Origin: Vitrella brassicaformis CCMP3155
Taxonomy: Eukaryota; Protista; Chromerida
Direction: 5' to 3'
Assembly (NCBI GenBank): GCA_001179505.1
Contig: CDMY01000375.1
Coordinates: 1 to 64,000, forward strand
DNA length: 64,000 bases
Shown here: positions 1-64,000 of the stretch, in pieces
Layout: each line of letters opens with the position of its first letter
Position numbering within the stretch: position 1 is the first letter of the stretch
Notes under the pieces: generated by a model
What the model was told of the DNA's origin: nothing
Database searches by the model: none
What the model saw: the letters and a program-made list of their open reading frames with translations, nothing else
Translations under genes and position numbers: made by a program

Positions 1-300
1 TTGTTTTGTCCATGTATGGCATCATGAAGGGTGGTCAACACAGATCTCACTTCGGTGATGGCTGATAAGATCGTGTCTCCTCAGAATGCTTTCCTTGTCT
101 TTCCTTGTCTTCTCCTCTCTCTCTCCGTTACACAGCAATCTACCCTAGCTCACAAGCTCGCAGTGGTTCGTCTTGCCAAGCTGGCAAACCTGACACTCAC
201 TTCCCTCAAAACTGCTGCAGGCCCTGTGCAGGGTTTCCTTGTTCTTCAGGGTTTGAAATCCTGCACCCCATGAGCTAAGCGAGCAGGTACAGAGATCGAG

Positions 301-2574
301 ATGCGGCGTGAGATGCAGGCTACAGCAGTCCCTTCAGACGAAGGAGCATCCGAAGATGATGAATCATGCAGCGAGCTGGACACACTGACGGCTCCGTCCT
401 TCCCCGCCGAGGCGGAGAGGGCTCAGCCGGGCGGCAAGGGGTGGAAGTACCGCAGTGATCTCCGGTACGTGGACCAGTGGCGGGTCATCTGCATCGATAT
501 CGACAGATTCCGCACAAACAACAGAGATCTGGTGGGTGGAGAGGCAGCATCCATCCATCGCAGTGCATTGCTTGTGTGTTCTTTGTGTGTGATCTGGCCT
601 TGGCAGTTGAAGCAGAAGATCCGCCACGGCGTCCCCGATTGCCTCCGCGGCTTTGTGTGGCAGAAGCTGGCAGCCTCGCGGGACCTCTTTAGCAAACACC
701 CTGAGGGACTCTATCAGGTCACCGGACAGACAGACAAGCAGACACGCAGACGCACGTATGTATACGTCTGTGTGTGTCGGCTTCATTCAGCGTCTGCTTC
801 GCGAGCCCGAGGCTGTGTGTGAGGGTGACATCTCGCGTGACATCAGCCGCACCTTCCCCAAACACTTACTCTTCAGGGAGAGATCGGGGCTCGGGTCAGC
901 ACAGCAAGCACAGCCGCGGCGGGAGGGCGATGATGGACTGTGTGTGCCTGTTTGCCTCGTCTTTGTGATGTCAGTCAGGATTCTCTGTTCGATGTCTTGC
1001 GGGCGTACAGTGTGTTCAACCCGGAAGTCGGATACTGCCANNNNNNNNNNNNNNNNNNNNNNNNNNNNNNNNNNNNNNNNNNNNNNNNNNNNNNNNNNNN
1101 NNNNNNNNNNNNNNNNNNNNNNNNNNNNNNNNNNNNNNNNNNNNNNNNNNNNNNNNNNNNNNNNNNNNNNNNNNNNNNNNNNNNNNNNNNNNNNNNNNNN
1201 NNNNNNNNNNNNNNNNNNNNNNNNNNNNNNNNNNNNNNNNNNNNNNNNNNNNNNNNNNNNNNNNNNNNNNNNNNNNNNNNNNNNNNNNNNNNNNNNNNNN
1301 NNNNNNNNNNNNNNNNNNNNNNNNNNNNNNNNNNNNNNNNGGCGGGGGCGGGAGCGAGCCATTGGCTCCCTTCCCTCTGTCTGTTGGTGTGTGGATCGAT
1401 CCATCCATCCATGCATCCATGCATCCATCCATCCATCAGGTATGGGATTCATCACGGGTCTGCTTCTGATGTACATGGACGAGGAGGATGCATTTGCCAT
1501 GCTGGCGGCCCTGCTCGACAAATACCAAATGGCCGGTGGGGGGCTGGGTGGGTGGGCTTGGCAGGTGACTGACTGACCATCGTTGCCTGCCGCAGGCTTG
1601 TTTCGCCCTGGGCTGCCTCTGCTGGACAAGTACTTTTACCAGGTCACACATACACTGACAAGAGATGATCATCAATTCACCACCGTGTGTCTCGTTCCCA
1701 TCTGTCTGTGTGGGTGTCATTCAGTTCCAGCGCCTGTTGCAGGCCCACATGCCGCGCCTTCACGACCACCTGGTGGGCATAGCAGACATACAGACAGACG
1801 CCATCAACCATACATGTCCCTGCTGTTGTCTGTATGTTGTACGTGTGCACTGCAGCGCGCCGAGAATGTCGACGCGACCATGTATGCGTCCCAGTGGTTC
1901 ATGACCGTCTTCACATACAACTTCCCTTTCGAGGTCACACACAGAGAGAGCACACAACAGACCGACATGATATGATGCACGCACCCACCATATATTGCAC
2001 CCCCGTGGCCAGCTGCGTGTGTGCATCTGTGCGTGTGCAGGTGATGGTGCGTGTGTGGGACATCTTCCTGGCGGAGGGCATCAAGATCGTTTTTCGAGTC
2101 GCACTGGCCATCCTGACCCTCCAACAGGGTCAGCAGCCGAGCCGACACACACAGAGCCTCCGGGTGCATTGGTCGATCCGTCGGTGGTGGACGGCTGCCT
2201 ACCTGCCTGTCTGTGTGGTGCAGATGAGCTGTTCAAGGAGTCCTTCGAGGCCATCCTGCACCGCCTCAAGTGCTCAGCCACCACACTCAAGGTCAGACAC
2301 GCAGGCCATGCTCACGACGACGCATTCGACTGTTCTGTCTGTGTGTGTGTGTGTGTGTGTGCGCGTCAGGCCGAGGCTCTTGTCTGCACGGCTCTGTCGA
2401 TAAAGATACCTATCGGGGTGCTCAAGGTGAGTCAGTCAGCACATATTAAGACATGCAGCATTCAGTCAGCCACCAACCCCACGACGGACGGCAATGGACG
2501 TGGCGCATGCAATCACTGCCTTCCTGCAGGAACTGGAGAGCGAATACAATGACAATCGCCGGCAGCCCACCTGA
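301..2574 (+). CDS. TBC-domain Rab GTPase-activating protein (EVI5/GYP5-like), multi-exon, spans an assembly gap
   Basis: Spliced exons give IRHGVPDCLRGFVWQKL, ISRDISRTFPKHLLF (IxxDxxR arginine finger), GLGQDSLFDVLRAYSVFNPEVGYCQ|GMGF (YxQ motif), MYASQWFMTVF and VRVWDIFLAEG. GT-AG introns restore the frame; TGA at 2572-2574. Confidence 0.92.
1041..1340. other. Assembly gap (300 N) inside an intron of the TBC gene
   Basis: Run of N between the GYCQ and GMGF exons. Confidence 0.99.
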
Positions 2575-3192
2575 CCTGAGCAGAGGGAGGGTTAGCAGAG
2601 GGGAGAGCATGCGTGGCGCTGTTTTGGAGCATCCTGGGTGGGTGGGTTGGTGGATGAGTGAGAGCTGCCGTGCCGTTGCCCATCCGTAGACAAGACAGAC
2701 AGACAGACAGATGCTTTCACTATCCATACGTTCGTTACACTTGAATCTGCTTTTGTTGGTCTCGCTCTCTGGTGCGCAGCGCACTGTTGGGCGTTTGTGT
2801 GTGTTTTTTAGCGATAGGGCAGCGATGGCTGGACTTCACTGGTACATATGATGGACATACGACGTAAGGTCCAACCGCCTGGCCCCTCGACTGGCTGCAA
2901 TCCGAGCAGAGGAATGACCTCCATCGCGATGCACCACCCGTCCGATGCGGATCTGCAAGCGGCCTTCTCGAGCCATCCCCCTCCCTCTTCTCCCCCCACC
3001 AACCCGTCCACCAGGTCTGTCTGCATCGCATCGATGGATGTCGCATGCACATGGCGATAAAGAACTCCCACAACCGACGACAAACTTACTGAGTAAATGA
3101 CTAGAACACCGCGCTGCAGCAGGTCGATAAAACCTCACACACCCACTTCCTAGCACAGCACAGCCACACATCTAGCACAGCTACTCATCCCT

Positions 3193-5727
3193 TCACTCCT
3201 TCCGTCCCCCCGTCACCGTCACACACACAGCCTGTCCGGGCGTCTGCGTGACACGCGCACACCTCACGTCAAAGCCGCCACCCAACCGATCCACACACTC
3301 GAAGCAGAAGGCCAGTCGCCCGTCTTCCAGTCCGTCGACGGCCAGCATGACGTCCGCCCAGTCAGGTCGGATGAGACCCACCAGCCTCATGCACGACAGC
3401 ACGGACGCGTGGTTGGGGGAGTGTCTCATGCCGGTCATGCGCACGGTGAGCTTGTCGACCCGCGGGAAGGCCATCTGCTGGTGGGGCAGTGTCTCGGGGA
3501 GATCGGTCACGTGGTGGCCCAGCGTGATGCTGCACTTGGCCAGCCGCTTCGCCGACACATAGGACAGAAGCTTGGCGGCCTATGTGGACACACAAGGAGA
3601 GGAAGGAAAACTTGGATGGATGGATGGCTGGCTGGAGATGGTCTTCCTTTCCCTCGCTGGCCTGCCTACCGTGAACATGCTGGAGGATTCGATCTCGAGG
3701 TCTGTCAGCGTCGCCAGGCTCCCGACAAGCTTGCTCAGGGCGTGTGGCTCCCCATCCGGCAGTTCCTTCGTTTCATCTGCCAGCGCCCCACCGTTAGATT
3801 TGTTGACGTGCGTCACGAGGGCCACCATGCAGCTGAGGCTCTCGAGGGCGGGGAAATGGCGATTGTTGCCGTCCGCCCCCTGCTCACTCAGCCACATGGG
3901 CACGCTCTCAACGGCTGTGGCTGCCGGCACATAAGTGACTACATTGCCAAACGGCTCCACCCTGAGCGATTTAGCCCGGGGGAACAGGAGCGCGCCGCTC
4001 CATGACTTGTCGAGGGGGTCGCCACCATGATACAGGTGGACCTGACCAACCGAGAGAGACACCAAGTGTTGACACGGAATCGTCACATGCGCTGTGCCGT
4101 GTGCGTGTGTGTCTCACTCACCTCTTTCTGTTTGCTCGCCAGGTCCCTGATGATGTCGGCGACGGGTCCGATGACGGCTTGGGGCTGATCGGCCGCCTCC
4201 ACAGTGCAGTCGACATGCACCTCACCCTGCCACTCGATGGCGCAGCTGACCTTCTTCGCCCACTCAAGCAGATCTGGCAAGACAAAGCTGGTGGGGCTCG
4301 TCCTTGTCACCACCTGCTCTCCGAACTTAGCACTGACGTTGCAGTCGTACTTGATGCCCAGACGCTTCCGCACATCTGTTCAAAGGGATCAAGTAGAGAG
4401 GAGGGACCAAAAGGAAAAGACGCTGGGTCGATCTCTTCCTTGTGTGTTGTGTATATGTCCATCCACGAGTCTTCATACCCTTGTTCTCCGGTTTGCCCCA
4501 CTGTTTGTCGAGTCCTTTCACCAGGTCCCCGAGGCCAGCCATCGAGTGCTCCGTGATCTCAAGGCCCGTGAGCGTCGCGAGCTTGGGAGGCAGGCCCAGC
4601 GACTGGGTGAAGACATGCCAGTGGATCCAATCGAAGAACTCGGTGAGGCGCTCAAAGTGGATTTCCTCCAGTTGAGGGGATGTCGACAGGATGTGCGGCA
4701 GGGTGATGGCCTCCTCCAGCTGGTGCGACGACTTGTTGACGTGCAGCACACGCAGCGAGGGGAAGCTGTACTCTTGAAGTCTGACAATCCCCCACACAGA
4801 AGGAGCAACAAGAACGGAAAGACGCCGTGAGACACAGCTCCTTTATGTCACACCAAGTGGTGCATCTCTCTCTCTCACGTACGCGAAGTTTCTGAGCCAG
4901 AGCATTCCAGCCGTCAGCGTCTCAACCTTGTCGAACACCACCGCCTCCACCACGGCATTGTCCTCCGTCGCCTCAGAAGCGTCCTCAGGCGCCGTCTCGC
5001 TGTCACGCGTCGTTTCAGAGTCGGTGCCGTCGTCCTCGAAATCATCATCATCATCACCACCATCATCATCATTGTCATCTTCGCCAGGTTCTCCGAAATC
5101 GATTGCCCGCTGGTCGATCAGGGAGTTCTTGACGTGTATGCTGGTCAGTGTGCCACGGGCAGCCACCAGGATGTCCGCCAGGACTGGGCTGACCTTTGTC
5201 GTCATCTCGCATCTGACGGGCGTCGTGTCGATGTAAGCCGTCACAATCGAAGCCTGTGTGCATTGATTACAAAGGGAAGGGTCCATCCCATCCACACATT
5301 CTCAAAGCACAGCTTGACGTCCCACCCTCCTCACTCAACTCACCAGCTTCTTCTTGGCCTGCTCACGCTCGTCTGCGTGGGAGGGCGAAGCGAGCACCTC
5401 CCACACGCCACCATCCTCGGTGTAGGCGGCCACCAGGTCACGGAAGACGCCGCAGTCTGTGCTGTTGATGGTGTGGTGGAAGTCTCGGGAGCATCGGCAG
5501 AGTCTGGCGGCCTGCGTGGTGGTGAGGTAGGACGTGATGTGGCTGATCAGGGGGACATCCAGCTGCGTGATGTGACACACCTGATGTCCCAAAACACACG
5601 CAGGCACCGGAGCTCGTTCAGCCTACACACAGACCTTCGTATCGCTGATACGTACCCGTTTGCATTCTTTGCGTAGCTGGTGCGTCCTGGAACCTCTCAT
5701 TCGCCGCGATTCTGTCTTCCTCACCAT
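3193..5727 (-). CDS. Lineage-specific protein with N-terminal F-box-like motif, acidic tract and LRR-like segments
   Basis: ATG at 5727 (MVRKTESRR...CKR|VCHITQLDVPLISHITSYLTTTQAARLCRCSRDF is F-box-like). Downstream exons carry LRR-like text (FPSLRVLHV, PQLEEIHF, FPALESLSC, LTDLEIES) and a DDNDDDGGDDDDD tract. The start and last exon are inferred. Confidence 0.62.
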
Positions 5728-5992
5728 TGATTGTGGCTCACGGCGACGGACGGATTGCCGGTACGATGAGCCGAGCAGAGAACGGACCTGACAGCGAGCA
5801 CCCAAAGGGGGAGAGATCTTCTGCTGCGAGCTTGTGCGAGCTGAGAATGCAGATCTGACCCGTGAATGCCTTTCCTCGTCTACTCCTCGTAACACTGCCA
5901 CTTTTGCTCGTTGACGCCACAGCAAGAGCAGCAGGAGGAAGGATCTGACGGCAGCTGGTGGTCAACACTTCAGGTGGCATTATCTCATCGCC

Positions 5993-8745
5993 ATGTGGCT
6001 CCTCCACACTCTGCTGCTGCTCATCACCTGTTTCGCAGCCTCGGCTTTCAGCTTCCGCATCGTGCTCTCCAGATCCTCTCCGCGCCGATGGCGGTCATCC
6101 CCTCTTCTCTCAATGTCTGCGGCCGTCCGCATGCTGCCGGCGAGGCGTCCGGCGTTGGTGCGCAAGGACCGCAAATACTACAACGCCATCACCAACCGAA
6201 TGACCCGCATGCGCGACGTTGACGAGCTGTTGCAACTCATCGACCAGCACTTTGGCGACTTCAACAGCGTGCATGTGGTTGCGGCTCTTCACAAGCTGGC
6301 CAGGGCCGTCAGTGATGGGAGGGACGGGCATGTGTCGGCGGTGGACCGGCTCAAGAGCGATGAGGTGTTTGTGCGGCTTGTGGAGAGGCTGCGGTGGCTG
6401 CTGCAGAGGTCGTCCAAGTTCCTACCGAGGCATCTGTCGAACGCCGCGTGGGCGCTGGCGAGGCTGGGCGTCAGAGATGATGAGGTGGGCATCCACTCAT
6501 TCATGCCATGGCTTGATCTCCCTCTGTCGAAGGTGTGCCATGTGTGTTATGTGGTCAGCTGTATGAGCTGTTGAGCCGTCAGGCCATCGGTCGTCTGCGC
6601 AAGTTCCAGCCTCAGGAGATGAGCAACATGCTGTGGGCATACGCCACCAGTAAGTGAGCGCACATTGGGCAGTGAGTCACGCGACTGACGGACAAGCCTA
6701 CTAACTGTCCATTTGTGTATCTCTTGTCTGTCTGTCTGCTTTTCTCAGTCGGTCAACGCGACCCAGCGTTGGTGTACCAGATGTACCCATTCCTCGCGCG
6801 AGAACTCTCACGAGCGGCATTCGCCCCACAGGTACGCACACAGACGCAACGACACGCACTGCCTCATCAGCTCTGTTCTTGTTTGTTCAGGAGCTGGCCA
6901 ACACGTTATGGGCACTGACGACTCTCGGCATGGCCGACACGGCCTTCCTTCTCGACGCAGCCGATGCCATCACCAAGTCATTCGACCAGTACCGACCCAT
7001 GGACATCGCCACCATCCTTTGGTCCTTCGCGGCCGTCGGCGGCCTTCCGCCAACCATCTTCCCGGCCATCGCGCGTGCAGCTGTGGTGCGGGCTGAGGCG
7101 GTGGTCAAGCAGACAGGGGCTGGAGGAGGCCAGTTCTCTGGGCAGGACTGCTCTCTCATGGTGTGGGCCTGCGCACAAGCGGGGATCCAGGAGCACGATA
7201 GAGACGTCCTGGACGGCATTGTCAAAGTGGCCAGGGGCCGACTGGGGACGTTTTCCGACCAGGCGTTGGCCAACTTCGTGTGGGGTCTTGCCGTCCTGGA
7301 TCATCACGACCTTCCTCTCTTCAGCGAGGCCTTCAGAGAAGTGGAGAGGCGCGTCAGGGACGGCTTGATGGCGTCACCCAAGCACCGGCAGCAGATCTTT
7401 TGGGCCCACCTGTCGCTGATGCTCGACGAGCGGATCGACGAGGGTCAGAGGGGTGCGGTGGCGATGGACGAGAGGCTGCTTGAGAGGTTTCGGGAGAGCT
7501 TCATGGGTGTGAGCGGGGTCAAGGGTGAGGGAGGCGAGAAGCTCTTCTCGTCCAGCCTGCATCAGGCCGTCTCTCTAGCCCTCAGCCGATTCCTCAAGGT
7601 GAGAGACAGGTGATGAATCCGATACACACACGACACCTGTAGGCGATGGATGCATTTGTGTTTGCTTGTCATTGCTATGTGTCTCGTGTCAGGTTGAGCA
7701 CCAGAATGAGTACTGGATTCGCAATGCCATAGTCGTCGATATCGCAATGCCGGAACGAAAGGTCACACACACACACACACACATACAAGGAGCCGATGAC
7801 CCATGTGCTCAAATGCGTGCGTGTTGTGCAGGTTGCTTTGGAGGTTGACGGTCCCTTTCATTATCAGTCGCTGGGCCTGGGGCAGTCGCTGCAGGACCCC
7901 GACACGCCCCCACAGATCACACCCAAGACGCTCTTCAAGAGAAGGATACTCAAACAGTTGGGATGGAAGGTCAGACATGACACAGCGGACAACGCACCTG
8001 CCAACGCCAAACACCGATCAAAATTTTGTGAATGCGTCCATGTCTGTCTGTCGTCTCTCAGGTGACGTCGATTCCCTACTTCGAGTGGCATGCCCTCCGC
8101 AGCCGCAAAGACAAGGAGGAGTACGTCAAGCAACGGTTCCTGGACATCGGAGTGGACATCACCGCGCCCCCGGACATCCGGCAGGAGGACGACAGCCAAG
8201 CGTCAGCGCCACTCAGCACCCCCCGGAGGCCTAAGAGCAGACCAGAGGTGTTGGCGGCGATGAACACGGCCCCTGCTGCCCAGCAGGCACCCTCCCTCTC
8301 CCCCCATCCCTCCCCAGTTGACCATGCGGCACCGCCCCACGACATACAATCGTCCGCCGCCTCGTCCCGCCCGCCGCCTGCTATGGAACCACAGATTCTG
8401 TCGGTCACTTCCATCTGGGAGCCAGACGGGAGGGGTGAAGGCGGCAAGAGTCAAGAGGATCGACCAAGGGATGACGCAGCCAAGGGCGTCACGAGTGAGG
8501 CGACGGATGGAGTGGATGTGCCAATGGCGAGGCGGCGGTGGAGTGACATGGTGGCCGAGGGGTTTGAGTGGGACGATGGGGACGATTCCCTTACAGGCCC
8601 TGAGGGCGATGTCGATGACGATGTGTCGTCTACTTTTGATGGGATCGACAGTGATGATATGGATGTGTATGACATGTTTGAGGGTTTGGAGGACGACTTA
8701 GATAGGCGATTGGGCATATCAAGCACTGGCAGACAGAACACCTGA
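5993..8745 (+). CDS. RAP-domain, helical-repeat (OPR/FASTK-like) RNA-binding protein with bipartite plastid-targeting presequence
   Basis: Signal peptide MWLLHTLLLLITCFAASA-F followed by an S/R-rich transit region. Repeats such as FLPRHLSNAAWALARLG, FQPQEMSNMLWAYAT and FSDQALANFVWGLAVL. C-terminal RAP domain: VDIAMPERK|VALEVDGPFHY...KRRILKQLGWK|VTSIPYFEW. Confidence 0.87.
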
Positions 8746-8985
8746 CTGACTCATGCATGCGATGCTTGGTTCCTTGACTGACACTCGGCGACAGATGCGC
8801 TTGTGCAGTCCAATACAGTGTCAACACCCCGCCAGATATGAAATGTAGGCACCGATGGATAGCAAGCCTCTTCCGCGCTTCTGTGTCAATTTTGTGGGTG
8901 GGGGGCGGCCGCCTCGACAGGGGGATGAACGGTATCATCATTCAAAGACACTGACTGACATTGACAAGACAGGCGAGTTCGTTCA

Positions 8986-9049
8986 CCATACATATGGGGG
9001 CTGACAAGGCCCATGTGTCCCATACATATGGGCTGACAAGGCCCATGTG
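8986..9049. repeat. Two tandem ~32-bp units, each able to fold into a hairpin
   Basis: ccatacatatggg(gg)ctgacaaggcccatgtgt x2; internal stem catatgggc / gcccatgtg. Confidence 0.85.
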
Positions 9050-9648
9050 TCAGTCAGTCTATCGAACAAGGAAGGCATGGCTCAAGTCAATTGAGTGTAA
9101 TTGGTCATCTGCACAGGCATGGCATGCACAGTGATGTATGTCTCAATGGACGCATACATACATGTGAAAAAGAGGCAAGCATGGCAGGCGGCAGACAGCA
9201 ACAACGGCACTCCACACCCCAGCATACCTAGCATGCATTGAGATGAGGAGAACCGAAAGCCTATCTCTCAGCAAGGGACCTACAGCTATATAATGGTATG
9301 ATAATTATGATACACAGACACGCGCCGGCCGAATCAGCAACCGGAGATACGCATCAGTCAGTAGTCAGTCATATATCTCACACATGGATGGATGGAACGG
9401 AGACAGGAGATGGATGGCCAGACAGACCGCCGTGTGTGGTGCCAGCGGGTGCGGTGGGTGAAGTGGGGGTCTGTCGGCTCGACCTCGCCCCCAATGTATG
9501 TATGTATGTATGCAGTGGGTGTGAAATCGCCCGTCTGTCTGCCCGCCGTACTCAAACACACACACACATGAACGAAGACCCTCTCTCTCCCCCATCATAT
9601 ATGCCATCCCTCTCTCTTGTGTACACGTGAGAAGCCAATTGTAATAAC

Positions 9649-9925
9649 CTAGTCCCGACCGTCCTTCTCAGGCTGCAGCTCCTTGTCCTCCCTTGGCTCT
9701 TCGTACTCGGTGTGGACCCACCCGGTTTCTCGGAACTCTCTCTGCACACTGAGAAAGGGACGCAGAGGGTTGTGAGGTCTGTGCCATGTCTCTCCTGTGA
9801 GTGTGTGTCTTGAGGTCTTACGTGAGCTCCCCCTCGTCAAACTTGACGGGCTGGGCGCAGCCGAAGAAGATGCAGCAGAAACACGACCAGTTCCAGCAGG
9901 TGCCAGCAGCAGTGGGCTTCACCAT
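9649..9925 (-). CDS. Small (67 aa) two-exon protein with Cys-rich N-terminus
   Basis: MVKPTAAGTCWNWSCFCCIFFGCAQPVKFDEGELT|VQREFRETGWVHTEYEEPREDKELQPEKDGRD*. A phase-2 GTAAG...TTTCTCAG intron (9821-9750) joins the two exons in frame. Confidence 0.58.
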
Positions 9926-12524
9926 GATGGATGGACCTGATCGATCAGCCAACCAATGATTGGGACGGAGGAGACACAGGAGACAGCGTGTGGGCACACA
10001 GAGAGGAGGAGGGCATGAGGATGCGCTTACCGTTGACAAACAGAGGATGAAAGGACGCCGAAGCAATCAGGTGTCTCAAGAGAGAAACAAAGGGAAACCT
10101 GGAATGCCAGAGCAACAGACACGACCTCCGTGTGAGAGCAACAAATGGCTGCTTGACGCCGTGTGGTCTACTTGAAGCAGCAAAGGTAGGTTGCCACTTG
10201 AGTCAGCAAGGGTATTCCTCAATGTGTCCCGAAATGAAGCAGCAAAGGCAGCAAAGGGAGATGTCTACGTCAATTGGCAAAGATCTCGCTGGATGGACAG
10301 CACCACACACGACCCACGGAATGGAAGGAAGAGACAGAGATGTGCCGTCTCTCTCCGATTCTGCCCACCTGAAGCAAGGGGGTTGCCCGTACAAGCGGAA
10401 GAGAAGCTTCGTGAGAGAAGCAAGCCTCTCTTGAACCCAACGACTAGAGAAAGAGGAAAGTCCCGATCTGTGCACATGATTAGAGGACAAAAGAAGCATG
10501 AGCCCGCGCGCCATCTCTGTGTCCGTCCCGACGTCGCCTACTTGAGCCTCTTGAACACAGACCTCAATGAGGTGCCTGCGAAGCCCGAAGAGAGCCGACG
10601 CGTGTGACTTGATAGAGTAAGACAAACTCTGTTGACGTTGACCTGCGTCGTACAGCAGCAAAGCAGACAGGTAAGACAGAATATCAGGACAGGTTCGCTC
10701 CTCTGCTCTGCTCCCCCACGAGCATTGCGCCCCTCCCCGCCTCCCACGCCTATGTCCCACGCCATGCCACTGATCTACAACAGGCTACCCCTGTCCAACA
10801 GAGCTGAAAAGACTGAACCCCCCACTGTCGCTTCGATGGCAAGAGGCCCCCCCCGCCCTCTTGCTGCCCTCAGACTGCAGCATCAATGGTAGCATGTGGG
10901 TGAGCAGGAAGCGCTGCGCTAGCCCCATCCCTTCCTGTCTGGGCTGGGCGGCAATTGGCAGGGGGAGGGAGGGAAGGGCAACTAGGGAGGGGAGGGGCCA
11001 GTGGGGCGGGCAGGGGAGGGCAGGGAGAGAGGGACGTGCTTACCGAATGGAGAAGCTTGTTGAAAGAGAGTTCAGGAGCTGGTGACCTCACAGAACCGCT
11101 AGAGGTTACTTCGAGAAAGGGAGACTTCGAGACGCCGCGCTGCCCTGCAAGCTGATGGCTTGGCCCCCCCGTCTGCATGCAACCTCGAATGCTGTCCAAG
11201 CATCCATTTATCGCTGCATGCTGACCTGCATCTTGCCTTCGTCCCATACCATACTCCCATGTGAGTCTTCGGCGACGTCTCATCCCGCTTCGCCTGTCTG
11301 CTGAGAGTCGCGGCGGCACACCCGTTGATATAGGCATGTCTCAGCTCCCTTACCGAGGTATGGCGGCGGCACAGCAACTGGCTGCTGATCAATGTGTCAT
11401 TCCTTGCCTGGGGCGGTCTTCTGCCGCCAATCGCTCGTCGTCAAGAAGGTGCATGCAAGTCGTCGCCTCACCCCTGACAGCACCATCCAGCAGCTCAGCA
11501 GGAGGCCTCCATGCTCTCCATCCACAGGCGCCAACAGTTGCCGAATGCATCCCGAGGAAACCCCACAGACGTCTGCACAAAATGAAGCAGAAGCAATTGA
11601 GCAGAAGAGGTGCACGCAGGCCCAGTGTCAGCGTTCGTGCCGACGTCTGGCTTTCTTGTCGTCTGTCTTGTGTCTTTCGGCCCTCGGCAGCCCGTCAGTC
11701 CCTCTCGTCCGAGGGATGGTGTCGCCTGTAACGGGCTTCGAACTTCACGGGACGGGTGGCGATCGATCGTTGAGCGGGCCTCAAGGCAGCAGCTTCACCA
11801 CAGCTGCAGTGCCGGAGCGAGCGCAGCTCCTTGAGTACATGGGAACGGAAAGCGCTACCGGGGGCCGATTTGCGTCACAATTGTCGAGAGAGACATTCAA
11901 TTGCATAGTTAGTTACGTTACCGTCTCATACCGACTTCTGTGTCCATCCAATGTACCGTGACACCTCCCCCCTCAATCTTCAGGCACAGAAAAATGGCCC
12001 GCCTTAGATGCCAGCCATCAATACTCTCCCCCTTGCAAACACACACCGTCATGACGCAGCGGCAGACGACGGAAAAAAGGGTGGGCCGGAACATCTCATT
12101 CATTCATCCACCCATTCAGGCCAGGCCACCCGGCATTGTCGGCGGCCCAGACATTCCTTTGCACTCGTCGACGCACGTACACGCGCGTGGGCTGACTGGC
12201 AGCCAGGCCTGTCACGGTATGTGTGCATAAGCCCTCTCTGTTCCCCCCACCCCCGGCCCGGCCCCTTTCGCTTGTGTGCGTATAATATGTATGTCGCCCC
12301 AGTTTGGCCAAAATCTATCTAAGGCAGGCGGGAGGCAAGGCATGGCATGAAGGAGAGAGAGCCATGCAGCAAGACTGACTGCACAACTGCATGTGTACAC
12401 GGACGTGCAGTGTGCATAGCCAACGAACGTGAAGGGACGTGAAGCACCCATTCCCTCCCCCACCCACCCCCCCCTCCCCCCGTGGGTGTATGTGTGTGTA
12501 TGCGGCCCATTGGCACATGAGAGC

Positions 12525-13978
12525 CTAGCAGACGGTCATGGATTTGTCGCCGATTTTGGCTGCCTTTTCGCTGTAGTCGGTGGACTTCTTCTCGAGCTTC
12601 TCAGCCGTGATGTTGTTCAGCGGCGCTATCGGGAGATCCTAGACACACACACACACACAGATGTACACGCAGAGACCAGATTGATGTGACGTCAGTTGGT
12701 GTGTCATGTCATGCCGCCTTTTGTGCGGTGGGGTATGTGACGCACCTCTGGATTGGACTGGAAGAATGATCTCAGCTCGAAGTAATACTTGGCATAGGTG
12801 CTGGGCTTGACGATAACCTGACGATCCAATGCATTGACAACACACACACACACAGACAATGATGGAAGTGCTCATGCACTACGACACATACGAGAGAGCG
12901 AAGCCATCTCTGCTCTGCATGTCTGTGTGTGCCCACCTGGTACTGCAGGAGTTTGACGAACTTGATCTCCATGTTGTTGATCTCGTCCAGCGTGAAGAAC
13001 GGGTAAATGTACGCAAAATCGCTGTTGCCCAGGTACTTGTCGTCCCAAACCTGGGCACACACCGCACCCACACGCACACACAGATCGACACACACGGTCC
13101 AATGACACACAATCGATCGATACGTGCCGTCACTTGGCCAGGCACCTTTTGTGCGACGATGAGTGAGATGAACACCAGCGGTCTCCAGTTGCCAAAGTGC
13201 AGAGGCAGTCCTGCAAAGACAGACGCATCAGACGCACACAGACCACACACACAACCACTTTCGCCTTCCCTGGCCGCGCCAGTCAGTCAGTCAATGATCG
13301 ATCCCCTTCATTCATTTTGCCCACCCCACCCAGCAACCACTACCCCGACCTGAGAAGGCGATGAGTCTGTTGATGTAGAGGAGCGAGAGGACGTTGCACT
13401 CCGGGCTGTACTCGGCGCACTCGTACAGCGCCGTGATGAACTTCTCGATGTCCTCTGCCGAGGGTTTCTTGGTGAATTTCTCCAGGAGGGTGCCCTTGAG
13501 CATCCGCTGCTTCTCCTTCAAATACGTCTCCTCGTCAAACACAAACCTGGGCAGTCACAGTCACAACACACACACACACACACAGATAGACAGACAGACA
13601 GACAGACAGACACAGATACACAGACACAGACAGAGAGAGAGAGAGAGAGACTGACTCAGTGTGTGCCTTTCTTTGTTTCTTTCTTTCTGCCTGCCTGTCT
13701 GTCTTGGGCCTGTCAGTCATTTCATTCACACTCACTCACGGACTCACTGACTCACTGACTGACTGACTGACTGACCAGTCTTCATCCTGCTTCATTTTGT
13801 GTACGAGTGAGGCGTCCTCCTCAATCTGGTCCAGGAGAATGTAGCTGATGGCGCGGATGAGCTTCTGCATATTGGGCCGGGTGATGGTGCTCGTCACCAG
13901 CATGTTGCCGTCAGTCTGGGCCAGCCGGTCCTCATCGTCCTTGGTGCTGCTGCTTGCCTGAGCCGCTGCTGTCGCCAT
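12525..13978 (-). CDS. Cyclin Y-like cyclin
   Basis: Spliced: IEKFITALYECAEYSPECNVLSLLYINRLIAF|...NWRPLVFISLIVAQKVWDDKYLGNSDFAYIYPFFTLDEINNMEIKFVKLLQY...KPSTYAKYYFELRS. The WDD box and YAKYYFxLRS tail match cyclin Y-family motifs. Confidence 0.87.
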
Positions 13979-14369
13979 CGTCTCACGCACTGTCAGTCAG
14001 GAGAGTCTGAGAGAGAGGAGGGGGCCGGAACTCTTTCGCTGCCAACCGACAACAGCACACACAATCGACACAACACAAGAAGAGCAGTGTGGCCCTGTGA
14101 CGCGCTGGTGTCCTGCCTGTCCTCCCTCCTGCCAACGTGCAGCTCTCACCTCGTGTGTGGTGCTGGCACCTTCTTTGTCAACAATTTTCTCTCGACCACC
14201 CCTTCCTCAGTGCCTCCCGACGCTCAGGAAAGCCCTCAAGCCAAAGGAGGACAGAGCCACTCGAATGCGAGCTTAGCTCGAAGGGCGCTGTAAGCGTCTG
14301 GCGCATTCTTCCGTCGGTACAGAGCCCATTACAGCCGAGGAGTATCGCGCAACTTGCCGCCTCGTCGCC

Positions 14370-17300
14370 ATGGCAACAAAAACGGCGCAGCCTTATGGCA
14401 AGCGTCTGTCGATGGTCATACCTCGCCAAGGTGAGCAGCCAACATGTCCTATACACCTGCCTGCCTGCCTGCCTGCCGGCCGGCAAAAACACACAGAGAG
14501 AGATTTGGGAAACGGGCACGCATAAGTGGACGGACTGGCGGTGTGCTGGTGGCCGGTTGGGTTGTGTTGTCAGTGCTGTATCTGGAGCGGCCCTTTTCGC
14601 AGAAGCTCAATCGGGACTCCATCTGGCACTTCAGGCAAAACTACCGCTCGTTCAGGTCAGTGAGTGGGTGGGTGCAGTGCACTCAAGGCAGGCACAGCAC
14701 GGGCAGCCCAGCCAGTATGTATGTTATGTGTACACACAACACAACCATTTATTGTGTGCGTATCTATTGTATAGGTGTGGGATGCCCCACGGTGCCAAGG
14801 GCGAGGCCGACGAGGCGTTTGAGCGTGCCGTGTCCAACCCCCCCGACACACTGCCCGACGCCGTCTTCGAAGTGGAGGCCTCGCCCAAACACTACAACGG
14901 AGATGGTATGGTACACACAACACACAACACACCCCACGTCAAAGGCAGCGCGCACCCCAGCACAGTCGGCTTTGGACTGTGTGTGTTGTGTTGTGGTGTG
15001 TGTGGTGTCATGAGTGTACATACTGCAGTGACGCCCAGCACTGGGAAGCGTCTGTCATCTGCCTACAAGGAAGAGTGGGAGCACGTCGAGAGCAACGACA
15101 CCAACCTCGCCAAAATAATCAACGTACACACACACACACACACACGCGAGCGCGCGCGCGCGCGTACTCACACATGAAGATACCCATACCCACCCGCCGC
15201 CCCCGTCCATTCTCTCGTCTGTTGATGCGATGCGATGCGATGCGATGCGATGCGATGCGTGCAGTCGATAGCCGAGTTCCGCATCGGCTACCGCCGCTTC
15301 CGCAAGGGCGAGGCCAAGGGTGCGCAGCGCCACATGGGCGACATCACGCGGGACATCAAGCGAGAGCACCTCCGTGTGCTGCCCGTGGCGCAGCTCAAGC
15401 AGCTCCAGCTGCAGCTCTCGGAGATGCGCAAGCCGTCGGAAGAGCGCATCATGCCCAAGGGCTTCCTGCCCACCGCATTTCACGTTCACTTCGGCGCAGG
15501 CAAACTCGGACTCGGTATTAAGATGACTGACTACACAGAGATGGATGGATGGATGGTCTTTTCTCTCTCTCTCTTTCTCTGTCTGTGTGTGTGTGCAGGT
15601 TTGATATCGACGGCGTTGGCAGGGAGTGGACAGCCGTTTGCCATAGTGGATCCCCCGCTGGATGCGTGGAAGGAGCTGCTCGAGAGCAAGTCGCCCACCA
15701 CAGATGTCATCGTCAACGGCACCAAAATCACACAGCTCCAAGTGTAAGCAACCACATCACGGCCACACTCACACCACACAGCCGCACACCACACAGCCAT
15801 CCCCCTATCTCCCTCTCTCTCTCTCTCTCTCTCTGTGTGTGGGTGGGTGAATGTGTCAGGCTCCGTCCGGGTGACCCCCTCCCCTCTCTGCCCATCGCCC
15901 CCGGGCAGCATGGCGGCTCCACCCCTCTGCGGCTGTTCGTGTGCTCGTCCGACGACGCCACGCTGGCCACGCTGATCAAGGCCGCCACGTCAATGAGCAC
16001 CTCGGTGGGCCCCGCGCTGCCCATGATCGGTGACCGCATCAGCGGCGTACTCAGCGACCCGCCCAAAGACCACCACAGACTTCCCACGCTGTTCGGATGC
16101 GAGAATGACCACAAAGCTGGTGGGTGTGCTGTGTTGATGAGATGAGGGCAAAGGGGGGATATATGGCCGGGTGGGGGGGACCGGATGTGTGGTGTGGTGT
16201 GGTGTCTTGTGTGTTTGTTTGTCAGTTGATCGGTTGGCGAATTCGTTGGCGGGCCGTGTGGATGTGGTTTGCTGCATGGTGGACCGCATTTGCACGGGCA
16301 GAGAGCTCACGCCCACTGAGATCCGCATCACCACCGAACCTGACCCCGGTAAGCAACACCCTCCCGCCAACACACAGACACAGAGGAAGGAGGACATCCT
16401 TATAATATGTATGGCCTCATTCCTCTGCGTGTGTGTGTGTGTGTGTGTCAGGTGCGATTGTCGTCATGACGCCCCCCGAGCCGCCCGCGTACGCACCGGC
16501 CTTTGGCGGCGAGTGCTTCACGCTGCCGTTGGTGGAGGCCGAGGCACACTACTTCGCAAACCGCAAAATCACCATCGTCAACGGTACGTACGTATGTGTC
16601 TCTGTCTGTATGGGTGTGTGGCTGGTCCTGAGGCAGAGGTGATGCCCTCATATCTCCCTTTGTGTGTGTGTGTTGTGTGTCTGTGTACAGGAATGCACAC
16701 GACGCTGGCCTTCATGACGCTGTGCATCATGCAGAAGGACGACGAGCCACGTGAGCTGAGCAGACAGACACACACACACACAGACAGACCAGCACTCATC
16801 AATCCATCTGGCCATGTGCGTTGTCGCTGCAGGCAGCCACGAGTTGCTGACGACGGCCACTCTGCCGGACGACAAGCAGCGGGAGGTCTGGGCGTGGGCC
16901 GTCGCCAGAGTGCTCATGATCCTCTGGCAACACGACACACACATCATCAAGGTAACGTAACCCTCACACGCACACACGCACACACACACGCGTGGAAAGA
17001 CGCCTTCTCCCGGTGTCCTTGTGTGTGTGTGTGTGTGCAGCATGCGCACTGCATGAATGACGACATCGAGCTGGCCCGTCTGCTGCTGGGGTATGCGCGC
17101 CGGACGCTGAACCGGTTCGCCACCATCAGCGACACCACCGGCCGCATTCTGTCGGGGGGCGTCACCAACCGATACCAAACACGACTGCAGCCCGTCGACA
17201 AGTTTCTCATGAGCCAGTAACTACACACATAGACACAGACTGGGGCAGAGAGAGAGAGTCGGTCTTGTGTGTGTGTGTGTGCTGGCAGTGAGGTGGGTGA

Positions 17301-17651
17301 GGTGCCTCTCGGGAAGATTGTGCTCAAGTGAGACAGACTGAGACCGGCAGACACACTCGGTGATGTTCGGCTATCTCCCTATCTATCTGTGTCTGTGTGT
17401 GTGGTGTCATGTATTGTATGGGTGCATCGACCGCACCAGGGAGGCGGAGCTGACGGAGGGGTTTCTGCTGCGGGCCGTCCGGCGACTCGTCGAGGATGCT
17501 TACAGGTGGGTGTGAAGCAACGGGTGTGTCCACTGTACACATGCACCATCTGCGCAACTCCTATAGAGGGCTCCCACGCATCACTGTCTGTGTCGTGTCT
17601 GTCAGGTTCACTGGTCTGGGCACCACGGCGGCAGCCAGCCACGCCATGTGA
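14370..17651 (+). CDS. Mannitol-1-phosphate 5-dehydrogenase-like (MtlD family) with ~200-aa N-terminal extension
   Basis: VHFGAGKLGLGL (Rossmann motif; MtlD has HFGAGNIGRG), STSVGP, LFGCEND, CMVDRIC and FANRKITIVNGMHTTLAF (MtlD ERKLFTLNTGH). Three further phase-consistent exons extend the CDS past the ORF-track stop at 17220 to TGA at 17649-17651. Confidence 0.8.
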
Positions 17652-19190
17652 GGCTGCTTGCCAACCACACCACACTGAGACCGCCAGCAGACAGACAGAC
17701 AGACAGACAGAGAGGCCGGTTTAATTTTGTTTGTTGGGTGTCTGTCTGCCCACCTGACTGACCATGACAATGGGAGCACTTCTGAGGTCTTTCTAGCTTC
17801 GTTCTCCTGCTGCTGTCTACCGTGCGGTGTGTGTGTTTGGGGCCTGGTGTCGTTGTCCTTGGTGACCGTCGGGAACTGCACAGAGGGCCAATCCACCCTT
17901 TTGCGGTTCCGGACGATAACCGTGGCCGACGATGGAAGGACCCAAACACCTTTCGCGCCTTCCATTCCTTGTCCATTTCGTGTCTCGTGTGGCTGTGTAT
18001 GTATGTATGCGTGTGTGCTGTACGTGGCAGTACCCACCTCGGCTTGGCTGGCGGTCATGATGGTCACCCGGGCGCACAAGACACGTGTGTGCGTGGGTTT
18101 CCAATGTGGCTGGCGGCGTAAGCCGAGGGGGTAGTGGACGGACGGACCTGTGGCTGATGCACACAAAGTGCGTTGTGACGTCTTGTGCTGTGTAGGAGTG
18201 AGTGGCGGTTTTGTTTGCGTGTGTGTGTGTGTGTCTGAGAGAGAGAGAGAGGGGGAGAGAGAGAGAGAGGGAGAGAGGGAGAGAGAGGGACATAGATACA
18301 CGAGAGTGTGTGTGCACATGTATGTATGTATCGCTGTATTAATTGTATTCTGACTGCTATTGCAGTGCACTGCCTGAGAGGGAGGAATTTTCCGTCCAAT
18401 TCAGTCAGGGATGGGATGCACACACGGAGAGAGAGGAGAGAGGAGAGAGCAGTGACCTTCCGGCCTTCACCTGTCTGTGAGAGGTTTAAGTGGATAGATG
18501 GGCGAACAATGATGAATCAGTGACCCTCACACAACACACCCCTCCCCTCCCTCCCTCCCTCCCTCCCTCTCTCACTCTCTCTCTCGCCCCCTTATTCATC
18601 TGTCTGTTTTGTTGGGTCGATTGGTTCTGTTGGCACCCCACTCACTCACCCTCCCTCCCTCATGATCAGTGGTGTGTACTTTTCGCGTTATCAGTCGCAG
18701 CTAGTAGGGGACAGACACATGTCATGAGGCATCCGATCCATCTGCCGGGTGTGAAATTGATGTACATTTTGTATTTCTGTGTGTGTGGCATACGTGTGTG
18801 TGCGATCAAGGACGGATCACTGATGGGATGGACGTGAAATGAAAACCTGCGTCGATGGCGCCCACCCCACCACATTGGTGCGTCTTTTGCACAACTAACG
18901 CTGCACGTGTCGGTCCTGCAGGCAACGATGTGTATAATGTTGACATACATAATCGCCGACATGCATCCTGTCGTCAGTGGCGGGATTGACTGAGGCAGGC
19001 CATCGTCACGTCAGAAGGTTAGAGGTGAGTGACCGCTCATTCGGCGGGGAGAGAGACGTAATTGACCGACTCGACCTGGCCAGGAGACGTAATCGACTGG
19101 CCAGATGAGAATGAGCGAATGAATGTCCGTCCCACCCGCCATGCCATGCCGGCCCTTCAGTGTCCCGATAAGCCAGTCCATTATCACAAA

Positions 19191-19303
19191 TCAACTGCCG
19201 GCTCATCTTGTTCTCGACAAACAAATCCACTGCAGAGTTTGCCTTTCCCTGACAAATCTTGCAGTGGATGTGTTCGTCAAGGCCAAGATGAGCCGGCAGT
19301 TGA
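19191..19303. repeat. Long imperfect inverted repeat (hairpin) with perfect 20-bp outer arms
   Basis: tcaactgccggctcatcttg (19191-19210) is the reverse complement of caagatgagccggcagttga (19284-19303). The inner arms continue pairing (atccactgca / tgcagtggat) around a loop of about 11 nt. Confidence 0.92.
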
Positions 19304-20808
19304 GATGATCAGTCAAACATACACACGTACTCATCTACATAGCGGCAGGGATCGAATGGGCGGCAGCATACACCGGCTGCCGTCGGTACTCGTGGCACTC
19401 ATACACAGACACACACACACACACAGGAAGACAGGGCCAACCACAACCAACCACGGCACATGCCATTCCCCCAAACCCTCCCTCCCTCCCTCCCTCCCTC
19501 AAACACACACACACACGAAGACACACACCTGCTTACACGGATCCGCCCGCCACCGTGTGAATAAGTGTAGATGCCGTCCATCCATTCATTCAAAGGCTGG
19601 AAAACGCGGAAACGCAGCATGACCCTAGCGCCTAGCTATCCTCCGTCTGTCTGTGTCTGGGGGTGGATGGGTGTGGTGTGTGGGTGTGGGTGTGCCGCGG
19701 TCATGTCTGTCATGCAGTGGCATTCATTCGTCATGTATCCATCGCATCAGGTACGTATCAGGTACGTACGTGTACACGCATGTGTCTGTCTGTCTGTCTG
19801 TCTGCAAAACTCACTCTCTGTCTGTCTCACTCACTCGTTGTCTGGAAAACCATAGCACACCCACACACGGCACTCAGACACGCGCTCGCTCGCTCACTGC
19901 AAAAAGAACGCCGCCGAACCCGACCCGACGACCCGATCCGTCGGATTCATTCATTCATTCAGCAAAAATGTCACGAAGATTGCCTGGAGGGAGGGAAGGC
20001 ACCCCCTCCCTCCCTCCCTCCATCCCTCCCTGCACTGCACGCACCCTTACAGGCATGCATTTGGGCCCTTTGCCTCTGTCTGCGTCTGTCTGTCTGTCTG
20101 TCTGTGAGTGAGTGAGTGATTGCTGTGTTTGTGCAATGGTGTTCGGCTCCCATGACAGGTCAGCTTCGGGACCATCACAGGACGACACCACACACTGCAG
20201 GCAGGCAGGCAGGCAGGCAGACAGGCAGACAGGCAGAAAGGCAGACACACAATACATACCATCCCTCCCTCCCTCCCTACACTCGCCCAGCCCACCCACG
20301 TGCACACACAGTCGACTTATCAATCATACAGTGCTTGCAAGGAAGGAATGGAAGCCCGCTCCCTACCATGCATGCCACCATCCTCGCTTAAAGCATCGGT
20401 GGGATGAATGCAGTGATTGATGCGATGAATAGATTAGATGTGTGGATGCGTGTCGGTCGACGAAAAGAGAAACGGCTCTGGTCCTGGTCTTGGGAGCTCA
20501 CGCAGTGATGTGACATGGCAGCCACTGGACACACACTCGCTCGGTCGCTCTCACGCGGCGCATCCACCTTTTCCCCTCTTGCCCCCCGCCCGATACGCAC
20601 TGACATCCCACCCCTCAAACCATCATTGCATTCGACGGGTCGCTCCTTGCTCCCTCCCTGTCTGTCTGTCTGACCGTAGAGAAACCACCACCCCACCCCA
20701 CTCACCCCCGCCATCACCATCACAAAGACAAGACCATCACACGAGAGTGTGTGTGTGCGTCAGAGTCCCTCCCCCCTCAGCTCAGCTCAGCTACTTATAG
20801 ATAGATAG

Positions 20809-23800
20809 CTATCGTCCCCTGTTGGCCCCTCCCCTGTGCACCTGCCGCTGCACGCGCTTCCTCACAGCATGGTCCAAAGAGGGCGTCGGCCGATGCGTGC
20901 TCAGACCCAATCCCAGCCCCGACACTGACGAACACGACTCGCCCCCCTCCTGGTACTCGCCGTCCGCCCTCAGAACCAATATCGACTCGTATCCTCCCGA
21001 GAAAGACAACCCCCCAGATCCGCTCGGCTCAAAAGTGGTGTTGGTGGTGGTGGGCGGCACACTAGTCGACGGCATGACCACCGACGAGAAACCGCTGTCG
21101 GCCGATTCGAATGACGGGAAGAAGGTGGATCCGGTGCTGCTGCTGCTGCTGTTGGGGGCGGGAGAAGCCGACGGAGGCGGGGAGGGCCACTTGGGCTGCT
21201 GTTGCTGCTCCTGGGGGTACGGACGCACCACGTGTGAGTTGCTGCGCGAGAGGGGTATGGCGGGGGGCGGTGGGACATCGGATGACGGCGGCGTCGAGGG
21301 CGTCGTGTGCGGGTGCGCCGGCATCCGCCCTCCCTTCTTGCCCCGCTTCGCCGACGATGGCGCGCCGACCTGCTCAGCCTGTCGGATAGCAGAAGAATGG
21401 TGGCCCCGGGCAGCTGTGGGTGGGGGGATGACCCGAATCGATCCGCCGGTGCCATTGGGATTGGGAATGCTGCTCACAGGCCGTCTCGACGCATGGCTGA
21501 CATGTGACGACGACGCGGTGCCCGTGTGGGGCGGGGGCGGGGGCGGAGGGGGCGGAGGCGGGCGGAAAGCGGCGCTCGATCGGTCATCTGTCTCGCTGAT
21601 GTCCAGTTCGCTGAAGCCGGGTGGGGGCGAGACATGCCGCCGTTCTGCGCCCGTGTGGCTGACGGACCGCATGAAGCCCGATGACGCACCGACGTGTGGG
21701 TGCACGATGCCATTGTGATTGTTGTCTGGGGGCGGGGGCGGGGGCAGCGGCCGATCTGACGTCGTCCTCATGTGGGCATAGATCGATGGGCGGGCGTCAG
21801 GTGACGGTCTCCTGAAGAGTCCCACACCACCGTGCCCACTGCTCCGCTCGATGTGCGGCTGGAAGGGATGGGACGGCACCGAGAAATCCCCACGATGGCC
21901 ATCGACACTACTAGCTGATGGCGCCGCTGCTGCTGCTGCTGCTGGTGATGGTGCCGCTGCGTCATGCTCCTCCGATCTGAGCGAGTAGTTGGGCAGTGGC
22001 GGGGTAATTGGGCCTTTCTCCGTCTGCACCGAGAAAGGTGAAGATGACGAGAGAAACGGCGAGAGGGAGGAGCATGGCACGAAAACGGTGGACTGTGCTG
22101 TCGACTGAGACTGAGACTGGGGCTGCTGCTGCGGCTGGGGGGACGAGTATGAAGCCGTGTCCGCACAGGCATCCTGCTCACGCTGCTCTCGCCGATGCCG
22201 CCATAGATGGGAGAACCGGCTCTCGCCCGGAGTGTCGTCCTCATCTGCCTCATCTGGTTCGGAGGCCTTAATGTGAGCAGGGGGCGGCATGGCGATGGGC
22301 TGTGGTGCTGGTGGTGGTGTTGGTGTTGGTTGTGCTGCAGCGATGTGGTTGGTGAGGTCGAGCCAGGTGAGGATGGATGTGATGACACGCGGAGGGGGCG
22401 AGGAGGGGGTGCGCAGAAGGCTGCTGTCGACGTCAGTCTGACCACAAACAAACACCCAAGAGACCAGACCGTCTGTCTCTCCCCTCCCTCTGTGTGTGTG
22501 TATGCTCACATCACACACATACCAGCAGAGCAGCATCAGCGGCCTCCCCACTTCTGGCCCTCATCATGTGTTCGCACAGCTGCTTGTCGCTGCAGTAGCA
22601 GTCAGGGCAGCACATCGAGAAGCCCTGACCCGCCAGCCCGCCTCCCATCCCGTCGCCGCCATAGCCGTCCTCACTGCCCTCCTCATCGCCATCTCCCTCA
22701 CCCAGGCCCAGCCCATCATCGCCACAATAGCCGTTGAGGTAGGCCATGTCGCCATCTATCAGGTCCACCCCGCTGCCCAGCATCGACAGCCGCACCGAGT
22801 GTGGCAGCGACAGATGCGGCACGGCCGGAGATGACGCTGGCTCCTCAACCACTGTTCCCACACCACCACCCACACCCTCCGCCCCCTCCTCTGCAAGCTT
22901 CTCCCTGCTTTTGCTCCGCCTCCGCGCCCGCCAGACCTTTCTGGGCTCCTCGCTGGTCATGTGGTCTGCCGCGAGAGGCGGCGTCTGGCGTGGTGTGAAG
23001 GCTCGGGGTGTGGACGGGGTTACATTGGCGTTGCCGGATGTGGGGAAGGATGGCATGGTGGACTCAGAGGGGTCGGGTGACGCGTGGGGTGCCTGAGGGT
23101 GCTGCTGCTGCTGCTGGTGCTGGTGCTGCTGCATGAGTGGGGGCTGGCTGGTGGAGTGTGTGTGTGGTGCCGCATCGGGGAAGTAGGTACGGAGGAAGCG
23201 ATTGAGGATGCCGTCTACGCGATAGGTGTCGGGGTCAAGGCTGAAAAAGACACACACACACACAGCCAGACGGGGCGGGGCGGGAAGTAAGGACAGTGAG
23301 TGCATTGAACAGACAGACAATGGTGTGTTGGGATGGCATGTATGGAATCCCTCCCTCCCTCCTTACTTGGTGACCCTTTTGCAGACGGGGCATGATTCGA
23401 ACAGCAGGTTGTTGGCCTTGGCGTTGGCATATGACGTCGCCAGACAGTTCCAACCTGATAGACAGACACATCAATCAATGGACCACAGAAACCTCTGTGA
23501 GTGTGAGTGTGTGTATTGGGTGCCCATTACAGAATCTGTGTGCGCATGCGGAAAGCGATACGGGGTCGGTGAGGGCGCAAGTGCAGATGGGGCACAGCAG
23601 CCTCTCGCGCGCCGGGGGCTTCTCCAGCACCATACCCATGAACTCGTCACTCAAACGGTCCAAACTGCTCACCTAGGGCGACACACACGACACAGCGCAC
23701 AGATCAAAACACAAGGAGAGGGCAAGTCAGTCAGTCAAAGTGTGAGTGGTGGAGAACCTACCAGGTTGGGCAGTTCCGGCGATCTGTAGAAGTCTTGCCT

Positions 23801-24577
23801 CGACAGCGTCTTGGAGGCGCTCTCGTCATCTAGCTGACCAAACCGGGTGTGCTTCCGCCTACACACACAGATGTGATGTAAGCTGGTGGCTGGCTGGCCC
23901 CTCCATGCCATGGGCTCATTCGTTCCCGTGAGTGACGCACGCGACGCACGCACCTCTTTTTGGTGATTTTGACGACGGCAACGCTGTTCCACACCACATA
24001 CTGCCTGAGCTTCGCCAGCAGCTGGCCGGCCTTGGCGAAGTTCTCCATCAGCTGCCGAAACTCCTGGTAGTGCTCCATCTGCAACAGGTGGTCCAGCAGC
24101 CCCTCAAAGGTGCTCGGCATCACCCCCACCAAACCGCTCCCATTGCCATTCTCGCGATGATGAGAATAGGGTGCCAATGAGGCCGAGTGGCGGATGGATG
24201 CCAGGTGGCGGATGACGCGTGGGTGTGTCTTGAGGTATCTGAACTGGTCGTGGATGGCGTCGACGAGCGCCTTGACCTCGGCCAAGTGGCGGTGGAACGA
24301 GCAGTCGACTCGGCCCAGGTCGCAGAGCAGAATCTCGTTGAAGTGGTGGTTCTCCTGGATGGCCACATCCATGCTACTGGACACACACACACACACCACG
24401 CCACACATCATGCTTTCTTGAAGTGTTGCATAGTGTGGCCATCGTGGATGGCTCTGCTGACCCGTTGTGGATGGCTTCCTCCATGGCCCTGATTTTGCGT
24501 TTGAGCAGCTTGAAGTTGAGGTAGTGCTTCCCGCGGTTGGACTTGGCCTGCAGCCGAATCGACTTGCCGAACTTCAT
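20809..24577 (-). CDS. SPX-domain + C3HC4 RING protein (NLA/BAH1-like architecture) with long disordered C-terminus
   Basis: MKFGKSI...HYLNFKLLKRKI and WNSVAVVKITKK|RRK are SPX signatures. RING: CPICTCALTDPVSLSACAHRF|CWNC...SCPVC. A Pro/Ser-rich tail of about 570 aa follows (ORF 20809-22551). Confidence 0.86.
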
Positions 24578-25126
24578 CTCGAGGGACGAAACCACCCACC
24601 CACTCACTCACAGCGGAATAGACCGACGGTGAACCGAAGAGGGAGGAAGACGATTACACACACCAGATGGTGGTCAGGTCAGACAGAGCTGCGAACAGCA
24701 ACGCGGCGGGAGATCAGCAGGCGCCGTGAACCCACATCGATTCGATGCGCAGCTCCCATAGGTCTATGCGGTCGGTGCATGCAGTCCATGTGCCGGGGTG
24801 ACCTCCTGGCGTCACGCGGCGCCCTCCATCACGCCCGCCACCTCATGGGTCAGCCTCACGCCATGGAGAAGGCCGCCATGGCAGCTGGGACCCGACGTTA
24901 GTTGCCGAAGTGCTTGGAATAGCTCTTTTGGTTCTCCAGGCCGATGTTGCCGAGCTCGCAGGCGATCGCCGAGGGAGCGGTCTTATTTCTGAAGGTTTTC
25001 GCAACAGAAGCGGTGTGGAAGGTGCCGTGTGTCATATCCACTTTCAATTAGCGGCGTTCTGCGAGTCTCCCTTCCTCTCACCAAAACGGGCGGTGTTTCC
25101 CTCTGATTCGTTGTTTCTCTTGAAGG

Positions 25127-26475
25127 ATGGGCAGCGTGTGCACTCGACCGTCGCCCACGTCAGCGACCGAGCCTTCTCGCGGCGACTCGCAGCGGACGAC
25201 TGGTCCGAGCCTCAACACGGCTCGTGGCGGCGACAAAGCTCAGCCTGTCAAGGGCGACATGCCGATAGGGGAACACGAGGGCGAGGATGAGGACAACGTG
25301 GCCATGGACCTGCCGCTGCGCTCCAAAAGCGCCAGGCCCGCGCATGCCAATGACACGACGTACGGGGGATAGGCAGGCAGTGCACTCACTGAGTGGGCGG
25401 GGCGGTGAGGTGACTGACGGGTTGGAAGACAGCCAGTAGACAGACAAGACAGACAGGGAGTGAGTGAGCTGCTCTCTATATAATATGGAGAATCGCTGGT
25501 TGAGTAGCACCGTTTACGTGAAGTGCTTGCGGGTGTGACATCAATTCAATGACTCACTCACTCACTCACTCTCTGTCTGTGTGTGTGTCGTTTTGTGTGT
25601 GTTGTTGGTTTTGTTACCCTTTCGTGTGTGTGTTTGTTTGCTAGGGGCATGAAGGTTGACTCGTCGGTGGTTGGGTCAGGTGCGGCGGTGCGTGGCGCAC
25701 CAGACGTGGTTCGTGACGGACAGCGGTTCGGTGCTAAGAGCATGACCTGGAACGCTGCGCAACTCGACCCCGACACTGCTGCTAGACTCAAGCGATTCTA
25801 CGCTAGAAACAAACAGGTCAGTCTGACATACCAATAAGCCATACGCACACCACACACACACACACACACACAGACACGCCCCTCGTCCAGCATCACCACC
25901 CACACAACCAATCTCGTGCCTGCCTGCCTGCCGGCCTGTTGGTGCCTTGATTGATGCAGGCACAGGAGACGGAGGCGGTGTCTATCCGTGAGCAGTCGCA
26001 GAAGTACGACGAGGCCACATTGCAGAGCCTGCAGGACAACATCAGCACCCAGGTGGCCGACGACGCCGAGGCCGTCACGGCCAGTGTGAGCGAGAAGCTC
26101 GCCGCCCTCGACGTCTTCTCGCCAGACGTCAGGTCACTCCGATGGAAGGAATTCGAAGCCATGCTCGAGGAGGGGTACGTATTGCACCACACACACAACC
26201 AACGCCACACGTGCACAGACAGACAGACAGGGGACGAGTGACCGATGGCTGTTGTGTGTATGTCAGGGGCATCAAGACGTTGGATCATTTCCGTCAGCAG
26301 GCGGCTGGCAAGCGGGGCAAAGACAAAGCTATGACTCTCGCTGGAGTGGTCAGTCTCTATGACACAATGCATTCATTGCCTAGCTACATAAGGATGCATC
26401 GTCAAATGCATGCTTTCTCTTCTCGCCTGTCTGCAGAAGCAAACCCCCGGTCAGGCCTTCGGCACTCTCCACTAA
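25127..26475 (+). CDS. Hypothetical protein with N-terminal myristoylation/palmitoylation motif (MGSVCT)
   Basis: Phase-consistent exons: MGSVCTRP...ANDT|TGMKVDSS...FYARNKQ|AQETEAVS...MLEE|GGIKTLDHFRQQ...; the last exon and stop are inferred. Confidence 0.6.
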
Positions 26476-26519
26476 CCCCACAGCCAGCTATCGAAGCAAC
26501 GCCTCTGCCATGCTCAAGT

Positions 26520-26854
26520 ACTATACGGCAGGAAGGAAGGATAGCAGGCAGGGTAGACAGACAGAGACGGACAGACAGACAGACAGACAAACACCACACA
26601 AATGAATGCACTGACTTGCGACTGTGTTGTGTGTCTCTGAATGAATGCGTGCAGGTGTGCAGTGAGTGGAGGGCGCGGCGTGTACTGTACAATGAAATGA
26701 CAATGACCGCCGAACACTGACCGACCGACCGACCGACTGTCTGACCGCAGCAATTGACGGTGGATGGATGGATGGATCTTAAGTGCGGACGACTGATTGA
26801 CCTTTTGTCGCCCTCCCTCCCTTCCTCCCTCCCTTCCTCCCTCCCTCTATATCT

Positions 26855-26885
<31 letters not shown>

Positions 26886-27260
26886 CCCCACTCACCCACC
26901 CCAGCCCACGCACCGACCGACCTACCCTGCCCAATATATAGGCGCATCTGTGCTTTGCCGCCCTGCCCGTCTCCTCTCCTCTCCCCTGTCAGCCTGTCAG
27001 CCGCCTGCCTTTGTACCTGCCCGGTGCGGTGCGTGCCTGTGTCAATAATCATGAGTGATAGTTGCGCACCCCAGTGGCCATAGTCGACTGCCTGCCTGCC
27101 TGCCTTGCCTGTGTGTGCGTATTGTCGCTTCCATGGTGGCTCACACACATGTACGCGCACACACACAGCCAACCAGCCAGCCAGCCAGCCAGTGAGTCTG
27201 TCTGTCTGTCTGCGTGTGCCCATGGGTGTGGTGTGCGCTGTGTCCCCCCATCGCTCCTGA
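26520..27260. repeat. Microsatellite-dense intergenic tract ((GACA)n, (GATG)n, (CCCT)n, (GCCT)n, (CCAG)n)
   Basis: Direct inspection; the ORFs here are repeat-derived. Confidence 0.85.
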
Positions 27261-28123
27261 CTGTCCATAGACATACATATACGATCGATCCGCTAGACAC
27301 ACGTCGTGTCTGCGTGTATGTGAGCAGCGCTTTTCTAGCTTTCAACCAGTGCGGTGCGTGTGTGGCTATTTTTGCGCACTAGATCGACCGCAGTGCGCGT
27401 CCGTGAGCCACCCACACAGCAGAGAGAGCCTGAAAGGACAGAGAGAGCGTTTCGATCGGTTCATTCATTCATTCATCTGATGGTGTGTGCGTGCGGCGGC
27501 CAGGCAGGCGCTTTCTCACACACTGGGTGCCTGCATGCATGGCCATGGCATACACATAAAGTGTCTCGTGTCACGTATGAATGCCTTGTGGTGCCTGCCC
27601 GTGTGCGTGTGGCGGACTGAATGATTGACTGACTTGTGTGCAAAGGGCGTCTTTTTCACGTCTAAGTTGGTACTGTGTGTCACGTGCTGAGAGATCTAGA
27701 GCCCACTGCACCTGTCAATTATACAGTTGTAGCCTCCTGTCTGCCATCCATTCATCTCACAAGGCGGATGCAGGCACCGACCGCTTCGCAGGACTTGCCA
27801 TGTGCTTTGAATTGGGGGCCGCAGAGGTGCCAGTGGGCGTCTCGAGTCTCAGCCGGCGTGCCTCCCTGAGTCTTGGAGGACAATGCCACCCCGTCAGTGT
27901 GTTGTTTTGGCGACGATCTACATTGCGCTGGGCTGCCTCCCAGCAGCTCTGGGCTGGTGCCACAATGTCACCGCTGGAGTGCGTGGCGGCAGTGCTGGTG
28001 ACGCCGGCCAGGGCTTCCTACGGCTTCGAAACAAGACGCCGGTCCCTCACACTCTCTGGGGTACGCCCGTCGTGAGCAATCAAGGGCACGACAAACCGAA
28101 CGAGTCTGTTTGCAATCGATGCA

Positions 28124-29360
28124 ATGAATGTTCTTTTTTCGGTAGCATGCCACTCCCCCATTCACGGCAGGAACATAGTGATCCGCAGGCTCGAGGGGAC
28201 CGACAACAGTGATCTCATCTCTGTGTACGACACCCCAGACTGGTCGGTGGAGTGCAAGTGTCGTTGTGGGCATCACAGAGATGCATCCACAGAGGTCATG
28301 ATGTCTCCCTCCGTTGTGTTGTCTCCATGGATACAGGTGGACGATTGGCAACGGAGTTGCGCTCGTTGATTTAGACCTCGACGCGGAGCTGCCGCGGAAG
28401 CTCGTCGGATACCTGAGAGACGACAAGAAGGTGCAGTTTGAGAGGGCTAATGACTCCATCGTCGCGGATGGGCGCGACTTTGACAAACCGCAGCATGACG
28501 ATCCCTTGGCCTGGAAGGACCTTGTCGATTCCCCGGTGCCTGAATTTCTGGCAGCTGAATCTCTCTGACATTGAACAGGTAGATGAGTATACCCACGTTA
28601 AGGAAATGCCACTCGGTGTTATCACGGGAATGCGTGGATGTACGCAGGTGGCTTCCGCCAATGAGCACCTCGGCCTGCCACTCAATTACTTCCGGAACAT
28701 CGTCCTCGTGTTTTGCGACAAACAGGCCTTTTTCGACACCAGCGAGATGCCATAGCCATCAGCCAGGACGCTGCGAAAGATGAACTATGCAGGAGCTGAG
28801 CGATGGAAGCCTGCCTTCAAGCTCACTTCCTTGTGGCAAAACATAAGATTTCTCCTTGCACCCGGAGGCACCCTGTACGTTAACAACATCCCTGTACGTG
28901 AGACACGCCGTCTGCATACACACACATAAGGTGTCCTTGATCATCGGCAGCACCTTGTGTGTGTCTATTGTAGGCCCTTCTCTTCCAAGGCCATCCATGT
29001 GACTGCAAAAGGCCTCAGAGCTGGCCTCCCAAGAAGACGATGTGCGAGCACCACGAGAGGCTTGGAGTGGAAATCTGCTGGAACAACGGTGCAATGAGGG
29101 TGCTGTTCGACCCCTTCATCGACCTTCTCGACGCAATGGGACTGCGGCTCGTTGGCCCGTTCGCCTACGATCGACTGCGGCTCGTTGGCCCGTTCGCCTA
29201 CGATCGAATAGGTTTGAGAAGCCTCCAACATAGAGACATGCAATATCCCGCGCGTATCTTGTTTGTTGCAGTCTTGCCTCCATTCGTGCCTTCGGCCTCG
29301 TTGGTGCCCGCTATGGGGGTTGCATTTCGACCAGCGAGGCCGAAGTTGATAAAGCCTTAG
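28124..29360 (+). pseudogene. Putative class I SAM-methyltransferase-like gene interrupted by an in-frame TAG
   Basis: Exons read ...NYFRNIVLVFCDKQAFFDTSEMP*PSARTLRKMNYAGAERWKPAFKLTSLWQNIRFLLAPGGTLYVNNIP|ALLFQGHPCDC... LLAPGGTLYV resembles the methyltransferase LLKPGG motif. TAG at 28753-28755; phase-0 intron at 28894-28973. The 5' end is undetermined. Confidence 0.42.
29140..29205 (+). repeat. Perfect 33-bp tandem duplication (in frame, LRLVGPFAYDR x2)
   Basis: gactgcggctcgttggcccgttcgcctacgatc x2. Confidence 0.95.
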
Positions 29361-30203
29361 CGTATCACCTGACTTGACCAGCCTAAGTTGATTTCGACGG
29401 GGAGATGAACGACGCGATGCATCAAGCGATCGAACGGACGAAGTGAAAGACACTCACGAACTGACAAAGTAAAAGAGCCTCGCGCCAGTGCAGAAGGGTG
29501 TGGGCGATCGAGATTAACAAACCGATTCCATCGCCTTGGCAGCTAGGCAGGGCTCAGTCAGTGACCTGCAGCGGGGGCGATTCAATGGCATTGTCGATGA
29601 GCTCACACGAATGGCGGACACGTATGGACGAATTGGACGAGATGGATGCATACGCACGTCAGAGACCCGCGTGGATCTGTATGTATCGAGAGACACATGC
29701 ACAGAGGACCGATGCATGACGACACGACAGTCAAACTTGGAGTGCATTTCTCAGCCGTGGAGTGCACAGTCAGTGCCCTCCCTGTGCAGTCGTGCATGGT
29801 ACCTACCTGCATATGTAGACAGCAGACATGACATGAACAGCAGCGAGAACTGAAGGAGGTGACTGGTTCGGGTGTGACGTGTCTCTTTTCCTTTATTTTC
29901 CCCTACTAGAGTGTGATGTTATCAGGGGGGATGGATACCGACCAAGTGATGCATGGGAGCTTTTGTGGTTTCCAATGCGCGCTTTGCTGCAACTTGAGTG
30001 ACGCACTGCATTGTCACACGCAGCGCAGCTATCTATAGACGCCATTCATTGCGCTGCGCGACCTCACACTGTACTGTATGTATCACACATCCCATCCGCA
30101 CCGATATGCATATCGAGCATGTATACCATACAATACAATCTGTCTGCACATCACATCCAACAGATCTGTCACACATCATCTGTCTGTCTGTCTGTATGTC
30201 TAT

Positions 30204-31386
30204 CTATCTCTCACACACGGCACGGCCGCCCCCCTCCCACCCCTCTCGTGCGTGCATCCTCGCCCCTTGTCTCTTCGCTGACTCGGGCCGATCCACGTAA
30301 GCCTTCGCCTTGTTCGCGAAAGCCCACAGCTCAGAGTACCGCCGATCGCGGGGACATGCAGCCACGAGCCTCCCAATCCTGGCCGACAAGTCACTGTCGT
30401 CCTCTGTCGGGCTGGCGTCTGTGCTGAGTATGATTGGTAGGCTGTCGACAATGCATCGGAGTGCCTCTGGCTTGAAGCCGTGCAGGATGCCGCTACTGTG
30501 ATGGAGCAGCGCACGGACCGCATCGCCCATTGAAGGATCCCACCCATGCGCACGACGGAAGTCCTGAGGCGGACAAGGAAACAACAGCCCTCCATCCTTT
30601 CTGAATGCGCAATGCGCATGGCACTCGGCATGCGCATATGCTTACCGCAATGCACTCAATGGCCATGGCGACATAGGCCGGCCCCAAAACAGATGTCTTG
30701 TTTGCGAGATGGCGACACATGGTCAAGAAGGCGTCCCGCCACTCAGGCACCTCCACTCCCTCTGACTCAGTGGCTGCCAGCGCCCTCTCGCACCGCCTGA
30801 GGGCCGCCATGGACTCGCACAGCGAATTCCCGCGCAGGTCAATCGCCTTTCTGATATACGGAGAAGGCACGTGCCCATCAACCAAACCGATCACATGCTC
30901 GTTCATCCATCCTCTCACTGACTCGCTCACTCGAGTAAGATGTGTGTGTAGTGGTCGAGGAGTTGTGTGTCGTAGCAGCCAATGCGGATCATACAGCGGG
31001 AGAGGAAGGCCAGGTGGGGCGCCCCCATCAAGGGCAGCAGCTGACGGGCCCGCCCAAAGGCAGATGACCAGAACGGCCGGTGCAGCAGCTTCCTCTCGCT
31101 CCCCTCTGCATCAATCAACCCACACACAGACACACAGACACACAGACAGACAGGCAGAGGAAACACGAGATCTATCCATTCAATCCAGCTGCCGTGTTGT
31201 TCATTCCTCTGTGTGCACGCCGCACCGACCTCTGCAGTAGAAGAGCAGTTCAGTGAGGTTCATGAGTCGGAAGTCCACCAGCTGCAGCGCGAGCCGGTGC
31301 ACCTCCCTCTTGCTCTGATCTGACGGAGGGGGCCGGTGCTGCAGCAGATGAAGCTTCAGCACCAGCTGCTTACGCTGGCTTCCCAT
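30204..31386 (-). CDS. Helical-repeat protein, possibly heptatricopeptide/FASTK-like
   Basis: Exons MGSQRKQL...LMNLTELLFYC|...HRPFWSSAFGRARQLLPLMGAPHLAFLSRCMIRIGCYDTQLLDHY|...|...GFKPEALRCIVDSL; the helix-pair pattern resembles HPR/FASTK repeats. Both ends are uncertain. Confidence 0.5.
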
Positions 31387-31644
31387 CACATCCTTTCTAG
31401 AGCTCGCAACCCGCCTAGGGTGCTGCCTGAAACCGCTGCTGCCTCTGCGAGCTTAGCGGAAGGAGGAGGAAGCGGTGTGAGCATCCAGGTTGAACCACAC
31501 GTATACGAATCAGTGACTGAGTCAGACCAACGACAAGGTGTGCTGTGCGAGTGAGAGGGTTAGGAACACTGAAGGAGGGCTCCCCGTTCTCACAGCATCG
31601 CCTCCCTCAGTGCCGAGGGGTGTGAACCCCAGGAGGTGTCAAGC

Positions 31645-34295
31645 ATGACTGACCCGACTCAGTGTAACATCTACATCACACCCGTCGCTCGGGAGACCAC
31701 CGAGAAGCAACTCAATGACCTCTTCTCCGCCTGTGGGGAGGTCATGCGAGTCAAGGTACGCACACACGCAAGCCGATCAACACAGCCAGCAACAGAGAGA
31801 TGAGAGGAAACAAAGCAGGGCACCGACATACACATCCGTTCGTGTGCGCTGTGTGTGCTGTGTTTGTTTGTAGATTCGTGAGAATGAGCGTGGCCTTTAT
31901 GCTTTTGTCAACTTCTCCAAGCCGGACGAGGCGCAGCGGGCGGTGCGGGACATGCAGAGCTACGAGCTGCATGGCGCCAAGATGAAGGTGGAGCTCCAGA
32001 AGAGCCGCGCCACCCCGCCAGCATCGCGCGACCCCTCGTCGGGCGGCCGACGCGGTCCTCCCACCGACCGCCGTGGCGGGCCCATGTACGGCGACCACAT
32101 GATGATGGAGGGGGGCGATGCATGGGGTGGCGGACCCAATGGCTACGGAGGCGAGAAGAGGGGGCGGCAGCCAGACGGCGGCAGGGTCGACAGGGGCGAC
32201 GTGCAGCTGCACTTGATGAACGTGCCTGCGGACACGACTGAGGACATGATCCGTCAGCGGGTCGAGGGCATCGTGCCGGTCACCAACGTGCGCAAGTTCA
32301 TCCGGCCCAAGAATGAGGGCGAGAAGACCGACCCCACGAGAGACGGCTATGCCTTCCTGCATGTGAGGAACGAGAAGGATGCCGAGGAGCTGATCCGGGC
32401 GGTGGACGGCACCAACGGCTGGATACTCCGGTACAGCAACCACCACATCCGCACACTCATACAGCGGGCGGGCGGAGACCCCAAGACCAGATCAGGTGAG
32501 TGAGCCGGATAGGGCGGAAAGCAACGCAGCGCAACACGGTGATGCCATCATGCTTTCTTTCTCTCGGTGTGTGCGTCAGGTTTGGTGTTGGTTCGTGAGA
32601 TCACTCTGTACGGCGTGCCGGAGGGCCCCCTCTCTCCCGAGCTGCGGCAGGCGATGCGTCACTTCTTCAGTCAGTTCGGCGACATCGAGAACATCGAGGG
32701 CACCGGCACGGGCATTGCATTCGTCCTCTTCCGCGAGCTCAACGGCGCCACCAAGGCCATCTTTCGGTCCAAATCGAGCGAGGAGAAACTGACCATCGCC
32801 CCAGGCCTCACCTGCACCGTCATGTACTCGGACCCCGTGCAGCGCACACACGCCGTACCGGACCCCGACATACGCGACATCCTGGAGGGGGCCGACGACC
32901 GCCTGCTTGGGCATGGCATGCCCGCGGGGCCGCCCGGCAAGCGCCCCAGGCAAGGTGACTACCCCCCTGACTTCGGCCCCCCATTCATGGCCGCACCGCC
33001 CCCATTCTTCCCCCCTGGCGCGCCAGGAGACGGGTTCCTCGGCCCGCCACCGGCGTATGGGCGTGATACTGGCCGGCCTGCTGCATGGGATGACCCGACG
33101 CGGAGAGGCCCCGAGCCACCTGTGCCGGCATATGGGGGGCCGGGGATTGCGGCCAATGTGGACCCGCAGCTGCTGGCCATGGTTGACAAGTTGGGAGGGC
33201 TGGAGGGCATCAAGGCGTTGCTGGGTGCGTCGGCTGGCGGACAGAGCGGCCAGGGGATGGCCGAGAACCCTTTGCTGACTCAGCTACGGCAGATGCTGGG
33301 GCAGCAGCCGCCCCCGAGAAGCCGCGAGAAGGTCTTTTTGATGCCGCTCGTGCAGCAGGAGAAGCCGTATCTGTTCACACGGGGCAGAACCACGTCCGCA
33401 TCGCCGTTTGGGGGCCCGCCCGCGGTCAGCGAGACCATGCCCACCCTCTTCCCTCCACCAGCCGTCCCTCCCGCCCCTGTGCAGGTGCCACCTGTGGCAC
33501 CAACAACAGCACCAGTCATGGCACCGACGGCAGTGGCACCACCCCCACAGCCGCCCCCTGCTGTCGCGCCCCCGCCGCCCATCAGTGAGAGCCCCGAGCC
33601 CGGCGATGTGTGTTGGCGGGGCAGCATGGTCAGGAGCAACAAGAAGCGGGTGCCCGTGCAGGCGCGCTTCCTCCGCGGCCGATTCCAGTCCGTGTTCAAC
33701 AAAGGGTGCGAGCAGCTCAACATCAGCCACCGGTCGTCATGGGAGGACGTCGGCAAGCGGCACGTGATTGGCGTGGTGTGTCTGGAGGCGACGAGCGATA
33801 ACGGCGGTGTGCCGACGGCCGCTGACTCGAAGGGTTTTTTCGAGTACATTGAGTACTTCAAGAGCAAGGAGAGGGCGGGTGTGGCGCGGATCGAGGAGGG
33901 CAACCAGTATGTCTACATCATCCCGCCCGGTGTGGAGCTGTTCGTCCAGCACGGCCCGCCACCCAGGGGGTCGGCAGACCACACACTGCTGGCCCTTGTC
34001 AGCACTGACCCTGGTACGTACGGTGGAGTGGATCCACCCACACACCATCCATGCCATGTGACATATCTGACATACGTGTCCTATTTGGTTGTCCCTCCCT
34101 TCAGATGGGGCCCAGCCTGCAGCAGCACCGACAGGAGCAGCCACTGCGCCGCTAGCGAATGCGCCGTCAGGAGGTGCCAACACAGGTGGCGAGCACGGGA
34201 AGGATCAGAACGGGACTGACCAGGAGGCGGCCTTGCGGGCGCTGCTGCAGCGACCCGAGGTGCTCAACCTTCTCAGCCAGAAGGACGGCAAGTGA
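31645..34295 (+). CDS. Spen-family RNA-binding protein with 3 RRMs + SPOC (FPA/RBM15-like architecture)
   Basis: RRM1 NIYITPV...RGLYAFVNF; RRM2 LHLMNVP...DGYAFLHV; RRM3 ITLYGVP...GIAFVLF; Pro-rich linker; SPOC-like VCWRGSMVRS...FFEYIEYFKSKERAGVA...VYIIPP. Confidence 0.85.
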
Positions 34296-34630
34296 CTGAC
34301 TCACTGAATGGGCGGGCGGGAGTGGGGTGGGTGCCTTCCTCTCTTTCTGTCCTGCGGTTTTGTCTGTCGTGTCCTCTGTCTGGAGTGTGTGTTGGTGCCT
34401 GCCGTTGGATTGATCGCATCATGTGGTTGGTTGAGCTCGTATCGTTCCCATATTACATACATTCATAAACATACAGATCATCTATCTAAGGGGTGGGTGT
34501 GGATGTGAGAGGGCAGGGGAGGGAGGGAGGGAGGTAAACGTGTTGTGTTCCTTTGCTGCTCTGTGACACGTTGCCGACGGCACGTGCGGTGGATGGATGG
34601 ATGGATGGATCCGGGGGTGGTTGGGGGCAA

Positions 34631-34918
34631 GTGAGGCGAGACAGACAGACACAGACAGACAGAGATGGGCAGGCACATGTGAAAGCTCTTCCCCGCCTCC
34701 TGGACGCACCCACCCCGCTTTCATCAAGTGAGGCGAGACAGACAGACACAGACAGACAGAGATGGGCAGGCACATGTGAAAGCTCTTCCCCGCCTCCTGG
34801 ACGCACCCACCCCGCTTTCATCAAGTGAGGCGAGACAGACAGACACAGACAGACAGAGATGGGCAGGCACATGTGAAAGCTCTTCCCCGCCTCCTGGACG
34901 CACCCACCCCGCTTTCAT
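34631..34918. repeat. Minisatellite: 97-bp unit x3, essentially identical
   Basis: Units start at 34631, 34728 and 34825 (gtgaggcgagacagacagacacagacagacagagatgggcaggcacatgtgaaagctcttccccgcctcctggacgcacccaccccgctttca...). Confidence 0.95.
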
Positions 34919-36079
34919 TCATCACAAACACACACACCACACCACTGTGGAGGCACTTTTAAGAAGGCAAGAAAGATGCATGAGCACGGCAGCACAGCAG
35001 CACAGAAAGAAAGAAAGGGCATCCGCAGAAAGAAAGATAAGCACAGAACGCAAGTAAGGGCATGCACTGCACGAGGCTCATTCATTCAGCAGAGCTGAAA
35101 ACATAAGTATGGCAGGCAACCCATGCATTGTATGTGTGCGTCGGCTCGCTCATCCACCACACACATACGGACACACACACACACACATACAGCACAGCAC
35201 ACGCCCATCAACTACCTACCAGCCTACCAGCCTGCCTGCCTGCCTTTTTTTTGAATATCGGTGGGGCCGGGCCAGGCTAGTCCAGGCCGCCTAATATATC
35301 TCACTGTCAGTCAAACTCTGCGTGTTGATGTATCATATCTATGCGTGATGCGTGAATGCATACGTGTAAGTGAAATTGCCGCCGACTGCATGGCACGATT
35401 CGATTCGCCGGCGGGTCATTTTTTGCTGCTGCAATGCAACATTCCCTCTCGTCCCCTCCCCTCCCCCCAACCCAATCCAACCAGTGTGCGACACTACTGA
35501 TTGAATTTTCGTCGGTGCGTTCATTGCATGCATCCATCCATCCATCCATCCGTCCGTCCGTCTGGCCGGCGGCAAATTACTAACCCACGAACATCACACC
35601 TGTATCCATGCATCCATGTCTGTCGGTCTGTCTGCCGAAGTCTTGCAGAGACACGCACAGCACATGCATGAAATGCAACGTCCTAGCCATAGCCAGGGAG
35701 ATAGATGGGTGTGCCTGTGTGGTTTGGTTTGTATGGCTGGGGGATTGCTGCTTGTTGGACAAACAGACACTCAATTGTGTGCATGTGTATGTGTGTGTTG
35801 CTGCCTTCGTGTCTCGGTGCCTGCGTGTCTCAGTGCCAAATTACTAATCAATCAGTCAACTATGCAATCGCTGTTGCCACAACAGACAGAGACATGGCAG
35901 TTCACAATACCTTCCAACATCACCACCAGCAAATATAAAATGCAGGCAGCAATAAAATGAATCTGGCCCACCATCGGCGCCATTGGGCCCTTTTGACCTC
36001 TCTCACACATCGACGAGCACACGGCCGTCCTCATCGTCTGCAATACAAGCAAACCATACATGCACACACATAGAGATGC

Positions 36080-38047
36080 TCATCCATCCACCGCCCCCCA
36101 AGACACATCCCACCCTGTCAGTGGGTTCAGCCCCGCTCTTGCCATGAGGTCTGGACGCATCGCTCGAAAGCTGACGGTCTCCAGACCTCTGACATCCAGG
36201 AGGCTGCATATGTCGCTGGCAGATCTTGCACACACACAACCGAGACACGAGTGGAAGGAAGTGAGTTTTGTTCCGTTTGTTAGCATCTTCATTCAGATAC
36301 CTATGCACACATTCAGGTCCTTGATTGAGGGATAGATATCTCCACCCAGCCACAGGCCACGGCTGCCCCGAATCAGCGAGAAATACACCTTCTCCATCGC
36401 CACCCCTCCCCCAATGGCCAGCAGGATCGATTGCACGAAGTGCACGTCGACGGCCTTCCAGACACTCAGTTCATTGATGCCGGTCATGCAGCTGTAAGCA
36501 GCCGCCCCGCTTCCCACCCCACGCTGCTGTCGAGGACAAGGTGGGAGCTGTCGGCGACGATCGACAATGGCAGGTAGTTGAGAATGGCCGGCACACATCG
36601 GGCAGGGGAGGGCTCGGGCAGAAGCCATTTGCGTCCTCAAGGCAGAACTTGGCCGCCCTGGGAAACGTCAGCCGCCTGGAGACGTCGGTCGCAGCTGAGG
36701 ACGGCTGGCGGAAGAGAGCTAATTGGAAGAGAGAGTGCGCATCTTGCGCGTCATGCAGATGCTGCGCTCTCAGCTTCCACAGGACGCCCGTGGCTTCATT
36801 CCCGAGCTTAACGAGGCTGTCTCTTACAAACATTGACGTGCTTGCGGGGAGGTACATGAGCACGTCAAAGTTGAAAGAGAAGCGGTCGTTGGCGATGGAG
36901 ATAGTGGGGCCGGCAGCGAACGTGCGGGAGAACGACTGGATGGCGGCGAGAAGGGGCAGAAAGGAGCCGTCGACTCCATCGAAAGCGTCGATGTCGAAGT
37001 CGATAGTGACATCGATTGACGAGCGACGACAGCCGCGTGCCAGCATGACGGCCTGAAAGGGAAGAAAAAAGCGAAGCATGCAAAAAGAAATGGAAGCGTG
37101 CACTTTCTCCTTGCATACCTCCAGCCGGTCGAATGCCTGGCGCATCTGGACGGTATCTCAAAAAACACGCACAGTGCCGATCGTCTTGAGATGGCTTAGA
37201 GGCGCCACCAGCCTGCCCCCCCTCTCTCGTGGCCAAAGGCAGGCGCTCAAGCAGCTCTGCCTTCTTGTTGGCTGTGGATGACGAGCCAATTCTCGTAATT
37301 GTGGTTGACAATCGGAGAAAGGCACTCGTCATCTCCCCATCACAACCAGGGCCGCTCACGTCGATCAAAGACGGCATCAGCCATCTGTCGGCCAGGGAAC
37401 GGTGGGCTTGTAGAAGGCCTGAGATCGATGTAAGGGCCGGAAGGCGTGTGCGGGCGCCGGCAGGGGGGAAGGGAACGACGGGAGGTGCTCTAAATGGTCC
37501 CGGCCGTACTGGCATGGGCACCCTCTCAAATGAGACGGCTTTGAGCGATGCTCCTTGGATTCCCGACCCCTCTTGTGCCGCTGCCTCTGCCCGACCTGCC
37601 GCTTGGCCAGCAACGAAAGCCACCAGAGCGGCGAGGCCCCATTCCGGAAAGCCGCCAGGGTGCCGCGTCATGATGGTGGAGACGTTGATGGCAAGCTGTC
37701 CCAGCTGTCTCGCGCGCTGCGGCAGCATTCTGCCCCAGACCTCCACGCCTTCGTGCGTCGATGCGTCGATGATCAGGCGCGTATGCAGCTTGCAGCTTGC
37801 ACACTTGTTCCAGCACGGAGGGACAGAGGCGGGAAAGGACGAACAGGGGAGAGGGCAGGTAGGCAAGGACGTTGATGACCAAATCAGGCTGAAAGACAGA
37901 CGGAAATGTCGGCTGTGTCACCATGTCAACATGGATAAAGACATACCAGCAGAGGCGCTCCCTCCGGTGCGTTGTTGGCCTCTCCAGCTGCAGCTGCGTT
38001 GCTGCTGGTCTCCCCACCAGCAGCAGGGGCTGTGGTTGAGGCAGCAT
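36080..38047 (-). pseudogene. Lineage-specific F-box-like family member, frameshifted
   Basis: F-box-like FQPDLVINVLAYLPSPLFVLSRL in one frame continues as KLHTRLIIDASTHEGVEVW in another. The shift is explained by a 7-bp tandem duplication (agcttgc x2, plus strand 37787-37800). Later segments also change frame. Confidence 0.62.
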
Positions 38048-38301
38048 GACAAAGCTCAGGGGCTACAGCGGGGGCATCAGGGGCTGTGGTTGAGGCAGGT
38101 GCAGCAGAAGTAGCAGCATGAGACGACTCAGCGCTTGCAGGCGTAGAGCGCGGTGCTGTTGGTGTGTTGCCTTCGGTGCTGGCCTGCAGGGCTGCATGAT
38201 GGCTCAGTACTGCTGTAGCGGCAGTGGCAGGTTGTTCTGCCTGCAGTCACGACAAAACCATGGCAAAACTACAGTAAGCTGTGGCCTCGTTGCTGCTCCT
38301 C

Positions 38302-40493
38302 TCAACATCTTGATACCTCGTCGTCATCGTCATGCCGGCGTGACTCATACTCGAGCACGTTGCGGAGTGGGACGGCTGGCGAGGGGCTCTCGAACATGGC
38401 AGCCATCATCACACCACGAGCGGCCTGAGAGAGAAAACAGACGGATGAAAATGTACGAATCCCCTTTTCTGCGATGGGGCTTACTCGGCCGGTCGATTCT
38501 TGCCCTTCAGGGTCATCCACTCCGGCAGCTGCTGCCGCTGCTGGTCTTCCCACCAGCAGCAGCCGCAGCAGCAGTAGCGGCAGCATGACGAGGCTCAGCG
38601 CTTGTAGGCGTGGAGCGCGGTGCCTCCGGTGCTGGCCTGCGGGGCTGAATGATGGCCTGCGGACCTGCATTGGCGTAGCGGGATGGCGAAAAGGACACCG
38701 AAATATAAAACGCAGGCGGCGATCGATGCCTGCACCGCACCCACAGACACGCCAATGAATGAGACACCTGGACGCAATCCCATGAGATGAGGTGTGTATT
38801 TCTTTGTGTGTGCACCAGCAGCGTCCTCCGTCCTCTGATCTGCTCTGCCGTCGGCCTTGTCCGTTGACCCCTGATTGCCCCCATCGCTGCCTCCCCCGTG
38901 CGACCGCCCTCTCTTATTGCTGCCGAGACTCAGGTGCTGCACCGTTGAAGGCTGGGAGGGAAGGGGAGGGGTGGCGGTGTACTCGTAGCGATCGTCCTGC
39001 GGCGGGTACACGTAGGGCAGCAGCTCCAGGCGGGGTCTGATGGCCGCGGGGCTCTCCAGCCATGGCCCCGCCCACATCGAGATGAGGGTGTTTGGCGGCT
39101 TGACCATAAAGAGGCCCAGGCCGCCAATCTGAACCAAGATGGACATGGTTTGGTGTGGTGTGGGGGATGGTGGATGGGGTGTTTGCCTTTTCGTTGTGTG
39201 CGGTGATGAAGCTCATGTCTCTGTGACGATCCATGAGGCCCGCGAGCTGCTGCAGTTTTGAGCTAATCACACCCAGCTGCTGCACTCCAAATGACACAGA
39301 CAGACAGACAGACAGACAGAGATCATGTGTCTGTGACGTGACCCTTCAGCTCCCTCGTGAGCACTGCCTGCGTATCTGACCTCTGTTGCTGTTGCGATGT
39401 CAGGATCCTCCTGCAGCTTGATCTTGAGCATCGAAAAACGCCGCTGCGCATGGCCCGGGAAGGCCCTCACGTACCTGCCCGGTCACGACATTCATGTGTG
39501 GTGTCTTCATCAGCCACCTGTGTCTCTGTCTCACTCACCGGGTGGCCATGTCGAGTGCGAAGAGGTCTCCCGCCTTGTCTCCCACACTAAACACCCTGCT
39601 GACATCCGGGCGCCGTGCCAGCTCCTCTGTGAAGGTCAGGACCTGCACAAAACAGATCAGGAGACATCGCATCGATGGACACACATGGGGGGACGAAGGA
39701 ATGGCTGGCTGCACACATGGGGATGGGTCTCTCTGCATCTTATCTTGTTCACCCACCTTCCACGCGATGCCGTGTGGCTCCATCGGCACGCCCCTCCCCG
39801 TCCCTCTGTCCCTGGCGCTGTAGATGACGATGCCGTGCTCCTGCAGATAGTCTGCTAGCCACGGCACCGCCACCAGGCACTGCGCCACCCAGCCTGCCAG
39901 CCAGCACAACAGAAGACGCGTCACAGTGGCCACTTGTCCCTCCCTCCCTCCCTTCCTCCCCTCACCCTTGCCGCCGTTTGTTATGATGGCCACCCGGCCG
40001 CCCTCGTCCAGCACCTGATGGAAAACCGATATGGCCTCCTTGCCGTAGTTGGAGAGGGTGGCACTGACGGCGGCGATCTCCTCGGCGTCTGCCTGAGTCT
40101 TGGGGACCTGCCCCTTCAGCCAGCGCAGGAAGGCGCGGTGGCCCTTGATCCACGTCGTCGGGAACAATGTGTCGTCCCTGACACGCACAACATGGAGACC
40201 TGAGCACGGACGCCACCTGACTGCACTTTTTCACCAGTCAACATGCCAGTCAAAAATGAAGAAAATCCCCTCGGACCTTCCTGTGCGGCGCGCGAGCTGT
40301 TGCAATTGGGGCCGCTGGTGGGAGAGCTCAAACGGCCTCTGCAGCAGGCCTCCCGAGTCGCGGTGGTGCTCCTGGCAGGCTCTGGGGGCTCTGGGTGGCC
40401 GCTTCCCCCCTGATCAGCTATGCATAATTCTGAATTGGGGCCCGACTCTTGGCCCGAGTTGTCGGAGTCGTCGATCCCCGGCGGCGGTGCCAT
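38302..40493 (-). pseudogene. HAD-superfamily hydrolase (DWDDTL type), apparently frameshifted, with possible unrelated downstream exons
   Basis: Motif I IFFIFDW...|DDTLFPTTW, motif II VAIITNG, IYSARD, motif III AWK|VLTF, motif IV VFSVGD, then LKIKLQEDP. The N-terminal MAPPPGIDD frame is out of phase with motif I by 1 nt near 40267-40270. The 3' extent below ~39150 is uncertain. Confidence 0.62.
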
Positions 40494-40890
40494 CGATCCG
40501 TCAGCGGGGGCTGTGCGTGGCCTTCTCACAGGCACAATCAATTGGTGGCCGGTGGAAGAAGGTCCTTGGATATTGCGAGCTTGGATCGGAAGCGAGCTCG
40601 CAGAGGGGAAAGAGAAAAAGAGGAATAAAATCTGCGTCGTTTGCCTCACACCGCATCGGTTGACGTCCACGCGCGCATAAACGAGTGTAAGAAGGAAATG
40701 ACCGTTGATGCATGTATCTGCGTACACGTGTGTGCGTGCCCGTGTGTGTGTCCGTCAGGCGCAGCGTATCTTTGCTTATCGGCGCTGGCCGCCCCTCATT
40801 TGTCGTACACCGATTGCCTGCCTGCGTGGGTGAGTGCGCCCTGGTTGGTGCGCGTTGCGGTGTGTTGGTGTTGTGTTGACAACCGGCGCG

Positions 40891-43800
40891 ATGTCGAAGA
40901 AGTTGCAGAGTGAGATAGAGCGCGTGTTGCGGGACATCAAGGTGCACGTGGAGCAGTATGACGAGAAGTTTGACGAGCTGCGGCAGTTCAACAGGGAGCG
41001 CTTCATCAACTGCGACAAAATGAAAGACGAAGCCAAGAAGGAGGTGAGGGGTCACCTCACACGTGGCACACACACATACACACACAGACACACGCAAGGG
41101 CATAAGGCAGGCAGGCAGGCTGGCCGGTGGCAGACACAGGGAGGCATAGCGCGACTCGTACAGGCATCGCATTCGTGTGTTGTGTGCATCCCCCCGCTCA
41201 CCATGTGTGTGCAGCAACTTCGCGGCAAGAAGCATGCGATTCGTACGACCACGCTTGAGCTGATGGACGTCAAGCACGTGTTGGACGGCCGTGGCCGCAT
41301 TGAGGGCGAGCTCGAGAATCTGCTGCGGAAGCTGCACCGGCTGGGTCAGCAGGTCAAGGACTGGCTCAACCAAAACGATGTCAGGGACAAAGACTCACTC
41401 GAGCAGTGGAAGAAACAGGTAGGTACCTACATATATCGGCACATACACATACACACGCACATACACACACACACACCCTTCGGCATGTGGATGGAATGTG
41501 TGTGTGTGTCAGCTTGAGGTGCGCTACAAACGTGGCAAGATCTTCTATCGCAGCGGCGAGATCAGCGAGGTCGACATGTCTGGCGAGGGAGAGGTCACCG
41601 AGCACCAGAAGTGGATCGAGGACTACATCAGGAGGCTGGGCGACCAAAACGACCTCTTCGAAGCTGAAATCGAAGCCTCCAAGAAGAAGAAGGTCAGCCA
41701 AACCCAACACGCGCTCAATGCACAAACAGGCTGTGTGTGTGTGTGCAGAGTGCCGATTGTGAGCGTGTGGAGCAGTTGAAGGCCTTCACTGAGCTCCACC
41801 GCAGCCACATGCAGAAGCTGGAAGAACTGCTCAGGCGAATCCGAAACGGAGACCTCAGCTCAGACGTACGCAATCACATCGCCCACACACTCTCGCCCTA
41901 GCCACCGACCCACCTGTGTGTCTGTCTGTCTGTCTGTCTGTCTGGCAGAGCGAGATGGAGAAGTTGGGTGAGTTGCAGGAGGAGCTGCGGGACTATGTCG
42001 AGAATAACGACTCCCTCGACATCGTCGCCATGTGTGACGACCTCTACGCCGACCTCGGCCTCGAGGACATGCCATGCGACATGGACAAGGACGGCTCTGA
42101 CACCGTCGGCGACCCCCTCACCGACGTCGGCACTCACGACGAGCCCATGCGCCTGTCGTCCATCGAGATCGACAACAATGAGGCCGCCTGGGAGGCTGGC
42201 GCTGAGCCCATGGCCGACCACCAGCCCCACCAGCAGCAGCAGCAACATGACGATGAGGGCGACAAGGCCGTCACTACTACTGCTGGCGAGCAGCGTCAGG
42301 CCAAGCGGCCGAAGAAGGGCGGCAAGGGGGCGTCCAAGGACAAGGGCGAGGCCACCAGCAGCACGAGCGCTGTTTCGCCGGCTGCTGTCACGCCCAAGGC
42401 CAGCCTCGCCGCCACTCTCCTGGGCAAGGCCGAGCGAATCGACCACAGAGATAAGGAGGCCAAGAGCGACTTGGACAGCAACGAGTCGCAGCCCTCCCAG
42501 TGGAAGCCCAAGGCGACTCCTGAGCACCCTGTCATCCTGCCCTCGCTCGCCCCAGCAGCGGCACAGCAGCCACCCGGCAGCAAGAGGAAGGGCGACAAGA
42601 CAGACACCCACACCCACACCCACACGCACAGGAAGGCCTCCGGTGACAAGTCGGCCACCAAGCACCCCTCCAGCACCAAGCAGCCCCCCGAGGTCTTCTC
42701 TCCCTCGACCTTCCCTCTGCTCCCATCCGCCACCCCGCGCTCTTTCTCCTCCACACGAGGCGGGGAGGGCTTCGCCTCGTGGGTGTCGGCGGCCAAGCAG
42801 GCGAGCGGGGAGCGGTCTGAGGCGTCGAGCGTCGAGTGTGCCATGTCCAGCACGTCGAGCCTCTCGGGGCCGGGGCAGACAAGCGCGGCCGTTGCTGCCG
42901 CCGCCGCTGCTGCTGCTGCTGGGGGCGGTGGTGCCGAGAAGGTTGGGGGGAGGAGGGGAAGTTTCAATGACACTAAGAGGGCGTCGGACACGGTAAGACG
43001 ACCAGCGAGGAAATAAGCCATGCACCATGAAGCGCGTCATTATTTCCTTGGTCTCCTGTTTGTGGTCAGGTCGGTTCGTCTGTGTCGTCTCAGCAGCACA
43101 TGGCGGTCGATGAGCGCGAGACCCTTGTGTCGATGGGCTTCGCCAGCGATGCCGTCGACCGAGCCCTGATGATGCACGCGGGCAATTTTGACGACGCTCT
43201 CAACCACCTCATCCACACCAACCAGTCGCCCAAGATTCACGAACCACCCACCCCACCACAGTCACAGCCAAGCGCATCAGCGGCTGATGAGCCAGCCCCC
43301 ATGGAGCCGCCCCCACAATCACTGCCCACAGAGCTCGCCGAGGCAGCTGAGTCACCAGATAAGGATGCTGGGGCGCCCAAGGCAGATGGTGACGGTGACG
43401 AGATCATGGAGAGGGAGAGCGAGAGGGCGAGTGAGGAGGAGGTGACGATAGGGGAGGACTGGAAGGCGGTGGGCGAGGGGCAGCTCTCCCTGTCCAAGGG
43501 CACAAGGCTACGCATCCAGGAGCGACACAGCTCCGGATGGACCTTCGGGCAGCTCGTCCGGCCAGACGGCTCTCTCGACGACCGGCCCGACTCGTCTGGC
43601 TGGTTCCCCGACTTCCTCACCCAGCCTCCCCCTCCCCCCTCTCCACCCCGGTTGAACCCACACCCCCACACCCACCCACCCCCACCCACCACAGACAACC
43701 AGAGAGCCGGTGGCCCACCCACTTCCAGCTCGCCCGTGTCCACGGCTGCTGCCGTGCCCATGGTCACGGCATCCTCCCTGCTGCAGCGCGGCCTGGTGCT

Positions 43801-45711
43801 GCAGGAGCGGGTGCACATCCCCAAGGTGCACCCGACGGACGAGGGCCGGTCGGCCGATGGATCGCCGGACGCCTCAGGGTCGGCCGCTGGTGTGAGGGGT
43901 GGGGGAGGAGAGGAGGGATCCGACTCGACCGACCTCGGCTCGGCCACCAGCACCGTCCGTAGCGTGTCGACGCTCACTTTGGGGCGGGGCGGCGGCGAGA
44001 GCGTGGATTTTGATGTGTGGCAGACGGTGAGTATCGAGTCGTCCAACGAGGGAGGAGAGGGCGTCGTGGTTGGGGAGGGCGGCACTGCTGCTGGTGCTGC
44101 TGCCAGTGGAGGTGGAGGTGGTGGTGGTGAAGGGGGTGTGTTGGAGGTGCGTGAGGTGTACTGGGACTGGGCGGGCGAGTACGGCGACACCGCCACGCAA
44201 AACCTGCACTTTTCCAAGGGCGAAAGGGTAAGTCTGTCTGACACACGCACAAGCCACCCACAGTACAGTGGGGGTAGCATTAGTTCTTATGCATGTGCTT
44301 GTGTGCTATCTATCAGGTTGAGATAATCGTTCGGCATCGCTCGGGCTGGACCCACGGCCGCATCGTAGGAGAGCCAGACCGGTGAGTGAGCGGTGACACG
44401 AAATATAACGACGGGTGCGTTGCTCTCACTGCTCCGTCCGCCGATGTGTGTGTGTGTGTGTGTGTGTGTCAGCATCGGTTGGTTCCCCGACTTCATGCTC
44501 ACACCCATTGAGGATGTCGAACGCGAAATGAGAGATAAGAAGGTAACACCAGTGCACACAACAAACAAACAAACAAACACTGCCCCCCATCCCAACACGC
44601 CATCTCTCATCATTTCTTCATTCCCTCAGGGCGACGGTGCGAGTGACGTCGACCACGACGAGGCGCGCAAGGCAGCGTCGCCCCCCAAGCGGCTGTTTTT
44701 CCACCCACCAGACCCCCACCAGCCGACACACCACACAAACCCTCTCGGCCTCGGTCTCGGGGTGGGCGTTGCGCGCCACAATCACACACACGGCCACCGG
44801 CTTTCGTCCTTTACGCTGCCGCGGGGCGTCATGGAGCAGCCACAGGACAGCCCTGAGGGCCAAGGGGGGTCGGGGGGACCCACACCGCCCGGTGAGTAGT
44901 AGGTGGCATGACCGATGCACAGACAGACATGCAGGAGAGAGAGTGCATCCATGCGTTTGTCTTGTCTCGTGGGTGATGTGCAGGGTCGATGTGGTCCCTG
45001 GGCACCCCTCTGCTCACCCCCTTGACGACCAACGCCGGGGCCCTGACGGACAGGAGCCCAGCACCAGCAGCAGCAGGAGCAGGAGGGTCCCGTCTGCAGG
45101 CGCCCCCCTCCGGGACATCTTTGTTCCAGACGCAGCCCAGCCTCATTCGCGGCCATGTGGAGGGGACCGCCGGCCTGACCGCCTCATTGGATGCCGAACG
45201 GCACGACGGCAGCGAGCATCAATGGACACTCAGCCACTCACGGTCCTCTCTCAGGGTAAGCAAGGGAGGGAGGGAGGCGCCATTGCTGCATCTTCCATTC
45301 TTCTGCCCCGTTTGTTTGGTCAGTCTGGCGATGGTCCTGGGAGCGAGCGAGATCTCTCCCACCACCCTTCCCCCGGTGCACTGCGTCCGTCATCCTCGAT
45401 TGCCATGGCGTTTGGGAGCGGCCGGCCTGCGGGCGTCCTCGTCATAAGTGGGAGGGGGGTTTGGTCGGAGCGGACAATGACGTTGCCGGGATGGTCCAGC
45501 GATAAGACCAAGTGAGAATGCGATGAAGGAGTGGATGGCACAATTGGATCGATGGATGCACTCACTGCACGAACACTGGATGGGGTTTCGTGTGCTGTGT
45601 TGTGCTGTGCTGTGTGCTGTCAGTGCGAAGATCCCGGATGAGAACCCGTGGCGCATCTCTGCGGTGAAGGAGCATGAGACGGACACCATGGATGGCACAA
45701 GCAACGCCTGA
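40891..45711 (+). CDS. NOT3/NOT5 N-terminal domain fused to UBA and two SH3 domains; no NOT-box seen
   Basis: MSKKLQSEIERVLR..., KLHRLGQQVKDWLNQNDVRDKDSLE, HRSHMQKLEELLR and LRDYVENND...DDLYADLGLE parallel the CNOT3 N-terminus. A phase-0 intron (42993-43069) joins UBA (LVSMGFASDAVDRALMMHAGNFDDALNHL). SH3-1: LSLSKGTRLRIQERHSSGWTFG...GWFP. SH3-2: LHFSKGER|VEIIVRHRSGWTHG...|GWFPDF. Confidence 0.85.
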
Positions 45712-46338
45712 CGGGGCCGCAATGCCTGCGCGCCTCTGCCTGCCTGCCTGAGACAGACAGTGACGTGACATTTGATGAACACCCCAACCCAATGTTTGCC
45801 GTGCATGCTCATGCATGCCTGTCAGTCAGCTATGCTCCGTCTCAGCCAAGTCAAGTCACGGAGGGGAGGGAGAGATTGAGGAGAAAGGGCTGGGCTGTGT
45901 GTGGCCCTCCCTCCTCTCCCTCCCTCCCTCCCGAGTGGCAGACAGAGACCGACCTGCTGGCTGGCTGTGTGGCTGCATCCATCCATCCATCCATGTGTGT
46001 GTCTGGGTGAGCGAACCGAACGAGGGATTGAGCGGATGTTCACTGGCCTTGTCTTGTGCATGTGGAGTAGGGATGGGATGGCGCGGGTGGGTGGGGGTGA
46101 TTGATAGGTGGACCCAACAATGGCCTGCCTGCCTGCATTTTGACACTGACGTGATGCGCGTGAGGTGAGTGCAGTGCAGTGCACACAGGCGGAGGGAGGG
46201 AGGGAGGGTGAGGGAGTGGAGTGACCTCAAGAGTCATTTAAGGCCCAGACACCCACACATCTCCCTCGCTGGTCATTCATTCACCTACACCTACTGCCCT
46301 GCCACCCATCCCATCCGTCCATCTCGTGATTGATCTAG

Positions 46339-49300
46339 CTAGAGCGCCCCAGCAGCTCGCTTGATGCACATGGACACGCTGAGGCTCTCGCCACCGCCAC
46401 CGGGCCGGCCAGCGCCCCACTGAATGTCGCTAACGCCCTCACTCTCCTCAACAGAGGAAGCAGCAGCGGCAGCTGTTGCTGTTGCCGCCGCCGGAGGTGA
46501 CGGCTTCGTCACCTGAAATGATCAACGGATACGGTGTTTCTGCTCTGCTCTGTCCGTCTGTCCATTATTCCATGTGTCATTCACTTTGTGTGGGTGCTGT
46601 GGTGTGCTCACCAGTTGCACGACTCCCCTCGGGGCCACAGCCATCGGATTGTAAGGCACTTGAGCAGCTGTCACATCCAACGACACTGCGGACGGACACA
46701 AAGAAGAACAATGGCAAAACGCCACGAGGGCCCTGTGTGTGCCCCTCTCTCTCTCTCTCACCCACTCAACTCCACTCACCTCCTGTGTTGAGCGTGCCCT
46801 TGACCCGCACTTGTGTGGGCATCTTGAGGGGCCGCCCACTGCCACGCACACCATCACCACACACACACGATGCTGCTGAGGAGGACGATGCGGAGGGCAT
46901 AGCAGGGGCCGCCAGGATGTCCGGCGGCGTGGCGATCCATGTGGCCGTCGCCAGCCGACTCAGACCTACTGCAAAATGCGGCAGGCTGCCCTCTGTCGAT
47001 GTGCTGCAGGCAGGCAGGCAGGCAGTAAGCGCATGTGAGGGTCTGTCTGTGTCTCTGCGTATACAGCACAGCGGCAGAGCGATTGACACACCCACCGGTA
47101 GTATAGTGTGGCTTTCTTGACGAGGTGTCTGAGTGCCTCCCACGGCAGCTTGGCCATCACACCCAACACACACAACTCTGACAGACAGACAGACAGACAG
47201 ACACATATGAGACATGACATGAACGAACGACACACACCTACAATAAGTATTCACGCAGCTAGCTGCATACATACCTGCAATGTGCAGGAACTTCCTGAGG
47301 CGGTGCACCTGCTGGTCCAAACCCTGGGATGCATCCACATACCAATTCTACAGACACACACACACACACACAACATTGTCCACACGCGCATTCATTCATT
47401 GTCTCTCTCTCATAGTCTCCTTGTTCGTTACGATGTCGCTTTGTGCGGATGGGTCTGTTTTGAGTACGATCTGTGTGAGCGCCCGGCGCACGCTGTCCAG
47501 CCCCATCTCTGCCATCACCAGCGCCACGTGGCGCTGACACACACACACACACACGGGAACACACACGGGAACACGCGAGACACATCGAGTGCCATCCATT
47601 CACTGGTCTGTTCTTGGTCGGCTAATGCCTACATACCGGGTCCTCTAGAGCGGCCCTTTGGTCCTGCCACTGCTTCTGCAAGGTGCTGATCTCCTGACCA
47701 GCCTGACTAATGTAATGGACCAACCAAGCAGCCAGCCAGCCAGCCAATCGACCGACAAATGGGGCCACAGCAGGAGAAAGAAGAAACAGTGTATGTGGAT
47801 GCATCAGGCCTTACTGACCGCTACGGTCCCATAGTGCGCTAGCTGATAGATGCGGACGGCCTGCATCCAATCCAGTCCATCCGACAGACAGACAGACACA
47901 TGCACTGCACTCATCCCGTTCGTTCCCTGTGGCCCTTTCTCGTCTGTCTGTCTGTCAGCTGACCGTTTCGATCATCCGTGCCATCTTGGTGGGGTTGTCC
48001 CGCCTCACGTGCGGCAGCAATGGACGCTCACACACACCGCCACCTGCACCACCACTGCCCCCTGACTTGCTCAGACGACGGACACGGCCGCCCCCTTGCC
48101 ATTGGGATGCCCCCGGTGGTGTGGGTGTGGGTGTGGGTGTGGGTGTTGGGAGTCTTGCGCGCTGGTCGATTTCGTTGAGGATGGCGCGCAGGGCCTCCTG
48201 CACGTCGGCCAGGTTGTACCCACCTGCATCCATCGACAGATGCATAATCAACACACAAGCCAATAAGGGAATGCGTGCATTCTCAGCAAGAGAGAGAGAG
48301 ACAGACAAACTCTCCCTCTACTTACGCTTGAGGAAGAGCCACAGCCGCTCGATGAAGTCCCGCCCCTCACTCTGACACATGCACACACATGACAGACACC
48401 CAACAAACACGCAGGCCTTCATTCATTCATCTCTTCCCTCTTTCTTCTCTTTGTGACCATTCCGCTCACCGTGGTCCATCCCGATCTGAGTGTGGCGTAG
48501 AGCGATGTGGGTGGGGGATGGGCGCCGTTCTTGTGACCCACACCCACAGGCGCCCTCTCAGCGGGCGATGGCGTGTGTGGCTCCCGGGGCGCCGCCCGTG
48601 TGATGGAGTCGAGCCGCGACGCCGCCGCATCCATGGCCGTCAGATGGCCCTGCTCCTGGGATAGAAACGCCTGAACACCAACACACGGCAGGAAAGTGCT
48701 GGGTTGGGGTGTGTGGTTGTCTGTCACGTGTTTCCTGTCACCTTGACATAGTTGCAGAGTTCCATTTTCCTGCACCACTTGAGGTCTGTGGTGGGGTCCG
48801 CGGCCGTGAAGTCCTCGGCCGTCAGGTCGGTGCCCGTCGCCACACTTGCAAAGTCCTCCAGACCCTCCTCGCTGTCTACGCCGCCAACGCGACTTGACAA
48901 CCCCTGGTCCTTCCTGAAGGTACGTGGTGACGGGACGGTAGGTGGTGTGTGTGTGTGGTGGGGTTGGGTTTGTCTGTTTACACGTGTAGGCACTTGTCGA
49001 TGGATTGGAATGCGGCCTCCTCGTCGGCGCCATAGCTCTCGAGCACCATCATCGACTGCAGCAGCTCGCCCACCACCAGCAACTCGTCTACGTGACCCTT
49101 CAAATACCCACCTGCATTGCAGGACACACACATGATGCAATCAATGCACACAACCCAGCCCCGTCTCTCCCCCTCTGTCTGTCGACAGCTCACTCACCTT
49201 CCTCAAACCCCGCTTTGAGTATGATGACCGCATCAGTGTCCATTGGGGGCGGTGCTGGGGGCAGCAGGGATGGCAGAAGGGCTGACGGGGCCACACCACC

Positions 49301-50596
49301 GCCACCACCACCCCCTGTGACGGTCCAGAAGAGCTGCAGACAGATGAACGGCCCCCCGCACAGCCGATACGAGTCCAGGGAGGCCCGAGGGCTCATCGGA
49401 GGACCCAACTGACACAGCATGAGAGAGAGGGGGTGTGATAGCTTGACGGATGGATGGATGGATGTGTGGGTGTACCGTACCTCGAGCATTTTGGAGCTGA
49501 GGTCGAATCTTGCGATGACGGAAACAGGACCCTGTGGGCAGGGAGCGAACCAGCATACAGTAAATAATGTGACCGACATGTACACAGACAAGAGGATCAG
49601 ACCAACACGTGTCTGTCGTGTCGATCAGATGCAGACCTGAAACGCCGGCATAGGAGGCAGCAGGCCGTCCAGTGGCGCCGTGACGGTCTCGCCTACAAGG
49701 AAGGCACAGACGCACACAAAGGCAATGCTCAGCTCACGACGTCGCGTCGCCTTCGTTCGTTCCTCCCTCTCTCCCTTTTATATACAGTACATGCATTGCA
49801 TACCCGCAGATCCGAGTGATGCAAACGCGTAAGTTTCGTCAAACAGCTGGCCCTCCTCACCCCCAGCACCACCCCTATTGCCAATCCCCCAATACAGCGT
49901 CTGCCACCTGCCGCCCCCCTCCCTCGCCACATAAAACAGCACGGGCGCGCCCACCACATACGGCTCTCCTCCTCCTCCCCCCTGTGTGCTGCTGTCCTGG
50001 AGCATGGCCATCACCACCTGCTGGCTCTCGCCCATCGACATGGGCGTGAGGGCGTCTTCGCGGATGGCCGTGTCGAATTCTGAGTGGTCGGGGGTGTCCT
50101 TGTGGGCGTGGTGTGGATGCGTGTGTTTGCTGGTGCCCCTGACGAGGGTGGCGCCCTGCGCGCGGTGGCCGCACTGGAGCACTTGGGAGTTGTGGTCGCC
50201 CTCCAGATACAAAGGCTGCACAACAGATCAAACATCAAACATCACAAACAACACACACAAGATGCATGAGCGAATGAATAAGGGAATCGATGTCCATCCA
50301 CCCACCCATCCAATTCTTGCCTGCAGGGCGTTCTGCAGGTGATCTCCCTTGCCTTCCACCTCCTTCTCGTCCGTGCCATCCACACGCGGCGCCCGCGACA
50401 CGAGGACGAACCCGTCGGTGAAGTGCTCACACAGGGGGTGGTAGGGCGACCGATGCTTGCTGCCGTCCCCCTTCCCGCCCAGCCGCCACACCACATACGA
50501 ACCCACTACCTGGCCGGGAGCCCCCGATGAAGGCAGATCTTTGTCCGGGGAGATGCCTCGCCACGTTTGGCCAAGACAACACAGCAGATCCTCCAT
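46339..50596 (-). CDS. Zwilch-like kinetochore (RZZ) protein, many exons
   Basis: Spliced C-terminal half: RDFIERLWLFLK|GYNLADVQEALRAILNEI...RDNPTKMARMIET...VMAEMGLDSVRRAL...HRLRKFLHIA|E. This matches the Zwilch pattern as I recall it (DFTxxLW, DNxTxLAxLI, LxEIGLEKLxRDY, LEKLHxxLE). Confidence 0.65.
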
Positions 50597-50795
50597 TCTC
50601 CTCCCTCTTTCCCCCTCGTTGGATTCCGTTTACGGATGGCCAGAGGAAAAAATAGGGGGCACCGGTACTCCCATCGCTACGGCGACACATAAGGACAGGT
50701 GGGAACGATGACAAGGCATCTGCAGTGATGCAATGCCAGACCCTCTCCTCTGCGGATTCCGTTTCCGTACGGCTCATTAAGGATCCCCATTAGTC
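50597..50795. promoter_or_regulatory. Putative bidirectional promoter between Zwilch-like and MRNIP-like genes
   Basis: 199 bp between divergent ATGs; GGATTCCGTTT occurs twice (50621, 50754). Confidence 0.5.
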
Positions 50796-51848
50796 ATGCC
50801 GACAGAGTATTTGGTTGTGCAGTGCTATAGCTGCGGGATGCACCAGTGCATTCAGGTGACGGATGCATCCATCAAAAAGAGTGCAGACATCTGTGTACGT
50901 CTGCATCTGTGCGTACGTGTTTGCCATACTCAGGCGGTGAAGAGTAGGAAGTTCAGTTGCAAGATCTGCCACGAGAAGCAGAGCATTCAGAAGGTATCTA
51001 CAGCCGATATATAAGACCATCACACTGAGTCTCCTCCTTCCCGCCTCCCTGCCTCTCTCATTTTGCTGCATGCGTGGTGCATCTGTCTGTTTTTGGTGGT
51101 GCCCTGCAGGTGCTCGACTCGTCCACCAACCCGGCCGACCTCCGGCCCGTCATCCAGCAGCTCAACTCGCACCTAGGGCAGATACACCAGCAGATGAGGG
51201 AGGAGAGAAATCGCCAAATCGACGAGTACCAGCGGCCGTCAGACATGATGATGGGGGTGCAGCCGGCGGCTGCCAGCGAGCCAGCAGCAGCAGCCCCAAA
51301 CGCGCCCCTCCTCCTGGCGGGATCTGCCGGTGCATCTGCATCATCTCGCTGGGCCCAGTATCTTGATGAAGACCAGGCGGCGCAACCCCCTCCCCCACCG
51401 CCCCCCTCCCCGCCTCTGTCGCCAATCGGGCAGCGCAACTACAGGGGCAGAGGCAGGGGGCGTGGGAGGGGCAGGGGCGCAGGCTACCGCCGCAAACAGG
51501 ATGGAGTGGATGGCCATGACGATGACCTGCAGCCATACAAGAGGGTCAAGAGGAGCGGCGGCGATAATGCCGACGATTTTGAGTCGTTCTTGGCGGCCGG
51601 TGGGGATGGGATGGACATCGGAGGGGGTGAAAGGGAGGCTGCTGGTTCATGGAGGGGATTTGGCGGCAATGGCGGGTTTGGCCCGCAGGGCAGCGCTGCG
51701 CCGGGTCCCCAATATGGGAATAGCGACGCTGCAGGGGCTGGGCCCAATGCAGGGAGCAGGTACATGAAGGGACATGTGCGCGTGACGGTTTCCTCTTTCC
51801 TGCTCCTTGTGTGTGCATTGCGTATCCAGGTGGGGCCGCTTCCTGTGA
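50796..51848 (+). CDS. MRNIP: MRN complex-interacting protein-like (MRNIP/UPF0544)
   Basis: MPTEYLVVQCYSCGMHQCIQ|AVKSRKFSCKICHEKQSIQK|V...ADLRPVIQQLN is the MRNIP zinc ribbon. The SRWAQYL motif and a spliced C-terminal SRWGRFL* also fit the family. Confidence 0.8.
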
Positions 51849-53223
51849 GAGATATCTAAGATACACACGAGGGAGGGTGCCCGATGCTCGATTCAGTGCA
51901 TGCCATGGGTCAGACGTCGTTGTATCAGAATTCAGAATTCATTCATGCTGCGTTGCGTGGCTGTGACGATCTACATGGTGACGATGTGTGACGTGTTTTC
52001 GTGAATATCATTTGTGAACGTGGCAACGCCATTCGAGCACCACAACAATACAAACGGGTCCAATAGGTCCATTGATTGATAGCTTCACACAACCAACGCA
52101 TCGATCCAAGCATGCTTCGTCTGCCCAGTGTCAGTCATGCAACAGATGCAGCCCTCGCGTGCAGGTCCACCCGACAATCCACTCGCCAAATCGTCAAGCA
52201 AACCTGCGCACAGGCGGCTCGGCTGCACGACAATCTGGGCAGAGGAAGGCTGCGAACACACCAGTTGAGTTGGACCCGACAGGGTGTTTTACAGTCAGTC
52301 AGCCAGGAAGGCAAGCAGACAGGCAGCCAAGCCACTCAACTCATCCATCCAGCCGTTCACGGGACACCATGAGATCAGCGCCCTTTTGCAGGCACACCGA
52401 AGTGCTGCACGGCACGCAGTCAGCGTCTAGACACCATCCATCCGCATCTGGCTCTCTCTCTCTCTCTCTCTCTCTGCACGTACATCCATGCCTCGCACCA
52501 CACACAGGGTCTTACTAAACACCATGACAAAGAGCCCAACACGTGTTATAACACTTTATGTTTGTATGCAGAAACGGCATCCCATCCACCCACCCACCCG
52601 TCCATCCATCCATCCATGAGTGACACACATGAATGGAATGGGTGTCTCATTGACAGCCACACCACAGCAGCCACGAAAGGATGGATCCATGGACATGCAC
52701 CCACGCACCTCACGGTCGATCTATCTAAATATTCAGATGATCTCTCTCAGTGGGCGTGCGGTGCGCGAAAAAGGAGGGCCTCTCAGGCGTGGCCAGCAAA
52801 GCAGCGTCATCTCACTTGGCACTGCACTTGACAATTGGCACACCAGAAAATACCAGCCGTCATGTGTACGTATCGACACAGCTACACAAAATGGTGGATG
52901 TACGTTATGTGATCATGCAGACAGGAAGTATGCAAGAGTGAGTGATATTTGATAGATCTGATCGGCAGGAGCGAGGCGTACTACACCGTTCGTTCTGTCG
53001 TATATATGTGTGTGTTCTGACTTGACTGTCTGTGTGTAGAAGAATAGCAGAAAACCAGACGACGAAAAAAGAGACAGCACAAGTGATCCGATCCCCGCCT
53101 TGTTTACACAGGTAGGCGTGCAGATGGACAGCCTCTCTCACCCCGCGCTCTGCCCCTTCTCTCTCTCGTGAAAGACATCCAATCAAGACAGACAGACAGA
53201 CAGCCCGACGGCTCTCAACCACT

Positions 53224-53925
53224 TTAGAAAGAAAAATGGAGTATCCTGCCCTCCGCCACGTTGTAGATCTCATGCATGAGATGTGGAGTGGTGACCACCC
53301 GCACCCCCGCAATTGTCTCCTCCTCCTTGGTGTCGCCCATCTGGAAGAACGTCACATTGCGCGAGGCCAGGTGGTCGAGCGACGGCTGCAAGTCGCCCAG
53401 GAGGAAGGGGAGTTGGTCCTCAGGCGTGCTGGTCAGCAGGGGCCCGCAGCCGTCAGGTGAGTTGCACCACACCACCACCTTGATCCCACTGTCAGCCTGA
53501 AAGACACGAATGAGACAAGGGGACACACACACACACAGAAAGACAGACACCCGTACATTGTCATGTTAGCACCCCTCTACCCACTATGTACCTACCAGCC
53601 GGCGCGCCACTTGAATGCCTTTGCCGACGCCTCCCTCACTCAGCTGCACCGCCGCGCCGTCGGCCTTGTTCTTCATCGTCTCCTTCATGCGATGACTCTC
53701 TGCCAAGGCAAATGAGCCCACCACCAGACTTGCCACAGCCAACAGAGCAATGAGGCCGATAATCATGTCGCGTTTGGGCGATGGAGGGGTGCTGGGCGGC
53801 TGCGTGTAGTCGCCCCTGAGGCCCTCTGCCGAACCCTCGCTGGCGAGTCTGGTCCTTTTGAGAGAAGTGTCGGTGGAGATGGCCTGGGAGGTGAGCACGT
53901 CGACTTGCACGTTTCCGGGCCTCAT
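53224..53925 (-). CDS. Type II single-pass membrane protein, unknown function
   Basis: MRPGNVQVD...KRDMIIGLIALLAVASLVVGSFALA (TM)...VARRL|ADSGIKVVVWCNSPDGCGP...ILHFSF*; one phase-0 intron. Confidence 0.65.
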
Positions 53926-54009
53926 GGTGAATGTGGTAGATGAGGGAGCAGCAGCGGTTTCGGACCGAGAATTGCGAGCTGCAACGGCAAGAAGCGAAGA
54001 AAGGCCGCG

Positions 54010-55086
54010 ATGTTGAGGCCTTTGCTGTGCCAGTTGGCGTCCAGCTGTCGGTGTTTGTATGTGCAGCAGCGTTCGCTCTTCAGCCTCTCCCCACATGTGC
54101 GTTTCTCATCCATGCCTGAGTTCGCAAAGCCGCCCACACGGCTCGACGCCCTGCTGCCCGTGTGCCTCAAGGCAGGTAGGTGCTTACGTGCGCACCATCA
54201 GAGCCCTGACCGCACCGAGGGAGGGGGATTGATGAATGCATCTCCGCACCTCGCGCCTCTGCTGTTTTGCAATGTATGTGCGGTGTGGTGTGGTGTGTGT
54301 GTGTTGATGCAGATGGCAACATGACGGCTCGTTTGTATCCTGACTGGGACGCTCGCCTGGGCACCCCCACGATAGAGCTGGCCCTCATCAGCGCAGAGCC
54401 GCCCGAGTTGGCTCCCCCCTCCAACACGCAGTCGCAGGCAGGAGGCGAGCAGGAGGGCATGCAAGGCTCGGTGGCCACCACATGCGCCTTCATGAGGCCT
54501 GCGTTCAAGATACGGGTACGCAGCCGGGGTTGCCACGGGGGCGGTGCATCTCTGTGACTGGAGGCGCATCAATCCAGCCTGTGCTTGTTGTGTGGTCTGG
54601 TGTGGTGGGTGCGTCCATCTGTCCATGTGTCCCTGTTTCAGTTGGATGGTCCGATGGTAGCGCGTTTGTTGGCGGTGGACGGTTGGGGCGTGAGCAAGCA
54701 GACGGTCAAGGACAAGGAGTCGGAGCTCATGTACGGCGTGCGGCAGGGGTGTGTGTACCTCAAGATGAAGGAGCGCAAGATGGGCAATCCCGGCTGGGGG
54801 GGCAGGGGCGGCGGATACGGCTATAGGAGCGGAGGGGGCGGTGGTGGGGGTGGGGACAAGGAGGGCGAGTCGCTGGCGACGCGGCTGGCGCCTGGCGAGG
54901 CGGTGGTGCTGCGCCGCATGCTCAAGTTTGCCCTCCCCAACATGCTCGGATGGACCACTGAAAACACCAAATACCAAGGTACACACACATTCACACACTT
55001 CCGTTGTTGCCTTGTGAATATCGCGTGCGGTTTTCTGTGTGTCAATGTGCTGGGCAGCTGGCTGGAAGGCCGCCCAGACCACCTAA
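54010..55086 (+). CDS. Whirly-like ssDNA/RNA-binding protein with probable mitochondrial presequence
   Basis: R/S/L-rich, acid-free N-terminus (MLRPLLCQLASSCRCLYVQQRSLFSL). C-terminal ESLATRLAPGEAVVLRRMLKFALPNMLGW resembles plant Whirly ESIYIPITRAEFAVLxSAFxFxLPYLxGW. The KGKAAL motif is not conserved, and the last exon is uncertain. Confidence 0.55.
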
Positions 55087-56112
55087 GTAGCACCGAATGA
55101 CCGACCTTGACACACAGGACATCACGATAGCGGCCAAGATGGATATGCATGGAGGTAGCCCGCTTTAACAGAGTACACGTACAAAGAGAGACGAATTGAT
55201 CCATCGATCCATGGATGGATGGATGGATGGATGGATGGATGGACAGACAGACAGACAGGCAGGCGAACACCCTGCGTGGGTGTGTCCGTAGCATTGAATG
55301 CATTGTGTGCATGTATCAACGTTCTTGCATCGCCGTATGAGGGATGGATGGAGAGAGAGAGAGAGAGAGAGTTAGGGGTGTACATACACATATACAGAGA
55401 GGGGCTGATAAAACACACATACATACAGGTATGTAAGGTAGATGTGCGTGTGCAAATAATGGGGTCAGTGCACACAGGGACACGCAAGACGAACCTCGTG
55501 TGTGTGGACAGAGGTGTTTGTGTACAGAGTCGCGCTCTTGTCCGATTGCATCAATTCATGACACTCCACGCGGTCTTCCGACGAGAATTCTCGATTTGAG
55601 AGATTTGAGACGGCGAGACGGCTTGAATGATTTTCTCTTGACAGATTCTATCGTTTTCGAACCAGCGACTTCGACTGGCGCTGCGGGTGTTCACACACCC
55701 TCCCGTACAGGCAGACGTCGCCTGCGTCGGTGTCCCCATCGCCGCCTCATCATCGCTGCCCTTCCCGCCAGCAAAGACGAGAGGATCATGTGCCGTTGCT
55801 TTGGCGGGGCACTCTTCATTCGAATGGTGCAGGGCCCAGACATCCAGCTACCCGGCCGCAGCGGGTGTTTGGGCCATCTGTCGCCACCGTTGGACACCGT
55901 GCAGCTGACGACACTGCAGCCCGATTGAGAGTGGACTACTCCCCAGACGAGGAGTGGACAGGCATGGGCAATCAGTTGCGGTGAGGTCACCCGCCTCCAG
56001 CAAAAGCTGTATGACGCCCTGCAGTGGACCGCTGGGCAGTGGACCGCATAGTCTCTGAGGGGTTGGGAGCGGGAATTGGCGACGATGACCGACAGACGCA
56101 CCCGCCACCTTC

Positions 56113-58814
56113 ATGGGCATGACCAAGCAGGAACTTCTCGAGAAGTTCTCAAAGGCCAGGGTACGCAGCACACACAAACACACACACACACAAGCACACA
56201 CCTTTTCTCCCAGGTCTGTGTGTGTGGTGTGGTCCGTCAGTCGCTGGCAGACGCCCTTCCTGACGACGAGGACGTGAAGAACCTCAAGGATTCCCAGATC
56301 TGGCGCACCTACGCCTTGGCCAGTGACGTGAGCGGCAGCTGCGTGCTGGGCGAGGGCGTCCTTGCCCGAGTAACGACTACGCCGAGGCGTAAGGTCAAAA
56401 AGATATGCGGATGTGTGGATGTGTGGATGTGTGTTACAGGGCTGGATGAGATATACCCGTGGCTGTCACCCGTCACCCAGGTACATGGCACGACCGACTG
56501 CAGCATGCAGGCGCTTCTGCCTCCCCTTCGTGTGCAGTGAGAGAGAGAGGTTCTGACCTGCGCCACCAATGAGGAGACAGGCCAGCCCAGTGAGGCAGAA
56601 TGCCAAGTGGGCAGCCAGAAGGCCCTGGAGGGTGTGTTGCAGCCGGAGGTGAACAATCGTGTGGAGAGGGTGGGAAAGCGGTCGGTAGCGGTCGGTCGAT
56701 GGACAGGCTGCCTTTGAGCTGCCGCCTGAGCGGCTGACTGGAGGTGTGAACATGTTCTTGGGCGTATGCGGTCGTGATGCCGCGGGTCTGGTGCTTCAGG
56801 ATGATGGCGAAGAATCTGGATCGGAGGTGGAGGTGGAGCTGGAGGTGCACGCCACGGGGTTTGAAAATATAGATGGCGTAGTTGAGGCTGTCTTCCTACA
56901 GCAACCCGGCCGCTGAGCGTGTGTGTGTGTGTGTGTGTGCAGTGGCGAGCACCCTGTTTGAGATCGTGTTGCGTCGCGTGCGCGAGGAGGTTGTCGATGG
57001 CGACGTGTCAGAGGAAACCAGGATGCGCCAGAGGGCTATCGCAAAGGTACGCACCCCCACATCTACAGCCACACACACACACACACAGCCCCTCCCTCTC
57101 CCCACCATGTGCCAAAACCCATGATGGATGTGCGCGTGTGTAGGAGTTTGGTGTGTGTGTGTCGTCGTGCGGCCATGTGTCGGGTCACCTGGGTGGCTCG
57201 ATGGACGACGATGACGACCAGGAGGACCCTGACACACGACTCAGAGGTGGGTCAGTCAGATCGGGCATGGCACGGTGGTGGACTGTCTGTCTGTCCTCTC
57301 TCCTTCGTATGAGTGCATTGCTTCCCTCCCTCCCTCCCTCCCTCCCTCCCTCTCTCCCATTTCTGTACGTACATCCTTTCTGCAGCAGGTCGCATGTTGG
57401 AGATGGCCTTCAAACACCTGAGCCAGCTCATCAACGACGAGGGGCGCCCGGAAGGTGAGGGGCCGGCCGGCCGGGTGTGTGGGGGACGCTCACACGCACC
57501 ATGCCTGCCTGCGTCTGGTTTGCCCAGAGTTGCGTTGGGAGGTCCTCGAGAGCTGCGTGCCGGCCGCCCTGAGCCCCTCTGTTCACAATGGGGAGTGGCA
57601 CCGCGACCATCAGGTGAGCTGAGCGAGAGCGACAGACGGCACCATCCGCCGCCCGTATGTGTGTGATCTCTCCCTCCCCTTTTGTCTCTCTGCTTGAGCG
57701 TCAGAACGCGGCGCTTGCCCGCGGTGCGGTGGGGGAGATGATGGACCTGGCCGCTGACGCCTGTGATGCCACTGTAGCGAAAGAGGTGAGCTGTGCATTG
57801 CACCACACACACGTGCACACCAGGGTTGTGGGTGGTGTGTGTAACCCAGGTTACACACACCACACTTAGTGTGTGTGTGCAGGACCCTGGCGCGCCCGAG
57901 ATGACCCCCGTGTCGCTCATCGCCCTCCATGCCCTCAGAAAACTCGAACGTTAGACAACAACAAGTGTGTTGACAGATTTGTTGATGCCCTTGTCTTGTC
58001 TTGTTTTGTGTTTTGTGTGCGCAGCGGCTGTTGTGTTCCACATCGTGGGTCCTCTGGTGGCTCAACAAATCAGCAGTGAGGATCCCGCAGCCGTCAAGGC
58101 CATACACATAGAGGTCAGCCAGCCAGTCAGTCGACCAAACTAACAAAAGGGGCTGGACGACCGAGGGAATACTCATTCTCTCATTCTCATTGCTGTCTGT
58201 GTGTCTGTGTGTGCAGATGGCGGCTGCATACCTCACACGCGCCGACGACTTCGACAGCAACGACCAAGCGGCCTGTCGCGATGTACGCTCACACACACAT
58301 CACATCAGACCACACCACATCACATCCAGCCTGGCCGCCTTCAGCAGATGTCCAGCAAGATCCGTCGAGTGGCCTTTGCTCGCGACCGAGCGGGCGTGTC
58401 CACTCGCGCCAAGGCCCTCATCCACCTCACCTCGTCAATCGCCAAGCTCCCCCACTACGTACACTCAACACCACACACACACACACACACCATACCACAC
58501 ACACGTGAGATCTCTCCCTCTGTCTGTGCTGTGTGTATGGGTGTGCAGATGCAGCAGGTCGAGAGCCGCAACCTCTTGGCCGCGTGTGTCAAGGAGGCCG
58601 AGGCACTCGCCATGGACCGCGCTGTGCTGCTGACGTGCATCAAGGACGTCGTCATGCGGCTGGGTCCGCGGCCGTCGCCGATAAACTCGCCGTCAGACGA
58701 GCTCGACGGCGGGAAGGAGCTCCGGCAGAGCCTCCCGGGGGTCGTCAGCGAGTGCATGCGGCACCTGGGCAAACAGAGACCTGTCGGCGACAAGGCCCTG
58801 AAGACTCAGGTACA

Positions 58815-58852
<38 letters not shown>

Positions 58853-60177
58853 CGGGTGTATGGCTGTGCGTGTGTGTGGAATTGGCAGCACACCGCCGTC
58901 GACATCATGACCGAGATCGTCGAGGTCAGCATACTACCACAGGACAGACAAGTAGTCTCGTGTGGTGTGTGATGTGCCACACGTGTGTATGTGTGTGTGT
59001 CTTTGTTTGTTTTGTTTGTCAGAAATGGCCTGCAGCTCTTGGGCGGGATGGCGTGACGGGCCAGCTCATCGACTACCTCCTCAACGTAGCACTGGTAACT
59101 GCACAGCACACACACACATCCATCCATCCATCCCATCGATCAGTTCAGACGGCTGAGGCTCTCTGTGTGTGTGTGTGTGTCTCAGAGTGTGGGTATTGAC
59201 GTGTCCAAGTGGATGTGCGGGACGCGCCAGCTGTTCGAGAGCGAAAGAAAGAAAGAGACACACACACCGAACGGCGATTAACTGGCGTCTCTGATTGTGG
59301 CGCCACTCGGGAGCGGAGGTACCTATCGAATGTGCCTGAAAGTCCACTCAGCGTCCATGGCCCTTTGTCTCGCTGTCTGTGACTGTCTTTGTCTTTGTCT
59401 TTGTCTTTGTCTTTGTCGTTTAGCGCGGAAGCAGAGGCCCGAGAGGGCGGGGTCGGCCCGGGCGGCTGCCGCATTCGCCGCTGACGAGGAGGAGGGCGAC
59501 AACGAGGCGGCGAATGCGACAGGTGACGAGGACTCCAGCCCAAGCAGCGGGCCGAAGGGAGGGAGACGCCCCAAGCTTCTCAGGATGCTGGATGACATCG
59601 ACTTCCAGGGTATGCATCAATGCGGGAACGGATAAGCATGTCGAGCCTGTCTCTTTATTGCATGGTGTGCGAACAGACTACGATGTTGCTGTGTGGGATA
59701 TCCCGAGAGGTGTTGATGTACGCTCAAGACACAGACACAAAGAGAGACCATTTAGATGGCTGCCATGTCTCTTGTTTGCATGTGTGTGTCTCCAGCGGCA
59801 AGTCAAGCGTGCGCTCCGAGGTTCTGCAGCCCAAGCCATTGCCAAGTGGCGAAAAATCGATGCGCTTGGCCTGCTGCTCGTCACGGTGAGGGGGGCAGGA
59901 GAGGAGAAGAAGAGAGCCGTGAGCCTCCTGCTCCGCCTGAACACCAAATATGTCCAGCGTAAGCACCACGTCACAGACATTCACGGCAACTGAATGTGGT
60001 GATGCCTCGTGTGTGTGTGTTTCAGATGAATGTAACAAAGACGACACCCAAGTTCAAAAATAACAAACTCGCCGAGCTGTGGGAGGGTAAACTAACACCA
60101 AATTACCTCCCTGCCGGCACCACTGTTGTCTTTGTTGTTTTGTCAAATGCAGACTATTACAATACCAAGAAGGAGTA
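56113..60177 (+). CDS. Large multi-exon hypothetical protein, predicted alpha-helical (HEAT/ARM-like)
   Basis: More than 15 phase-linkable exons with coding-like text (ELRWEVLESCVPAAL, PAVVFHIVGPLVAQQI, HTAVDIMTEIVE|KWPAALG, QLIDYLLNVAL). No family recognised; the ends and some junctions are uncertain. Confidence 0.55.
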
Positions 60178-60285
60178 GTGAACAAGGGCTTTGAATGACG
60201 TGCGTGGGCGTTTTTCCTTTTCGTGTGGATCCCGTCTCAACAGAAGACCAGGGGTCAGAGACACATAAGTCGAAACCACACCAAT

Positions 60286-60810
60286 GAGGATTGCTCCTTG
60301 CTTCTCATTCGCTGTCGTGCGTGTCTCTGCAGACATCGATCGCCGCCTACATTTTATATCTCGGTGTCCTTTCCGCCCCCACACCGCGGCATTGCGTGTC
60401 CAGCGACGACACAGCTTCCCCAGCCAGTGTCACTTCATGCGGTACCTCAGGCGCAGGTGCCCAATACACAGGCGCAGGCGGAGGAGATCGCCCACCGTCA
60501 GCGCCGCTCTCGCCAGCTACGGCGTGGAGGCCATCTCGGTCTTCGACAGGCTGCTGGACGAGGGCGGCCAGGTGACTATCATGACAAACGGCGAGGGCGA
60601 GACACTTCTTTAGAGAGACACGTGGCCAGTGTGGCGTATACGGTGGTGTCGTGTCTTCGGTTGTGCTGGATTGCTCACAGCCGTCCTCAGTCGCAACCGA
60701 CGTCTCCAGGCGGCTCAGATTTCCCAGGGCGGCCAGGTTCTGCGTTGAGGACGCAAATGGCTTCTTCCCCAACCCCTCCCCTGCCCCCTGCCCGATGTGA
60801 TGCCGGTCAA
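60286..60810 (+). repeat. Mosaic of three fragments homologous (inverted) to 38685-38775, 39960-40190 and 36585-36710
   Basis: By-eye alignment, e.g. cagccgtcctcag...gaggacgcaaatggcttct (60678-60765) with the reverse complement of 36622-36706, and gaggagatcgcc...ctggacgagggcggcc with the HAD exon. Confidence 0.85.
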
Positions 60811-60907
60811 CCTGTGTGCTTTCAACGTGGCGTTTCATGAAGACTATGAGGCGTTTGGTGCAAGACTATGAGAAGCTGCAGCCCGTCTTGGAGAGTCTTG
60901 TCTTTGC

Positions 60908-61791
60908 ATGCCTGCCCCACCCGACCCCGCCCGCATCACCGCACACCAGCGCGACATCCACAACTGCATCGTGCAGCTGATCGAGACGGGCAACGATGCA
61001 GCAGCGGCCAGCGAGGCAGTGCGCCTCATCCGCAACAACCGGCACATTCCGCTGGCCGGAAAGAATCTGTTCCGTCGGCTGGCTGCCTATGCGCGCCGCC
61101 TGTCGTCTGAGCAGAAGCTGCGCATCGTCACGGCCATCCTCGCCCATCAGGCCGCGCTCGCCAACGAGATCGACGAGCACCCACACCAAAGCGGCCAGGT
61201 GGCGATCCACCACTTCAGCCAGTACCCGTCCTATTCGACGGGCATCAGGTGGAGCTTCTGCGCTTGCTGGTGGCCAAGGGAGGGGCAGGCATCGTCAGCC
61301 TGCGGGACGACAACGACCGCCTGCCGCTGCACCACAACGAGGTGGCTGTGCGAGAACGGGGCGGCGGCAGACATCAACAGCCCCAACGGCGGCCTCACCC
61401 CTCTCCGGCTCGACGCCAACAAGAACGACCCGGCCTGGGGAAGCCTGCTCACCGCCGTCTGACGCTGCTGGAGATGGGGGCATCGGTTGCTGCGGCGGAT
61501 GTGCGGCCACTGCCAGTGCCGCATCGGGTGCTGTGGGAGGAGAAAATCCTGGGAGGAGAAGATCCTCGAGGCCTACCGCCACCATCTCGAGTGGGACCTC
61601 ATCAAGCGCATCCTCGCCCAGTCAGCCTGTGTACCGTCGTGAATCGCGCCATTCGCGACGAGGCGCGGCGGTATGGGCTCACCCTCGGGCGCATCAGGGG
61701 GCAGAGCAGCGATGCGGCCAGCAACGGGGCTGGGTGGGACTGGAGGAGGCTGGGGTGGTCAAGGGAGGGGTGTTTCAGCCGCTTTATCTGA
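60908..61791 (+). pseudogene. Ankyrin-repeat family relic with frameshifts
   Basis: ELLRLLVAKGGAGIVSLRDDNDRLPLHH and LCENGAAADINSPNGGLTPLRL are ankyrin-like but lie in different frames with no evident introns. Confidence 0.55.
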
Positions 61792-62048
61792 GTTGATGGC
61801 TGGGCTGGTCGGTGTGTGCGAGGGCGGGAGGGAGGGGACAGGGAGTTAGAAGTTTTCTCGAAGTCAGTCAGGGATGTTGGGTGTGATTTGGGCAGGTTTG
61901 GGCGAAGAGGCGATTGGTTGGTTGGCTTGCTGACGCATTTCATGTGTGTGGGCGGGGGCTGGGGGTGGTCAAGGGAAACGCCTTCAAGTCGCTAATTTGA
62001 GCTGATTGATGGCTGGGCGGGTCAGTGTGTGTGAGGGCGGGAGGGAGA
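61745..62048. repeat. Diverged direct repeat (~90-bp blocks at ~61745-61835 and ~61955-62048)
   Basis: ggctggggtggtcaaggga...ttgatggctgggc.ggtc.gtgtgtg.gagggcgggagggag occurs twice. Confidence 0.75.
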
Positions 62049-62558
62049 TATATCGCTACCTACATTTTATATATGGTGTCTCTTGCCTCCCATTTGACGT
62101 GGCAGCCAATTTCTCAGTCTGACCTGTTTTATCCGTTTTCTGTACGTGCAGGAGGGGGCGGACCTTGCAGGTTCTAATGCTCGTGTCTACATGATGTATT
62201 TCGCGACGATTAATGCCTTGGTGTGGGTGACCTCGAATGAGTGAGAGGGCGGGAGAGGCGAAGTGAGTGACCCACATATAATCGGCGGCGGGGGGCATGT
62301 GCATGTGGTGAGGATCGCTGCTTGCATTTTATACATATTGCGATGTCTGTTCCTCCATGTAAGGGCTCTTTAAGAATATTTGTGTATGATCGCATTCACC
62401 CGAGTCCATCCAATTCACTCGCGCCATCTTCGACAATCGATGAATTGAATGGCATGTTCGTCCTTCCGTATACACAATGCCGACACCGCACATCAATGCA
62501 GCAGACTCTCAAAGGCTGCCGGCTGTCTGTCTGTCTATCTGTCTGTCTGTCTGTCTGT

Positions 62559-64000
62559 CTACATAGCGGCAGGTCCGACGAGGACGACTTGTATCTTGGA
62601 GAGCTCCCTGGGTGGGAAGTCAACCCGCAGCGACAGCACCTGGTAGATCTCATCGGGACTCAACCGCCAACTTCGACCTGACGACGGACCTGATCGATGA
62701 TCATGGAGGCAGGGAGGGACAAAAAGGACCACATTGGTGTGCGTGCGTGCGTGTGTGCGTGTGTGTCGGCTGGCTTATTTGCTCACTCCAGAGGTCTTCG
62801 AATTCGGCGAGCGTCTCCAGGTTGAGCAGGCTGCCCATCTCGCTCAACCGACCAAACTGAGACACAACCACACCCACCCACAGACGCAATCACGTGACAC
62901 ACATATGTGTGGTGCTGTGGCCCTGCGCAACCACCCCCNNNNNNNNNNNNNNNNNNNNNNNNNNNNNNNNNNNNNNNNNNNNNNNNNNNNNNNNNNNNNN
63001 NNNNNNNNNNNNNNNNNNNNNNNNNNNNNNNNNNNNNNNNNNNNNNNNNNNNNNNNNNNNNNNNNNNNNNNNNNNNNNNNNNNNNNNNNNNNNNNNNNNN
63101 NNNNNNNNNNNNNNNNNNNNNNNNNNNNNNNNNNNNNNNNNNNNNNNNNNNNNNNNNNNNNNNNNNNNNNNNNNNNNNNNNNNNNNNNNNNNNNNNNNNN
63201 NNNNNNNNNNNNNNNNNNNNNNNNNNNNNNNNNNNNNNCCCCCCCCACCTTGTGTCTGATGGACTGGTCCGAGATGGCTGTGCAGTATGCCATGAGGCTG
63301 CGTATGTCCTGGTCCAGCTGCAGGGCGCCGAATAGGGAGAACTGCTTGGCCAGCACGAGTGCCTCGAGCCGCTTGCAGATCTGGTCGACGAGCGAGGCCA
63401 TGATGAGTGACACTGTGGGCGGGGTGTACTGCCGCTGGACGTGCTGGTGGATCACATCCAGCTGCTGAAGGAAACCCTTCATGAACGGATCGTTCACCTG
63501 AGGCAAGCCAGGCATGGGAAAGAAAGAGGCACTCGCTGACATCCACGTGACATGTGTCCAACTCGGCTTTGTTAGTCACTTGGAAGTCGGCGTATTCGGT
63601 TTGGCTGATGTTGAAGTCCAGCGAGTCGAGCGGCAGCAGCATGGGAGACAGATGCACCTAACCAACAGGCAAGGCACATACATGTGGGGGCGGATGCGCA
63701 TCAGAGGAGGTCTGCTGGTGTGTGCGTCAGTCAGCCCAGCTGGCCACCTTGAGCATGTTGAGTGTCACTGTGGCTGCCTTCTGATGCAGACTCTCCAGGT
63801 CAGCCTTGACGCTCTCCAAACCCTTCACACACATAGTGGCCACAGAATGGAAGACACAGGGGCACCAGGTCGGTCGTCTGCATCTCTCGTGTTATGGTGC
63901 CGGACCTGCAGGCAGTGGTGGAACATGACTTTTCCGCTGTTGGATGAGCTGTCGGCACGCCGCTTCCCAGGTGACCCCACACCACCACCAGCACCAGCAC
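62559..64000 (-). CDS. COG4: Conserved oligomeric Golgi complex subunit 4, C-terminal part (5' end outside window)
   Basis: EYADFQ|VNDPFMKGFL...KRLEALVLAKQFSLFGALQLDQDIRSL...IRHK|FGRLSEMGSLLNLE...|SWRLSPDEIYQVLSLRVDF matches the COG4 C-terminus. Confidence 0.9.
62939..63238. other. Assembly gap (300 N) within a COG4 intron
   Basis: Run of N between the IRHK and FGRL exons. Confidence 0.99.

What the first reader, a model, noticed from the sequence alone, without database searches (positions are those of the whole stretch)
40891..45711. NOT3 N-terminal domain fused to UBA and two SH3 domains, lacking the NOT-box
Seen: a phase-consistent spliced model linking NOT3-N, an IDR, UBA, SH3 and SH3, with no NOT2/3/5 box before the stop. 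Established: Not5/CNOT3 N-domains bind the ribosomal E-site of slow-decoding ribosomes, and the C-terminal NOT-box docks onto CCR4-NOT. Inference: a ribosome sensor uncoupled from deadenylation and rewired to ubiquitin (UBA) and proline-rich partners (SH3), i.e. a possible new translation-surveillance adaptor. I know of no described protein with this architecture, but could not search.
Basis: partly seen in the sequence, partly recalled or inferred. Interest (0 to 1): 0.78.

Follow-up and report, generated by a model that had tools for sequence, protein, structure and literature searches.

The report
NOT-box-less Not3 protein with UBA, SH3s
A real, expressed gene of the alga Vitrella brassicaformis joins a diverged copy of the ribosome-sensing head of the mRNA-decay subunit Not3/Not5 to a ubiquitin-binding domain and two SH3 domains instead of its usual anchor, and it has undescribed relatives in dinoflagellates that carry a ubiquitin-ligase RING in the same place.

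Summary
The 12-exon model (40891-45711, + strand) is phase-consistent. Two spliced transcript contigs support it, including the critical 42992/43070 junction. It is identical to the public protein CEM07038.1 / A0A0G4F468 of Vitrella brassicaformis (1266 aa, uncharacterised).

The domains are real:
- Not3 N-domain: Pfam 85 bits, and the predicted fold matches ribosome-bound CNOT3 and Not5.
- UBA and two SH3 domains: confidently folded.
- No NOT box in the protein or anywhere in the 64-kb window.

The architecture is not unique. About 55 protein clusters from dinoflagellates and Syndiniales have Not3-N + RING/zinc finger + two similar SH3 domains, also without a NOT box. I found no paper describing either form.

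The "ribosome E-site sensor" reading is weak for the Vitrella protein. Seven of 15 Not5 ribosome/tRNA contact positions, invariant in 29 other N-domains, are changed non-conservatively. The tRNA-clamp motif is gone, and the hairpin facing the 40S subunit is about 20 residues per helix longer. The dinoflagellate relatives keep all these contacts.

Most likely this is a lineage-specific ubiquitin/SH3 adaptor built on a remodelled Not5-like head that acts outside the Not1-Not2 module. I could not test whether Vitrella also has a canonical Not3. The scan noted this same stretch once before, in an overlapping window.

The parts
40891..41043 (+). Exon 1, with start ATG at 40891; the transcript contig begins at or before 40759 (5' UTR). 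Encodes residues 1-51: helix alpha1 and the first half of the hairpin extension.
   Evidence: PF04065 profile 2-49; X6 contig 21
41215..41418 (+). Exon 2, residues 52-119: second half of the hairpin extension, helix alpha2, start of alpha3.
   Evidence: (PF04065 profile 39-81, 30 bits)
41513..41692 (+). Exon 3, residues 120-179: end of alpha3, the degenerate tRNA-clamp region (residues 134-143), start of bundle b.
41749..41865 (+). Exon 4, residues 180-218: bundle b.
41949..42992 (+). Exon 5, residues 219-566: end of the Not3 domain (to residue 257, about 42065), then a 300-residue disordered region with a Lys-rich patch and an Ala/Gly repeat (42885-42936).
42993..43069 (+). Intron 5 (77 nt, GT..AG), which holds the in-frame TAA at 43014-43016. 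This is the junction that decides whether the product is a fusion.
   Evidence: joint 42991->43069 in X6 contig 22 (side 55 nt); unspliced in DNA run X3
43070..44227 (+). Exon 6, residues 567-952: UBA, SH3-1, a proline-rich motif, a disordered region, and the first part of SH3-2.
43103..43240 (+). UBA domain, residues 578-623 (helices 578-587, 592-601, 606-616; MGF motif).
   Evidence: UBA_7 21-23 bits, below cut-off; TDRD3 UBA, E 5e-4; P0004, P0011, P0022; pLDDT 93-95
43427..43621 (+). SH3-1, residues about 686-750, with an insertion before the GWFPDF motif.
   Evidence: weak; P0002 61% identity, E 4e-22; pLDDT 83-98
43625..43687 (+). Proline-rich segment, residues 752-772 (PPPPPSPPR fits PxxPxR). 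It could be an internal SH3 ligand; this is inference.
   Evidence: read from the sequence
44144..44506 (+). SH3-2, residues about 925-985, split by introns 6 and 7 (exon 6 end, exon 7 at 44317-44381, exon 8 at 44473-44542).
   Evidence: SH3_1 29.3 bits against cut-off 22.9; pLDDT 93-95; SH3 folds, TM 0.75-0.85
44630..44891 (+). Exon 9, residues 998-1085: disordered tail.
   Evidence: (joints 44381->44628 with 68 letters between, and 44890->44983)
44984..45255 (+). Exon 10: tail, no family match.
45324..45511 (+). Exon 11: tail, no family match.
45624..45711 (+). Exon 12 coding part, with stop TGA at 45709-45711. The 3' UTR continues beyond 45900 in the transcript contig.

Best explanation
This is a genuine, transcribed Vitrella brassicaformis gene for a 1266-residue scaffold protein.

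Its head is a strongly diverged Not3/Not5/CNOT3 N-terminal domain made of two helical bundles. Its body is mostly disordered and carries one UBA domain, two SH3 domains and a PxxPxR-type proline motif. It has no NOT box, so it cannot join the Not1-Not2-Not3 module in the known way.

It most likely represents, in chromerids, a myzozoan family that is otherwise seen in dinoflagellates and Syndiniales. In that family a Not5-like head is coupled to a ubiquitin module and a tandem SH3 cassette. The ubiquitin module is a RING E3 (a writer) in dinoflagellates and a UBA (a reader) in Vitrella.

Inferred mechanism: the head docks on a ribosome or ribosome-associated surface, the UBA reads ubiquitin marks, and the SH3 domains recruit proline-motif effectors, all outside the CCR4-NOT core.

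In Vitrella the head has been remodelled at the tip that faces the 40S subunit: the tRNA clamp is lost, charges are reversed, and the hairpin is about 30 Å longer. The canonical E-site pose of Not5 is therefore unlikely for this protein. Its present target is probably a different surface or partner.
For: Shown:
- Gene model and expression.
- Not3-N homology: Pfam 85 bits; CNOT3 8bhf E 6e-15; Foldseek top hits are CNOT3 and Not5 on ribosomes.
- UBA and SH3 folds.
- No NOT box.
- Relatives: P0005 and about 55 clusters with PF04065 + SH3 (many with RING) and no PF04153, from Polarella, Togula, Azadinium, Dinophysis, Apocalathium, Prorocentrum and Amoebophrya.
- Shared SH3 signature (E)RHxSGWTxG...GWFPD(W/F).
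- The tree with P0001 held with that family has a log-likelihood 4.4 higher than the free tree, p-AU 0.61.
- A UBA-SH3-SH3 cassette aligns collinearly with a dinoflagellate LOTUS-UBA-SH3-SH3 protein.
- Remodelled head: 7 of 15 contact residues changed; a 39-residue insertion that extends helices to 2-52 and 57-102.

Inferred: It rests on the published dependence of Not5 E-site binding on Not4 and eS7 ubiquitination (PMC7615087).
Against: - The N-domain sits on a very long branch (3.8 changes per site). The free tree places it beside a canonical sequence, so shared ancestry with the dinoflagellate family is not shown.
- P0001's SH3-1 is closest to SH3 domains of other Vitrella proteins (P0002 61%, P0003 48%). 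The SH3 type may be a general myzozoan one, and the architecture could have arisen by independent shuffling.
- No orthologue with UBA-SH3-SH3 was found in 1.84 billion representatives, so conservation of this exact architecture is undocumented.
- There is no functional data of any kind.
- The UBA is below Pfam's cut-off.
- I did not establish whether a canonical Not3/5 exists in Vitrella.
Confidence: 0.55

Rival explanations
1. [quoted passage not shown]
For: - The overall two-bundle fold is kept.
- K44, K55, K58 and K64 equivalents are kept as R79, K90, R93 and K99, and R4 as K3.
- An alternative register gives R126-G-K128-I-F130-Y-R132, which resembles the K-T-K-x-F-S-K clamp (by eye).
- A UBA next to an E-site binder fits the published need for eS7 ubiquitination.
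Against: - Seven contact positions invariant in 29 other N-domains are changed non-conservatively, including a charge reversal at K50 and the whole clamp.
- Net charge of the alpha2-to-clamp stretch is +2 against +5 to +8.
- In the model the RGKIFYR stretch is helical and the loop after it is acidic and disordered.
- The hairpin that contacts 18S rRNA h23/h24 in Not5 is about 20 residues per helix longer, whereas the Not5 domain is described as precisely spanning the 60S-40S distance.
Confidence: 0.17
2. The Not3-like head has lost any ribosome role and now serves only as a helical oligomerisation or scaffold module. The protein would then be a general ubiquitin/SH3 signalling or endocytic-type adaptor unrelated to translation.
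For: - The N-domain diverges sharply: about 92 bits to a family profile where all others score about 300, and a branch length of 3.8.
- Best fold matches of the SH3s include CIN85, beta-PIX, POSH and Sla1-type adaptor SH3 domains.
- The same SH3 type sits on a kinase and on other Vitrella proteins.
Against: - The entire 230-residue domain, including bundle b and the C-terminal YVENND...LYxDLGLED motif, is retained with an intact frame over five exons. That argues for continued selection on a Not3-like function.
- The same head-plus-SH3 combination recurs in dinoflagellates with fully conserved ribosome contacts.
Confidence: 0.2
3. It is Vitrella's functional Not3/5 subunit and still sits in CCR4-NOT. 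It would dock by other means, for example its SH3 domains on proline motifs of Not1/Not2, after losing the NOT box.
For: - I could not find a canonical Not3/5 of Vitrella with the searches available. Those searches were insensitive or truncated.
Against: - Perkinsus has canonical PF04065+PF04153 proteins.
- A canonical one (P0110) comes from a transcript whose 5' end shows the last six letters of the dinozoan spliced leader (weak). This suggests the SH3 family is an extra paralogue rather than a replacement.
- The NOT box is the only known interface of Not3/5 with Not1/Not2 (established knowledge).
Confidence: 0.06
4. Annotation artefact: two neighbouring genes (Not3-N ending at TAA 43014; UBA-SH3 starting at ATG 43100) wrongly fused.
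For: - The distance from the stop to the next in-frame ATG is short.
- The two transcript contigs of X6 do not overlap in laid sequence across the repeat at 42885-42936.
Against: - Contig 22 joins 55 nt of exon 5 to exon 6 exactly at GT..AG and removes the TAA. The DNA run of the same organism does not show this joint.
- The gap between the contigs lies inside one uninterrupted exon, at a low-complexity repeat where assemblers break.
- The public annotation reached the same model independently.
Confidence: 0.02

Closest known systems
Not3/Not5/CNOT3, subunit of the NOT module of CCR4-NOT (yeast Not5 in PDB 6TB3 and 8K82; human CNOT3 in 8BHF and 9C3H)
   Same: Homologous N-terminal domain over its full length (PF04065 profile 2-231). 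Same two three-helix bundles, same terminal YVExN...LYxDLxLE motif, followed by a long disordered linker.
   Different: - No C-terminal NOT box, so no known way to bind Not2/Not1.
- The tRNA-clamp motif and four further invariant ribosome/tRNA contacts are lost.
- The alpha1-alpha2 hairpin is lengthened by a 39-residue insertion.
- A UBA and two SH3 domains are added.
Undescribed dinoflagellate/Syndiniales family Not3-N + RING + zinc finger + SH3 + SH3 (e.g. P0005, P0045 of Apocalathium hangoei, P0096 of Amoebophrya sp. A120; 750-980 aa)
   Same: Not3-type head, no NOT box, a ubiquitin-system module in the middle, and two C-terminal SH3 domains with the same (E)RHxSGWTxG...GWFPD(W/F) signature, the first carrying a loop insertion. 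A common clade is not rejected (p-AU 0.61).
   Different: - Those proteins keep every Not5 ribosome/tRNA contact and the canonical helix lengths.
- They have a conserved C3HC4 RING plus a further Cys/His finger where Vitrella has a UBA.
- They end right after SH3-2, whereas Vitrella has a 280-residue tail.
- Vitrella's N-domain lies on a very long branch.
Dinoflagellate LOTUS(OST-HTH)-UBA-SH3-SH3 proteins (P0011 cluster, 20 members; transcript carries the dinoflagellate spliced leader)
   Same: The UBA-SH3-SH3 cassette aligns collinearly with residues 583-777 of the Vitrella protein (E 7e-7 against 1.84 billion proteins), with the same SH3 signature. The cassette is again attached to an RNA-biology head domain.
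   Different: The head is a LOTUS domain, not Not3-N, and the linkers are much shorter.
Not4/CNOT4, the RING E3 that ubiquitinates eS7 and is needed for Not5 E-site binding
   Same: A functional analogy only: a ubiquitin-system module works beside a Not5-type head.
   Different: No sequence relationship. Not4 is a separate polypeptide with a C4C4 RING, an RRM and a zinc finger. Vitrella has a ubiquitin reader, not a ligase.
UBASH3A/B (STS/TULA) and CIN85/Sla1-type SH3 adaptors
   Same: They combine UBA and/or SH3 domains in ubiquitin-linked adaptor roles. Their SH3 folds are among the best structural matches.
   Different: No phosphatase (PGM) domain and no Not3 head in those proteins. There is no evidence of common descent beyond the domains themselves.

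Membership tests
Not3/Not5/CNOT3 (canonical CCR4-NOT subunit) | N-terminal Not3 domain (PF04065) with two helical bundles | tested here: met
   85.4 bits, E 5e-24, profile 2-231. CNOT3 8bhf E 6e-15. AF2 pLDDT 86, and Foldseek top hits are CNOT3/Not5.
Not3/Not5/CNOT3 (canonical CCR4-NOT subunit) | C-terminal NOT box (PF04153) that pairs with Not2 and docks on Not1 | tested here: not met
   No Pfam hit in any exon or in the full protein. A custom NOT-box HMM gave nothing in P0001 or in six frames of the window (best E = 2); the control scored 215 bits.
Not3/Not5/CNOT3 (canonical CCR4-NOT subunit) | Conserved E-site contacts: basic alpha2 surface and tRNA-clamp motif K-T-K-x-[FY]-S | tested here: not met
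   K50E, Q57H, R60G, K101E, K103S, F105V and S106D, at positions invariant in 29 other N-domains. Net charge +2 against about +6. The clamp loop is acidic with pLDDT below 50.
Not3/Not5/CNOT3 (canonical CCR4-NOT subunit) | Physical presence in the Not1 complex or on ribosomes | not testable with these tools
   Needs IP-MS or polysome profiling.
Myzozoan NOT-box-less Not3-N/SH3 family (undescribed; defined here) | Not3-N head, no NOT box, and two C-terminal SH3 domains with the RHxSGWTxG...GWFPD(W/F) signature | tested here: met
Myzozoan NOT-box-less Not3-N/SH3 family (undescribed; defined here) | Central C3HC4 RING plus a Cys/His finger (invariant C346...C403, C439...C467 of P0005) | tested here: not met
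   None of these Cys/His residues occurs in P0001. hhalign aligns only the N-domain. A UBA sits in that region instead.
Myzozoan NOT-box-less Not3-N/SH3 family (undescribed; defined here) | N-domain falls inside or beside the family's clade | tested here: inconclusive
   The family forms one clade (SH-aLRT 100). The free tree puts P0001 outside it on a 3.8-long branch. The constrained tree has a log-likelihood 4.4 higher, p-AU 0.61.
UBA domain | Three-helix bundle with an MGF loop and the conserved second hydrophobic patch | tested here: met
   Sequence 'LVSMGFASDAVDRALMMHAGNFDDALNHL'. Three helices with pLDDT 93-95. TDRD3 UBA E 5e-4. Pfam is below the cut-off at 21-23 bits against 27. Ubiquitin binding was not tested.
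SH3 domain | Five-strand barrel with the conserved Trp and the Pro-x-aromatic 3-10 turn | tested here: met
   SH3-2: SH3_1 29.3 bits against cut-off 22.9. Both domains are modelled at pLDDT 83-98. Foldseek gives SH3 domains with TM 0.75-0.85 and rmsd 2-3 Å. Ligand binding was not tested.

The most novel reading that the evidence does not exclude
Myzozoan algae may possess a stand-alone ribosome-surveillance family that works without the CCR4-NOT scaffold.

In this reading a Not5-type E-site probe is fused directly to a ubiquitin module and a tandem SH3 recruitment cassette. The module is a RING ligase that writes the mark in dinoflagellates and Syndiniales, and a UBA that reads it in Vitrella. 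The dinoflagellate proteins would be single-chain equivalents of Not5 plus Not4. The Vitrella gene in this window would be the diverged chromerid member that reads ubiquitinated ribosomes.
Probability: 0.25. Interest if true: 0.8.

Novelty: new variant of a known kind. Interest (0 to 1): 0.55.

Why it matters
The Not5/CNOT3 N-domain is the only known protein probe of the empty ribosomal E site. It links slow decoding to mRNA decay, and so far it has been seen only as part of CCR4-NOT.

A family in which this head is detached from the NOT box would show that the probe can be redeployed as a module. Here it is attached instead to ubiquitin writers or readers and to SH3 domains.

The family would also supply natural separation-of-function variants:
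- The dinoflagellate proteins keep all the ribosome and tRNA contacts.
- The Vitrella protein has lost the clamp.

Dinoflagellates rely heavily on post-transcriptional control, so an E-site-coupled E3 ligase there would be a concrete, testable regulator.

For genome annotation, A0A0G4F468 and its relatives can be renamed from "uncharacterised/UBA domain-containing" to Not3-N-domain proteins without a NOT box.

Tried and rejected
- Word-index search with exon 6 found nothing, because the length window excludes the 1266-aa protein.
- Word-index search with the N-domain of P0001 found only itself. Local phmmer later gave 50-67 bits to many Not3 proteins, so that blank reflects candidate selection, not absence.
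- ESM Atlas feature search gave no usable hit.
- Supplement tables of PMC5862402 list Not3/Not5 homologues for many eukaryotes but not for Vitrella or Chromera.
- The identities of P0110 and P0126, the closest canonical N-domains, were checked in case they were Vitrella's canonical Not3. They come from Tara and other metatranscriptomes.
- The dinoflagellate spliced leader was searched for in the fetched transcripts. It is clear for P0011, only six letters long for P0110, and absent at the ends of the P0005 contigs.
- hhalign of the dinoflagellate family against P0001 aligned only the N-domain, so a cryptic RING in Vitrella is rejected.
- One-to-one correspondence of SH3-1 and SH3-2 between Vitrella and the family is not supported. 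Both Vitrella SH3s score better against the family's SH3-2.
- The many short-sided 'joints' in DNA runs around 42244/45058 are CAG/GCA low-complexity cross-matches, not rearrangements.
The identical database protein P0001 was used instead.

Full report
**What is there.** The window is nuclear DNA of the chromerid alga Vitrella brassicaformis.

On the + strand, 40891-45711 holds a 12-exon gene. The exons are 40891-41043, 41215-41418, 41513-41692, 41749-41865, 41949-42992, 43070-44227, 44317-44381, 44473-44542, 44630-44891, 44984-45255, 45324-45511 and 45624-45711. All introns are GT..AG and the phases are consistent. The CDS is 3801 nt, giving 1266 aa.

**Is the fusion real?** The decisive intron is 42993-43069, which contains an in-frame TAA at 43014-43016.

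I laid public runs on 40700-45900. Run X6 carries only spliced contigs, and it comes from the same organism as the unspliced DNA run X3.
- Contig 21 joins exons 1 to 5 and runs to 42884.
- Contig 22 joins 55 nt of the end of exon 5 to exon 6 exactly at the predicted junction (skips 77, GT..AG). It then follows every downstream junction into the 3' UTR.
- Runs X1 and X2 show three of the 3' junctions as well.

The two X6 contigs break only at the GCT/GGC repeat at 42885-42936, inside the uninterrupted exon 5. That is typical of short-read assembly.

Independently, a search of 1.84 billion representative proteins with exon 6 returned P0001 (1266 aa). Every exon translation is found in P0001 in order and without change. 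P0001 is CEM07038.1 / UniProt A0A0G4F468, named only 'unnamed protein product / UBA domain-containing protein'.

All full-length analyses used the identical database protein.

**Domains.**
- Not3 N-domain. Exons 1-4 each hit Pfam Not3 (PF04065) collinearly. The full protein scores 85.4 bits over the whole profile. Against solved structures, the N-terminal 273 residues match human CNOT3 (8BHF, E 6e-15) and yeast Not5.
- N-domain fold. An AlphaFold2 model built on a 30-sequence alignment (pLDDT 86) gives two helical bundles. Its best Foldseek matches are the ribosome-bound CNOT3 and Not5 chains.
- UBA and SH3 domains. A second model, of residues 575-1000, shows three confident modules in otherwise disordered sequence:
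  - a three-helix UBA at 578-616 (pLDDT 93-95, with the MGF motif);
  - SH3-1 at 689-749;
  - SH3-2 at 942-985.
- Fold matches for that model are SH3 domains at TM 0.75-0.85.
- Sequence support. SH3-2 passes Pfam's cut-off, and UBA is just below it. The UBA is also supported by the TDRD3 UBA hit and by library hits to multi-UBA proteins.
- NOT box. There is none: no Pfam hit. A profile I built from 50 canonical C-termini finds nothing in the protein or in six frames of the 64-kb window, while a left-out control scores 215 bits.

**It is not alone.**
- The first relative. The exon-6 search also hit P0005 (812 aa). Pfam shows this to be Not3-N + RING + two SH3 domains with no NOT box.
- Size and range of the family. 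A search with P0005 found about 55 clusters of 750-980 aa with PF04065 plus SH3 domains. Many also have a RING, and none has PF04153. They come from transcriptomes and genomes of Polarella, Togula, Azadinium, Dinophysis, Apocalathium, Prorocentrum and the syndinian Amoebophrya.
- Canonical forms. Canonical PF04065+PF04153 proteins appear lower in the same list, for example from Perkinsus.
- Conserved features. An alignment of 40 family members shows an invariant C3HC4 RING, a further Cys/His finger, and two SH3 domains with the signature ERHxSGWTYG...GWFPDW. Both Vitrella SH3 domains share that signature.
- A shared cassette. The Vitrella UBA-SH3-SH3 stretch aligns collinearly with a LOTUS-UBA-SH3-SH3 protein family (P0011). 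Its transcript begins with the 3' end of the dinoflagellate spliced leader. The tandem SH3 cassette, with or without UBA, is therefore a module attached to different RNA-biology heads in these lineages.

**Is Vitrella's protein a member of the dinoflagellate family?** In a tree of 109 N-domains, the SH3 family forms one clade (SH-aLRT 100). P0001 sits on a very long branch (3.8 changes per site), which the free search placed beside a canonical sequence. A tree constrained to hold P0001 with the SH3 family is 4.4 log-likelihood units better, and it is not rejected (p-AU 0.61). Common origin is therefore compatible with the data but not shown.

Two results argue against simple orthology:
- The RING/finger is absent.
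- SH3-1 is most similar to SH3 domains of other Vitrella proteins (61% to P0002).

**Does the head still look like an E-site probe?**
- The contact list. The contact residues of yeast Not5 are given in bioRxiv 10.1101/854810. They are R4, Q8, S40, H41, K44, K50, K55, Q57, K58, R60, K64, K101 and the tRNA-clamp motif K103-L110. I checked the numbering against the PDB chain alignments.
- What the other N-domains keep. In an alignment of P0001 with 14 family and 15 canonical N-domains, K50, Q57, K58/R, R60, K101, K103, F/Y105 and S106 are invariant in all 29 others.
- What P0001 has at those positions: E85, H92, R93, G95, E135, S137, V139 and D140. The net charge of that stretch is +2 instead of about +6.
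- The insertion. P0001 also carries a 39-residue insertion between alpha1 and alpha2. The model builds it as a continuation of both helices, to 2-52 and 57-102, against 3-32 and 39-70 in Not5.
- Why the insertion matters. In Not5 that hairpin tip touches 18S rRNA, and the domain is said to span the 60S-40S distance precisely. My inference is that the canonical pose is unlikely for the Vitrella protein.
- An alternative register would recover a clamp-like RGKIFYR, but the model makes that stretch helical.
- The dinoflagellate family keeps all the contacts and the canonical helix lengths.

**Interpretation.**
Detachment from the Not1/Not2 module is well founded. E-site sensing is doubtful for this protein but plausible for its dinoflagellate relatives.
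- My best reading (confidence 0.55) is a lineage-specific ubiquitin/SH3 adaptor with a remodelled Not5-like head. It is probably the chromerid counterpart of a myzozoan family that couples this head to a ubiquitin module, RING in dinoflagellates and UBA in Vitrella.
- Published work shows that Not5 binding needs Not4 and eS7 ubiquitination (PMC7615087). That makes a writer/reader pairing attractive, but it remains inference.

**Literature.** Four full-text searches and a 2025 review of CCR4-NOT diversity gave no description of either architecture.

**Limits.**
- I could not test whether Vitrella has a canonical Not3/5.
- No orthologue with the exact Vitrella architecture was found.
- There is no functional evidence.

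Noticed in passing
window 41044-41214: Intron 1 is 171 nt, in frame and free of stops, so retaining it would add 57 residues. The X6 transcript contig shows it spliced out.
   Followed up: partly
window 40984-41043 and 41215-41292: The 39-residue insertion that lengthens the alpha1-alpha2 hairpin straddles intron 1. The end of exon 1 and the middle of exon 2 both match Pfam Not3 profile positions about 39-49, which hints at a small internal duplication.
   Followed up: no
P0011 / locus L005:1-2234: A dinoflagellate protein family has LOTUS (OST-HTH) + UBA + SH3 + SH3. Its transcript starts with TTTGGCTCAAG, the 3' end of the dinoflagellate spliced leader. It carries the same C-terminal cassette as the Vitrella gene, on a different RNA-related head.
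   Followed up: partly
P0002 (CEM31319.1), P0003 (CEM22573.1), P0164 (CEM39768.1) of Vitrella: Other Vitrella proteins carry the same unusual SH3 type (RHSSGWT.G...GWFPD). They include a protein kinase with a C-terminal SH3, and a 740-aa protein whose SH3 is 61% identical to SH3-1, including its loop insertion. This points to recent domain shuffling within Vitrella.
   Followed up: no
loci L002 and L007 (same JGI sample 3300018833): A canonical Not3 with a NOT box (P0110) and a RING/SH3-family member (P0005) occur in the same marine metatranscriptome. The P0110 transcript begins with CTCAAG, the last six letters of the dinozoan spliced leader. This is weak evidence that dinozoans keep a canonical Not3 beside the SH3 family.
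   Followed up: partly
window 42216-42250, 42605-42631, 45058-45085: Many short-sided (about 20 nt) 'joints' and loose ends in all runs fall at CAG/GCA and CAC repeats. They look like low-complexity cross-matches between unrelated contigs, not rearrangements.
   Followed up: no
runs X1 and X2: Two runs labelled with other organism codes (A and B) hold error-free spliced contigs of this Vitrella gene. They may be relabelled strains, co-cultures or cross-contamination.
   Followed up: no
window introns, e.g. 41062-41133, 41435-41510, 44450-44472: The introns are rich in (AC)n/(GT)n microsatellites.
   Followed up: no

What the first reader, a model, noticed from the sequence alone, without database searches (positions are those of the whole stretch)
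54010..55086. Whirly-like protein predicted for the mitochondrion of a non-plant
Seen: a presequence-like N-terminus, a C-terminal helix matching the Whirly signature, a plausible beta-strand pattern and an RGG-like insert (GWGGRGGGYGYRSGGGG). Established: Whirly proteins are plant/green-algal organellar ssDNA binders that suppress microhomology-mediated rearrangement; trypanosome MRP1/2 share the fold and bind RNA; myzozoan mtDNA is reduced and fragmented. Inference: a Whirly-fold factor for mtDNA stability or fragmented-rRNA handling in this lineage.
Basis: partly seen in the sequence, partly recalled or inferred. Interest (0 to 1): 0.7.

Follow-up and report, generated by a model that had tools for sequence, protein, structure and literature searches.

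The report
Orphan Whirly-like protein gene in Vitrella
A real, spliced and transcribed gene of the alga Vitrella brassicaformis encodes a 244-residue protein with no detectable sequence relatives; it most likely has the Whirly fold of single-stranded DNA/RNA binders and probably goes to the mitochondrion, but both fold and location rest on predictions.

Summary
A four-exon gene at 54010-55086 (+) is confirmed by spliced transcript contigs and equals an "uncharacterized" 244-aa protein of Vitrella brassicaformis. The Arg-rich, acid-free N-terminus, the Gly/Arg/Tyr-rich insert and the C-terminal helix are all present.

The Whirly reading is supported but not proven.
- Against or silent: Pfam, PDB and a full HMMER scan of 1.84 billion proteins find no relative. 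Both AlphaFold models were too poor to use. The tetramer test gave no answer.
- For: the ESM Atlas feature search puts Whirly/MRP clusters on top. The Atlas's own model has Whirly, PurA and PC4 neighbours, also for residues 40-170 alone. A bacterial Whirly profile built here, which hits plant Why2 at 1e-8, aligns to the C-terminal strand and helix (P 8.5e-4; 0 of 200 shuffles). StWhy2 is among four PDB hits of the C-terminal 47 residues.

My odds are about 0.8 for the Whirly-like fold and about 0.55-0.6 for mitochondrial targeting. DNA versus RNA as the ligand is open.

Whirly-type proteins outside plants are already known (Tetrahymena TIF1, trypanosome MRP1/2, bacteria), so this is a divergent, lineage-restricted variant with low-complexity inserts. 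Interest is moderate.

The parts
53991..54009 (+). 5' UTR (minimum extent)
   Evidence: The spliced 906-nt contig of run X6 begins at 53991. There is no ATG before 54010, and an in-frame stop lies at 53941-43.
54010..54175 (+). Exon 1 (residues 1-55 plus the first base of codon 56). Residues 1-36 (54010-54117) form the presequence-like N-terminus.
   Evidence: Composition: 4 Arg, 0 acidic residues, no hydrophobic core.
54176..54312 (+). Intron 1, 137 nt, GTAGGT..CAG
   Evidence: The joint is seen in contigs of X1, X2 and X6.
54313..54515 (+). Exon 2 (rest of codon 56 and residues 57-123). It holds putative strands up to residue 80, the low-complexity insert 81-112 (54387-54482) and the start of the strand AFKIR.
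   Evidence: Strands come from low-confidence DSSP.
54516..54641 (+). Intron 2, 126 nt, GTACGC..CAG
   Evidence: The joint is seen in contigs of X1, X2 and X6.
54642..54978 (+). Exon 3 (residues 124-235 plus the first base of codon 236). It holds helix PMVARLLAV, the hairpin ELMYGVRQ/GCVYLKMK, the Gly-rich insert and the C-terminal strand and helix.
54783..54854 (+). Gly/Arg/Tyr-rich insert, residues 171-194 (GNPGWGGRGGGYGYRSGGGGGGGG).
   Evidence: The stretch is present in the mRNA contig X6 without a gap.
54846..54953 (+). Whirly-like C-terminal strand and helix, residues 192-227. The core helix is residues 208-227 (54894-54953) and ends in FALPNMLGW.
   Evidence: hhalign against bacterial PF08536 profiles; shuffle control; phmmer hit to StWhy2 residues 142-164; pLDDT 73-86 in the MSA-aided model.
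54979..55057 (+). Intron 3, 79 nt, GTACAC..CAG
   Evidence: The joint is seen in a contig of X6.
55058..55086 (+). Exon 4: rest of codon 236, residues 237-244 and stop TAA.
55087..55194 (+). 3' UTR (minimum extent)
   Evidence: The X6 and X8 contigs run to 55194. An (ATGG)8 repeat follows at 55211-55243.

Best explanation
This is a single-copy, transcribed nuclear gene of Vitrella brassicaformis. It encodes a lineage-restricted protein whose mature part (about residues 40-244) adopts a Whirly-type fold: two beta-beta-beta-beta-alpha units ending in the family's C-terminal helix. Two low-complexity loops are inserted, at residues 81-112 and at the Gly/Arg/Tyr-rich residues 171-194.

The N-terminal 30-40 residues most likely act as a mitochondrial presequence. 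By analogy with plant WHY2, the mature protein would assemble through its C-terminal helices and bind single-stranded nucleic acid on its beta-sheet surfaces without sequence specificity, with the flexible Gly/Arg/Tyr loop adding contacts. I favour ssDNA of the fragmented, recombining mitochondrial genome as the ligand, with RNA not excluded.

Shown: the gene model, its transcription, its orphan status, the N-terminal composition and the C-terminal motif match. Inferred: the whole fold (about 0.8), the mitochondrial location (about 0.55-0.6), oligomerisation and nucleic-acid binding.
For: Gene and transcript:
-.

Fold, from database-wide retrieval:
- The ESM Atlas feature search puts three Whirly/MRP clusters on top (scores 0.89, 0.88, 0.87, with 190-192 of 256 features shared).
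- The Atlas's own model (pTM 0.55) has neighbours carrying PurA, Whirly (TM 0.73 by the bacterial 124-aa row, 115 residues aligned) and PC4/YdbC.
- Residues 40-170 alone, without the C-terminal helix, again find clusters part-labelled PF08536: TM 0.59 by query for one in which 24% of members carry PF08536, PurA 0.48, PC4 0.45.

Fold, from targeted tests:
- Profile A1 of bacterial PF08536 proteins hits StWhy2, AtWHY1-3 and p24 at 1e-8 to 1e-5.
- A1 aligns to P0001 residues 192-227, ending at the same final Trp, with score 29.4 and P 8.5e-4. No shuffle out of 200 reached it; the highest was 21.3.
- A broader profile, A2, gives the same region at P 0.004.
- phmmer of residues 198-244 finds StWhy2 among only four PDB hits.
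- hhalign at low mact and MAFFT each place FKIRLDGPMVARLLAVDG on the family's strand 4 and helix 1, colinearly; MAFFT and hhalign on the full-length sequence also place ELMYG on the conserved LFH strand.

Targeting:
- The N-terminus is Arg-rich, acid-free and lacks a hydrophobic core, whereas chromerid plastid import needs a signal peptide first (PMC6668581).

Context:
- Vitrella mtDNA is fragmented and scrambled, with a cob-cox1 fusion and rRNA pieces (PMC8554336).
- The only bacterial-type SSB locus found in the genome appears to carry a plastid-type signal.
Against: - No Pfam family matches at E<=10 for the exons, the whole protein or its parts.
- No Whirly appears in a whole-protein PDB search, and the N-terminal part finds nothing in PDB.
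- phmmer over 1.84 billion representatives finds only the protein itself.
- The sequence signal is confined to about 36 residues. It would not survive correction for all families (hhalign probability 24% and 8%; PDB E-value 1.7, with two unrelated PBP2x hits scoring better).
- The best Atlas feature score is below 0.9, which the tool calls a lead only. Its structure search rests on the same language model.
- The AlphaFold models are poor (pLDDT 37 and 52.5) and find nothing in PDB.
- The KGKAAL ssDNA-binding motif of higher plants is absent.
- The tetramer test gave no answer.
- No targeting predictor was available; location rests on composition alone.
Confidence: 0.45

Rival explanations
1. 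The protein has a Whirly-type fold and is mitochondrial, but it works on RNA, like trypanosome MRP1/2. It would anneal or chaperone the many small rRNA fragments and processed transcripts, with the Gly/Arg/Tyr loop acting as an RGG-type RNA-binding element.
For: Two of the three top Atlas feature clusters carry the MRP family (PF09387) and come from Euglenozoa. MRP1/2 adopt a Whirly-like fold and bind guide RNA (PMC2377264). Plant WHY1 also binds RNA (PMC3630183, PMC9070903). Vitrella mitochondria have fragmented rRNA genes and a fused cob-cox1 transcript that needs processing (PMC8554336). RGG or Gly-rich stretches are typical of RNA binders (general knowledge).
Against: The only significant sequence match is to the Whirly proper helix, closest to mitochondrial ssDNA-binding StWhy2. 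PF09387 does not match. MRP works as a heterotetramer of two paralogues, whereas this gene is single-copy. The insert holds only one true RGG.
Confidence: 0.15
2. The protein has a Whirly-type fold but sits in another compartment. It could be in the plastid nucleoid (like plant WHY1/3) through a weak signal peptide, or in the nucleus or cytosol (like Tetrahymena TIF1, PC4 or PurA). In those cases the N-terminus is not a mitochondrial presequence.
For: Vitrella has a plastid with its own genome. Plant Whirlies are plastid, mitochondrial or dual-targeted (PMC9070903). The alveolate homologue TIF1 is nuclear (PMC2377264). No targeting predictor could be run. Residues 4-18 are mildly hydrophobic and are followed by a Ser/Arg-rich stretch. 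Published mitochondrial predictors reach only about 70-86% precision on Vitrella reference sets (PMC6668581).
Against: The highest hydrophobicity over 12 residues is 1.24, against 2.48 for the signal-peptide-like run upstream of the Vitrella SSB exon. There is no Phe-type cleavage motif after a hydrophobic core. There are no acidic residues in the first 36 positions and 4 Arg, as in mitochondrial presequences.
Confidence: 0.2
3. The protein is not a Whirly-fold protein. It is a fast-evolving, partly disordered orphan whose amphipathic C-terminal helix resembles the Whirly helix by chance or convergence, and the language-model hits follow that resemblance.
For: No curated model and no database-wide sequence search sees the family. 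The Atlas score is below 0.9 and its model has pTM 0.55. The tool states that shuffled proteins reach 0.9 or more in 4-10% of cases. AlphaFold does not fold it. About a quarter of the protein is low-complexity. Unrelated PBP2x scored better than Why2 with the C-terminal query.
Against: It did so again for residues 40-170, which lack the helix. Two aligners place further elements colinearly with the family. The helix match ends at the same terminal Trp of the domain, preceded by a strand.
Confidence: 0.2

Closest known systems
Plant mitochondrial WHIRLY2 (StWhy2 3N1H, AtWHY2 4KOP; Pfam PF08536)
   Same: It is a small nuclear-encoded protein with an N-terminal organelle-type leader. Its C-terminal helix has the same pattern (E..V[LM]R....FALP...GW), with about 9-10 of 23 positions identical to StWhy2. 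The order of strands and helices is predicted to be colinear with the domain. Its setting is an organelle genome prone to recombination.
   Different: There is no Pfam match. The KGKAAL motif is absent. Two low-complexity inserts (residues 81-112 and 171-194) lie inside the domain. No sequence relatives are known. Tetramer formation and ssDNA binding are untested.
Trypanosome MRP1/MRP2 guide-RNA binding proteins (2GIA; PF09387)
   Same: They are mitochondrial, basic proteins with a Whirly-like fold and no sequence similarity to plant Whirlies (PMC2377264). Atlas feature clusters carrying MRP rank among the top three.
   Different: MRP acts as a heterotetramer of two paralogues in kinetoplastid RNA editing. 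Here there is one gene, no PF09387 match, and no RNA editing was found in the chromerid mitochondrial genomes (PMC8554336).
Tetrahymena TIF1
   Same: It is a published distant Whirly homologue in an alveolate that binds single-stranded DNA (PMC2377264). This shows the family is not foreign to the lineage.
   Different: TIF1 is nuclear and works at rDNA replication origins. No sequence link between it and the Vitrella protein was found, and none could be tested directly here.
Bacterial PF08536 proteins (Verrucomicrobiota, Kiritimatiellia)
   Same: Their domain end aligns with the Vitrella C-terminus. A bacterial Whirly cluster gives the best TM-score by target (0.73) to the Atlas model. They also lack KGKAAL.
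   Different: They are 150-220 aa long, without a leader and without Gly-rich inserts. They have clear Pfam matches and a conserved FDW...LFH pattern that the Vitrella protein lacks or has only in degenerate form.
PurA and PC4/YdbC ssDNA/RNA binders
   Same: They share the beta-beta-beta-beta-alpha building block. They are structural neighbours of the Atlas model (TM 0.37-0.48).
   Different: They have a different number and arrangement of units. There is no sequence signal at all and no Pfam match. PC4 was not found in the genome by six-frame search.

Membership tests
Whirly (Pfam PF08536) | A match to the family HMM at or above the gathering score (23 bits) | tested here: not met
   There are zero Pfam families at E<=10 for each exon, the whole protein and five sub-ranges. 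The six-frame search of the genome with PF08536 also finds nothing.
Whirly (Pfam PF08536) | The Whirly fold: two antiparallel four-stranded sheets, each followed by a helix | tested here: inconclusive
   The neighbours of the ESM Atlas model are Whirly, PurA and PC4, both for the whole protein and for residues 40-170. The AlphaFold models made here were too poor (pLDDT 37 and 52.5) and their PDB searches were empty.
Whirly (Pfam PF08536) | The conserved C-terminal strand and helix that close the domain and end in G-W | tested here: met
   hhalign against two PF08536 profiles gives P 8.5e-4 and 0.004, in register with the domain end. No shuffle out of 200 reaches the score. phmmer hits StWhy2 residues 142-164, with FALPxxxGW identical.
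Whirly (Pfam PF08536) | The KGKAAL ssDNA-binding and higher-order assembly motif of higher plants | tested here: not met
   The candidate position reads CLKADGNMTARL (residues 52-63) and retains only one Lys. Green-algal, Klebsormidium and Marchantia Whirly-like proteins also lack the motif (PMC9070903), as do the bacterial members. Its absence therefore argues against 'higher-plant type', not against the fold.
Whirly (Pfam PF08536) | A homotetramer formed through the C-terminal helices | tested here: inconclusive
   Complex prediction with four copies of residues 40-244 returned 'no answer' (score 0.00, fold uncertain).
Whirly (Pfam PF08536) | An N-terminal organelle-targeting peptide | tested here: inconclusive
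   The composition fits a mitochondrial presequence: 4 Arg and 0 acidic residues in 36 positions, no hydrophobic core, and a possible R-2 cleavage site at RF|S, residues 31-33. No trained predictor and no experiment were available.
Whirly (Pfam PF08536) | Binding of single-stranded DNA | not testable with these tools
   This needs gel shifts with purified protein.
MRP1/MRP2 (Pfam PF09387) | A match to the family HMM, and two paralogues forming a heterotetramer | tested here: not met
   There is no PF09387 match in the protein or the genome. The gene is single-copy with no paralogue. The only link is Atlas feature similarity.
PurA (PF04845) / PC4 (PF02229) | A match to the family HMM; three PUR repeats for PurA, or a single beta-beta-beta-beta-alpha unit that dimerises for PC4 | tested here: not met
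   There is no Pfam match, and PF02229 is not found in the genome. Structural neighbours reach only TM 0.37-0.48. The predicted two units followed by a Whirly-type terminal helix fit Whirly better.

The most novel reading that the evidence does not exclude
Vitrella mitochondria use a Whirly-fold protein with a built-in Gly/Arg/Tyr loop as their main single-strand binding factor, in place of a bacterial-type mtSSB. It governs recombination of the scrambled linear mtDNA, or the annealing of fragmented rRNAs. Equally diverged counterparts exist unseen in Chromera, dinoflagellates and apicomplexans.
Probability: 0.15. Interest if true: 0.7.

Novelty: new variant of a known kind. Interest (0 to 1): 0.42.

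Why it matters
How myzozoans (chromerids, dinoflagellates, coccidians) copy, recombine and express their tiny, scrambled mitochondrial genomes is largely unknown, and few nucleoid proteins are identified. A Whirly-type single-strand binder would be a concrete candidate, because plant Whirlies restrain microhomology-mediated rearrangement of organelle DNA.

The find also adds to the evidence that the 'plant-specific' label of the Whirly family is outdated.

Its reach is limited. The protein has no detectable relative even in other alveolates, and every functional statement is still inference.

Tried and rejected
1. Pfam on single exons, the whole protein and sub-ranges; PHROGs; phmmer against PDB with the whole protein and with residues 44-168. 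All gave nothing or Gly-rich noise.
2. Word-index search with the exon-3 ORF, and a full HMMER scan of 1.84 billion representatives. Both found only the protein itself.
3. The own genome has no paralogue. The metagenome scan found no relative.
4. AlphaFold2 without an alignment gave pLDDT 37, and its Foldseek search of PDB was meaningless.
6. Complex prediction with four copies returned 'no answer', which is no evidence either way.
8. hhalign of the N-terminal part alone, and of a loop-deleted core made inside a script, gave no significant extension beyond the C-terminal region. It also gave alternative placements of 'PDW' against the family's FDW, so the register of the first sheet stays open.
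9. Eukaryotic Whirly sequences could not be added to the profile because no tool gave them a reference.
10. The joined exon sequence was never typed or sent to a tool. Exons were searched by reference, and the identical database protein P0001 was used afterwards. The exons were joined only inside a script, to check identity with P0001.
11. Literature searches linking Whirly to apicomplexans, Toxoplasma or alveolates found no relevant paper. Two searches with loose term settings were wasted.

Full report
**What is there.** The window belongs to Vitrella brassicaformis CCMP3155. Earlier notes of this scan say so, and an exact protein match confirms it. At 54010-55086 on the + strand lies a four-exon gene: 54010-54175, 54313-54515, 54642-54978 and 55058-55086, with stop TAA at 55084-86. 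All three introns are GT..AG.

Contigs of three public runs carry the spliced form. Introns 1 and 2 are seen in three runs and intron 3 in one. One 906-nt contig covers 53991-55194 without any difference from the window, so the Gly-rich stretch is part of the mRNA.

I searched the exons by reference. I then searched the open frame around exon 3 with the word index. That returned database protein P0001, 244 aa, 'unnamed/uncharacterized', which is identical to the spliced model. All later work used P0001. The joined sequence was never typed or handed to a tool. An in-frame stop at 53941-43, with no ATG before 54010, fixes the start codon.

- N-terminus: residues 1-36 have 4 Arg, no acidic residue and 7 Ser/Thr. 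There is no hydrophobic core; the highest Kyte-Doolittle mean over 12 residues is 1.24.
- Insert: GWGGRGGGYGYRSGGGG is residues 174-190, inside a Gly-rich run at 171-194. It holds one true RGG.
- C-terminal helix: residues 208-227 (GEAVVLRRMLKFALPNMLGW) match Whirly, as detailed below.
- Strand pattern: this could be checked only through low-confidence models.

A second low-complexity insert lies at residues 81-112.

**Sequence searches.** Curated and database-wide searches do not recognise the protein.
- Pfam gives no family at E<=10 for any exon, the whole protein or five sub-ranges.
- PHROGs gives noise.
- phmmer against PDB gives Gly-rich noise.
- A full HMMER scan of 1.84 billion representatives finds only the protein itself.
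- The genome has no paralogue, and six-frame searches find no PF08536, PF09387 or PF02229.
- A metagenome scan finds no relative.

At the sequence level the protein is an orphan, so nothing can be said about its distribution in Myzozoa.

**Evidence for the fold: database-wide retrieval.** The ESM Atlas feature search put three clusters on top that carry PF08536 and/or PF09387 (Whirly, MRP). Their scores are 0.89, 0.88 and 0.87, with 190-192 of 256 features shared. All ten best named hits fall in one family or clan. The scores are just under the tool's 0.9 line, so each is formally a lead.

The Atlas's own model of this protein (pTM 0.55, pLDDT 0.61) has as neighbours PurA, a bacterial Whirly cluster (TM 0.73 by the 124-aa target, 115 residues aligned) and PC4/YdbC. 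To see whether the C-terminal helix alone drives this, I repeated the search with residues 40-170. The structure search again returned a cluster of which 24% carries PF08536 (TM 0.59 by query), PurA (0.48) and PC4 (0.45). One of the three best feature hits is part-labelled PF08536.

That is hard to ascribe to chance. Both Atlas searches do rest on one language model.

**Evidence for the fold: targeted tests.** No tool offered eukaryotic Whirly sequences by reference, so I built a profile from bacteria.
- A Verrucomicrobia 16S probe gave genome handles.
- A phylum-wide search with PF08536 found six loci in 401 genomes.
- Two word searches gave 947 and 119 protein clusters.
- Profile A1 (16 sequences) hits StWhy2, AtWHY1-3 and p24 in PDB at 1.6e-8 to 1.4e-5, so it is a true Whirly profile.

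hhalign of A1 against P0001 aligns the last 36 profile columns, the final strand and helix, to residues 192-227. Both end at the terminal Trp. The score is 29.4 and P is 8.5e-4. Two hundred shuffles of P0001 gave mean 12.6, sd 2.3 and max 21.3; the reversed sequence gave 13.2. The broader profile A2 (34 sequences) gives the same region at P 0.004.

phmmer of residues 198-244 against 177,635 PDB sequences returns four hits at E<=10. Two of them are StWhy2 (E 1.7), aligned at its residues 142-164, with FALPxxxGW identical.

These tests show that the resemblance is real and in the right place. It would not survive correction for all families, and two unrelated PBP2x chains scored better.

Outside this region the posterior confidence is low. 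Even so, hhalign at low mact and MAFFT independently place FKIRLDGPMVARLLAVDG on the family's strand 4 and helix 1. MAFFT, and hhalign run on the full-length sequence, also place ELMYG on the conserved LFH strand. The register of the first sheet remains open.

**What failed.**
- AlphaFold2 without an alignment gave pLDDT 37.
- AlphaFold2 with the MAFFT alignment to bacterial Whirlies gave pLDDT 52.5. That alignment makes the result circular by design.
- Neither model found anything in PDB.
- The four-copy complex prediction returned 'no answer'.

The fold is therefore supported at about 0.8, not demonstrated.

**Where it goes.** Chromerid plastid proteins enter through the ER with a signal peptide followed by a transit peptide (PMC6668581). 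This N-terminus has no hydrophobic core. For contrast, the open frame just upstream of the single bacterial-type SSB exon found in the genome carries a run with a 12-residue hydrophobicity of 2.48, followed by SAWS|F, the plastid pattern. The splice link of that SSB model is not verified. The Arg-rich, acid-free leader, with a possible R-2 cleavage site at RF|S (residues 31-33), fits a mitochondrial presequence. No trained predictor was available. I put mitochondrion at 0.55-0.6, plastid at about 0.15, and nucleus or cytosol at about 0.25.

**How it most likely works (inference).** After import and cleavage, the domain folds as two beta-beta-beta-beta-alpha units. The two low-complexity stretches would be surface loops, one between strands 3 and 4 and one before the last strand. 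It would oligomerise through the C-terminal helix as Whirlies do, and bind single-stranded nucleic acid on the sheets, with the Gly/Arg/Tyr loop adding flexible contacts.

Vitrella mtDNA consists of fragmented, scrambled molecules with a cob-cox1 fusion, a divergent cox3 and rRNA pieces, probably shaped by recombination (PMC8554336). Plant Whirlies bind organelle ssDNA and limit error-prone repair (PMC3245945, PMC9070903). I therefore favour ssDNA. An MRP-like RNA role is the main functional rival (PMC2377264).

**Comparison and novelty.** Reviews call the family plant-specific (PMC9070903), but that no longer holds.
- Tetrahymena TIF1 is a distant homologue, and MRP1/2 share the fold (PMC2377264).
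- PF08536 proteins occur in Verrucomicrobiota and Kiritimatiellia.
- Atlas clusters labelled Whirly come from diatoms and euglenozoans.
- The KGKAAL motif is absent here, as it is in green-algal and liverwort Whirly-like proteins (PMC9070903) and in the bacterial members.

The protein fails the Pfam criterion, so I do not file it as a member of PF08536. I file it as a probable remote homologue that works like one: a new variant of a known kind, with inserts inside the domain and no detectable kin.

No paper in the library links Whirly to chromerids or apicomplexans.

**Verdict.** Interest is moderate. This is a testable candidate for an organelle nucleoid or RNA factor in a lineage where few are known. 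It is restricted to one species as far as can be seen, and it is supported only in silico.

Noticed in passing
L132 (G000 contig C176:29695-32820), minus strand: SSB exon at 1474-1650, upstream ORF at 1696-2100: This is the only bacterial-type SSB (PF00436) locus found in the Vitrella genome by six-frame search. The open frame just upstream carries a strongly hydrophobic signal-peptide-like run (LYSVALLVVLPL) followed by SAWS|F, the look of a plastid bipartite signal. If the model holds, no bacterial-type mitochondrial SSB has been found in this genome. The splice link is not verified, and short exons may hide other copies.
   Followed up: partly
window 53587-53976: Transcript contigs of a neighbouring gene end at 53948-53976, only 15-45 nt from the 5' end of the Whirly-like mRNA contig (53991). 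A minus-strand ORF at 53587-53925 encodes a stretch with one transmembrane segment and a sub-threshold DUF6223 match (E 0.014). This may be a head-to-head gene pair with a very short shared promoter region. The strand of the neighbouring transcript is not shown by contigs.
   Followed up: partly
window 55211-55243: A perfect (ATGG)8 microsatellite lies directly after the last base covered by the mRNA contigs (55194). Read assemblies break there.
   Followed up: no
L126, L127, L130, L131 (Verrucomicrobiota genomes G353, G235, G337, G046); proteins P0002-P0240: Two distinct bacterial families carry the Whirly domain. One is about 150-170 aa long (Luteolibacter-like). The other is about 180-220 aa long (Kiritimatiellia) and ends in a hydrophobic tail instead of the terminal Trp. 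They were found in 6 of 401 genomes sampled and in hundreds of metagenomic clusters. A profile of them hits plant Why2 at 1e-8, at odds with the 'plant-specific' label used in reviews.
   Followed up: partly
ESM Atlas neighbours of P0001: The nearest structural neighbours of the Atlas model are several clusters of unannotated tailed-phage (Uroviricota) proteins of 115-234 aa, some part-labelled PF08536. Phages may carry an unrecognised family of Whirly/PC4-like single-strand binders.
   Followed up: no
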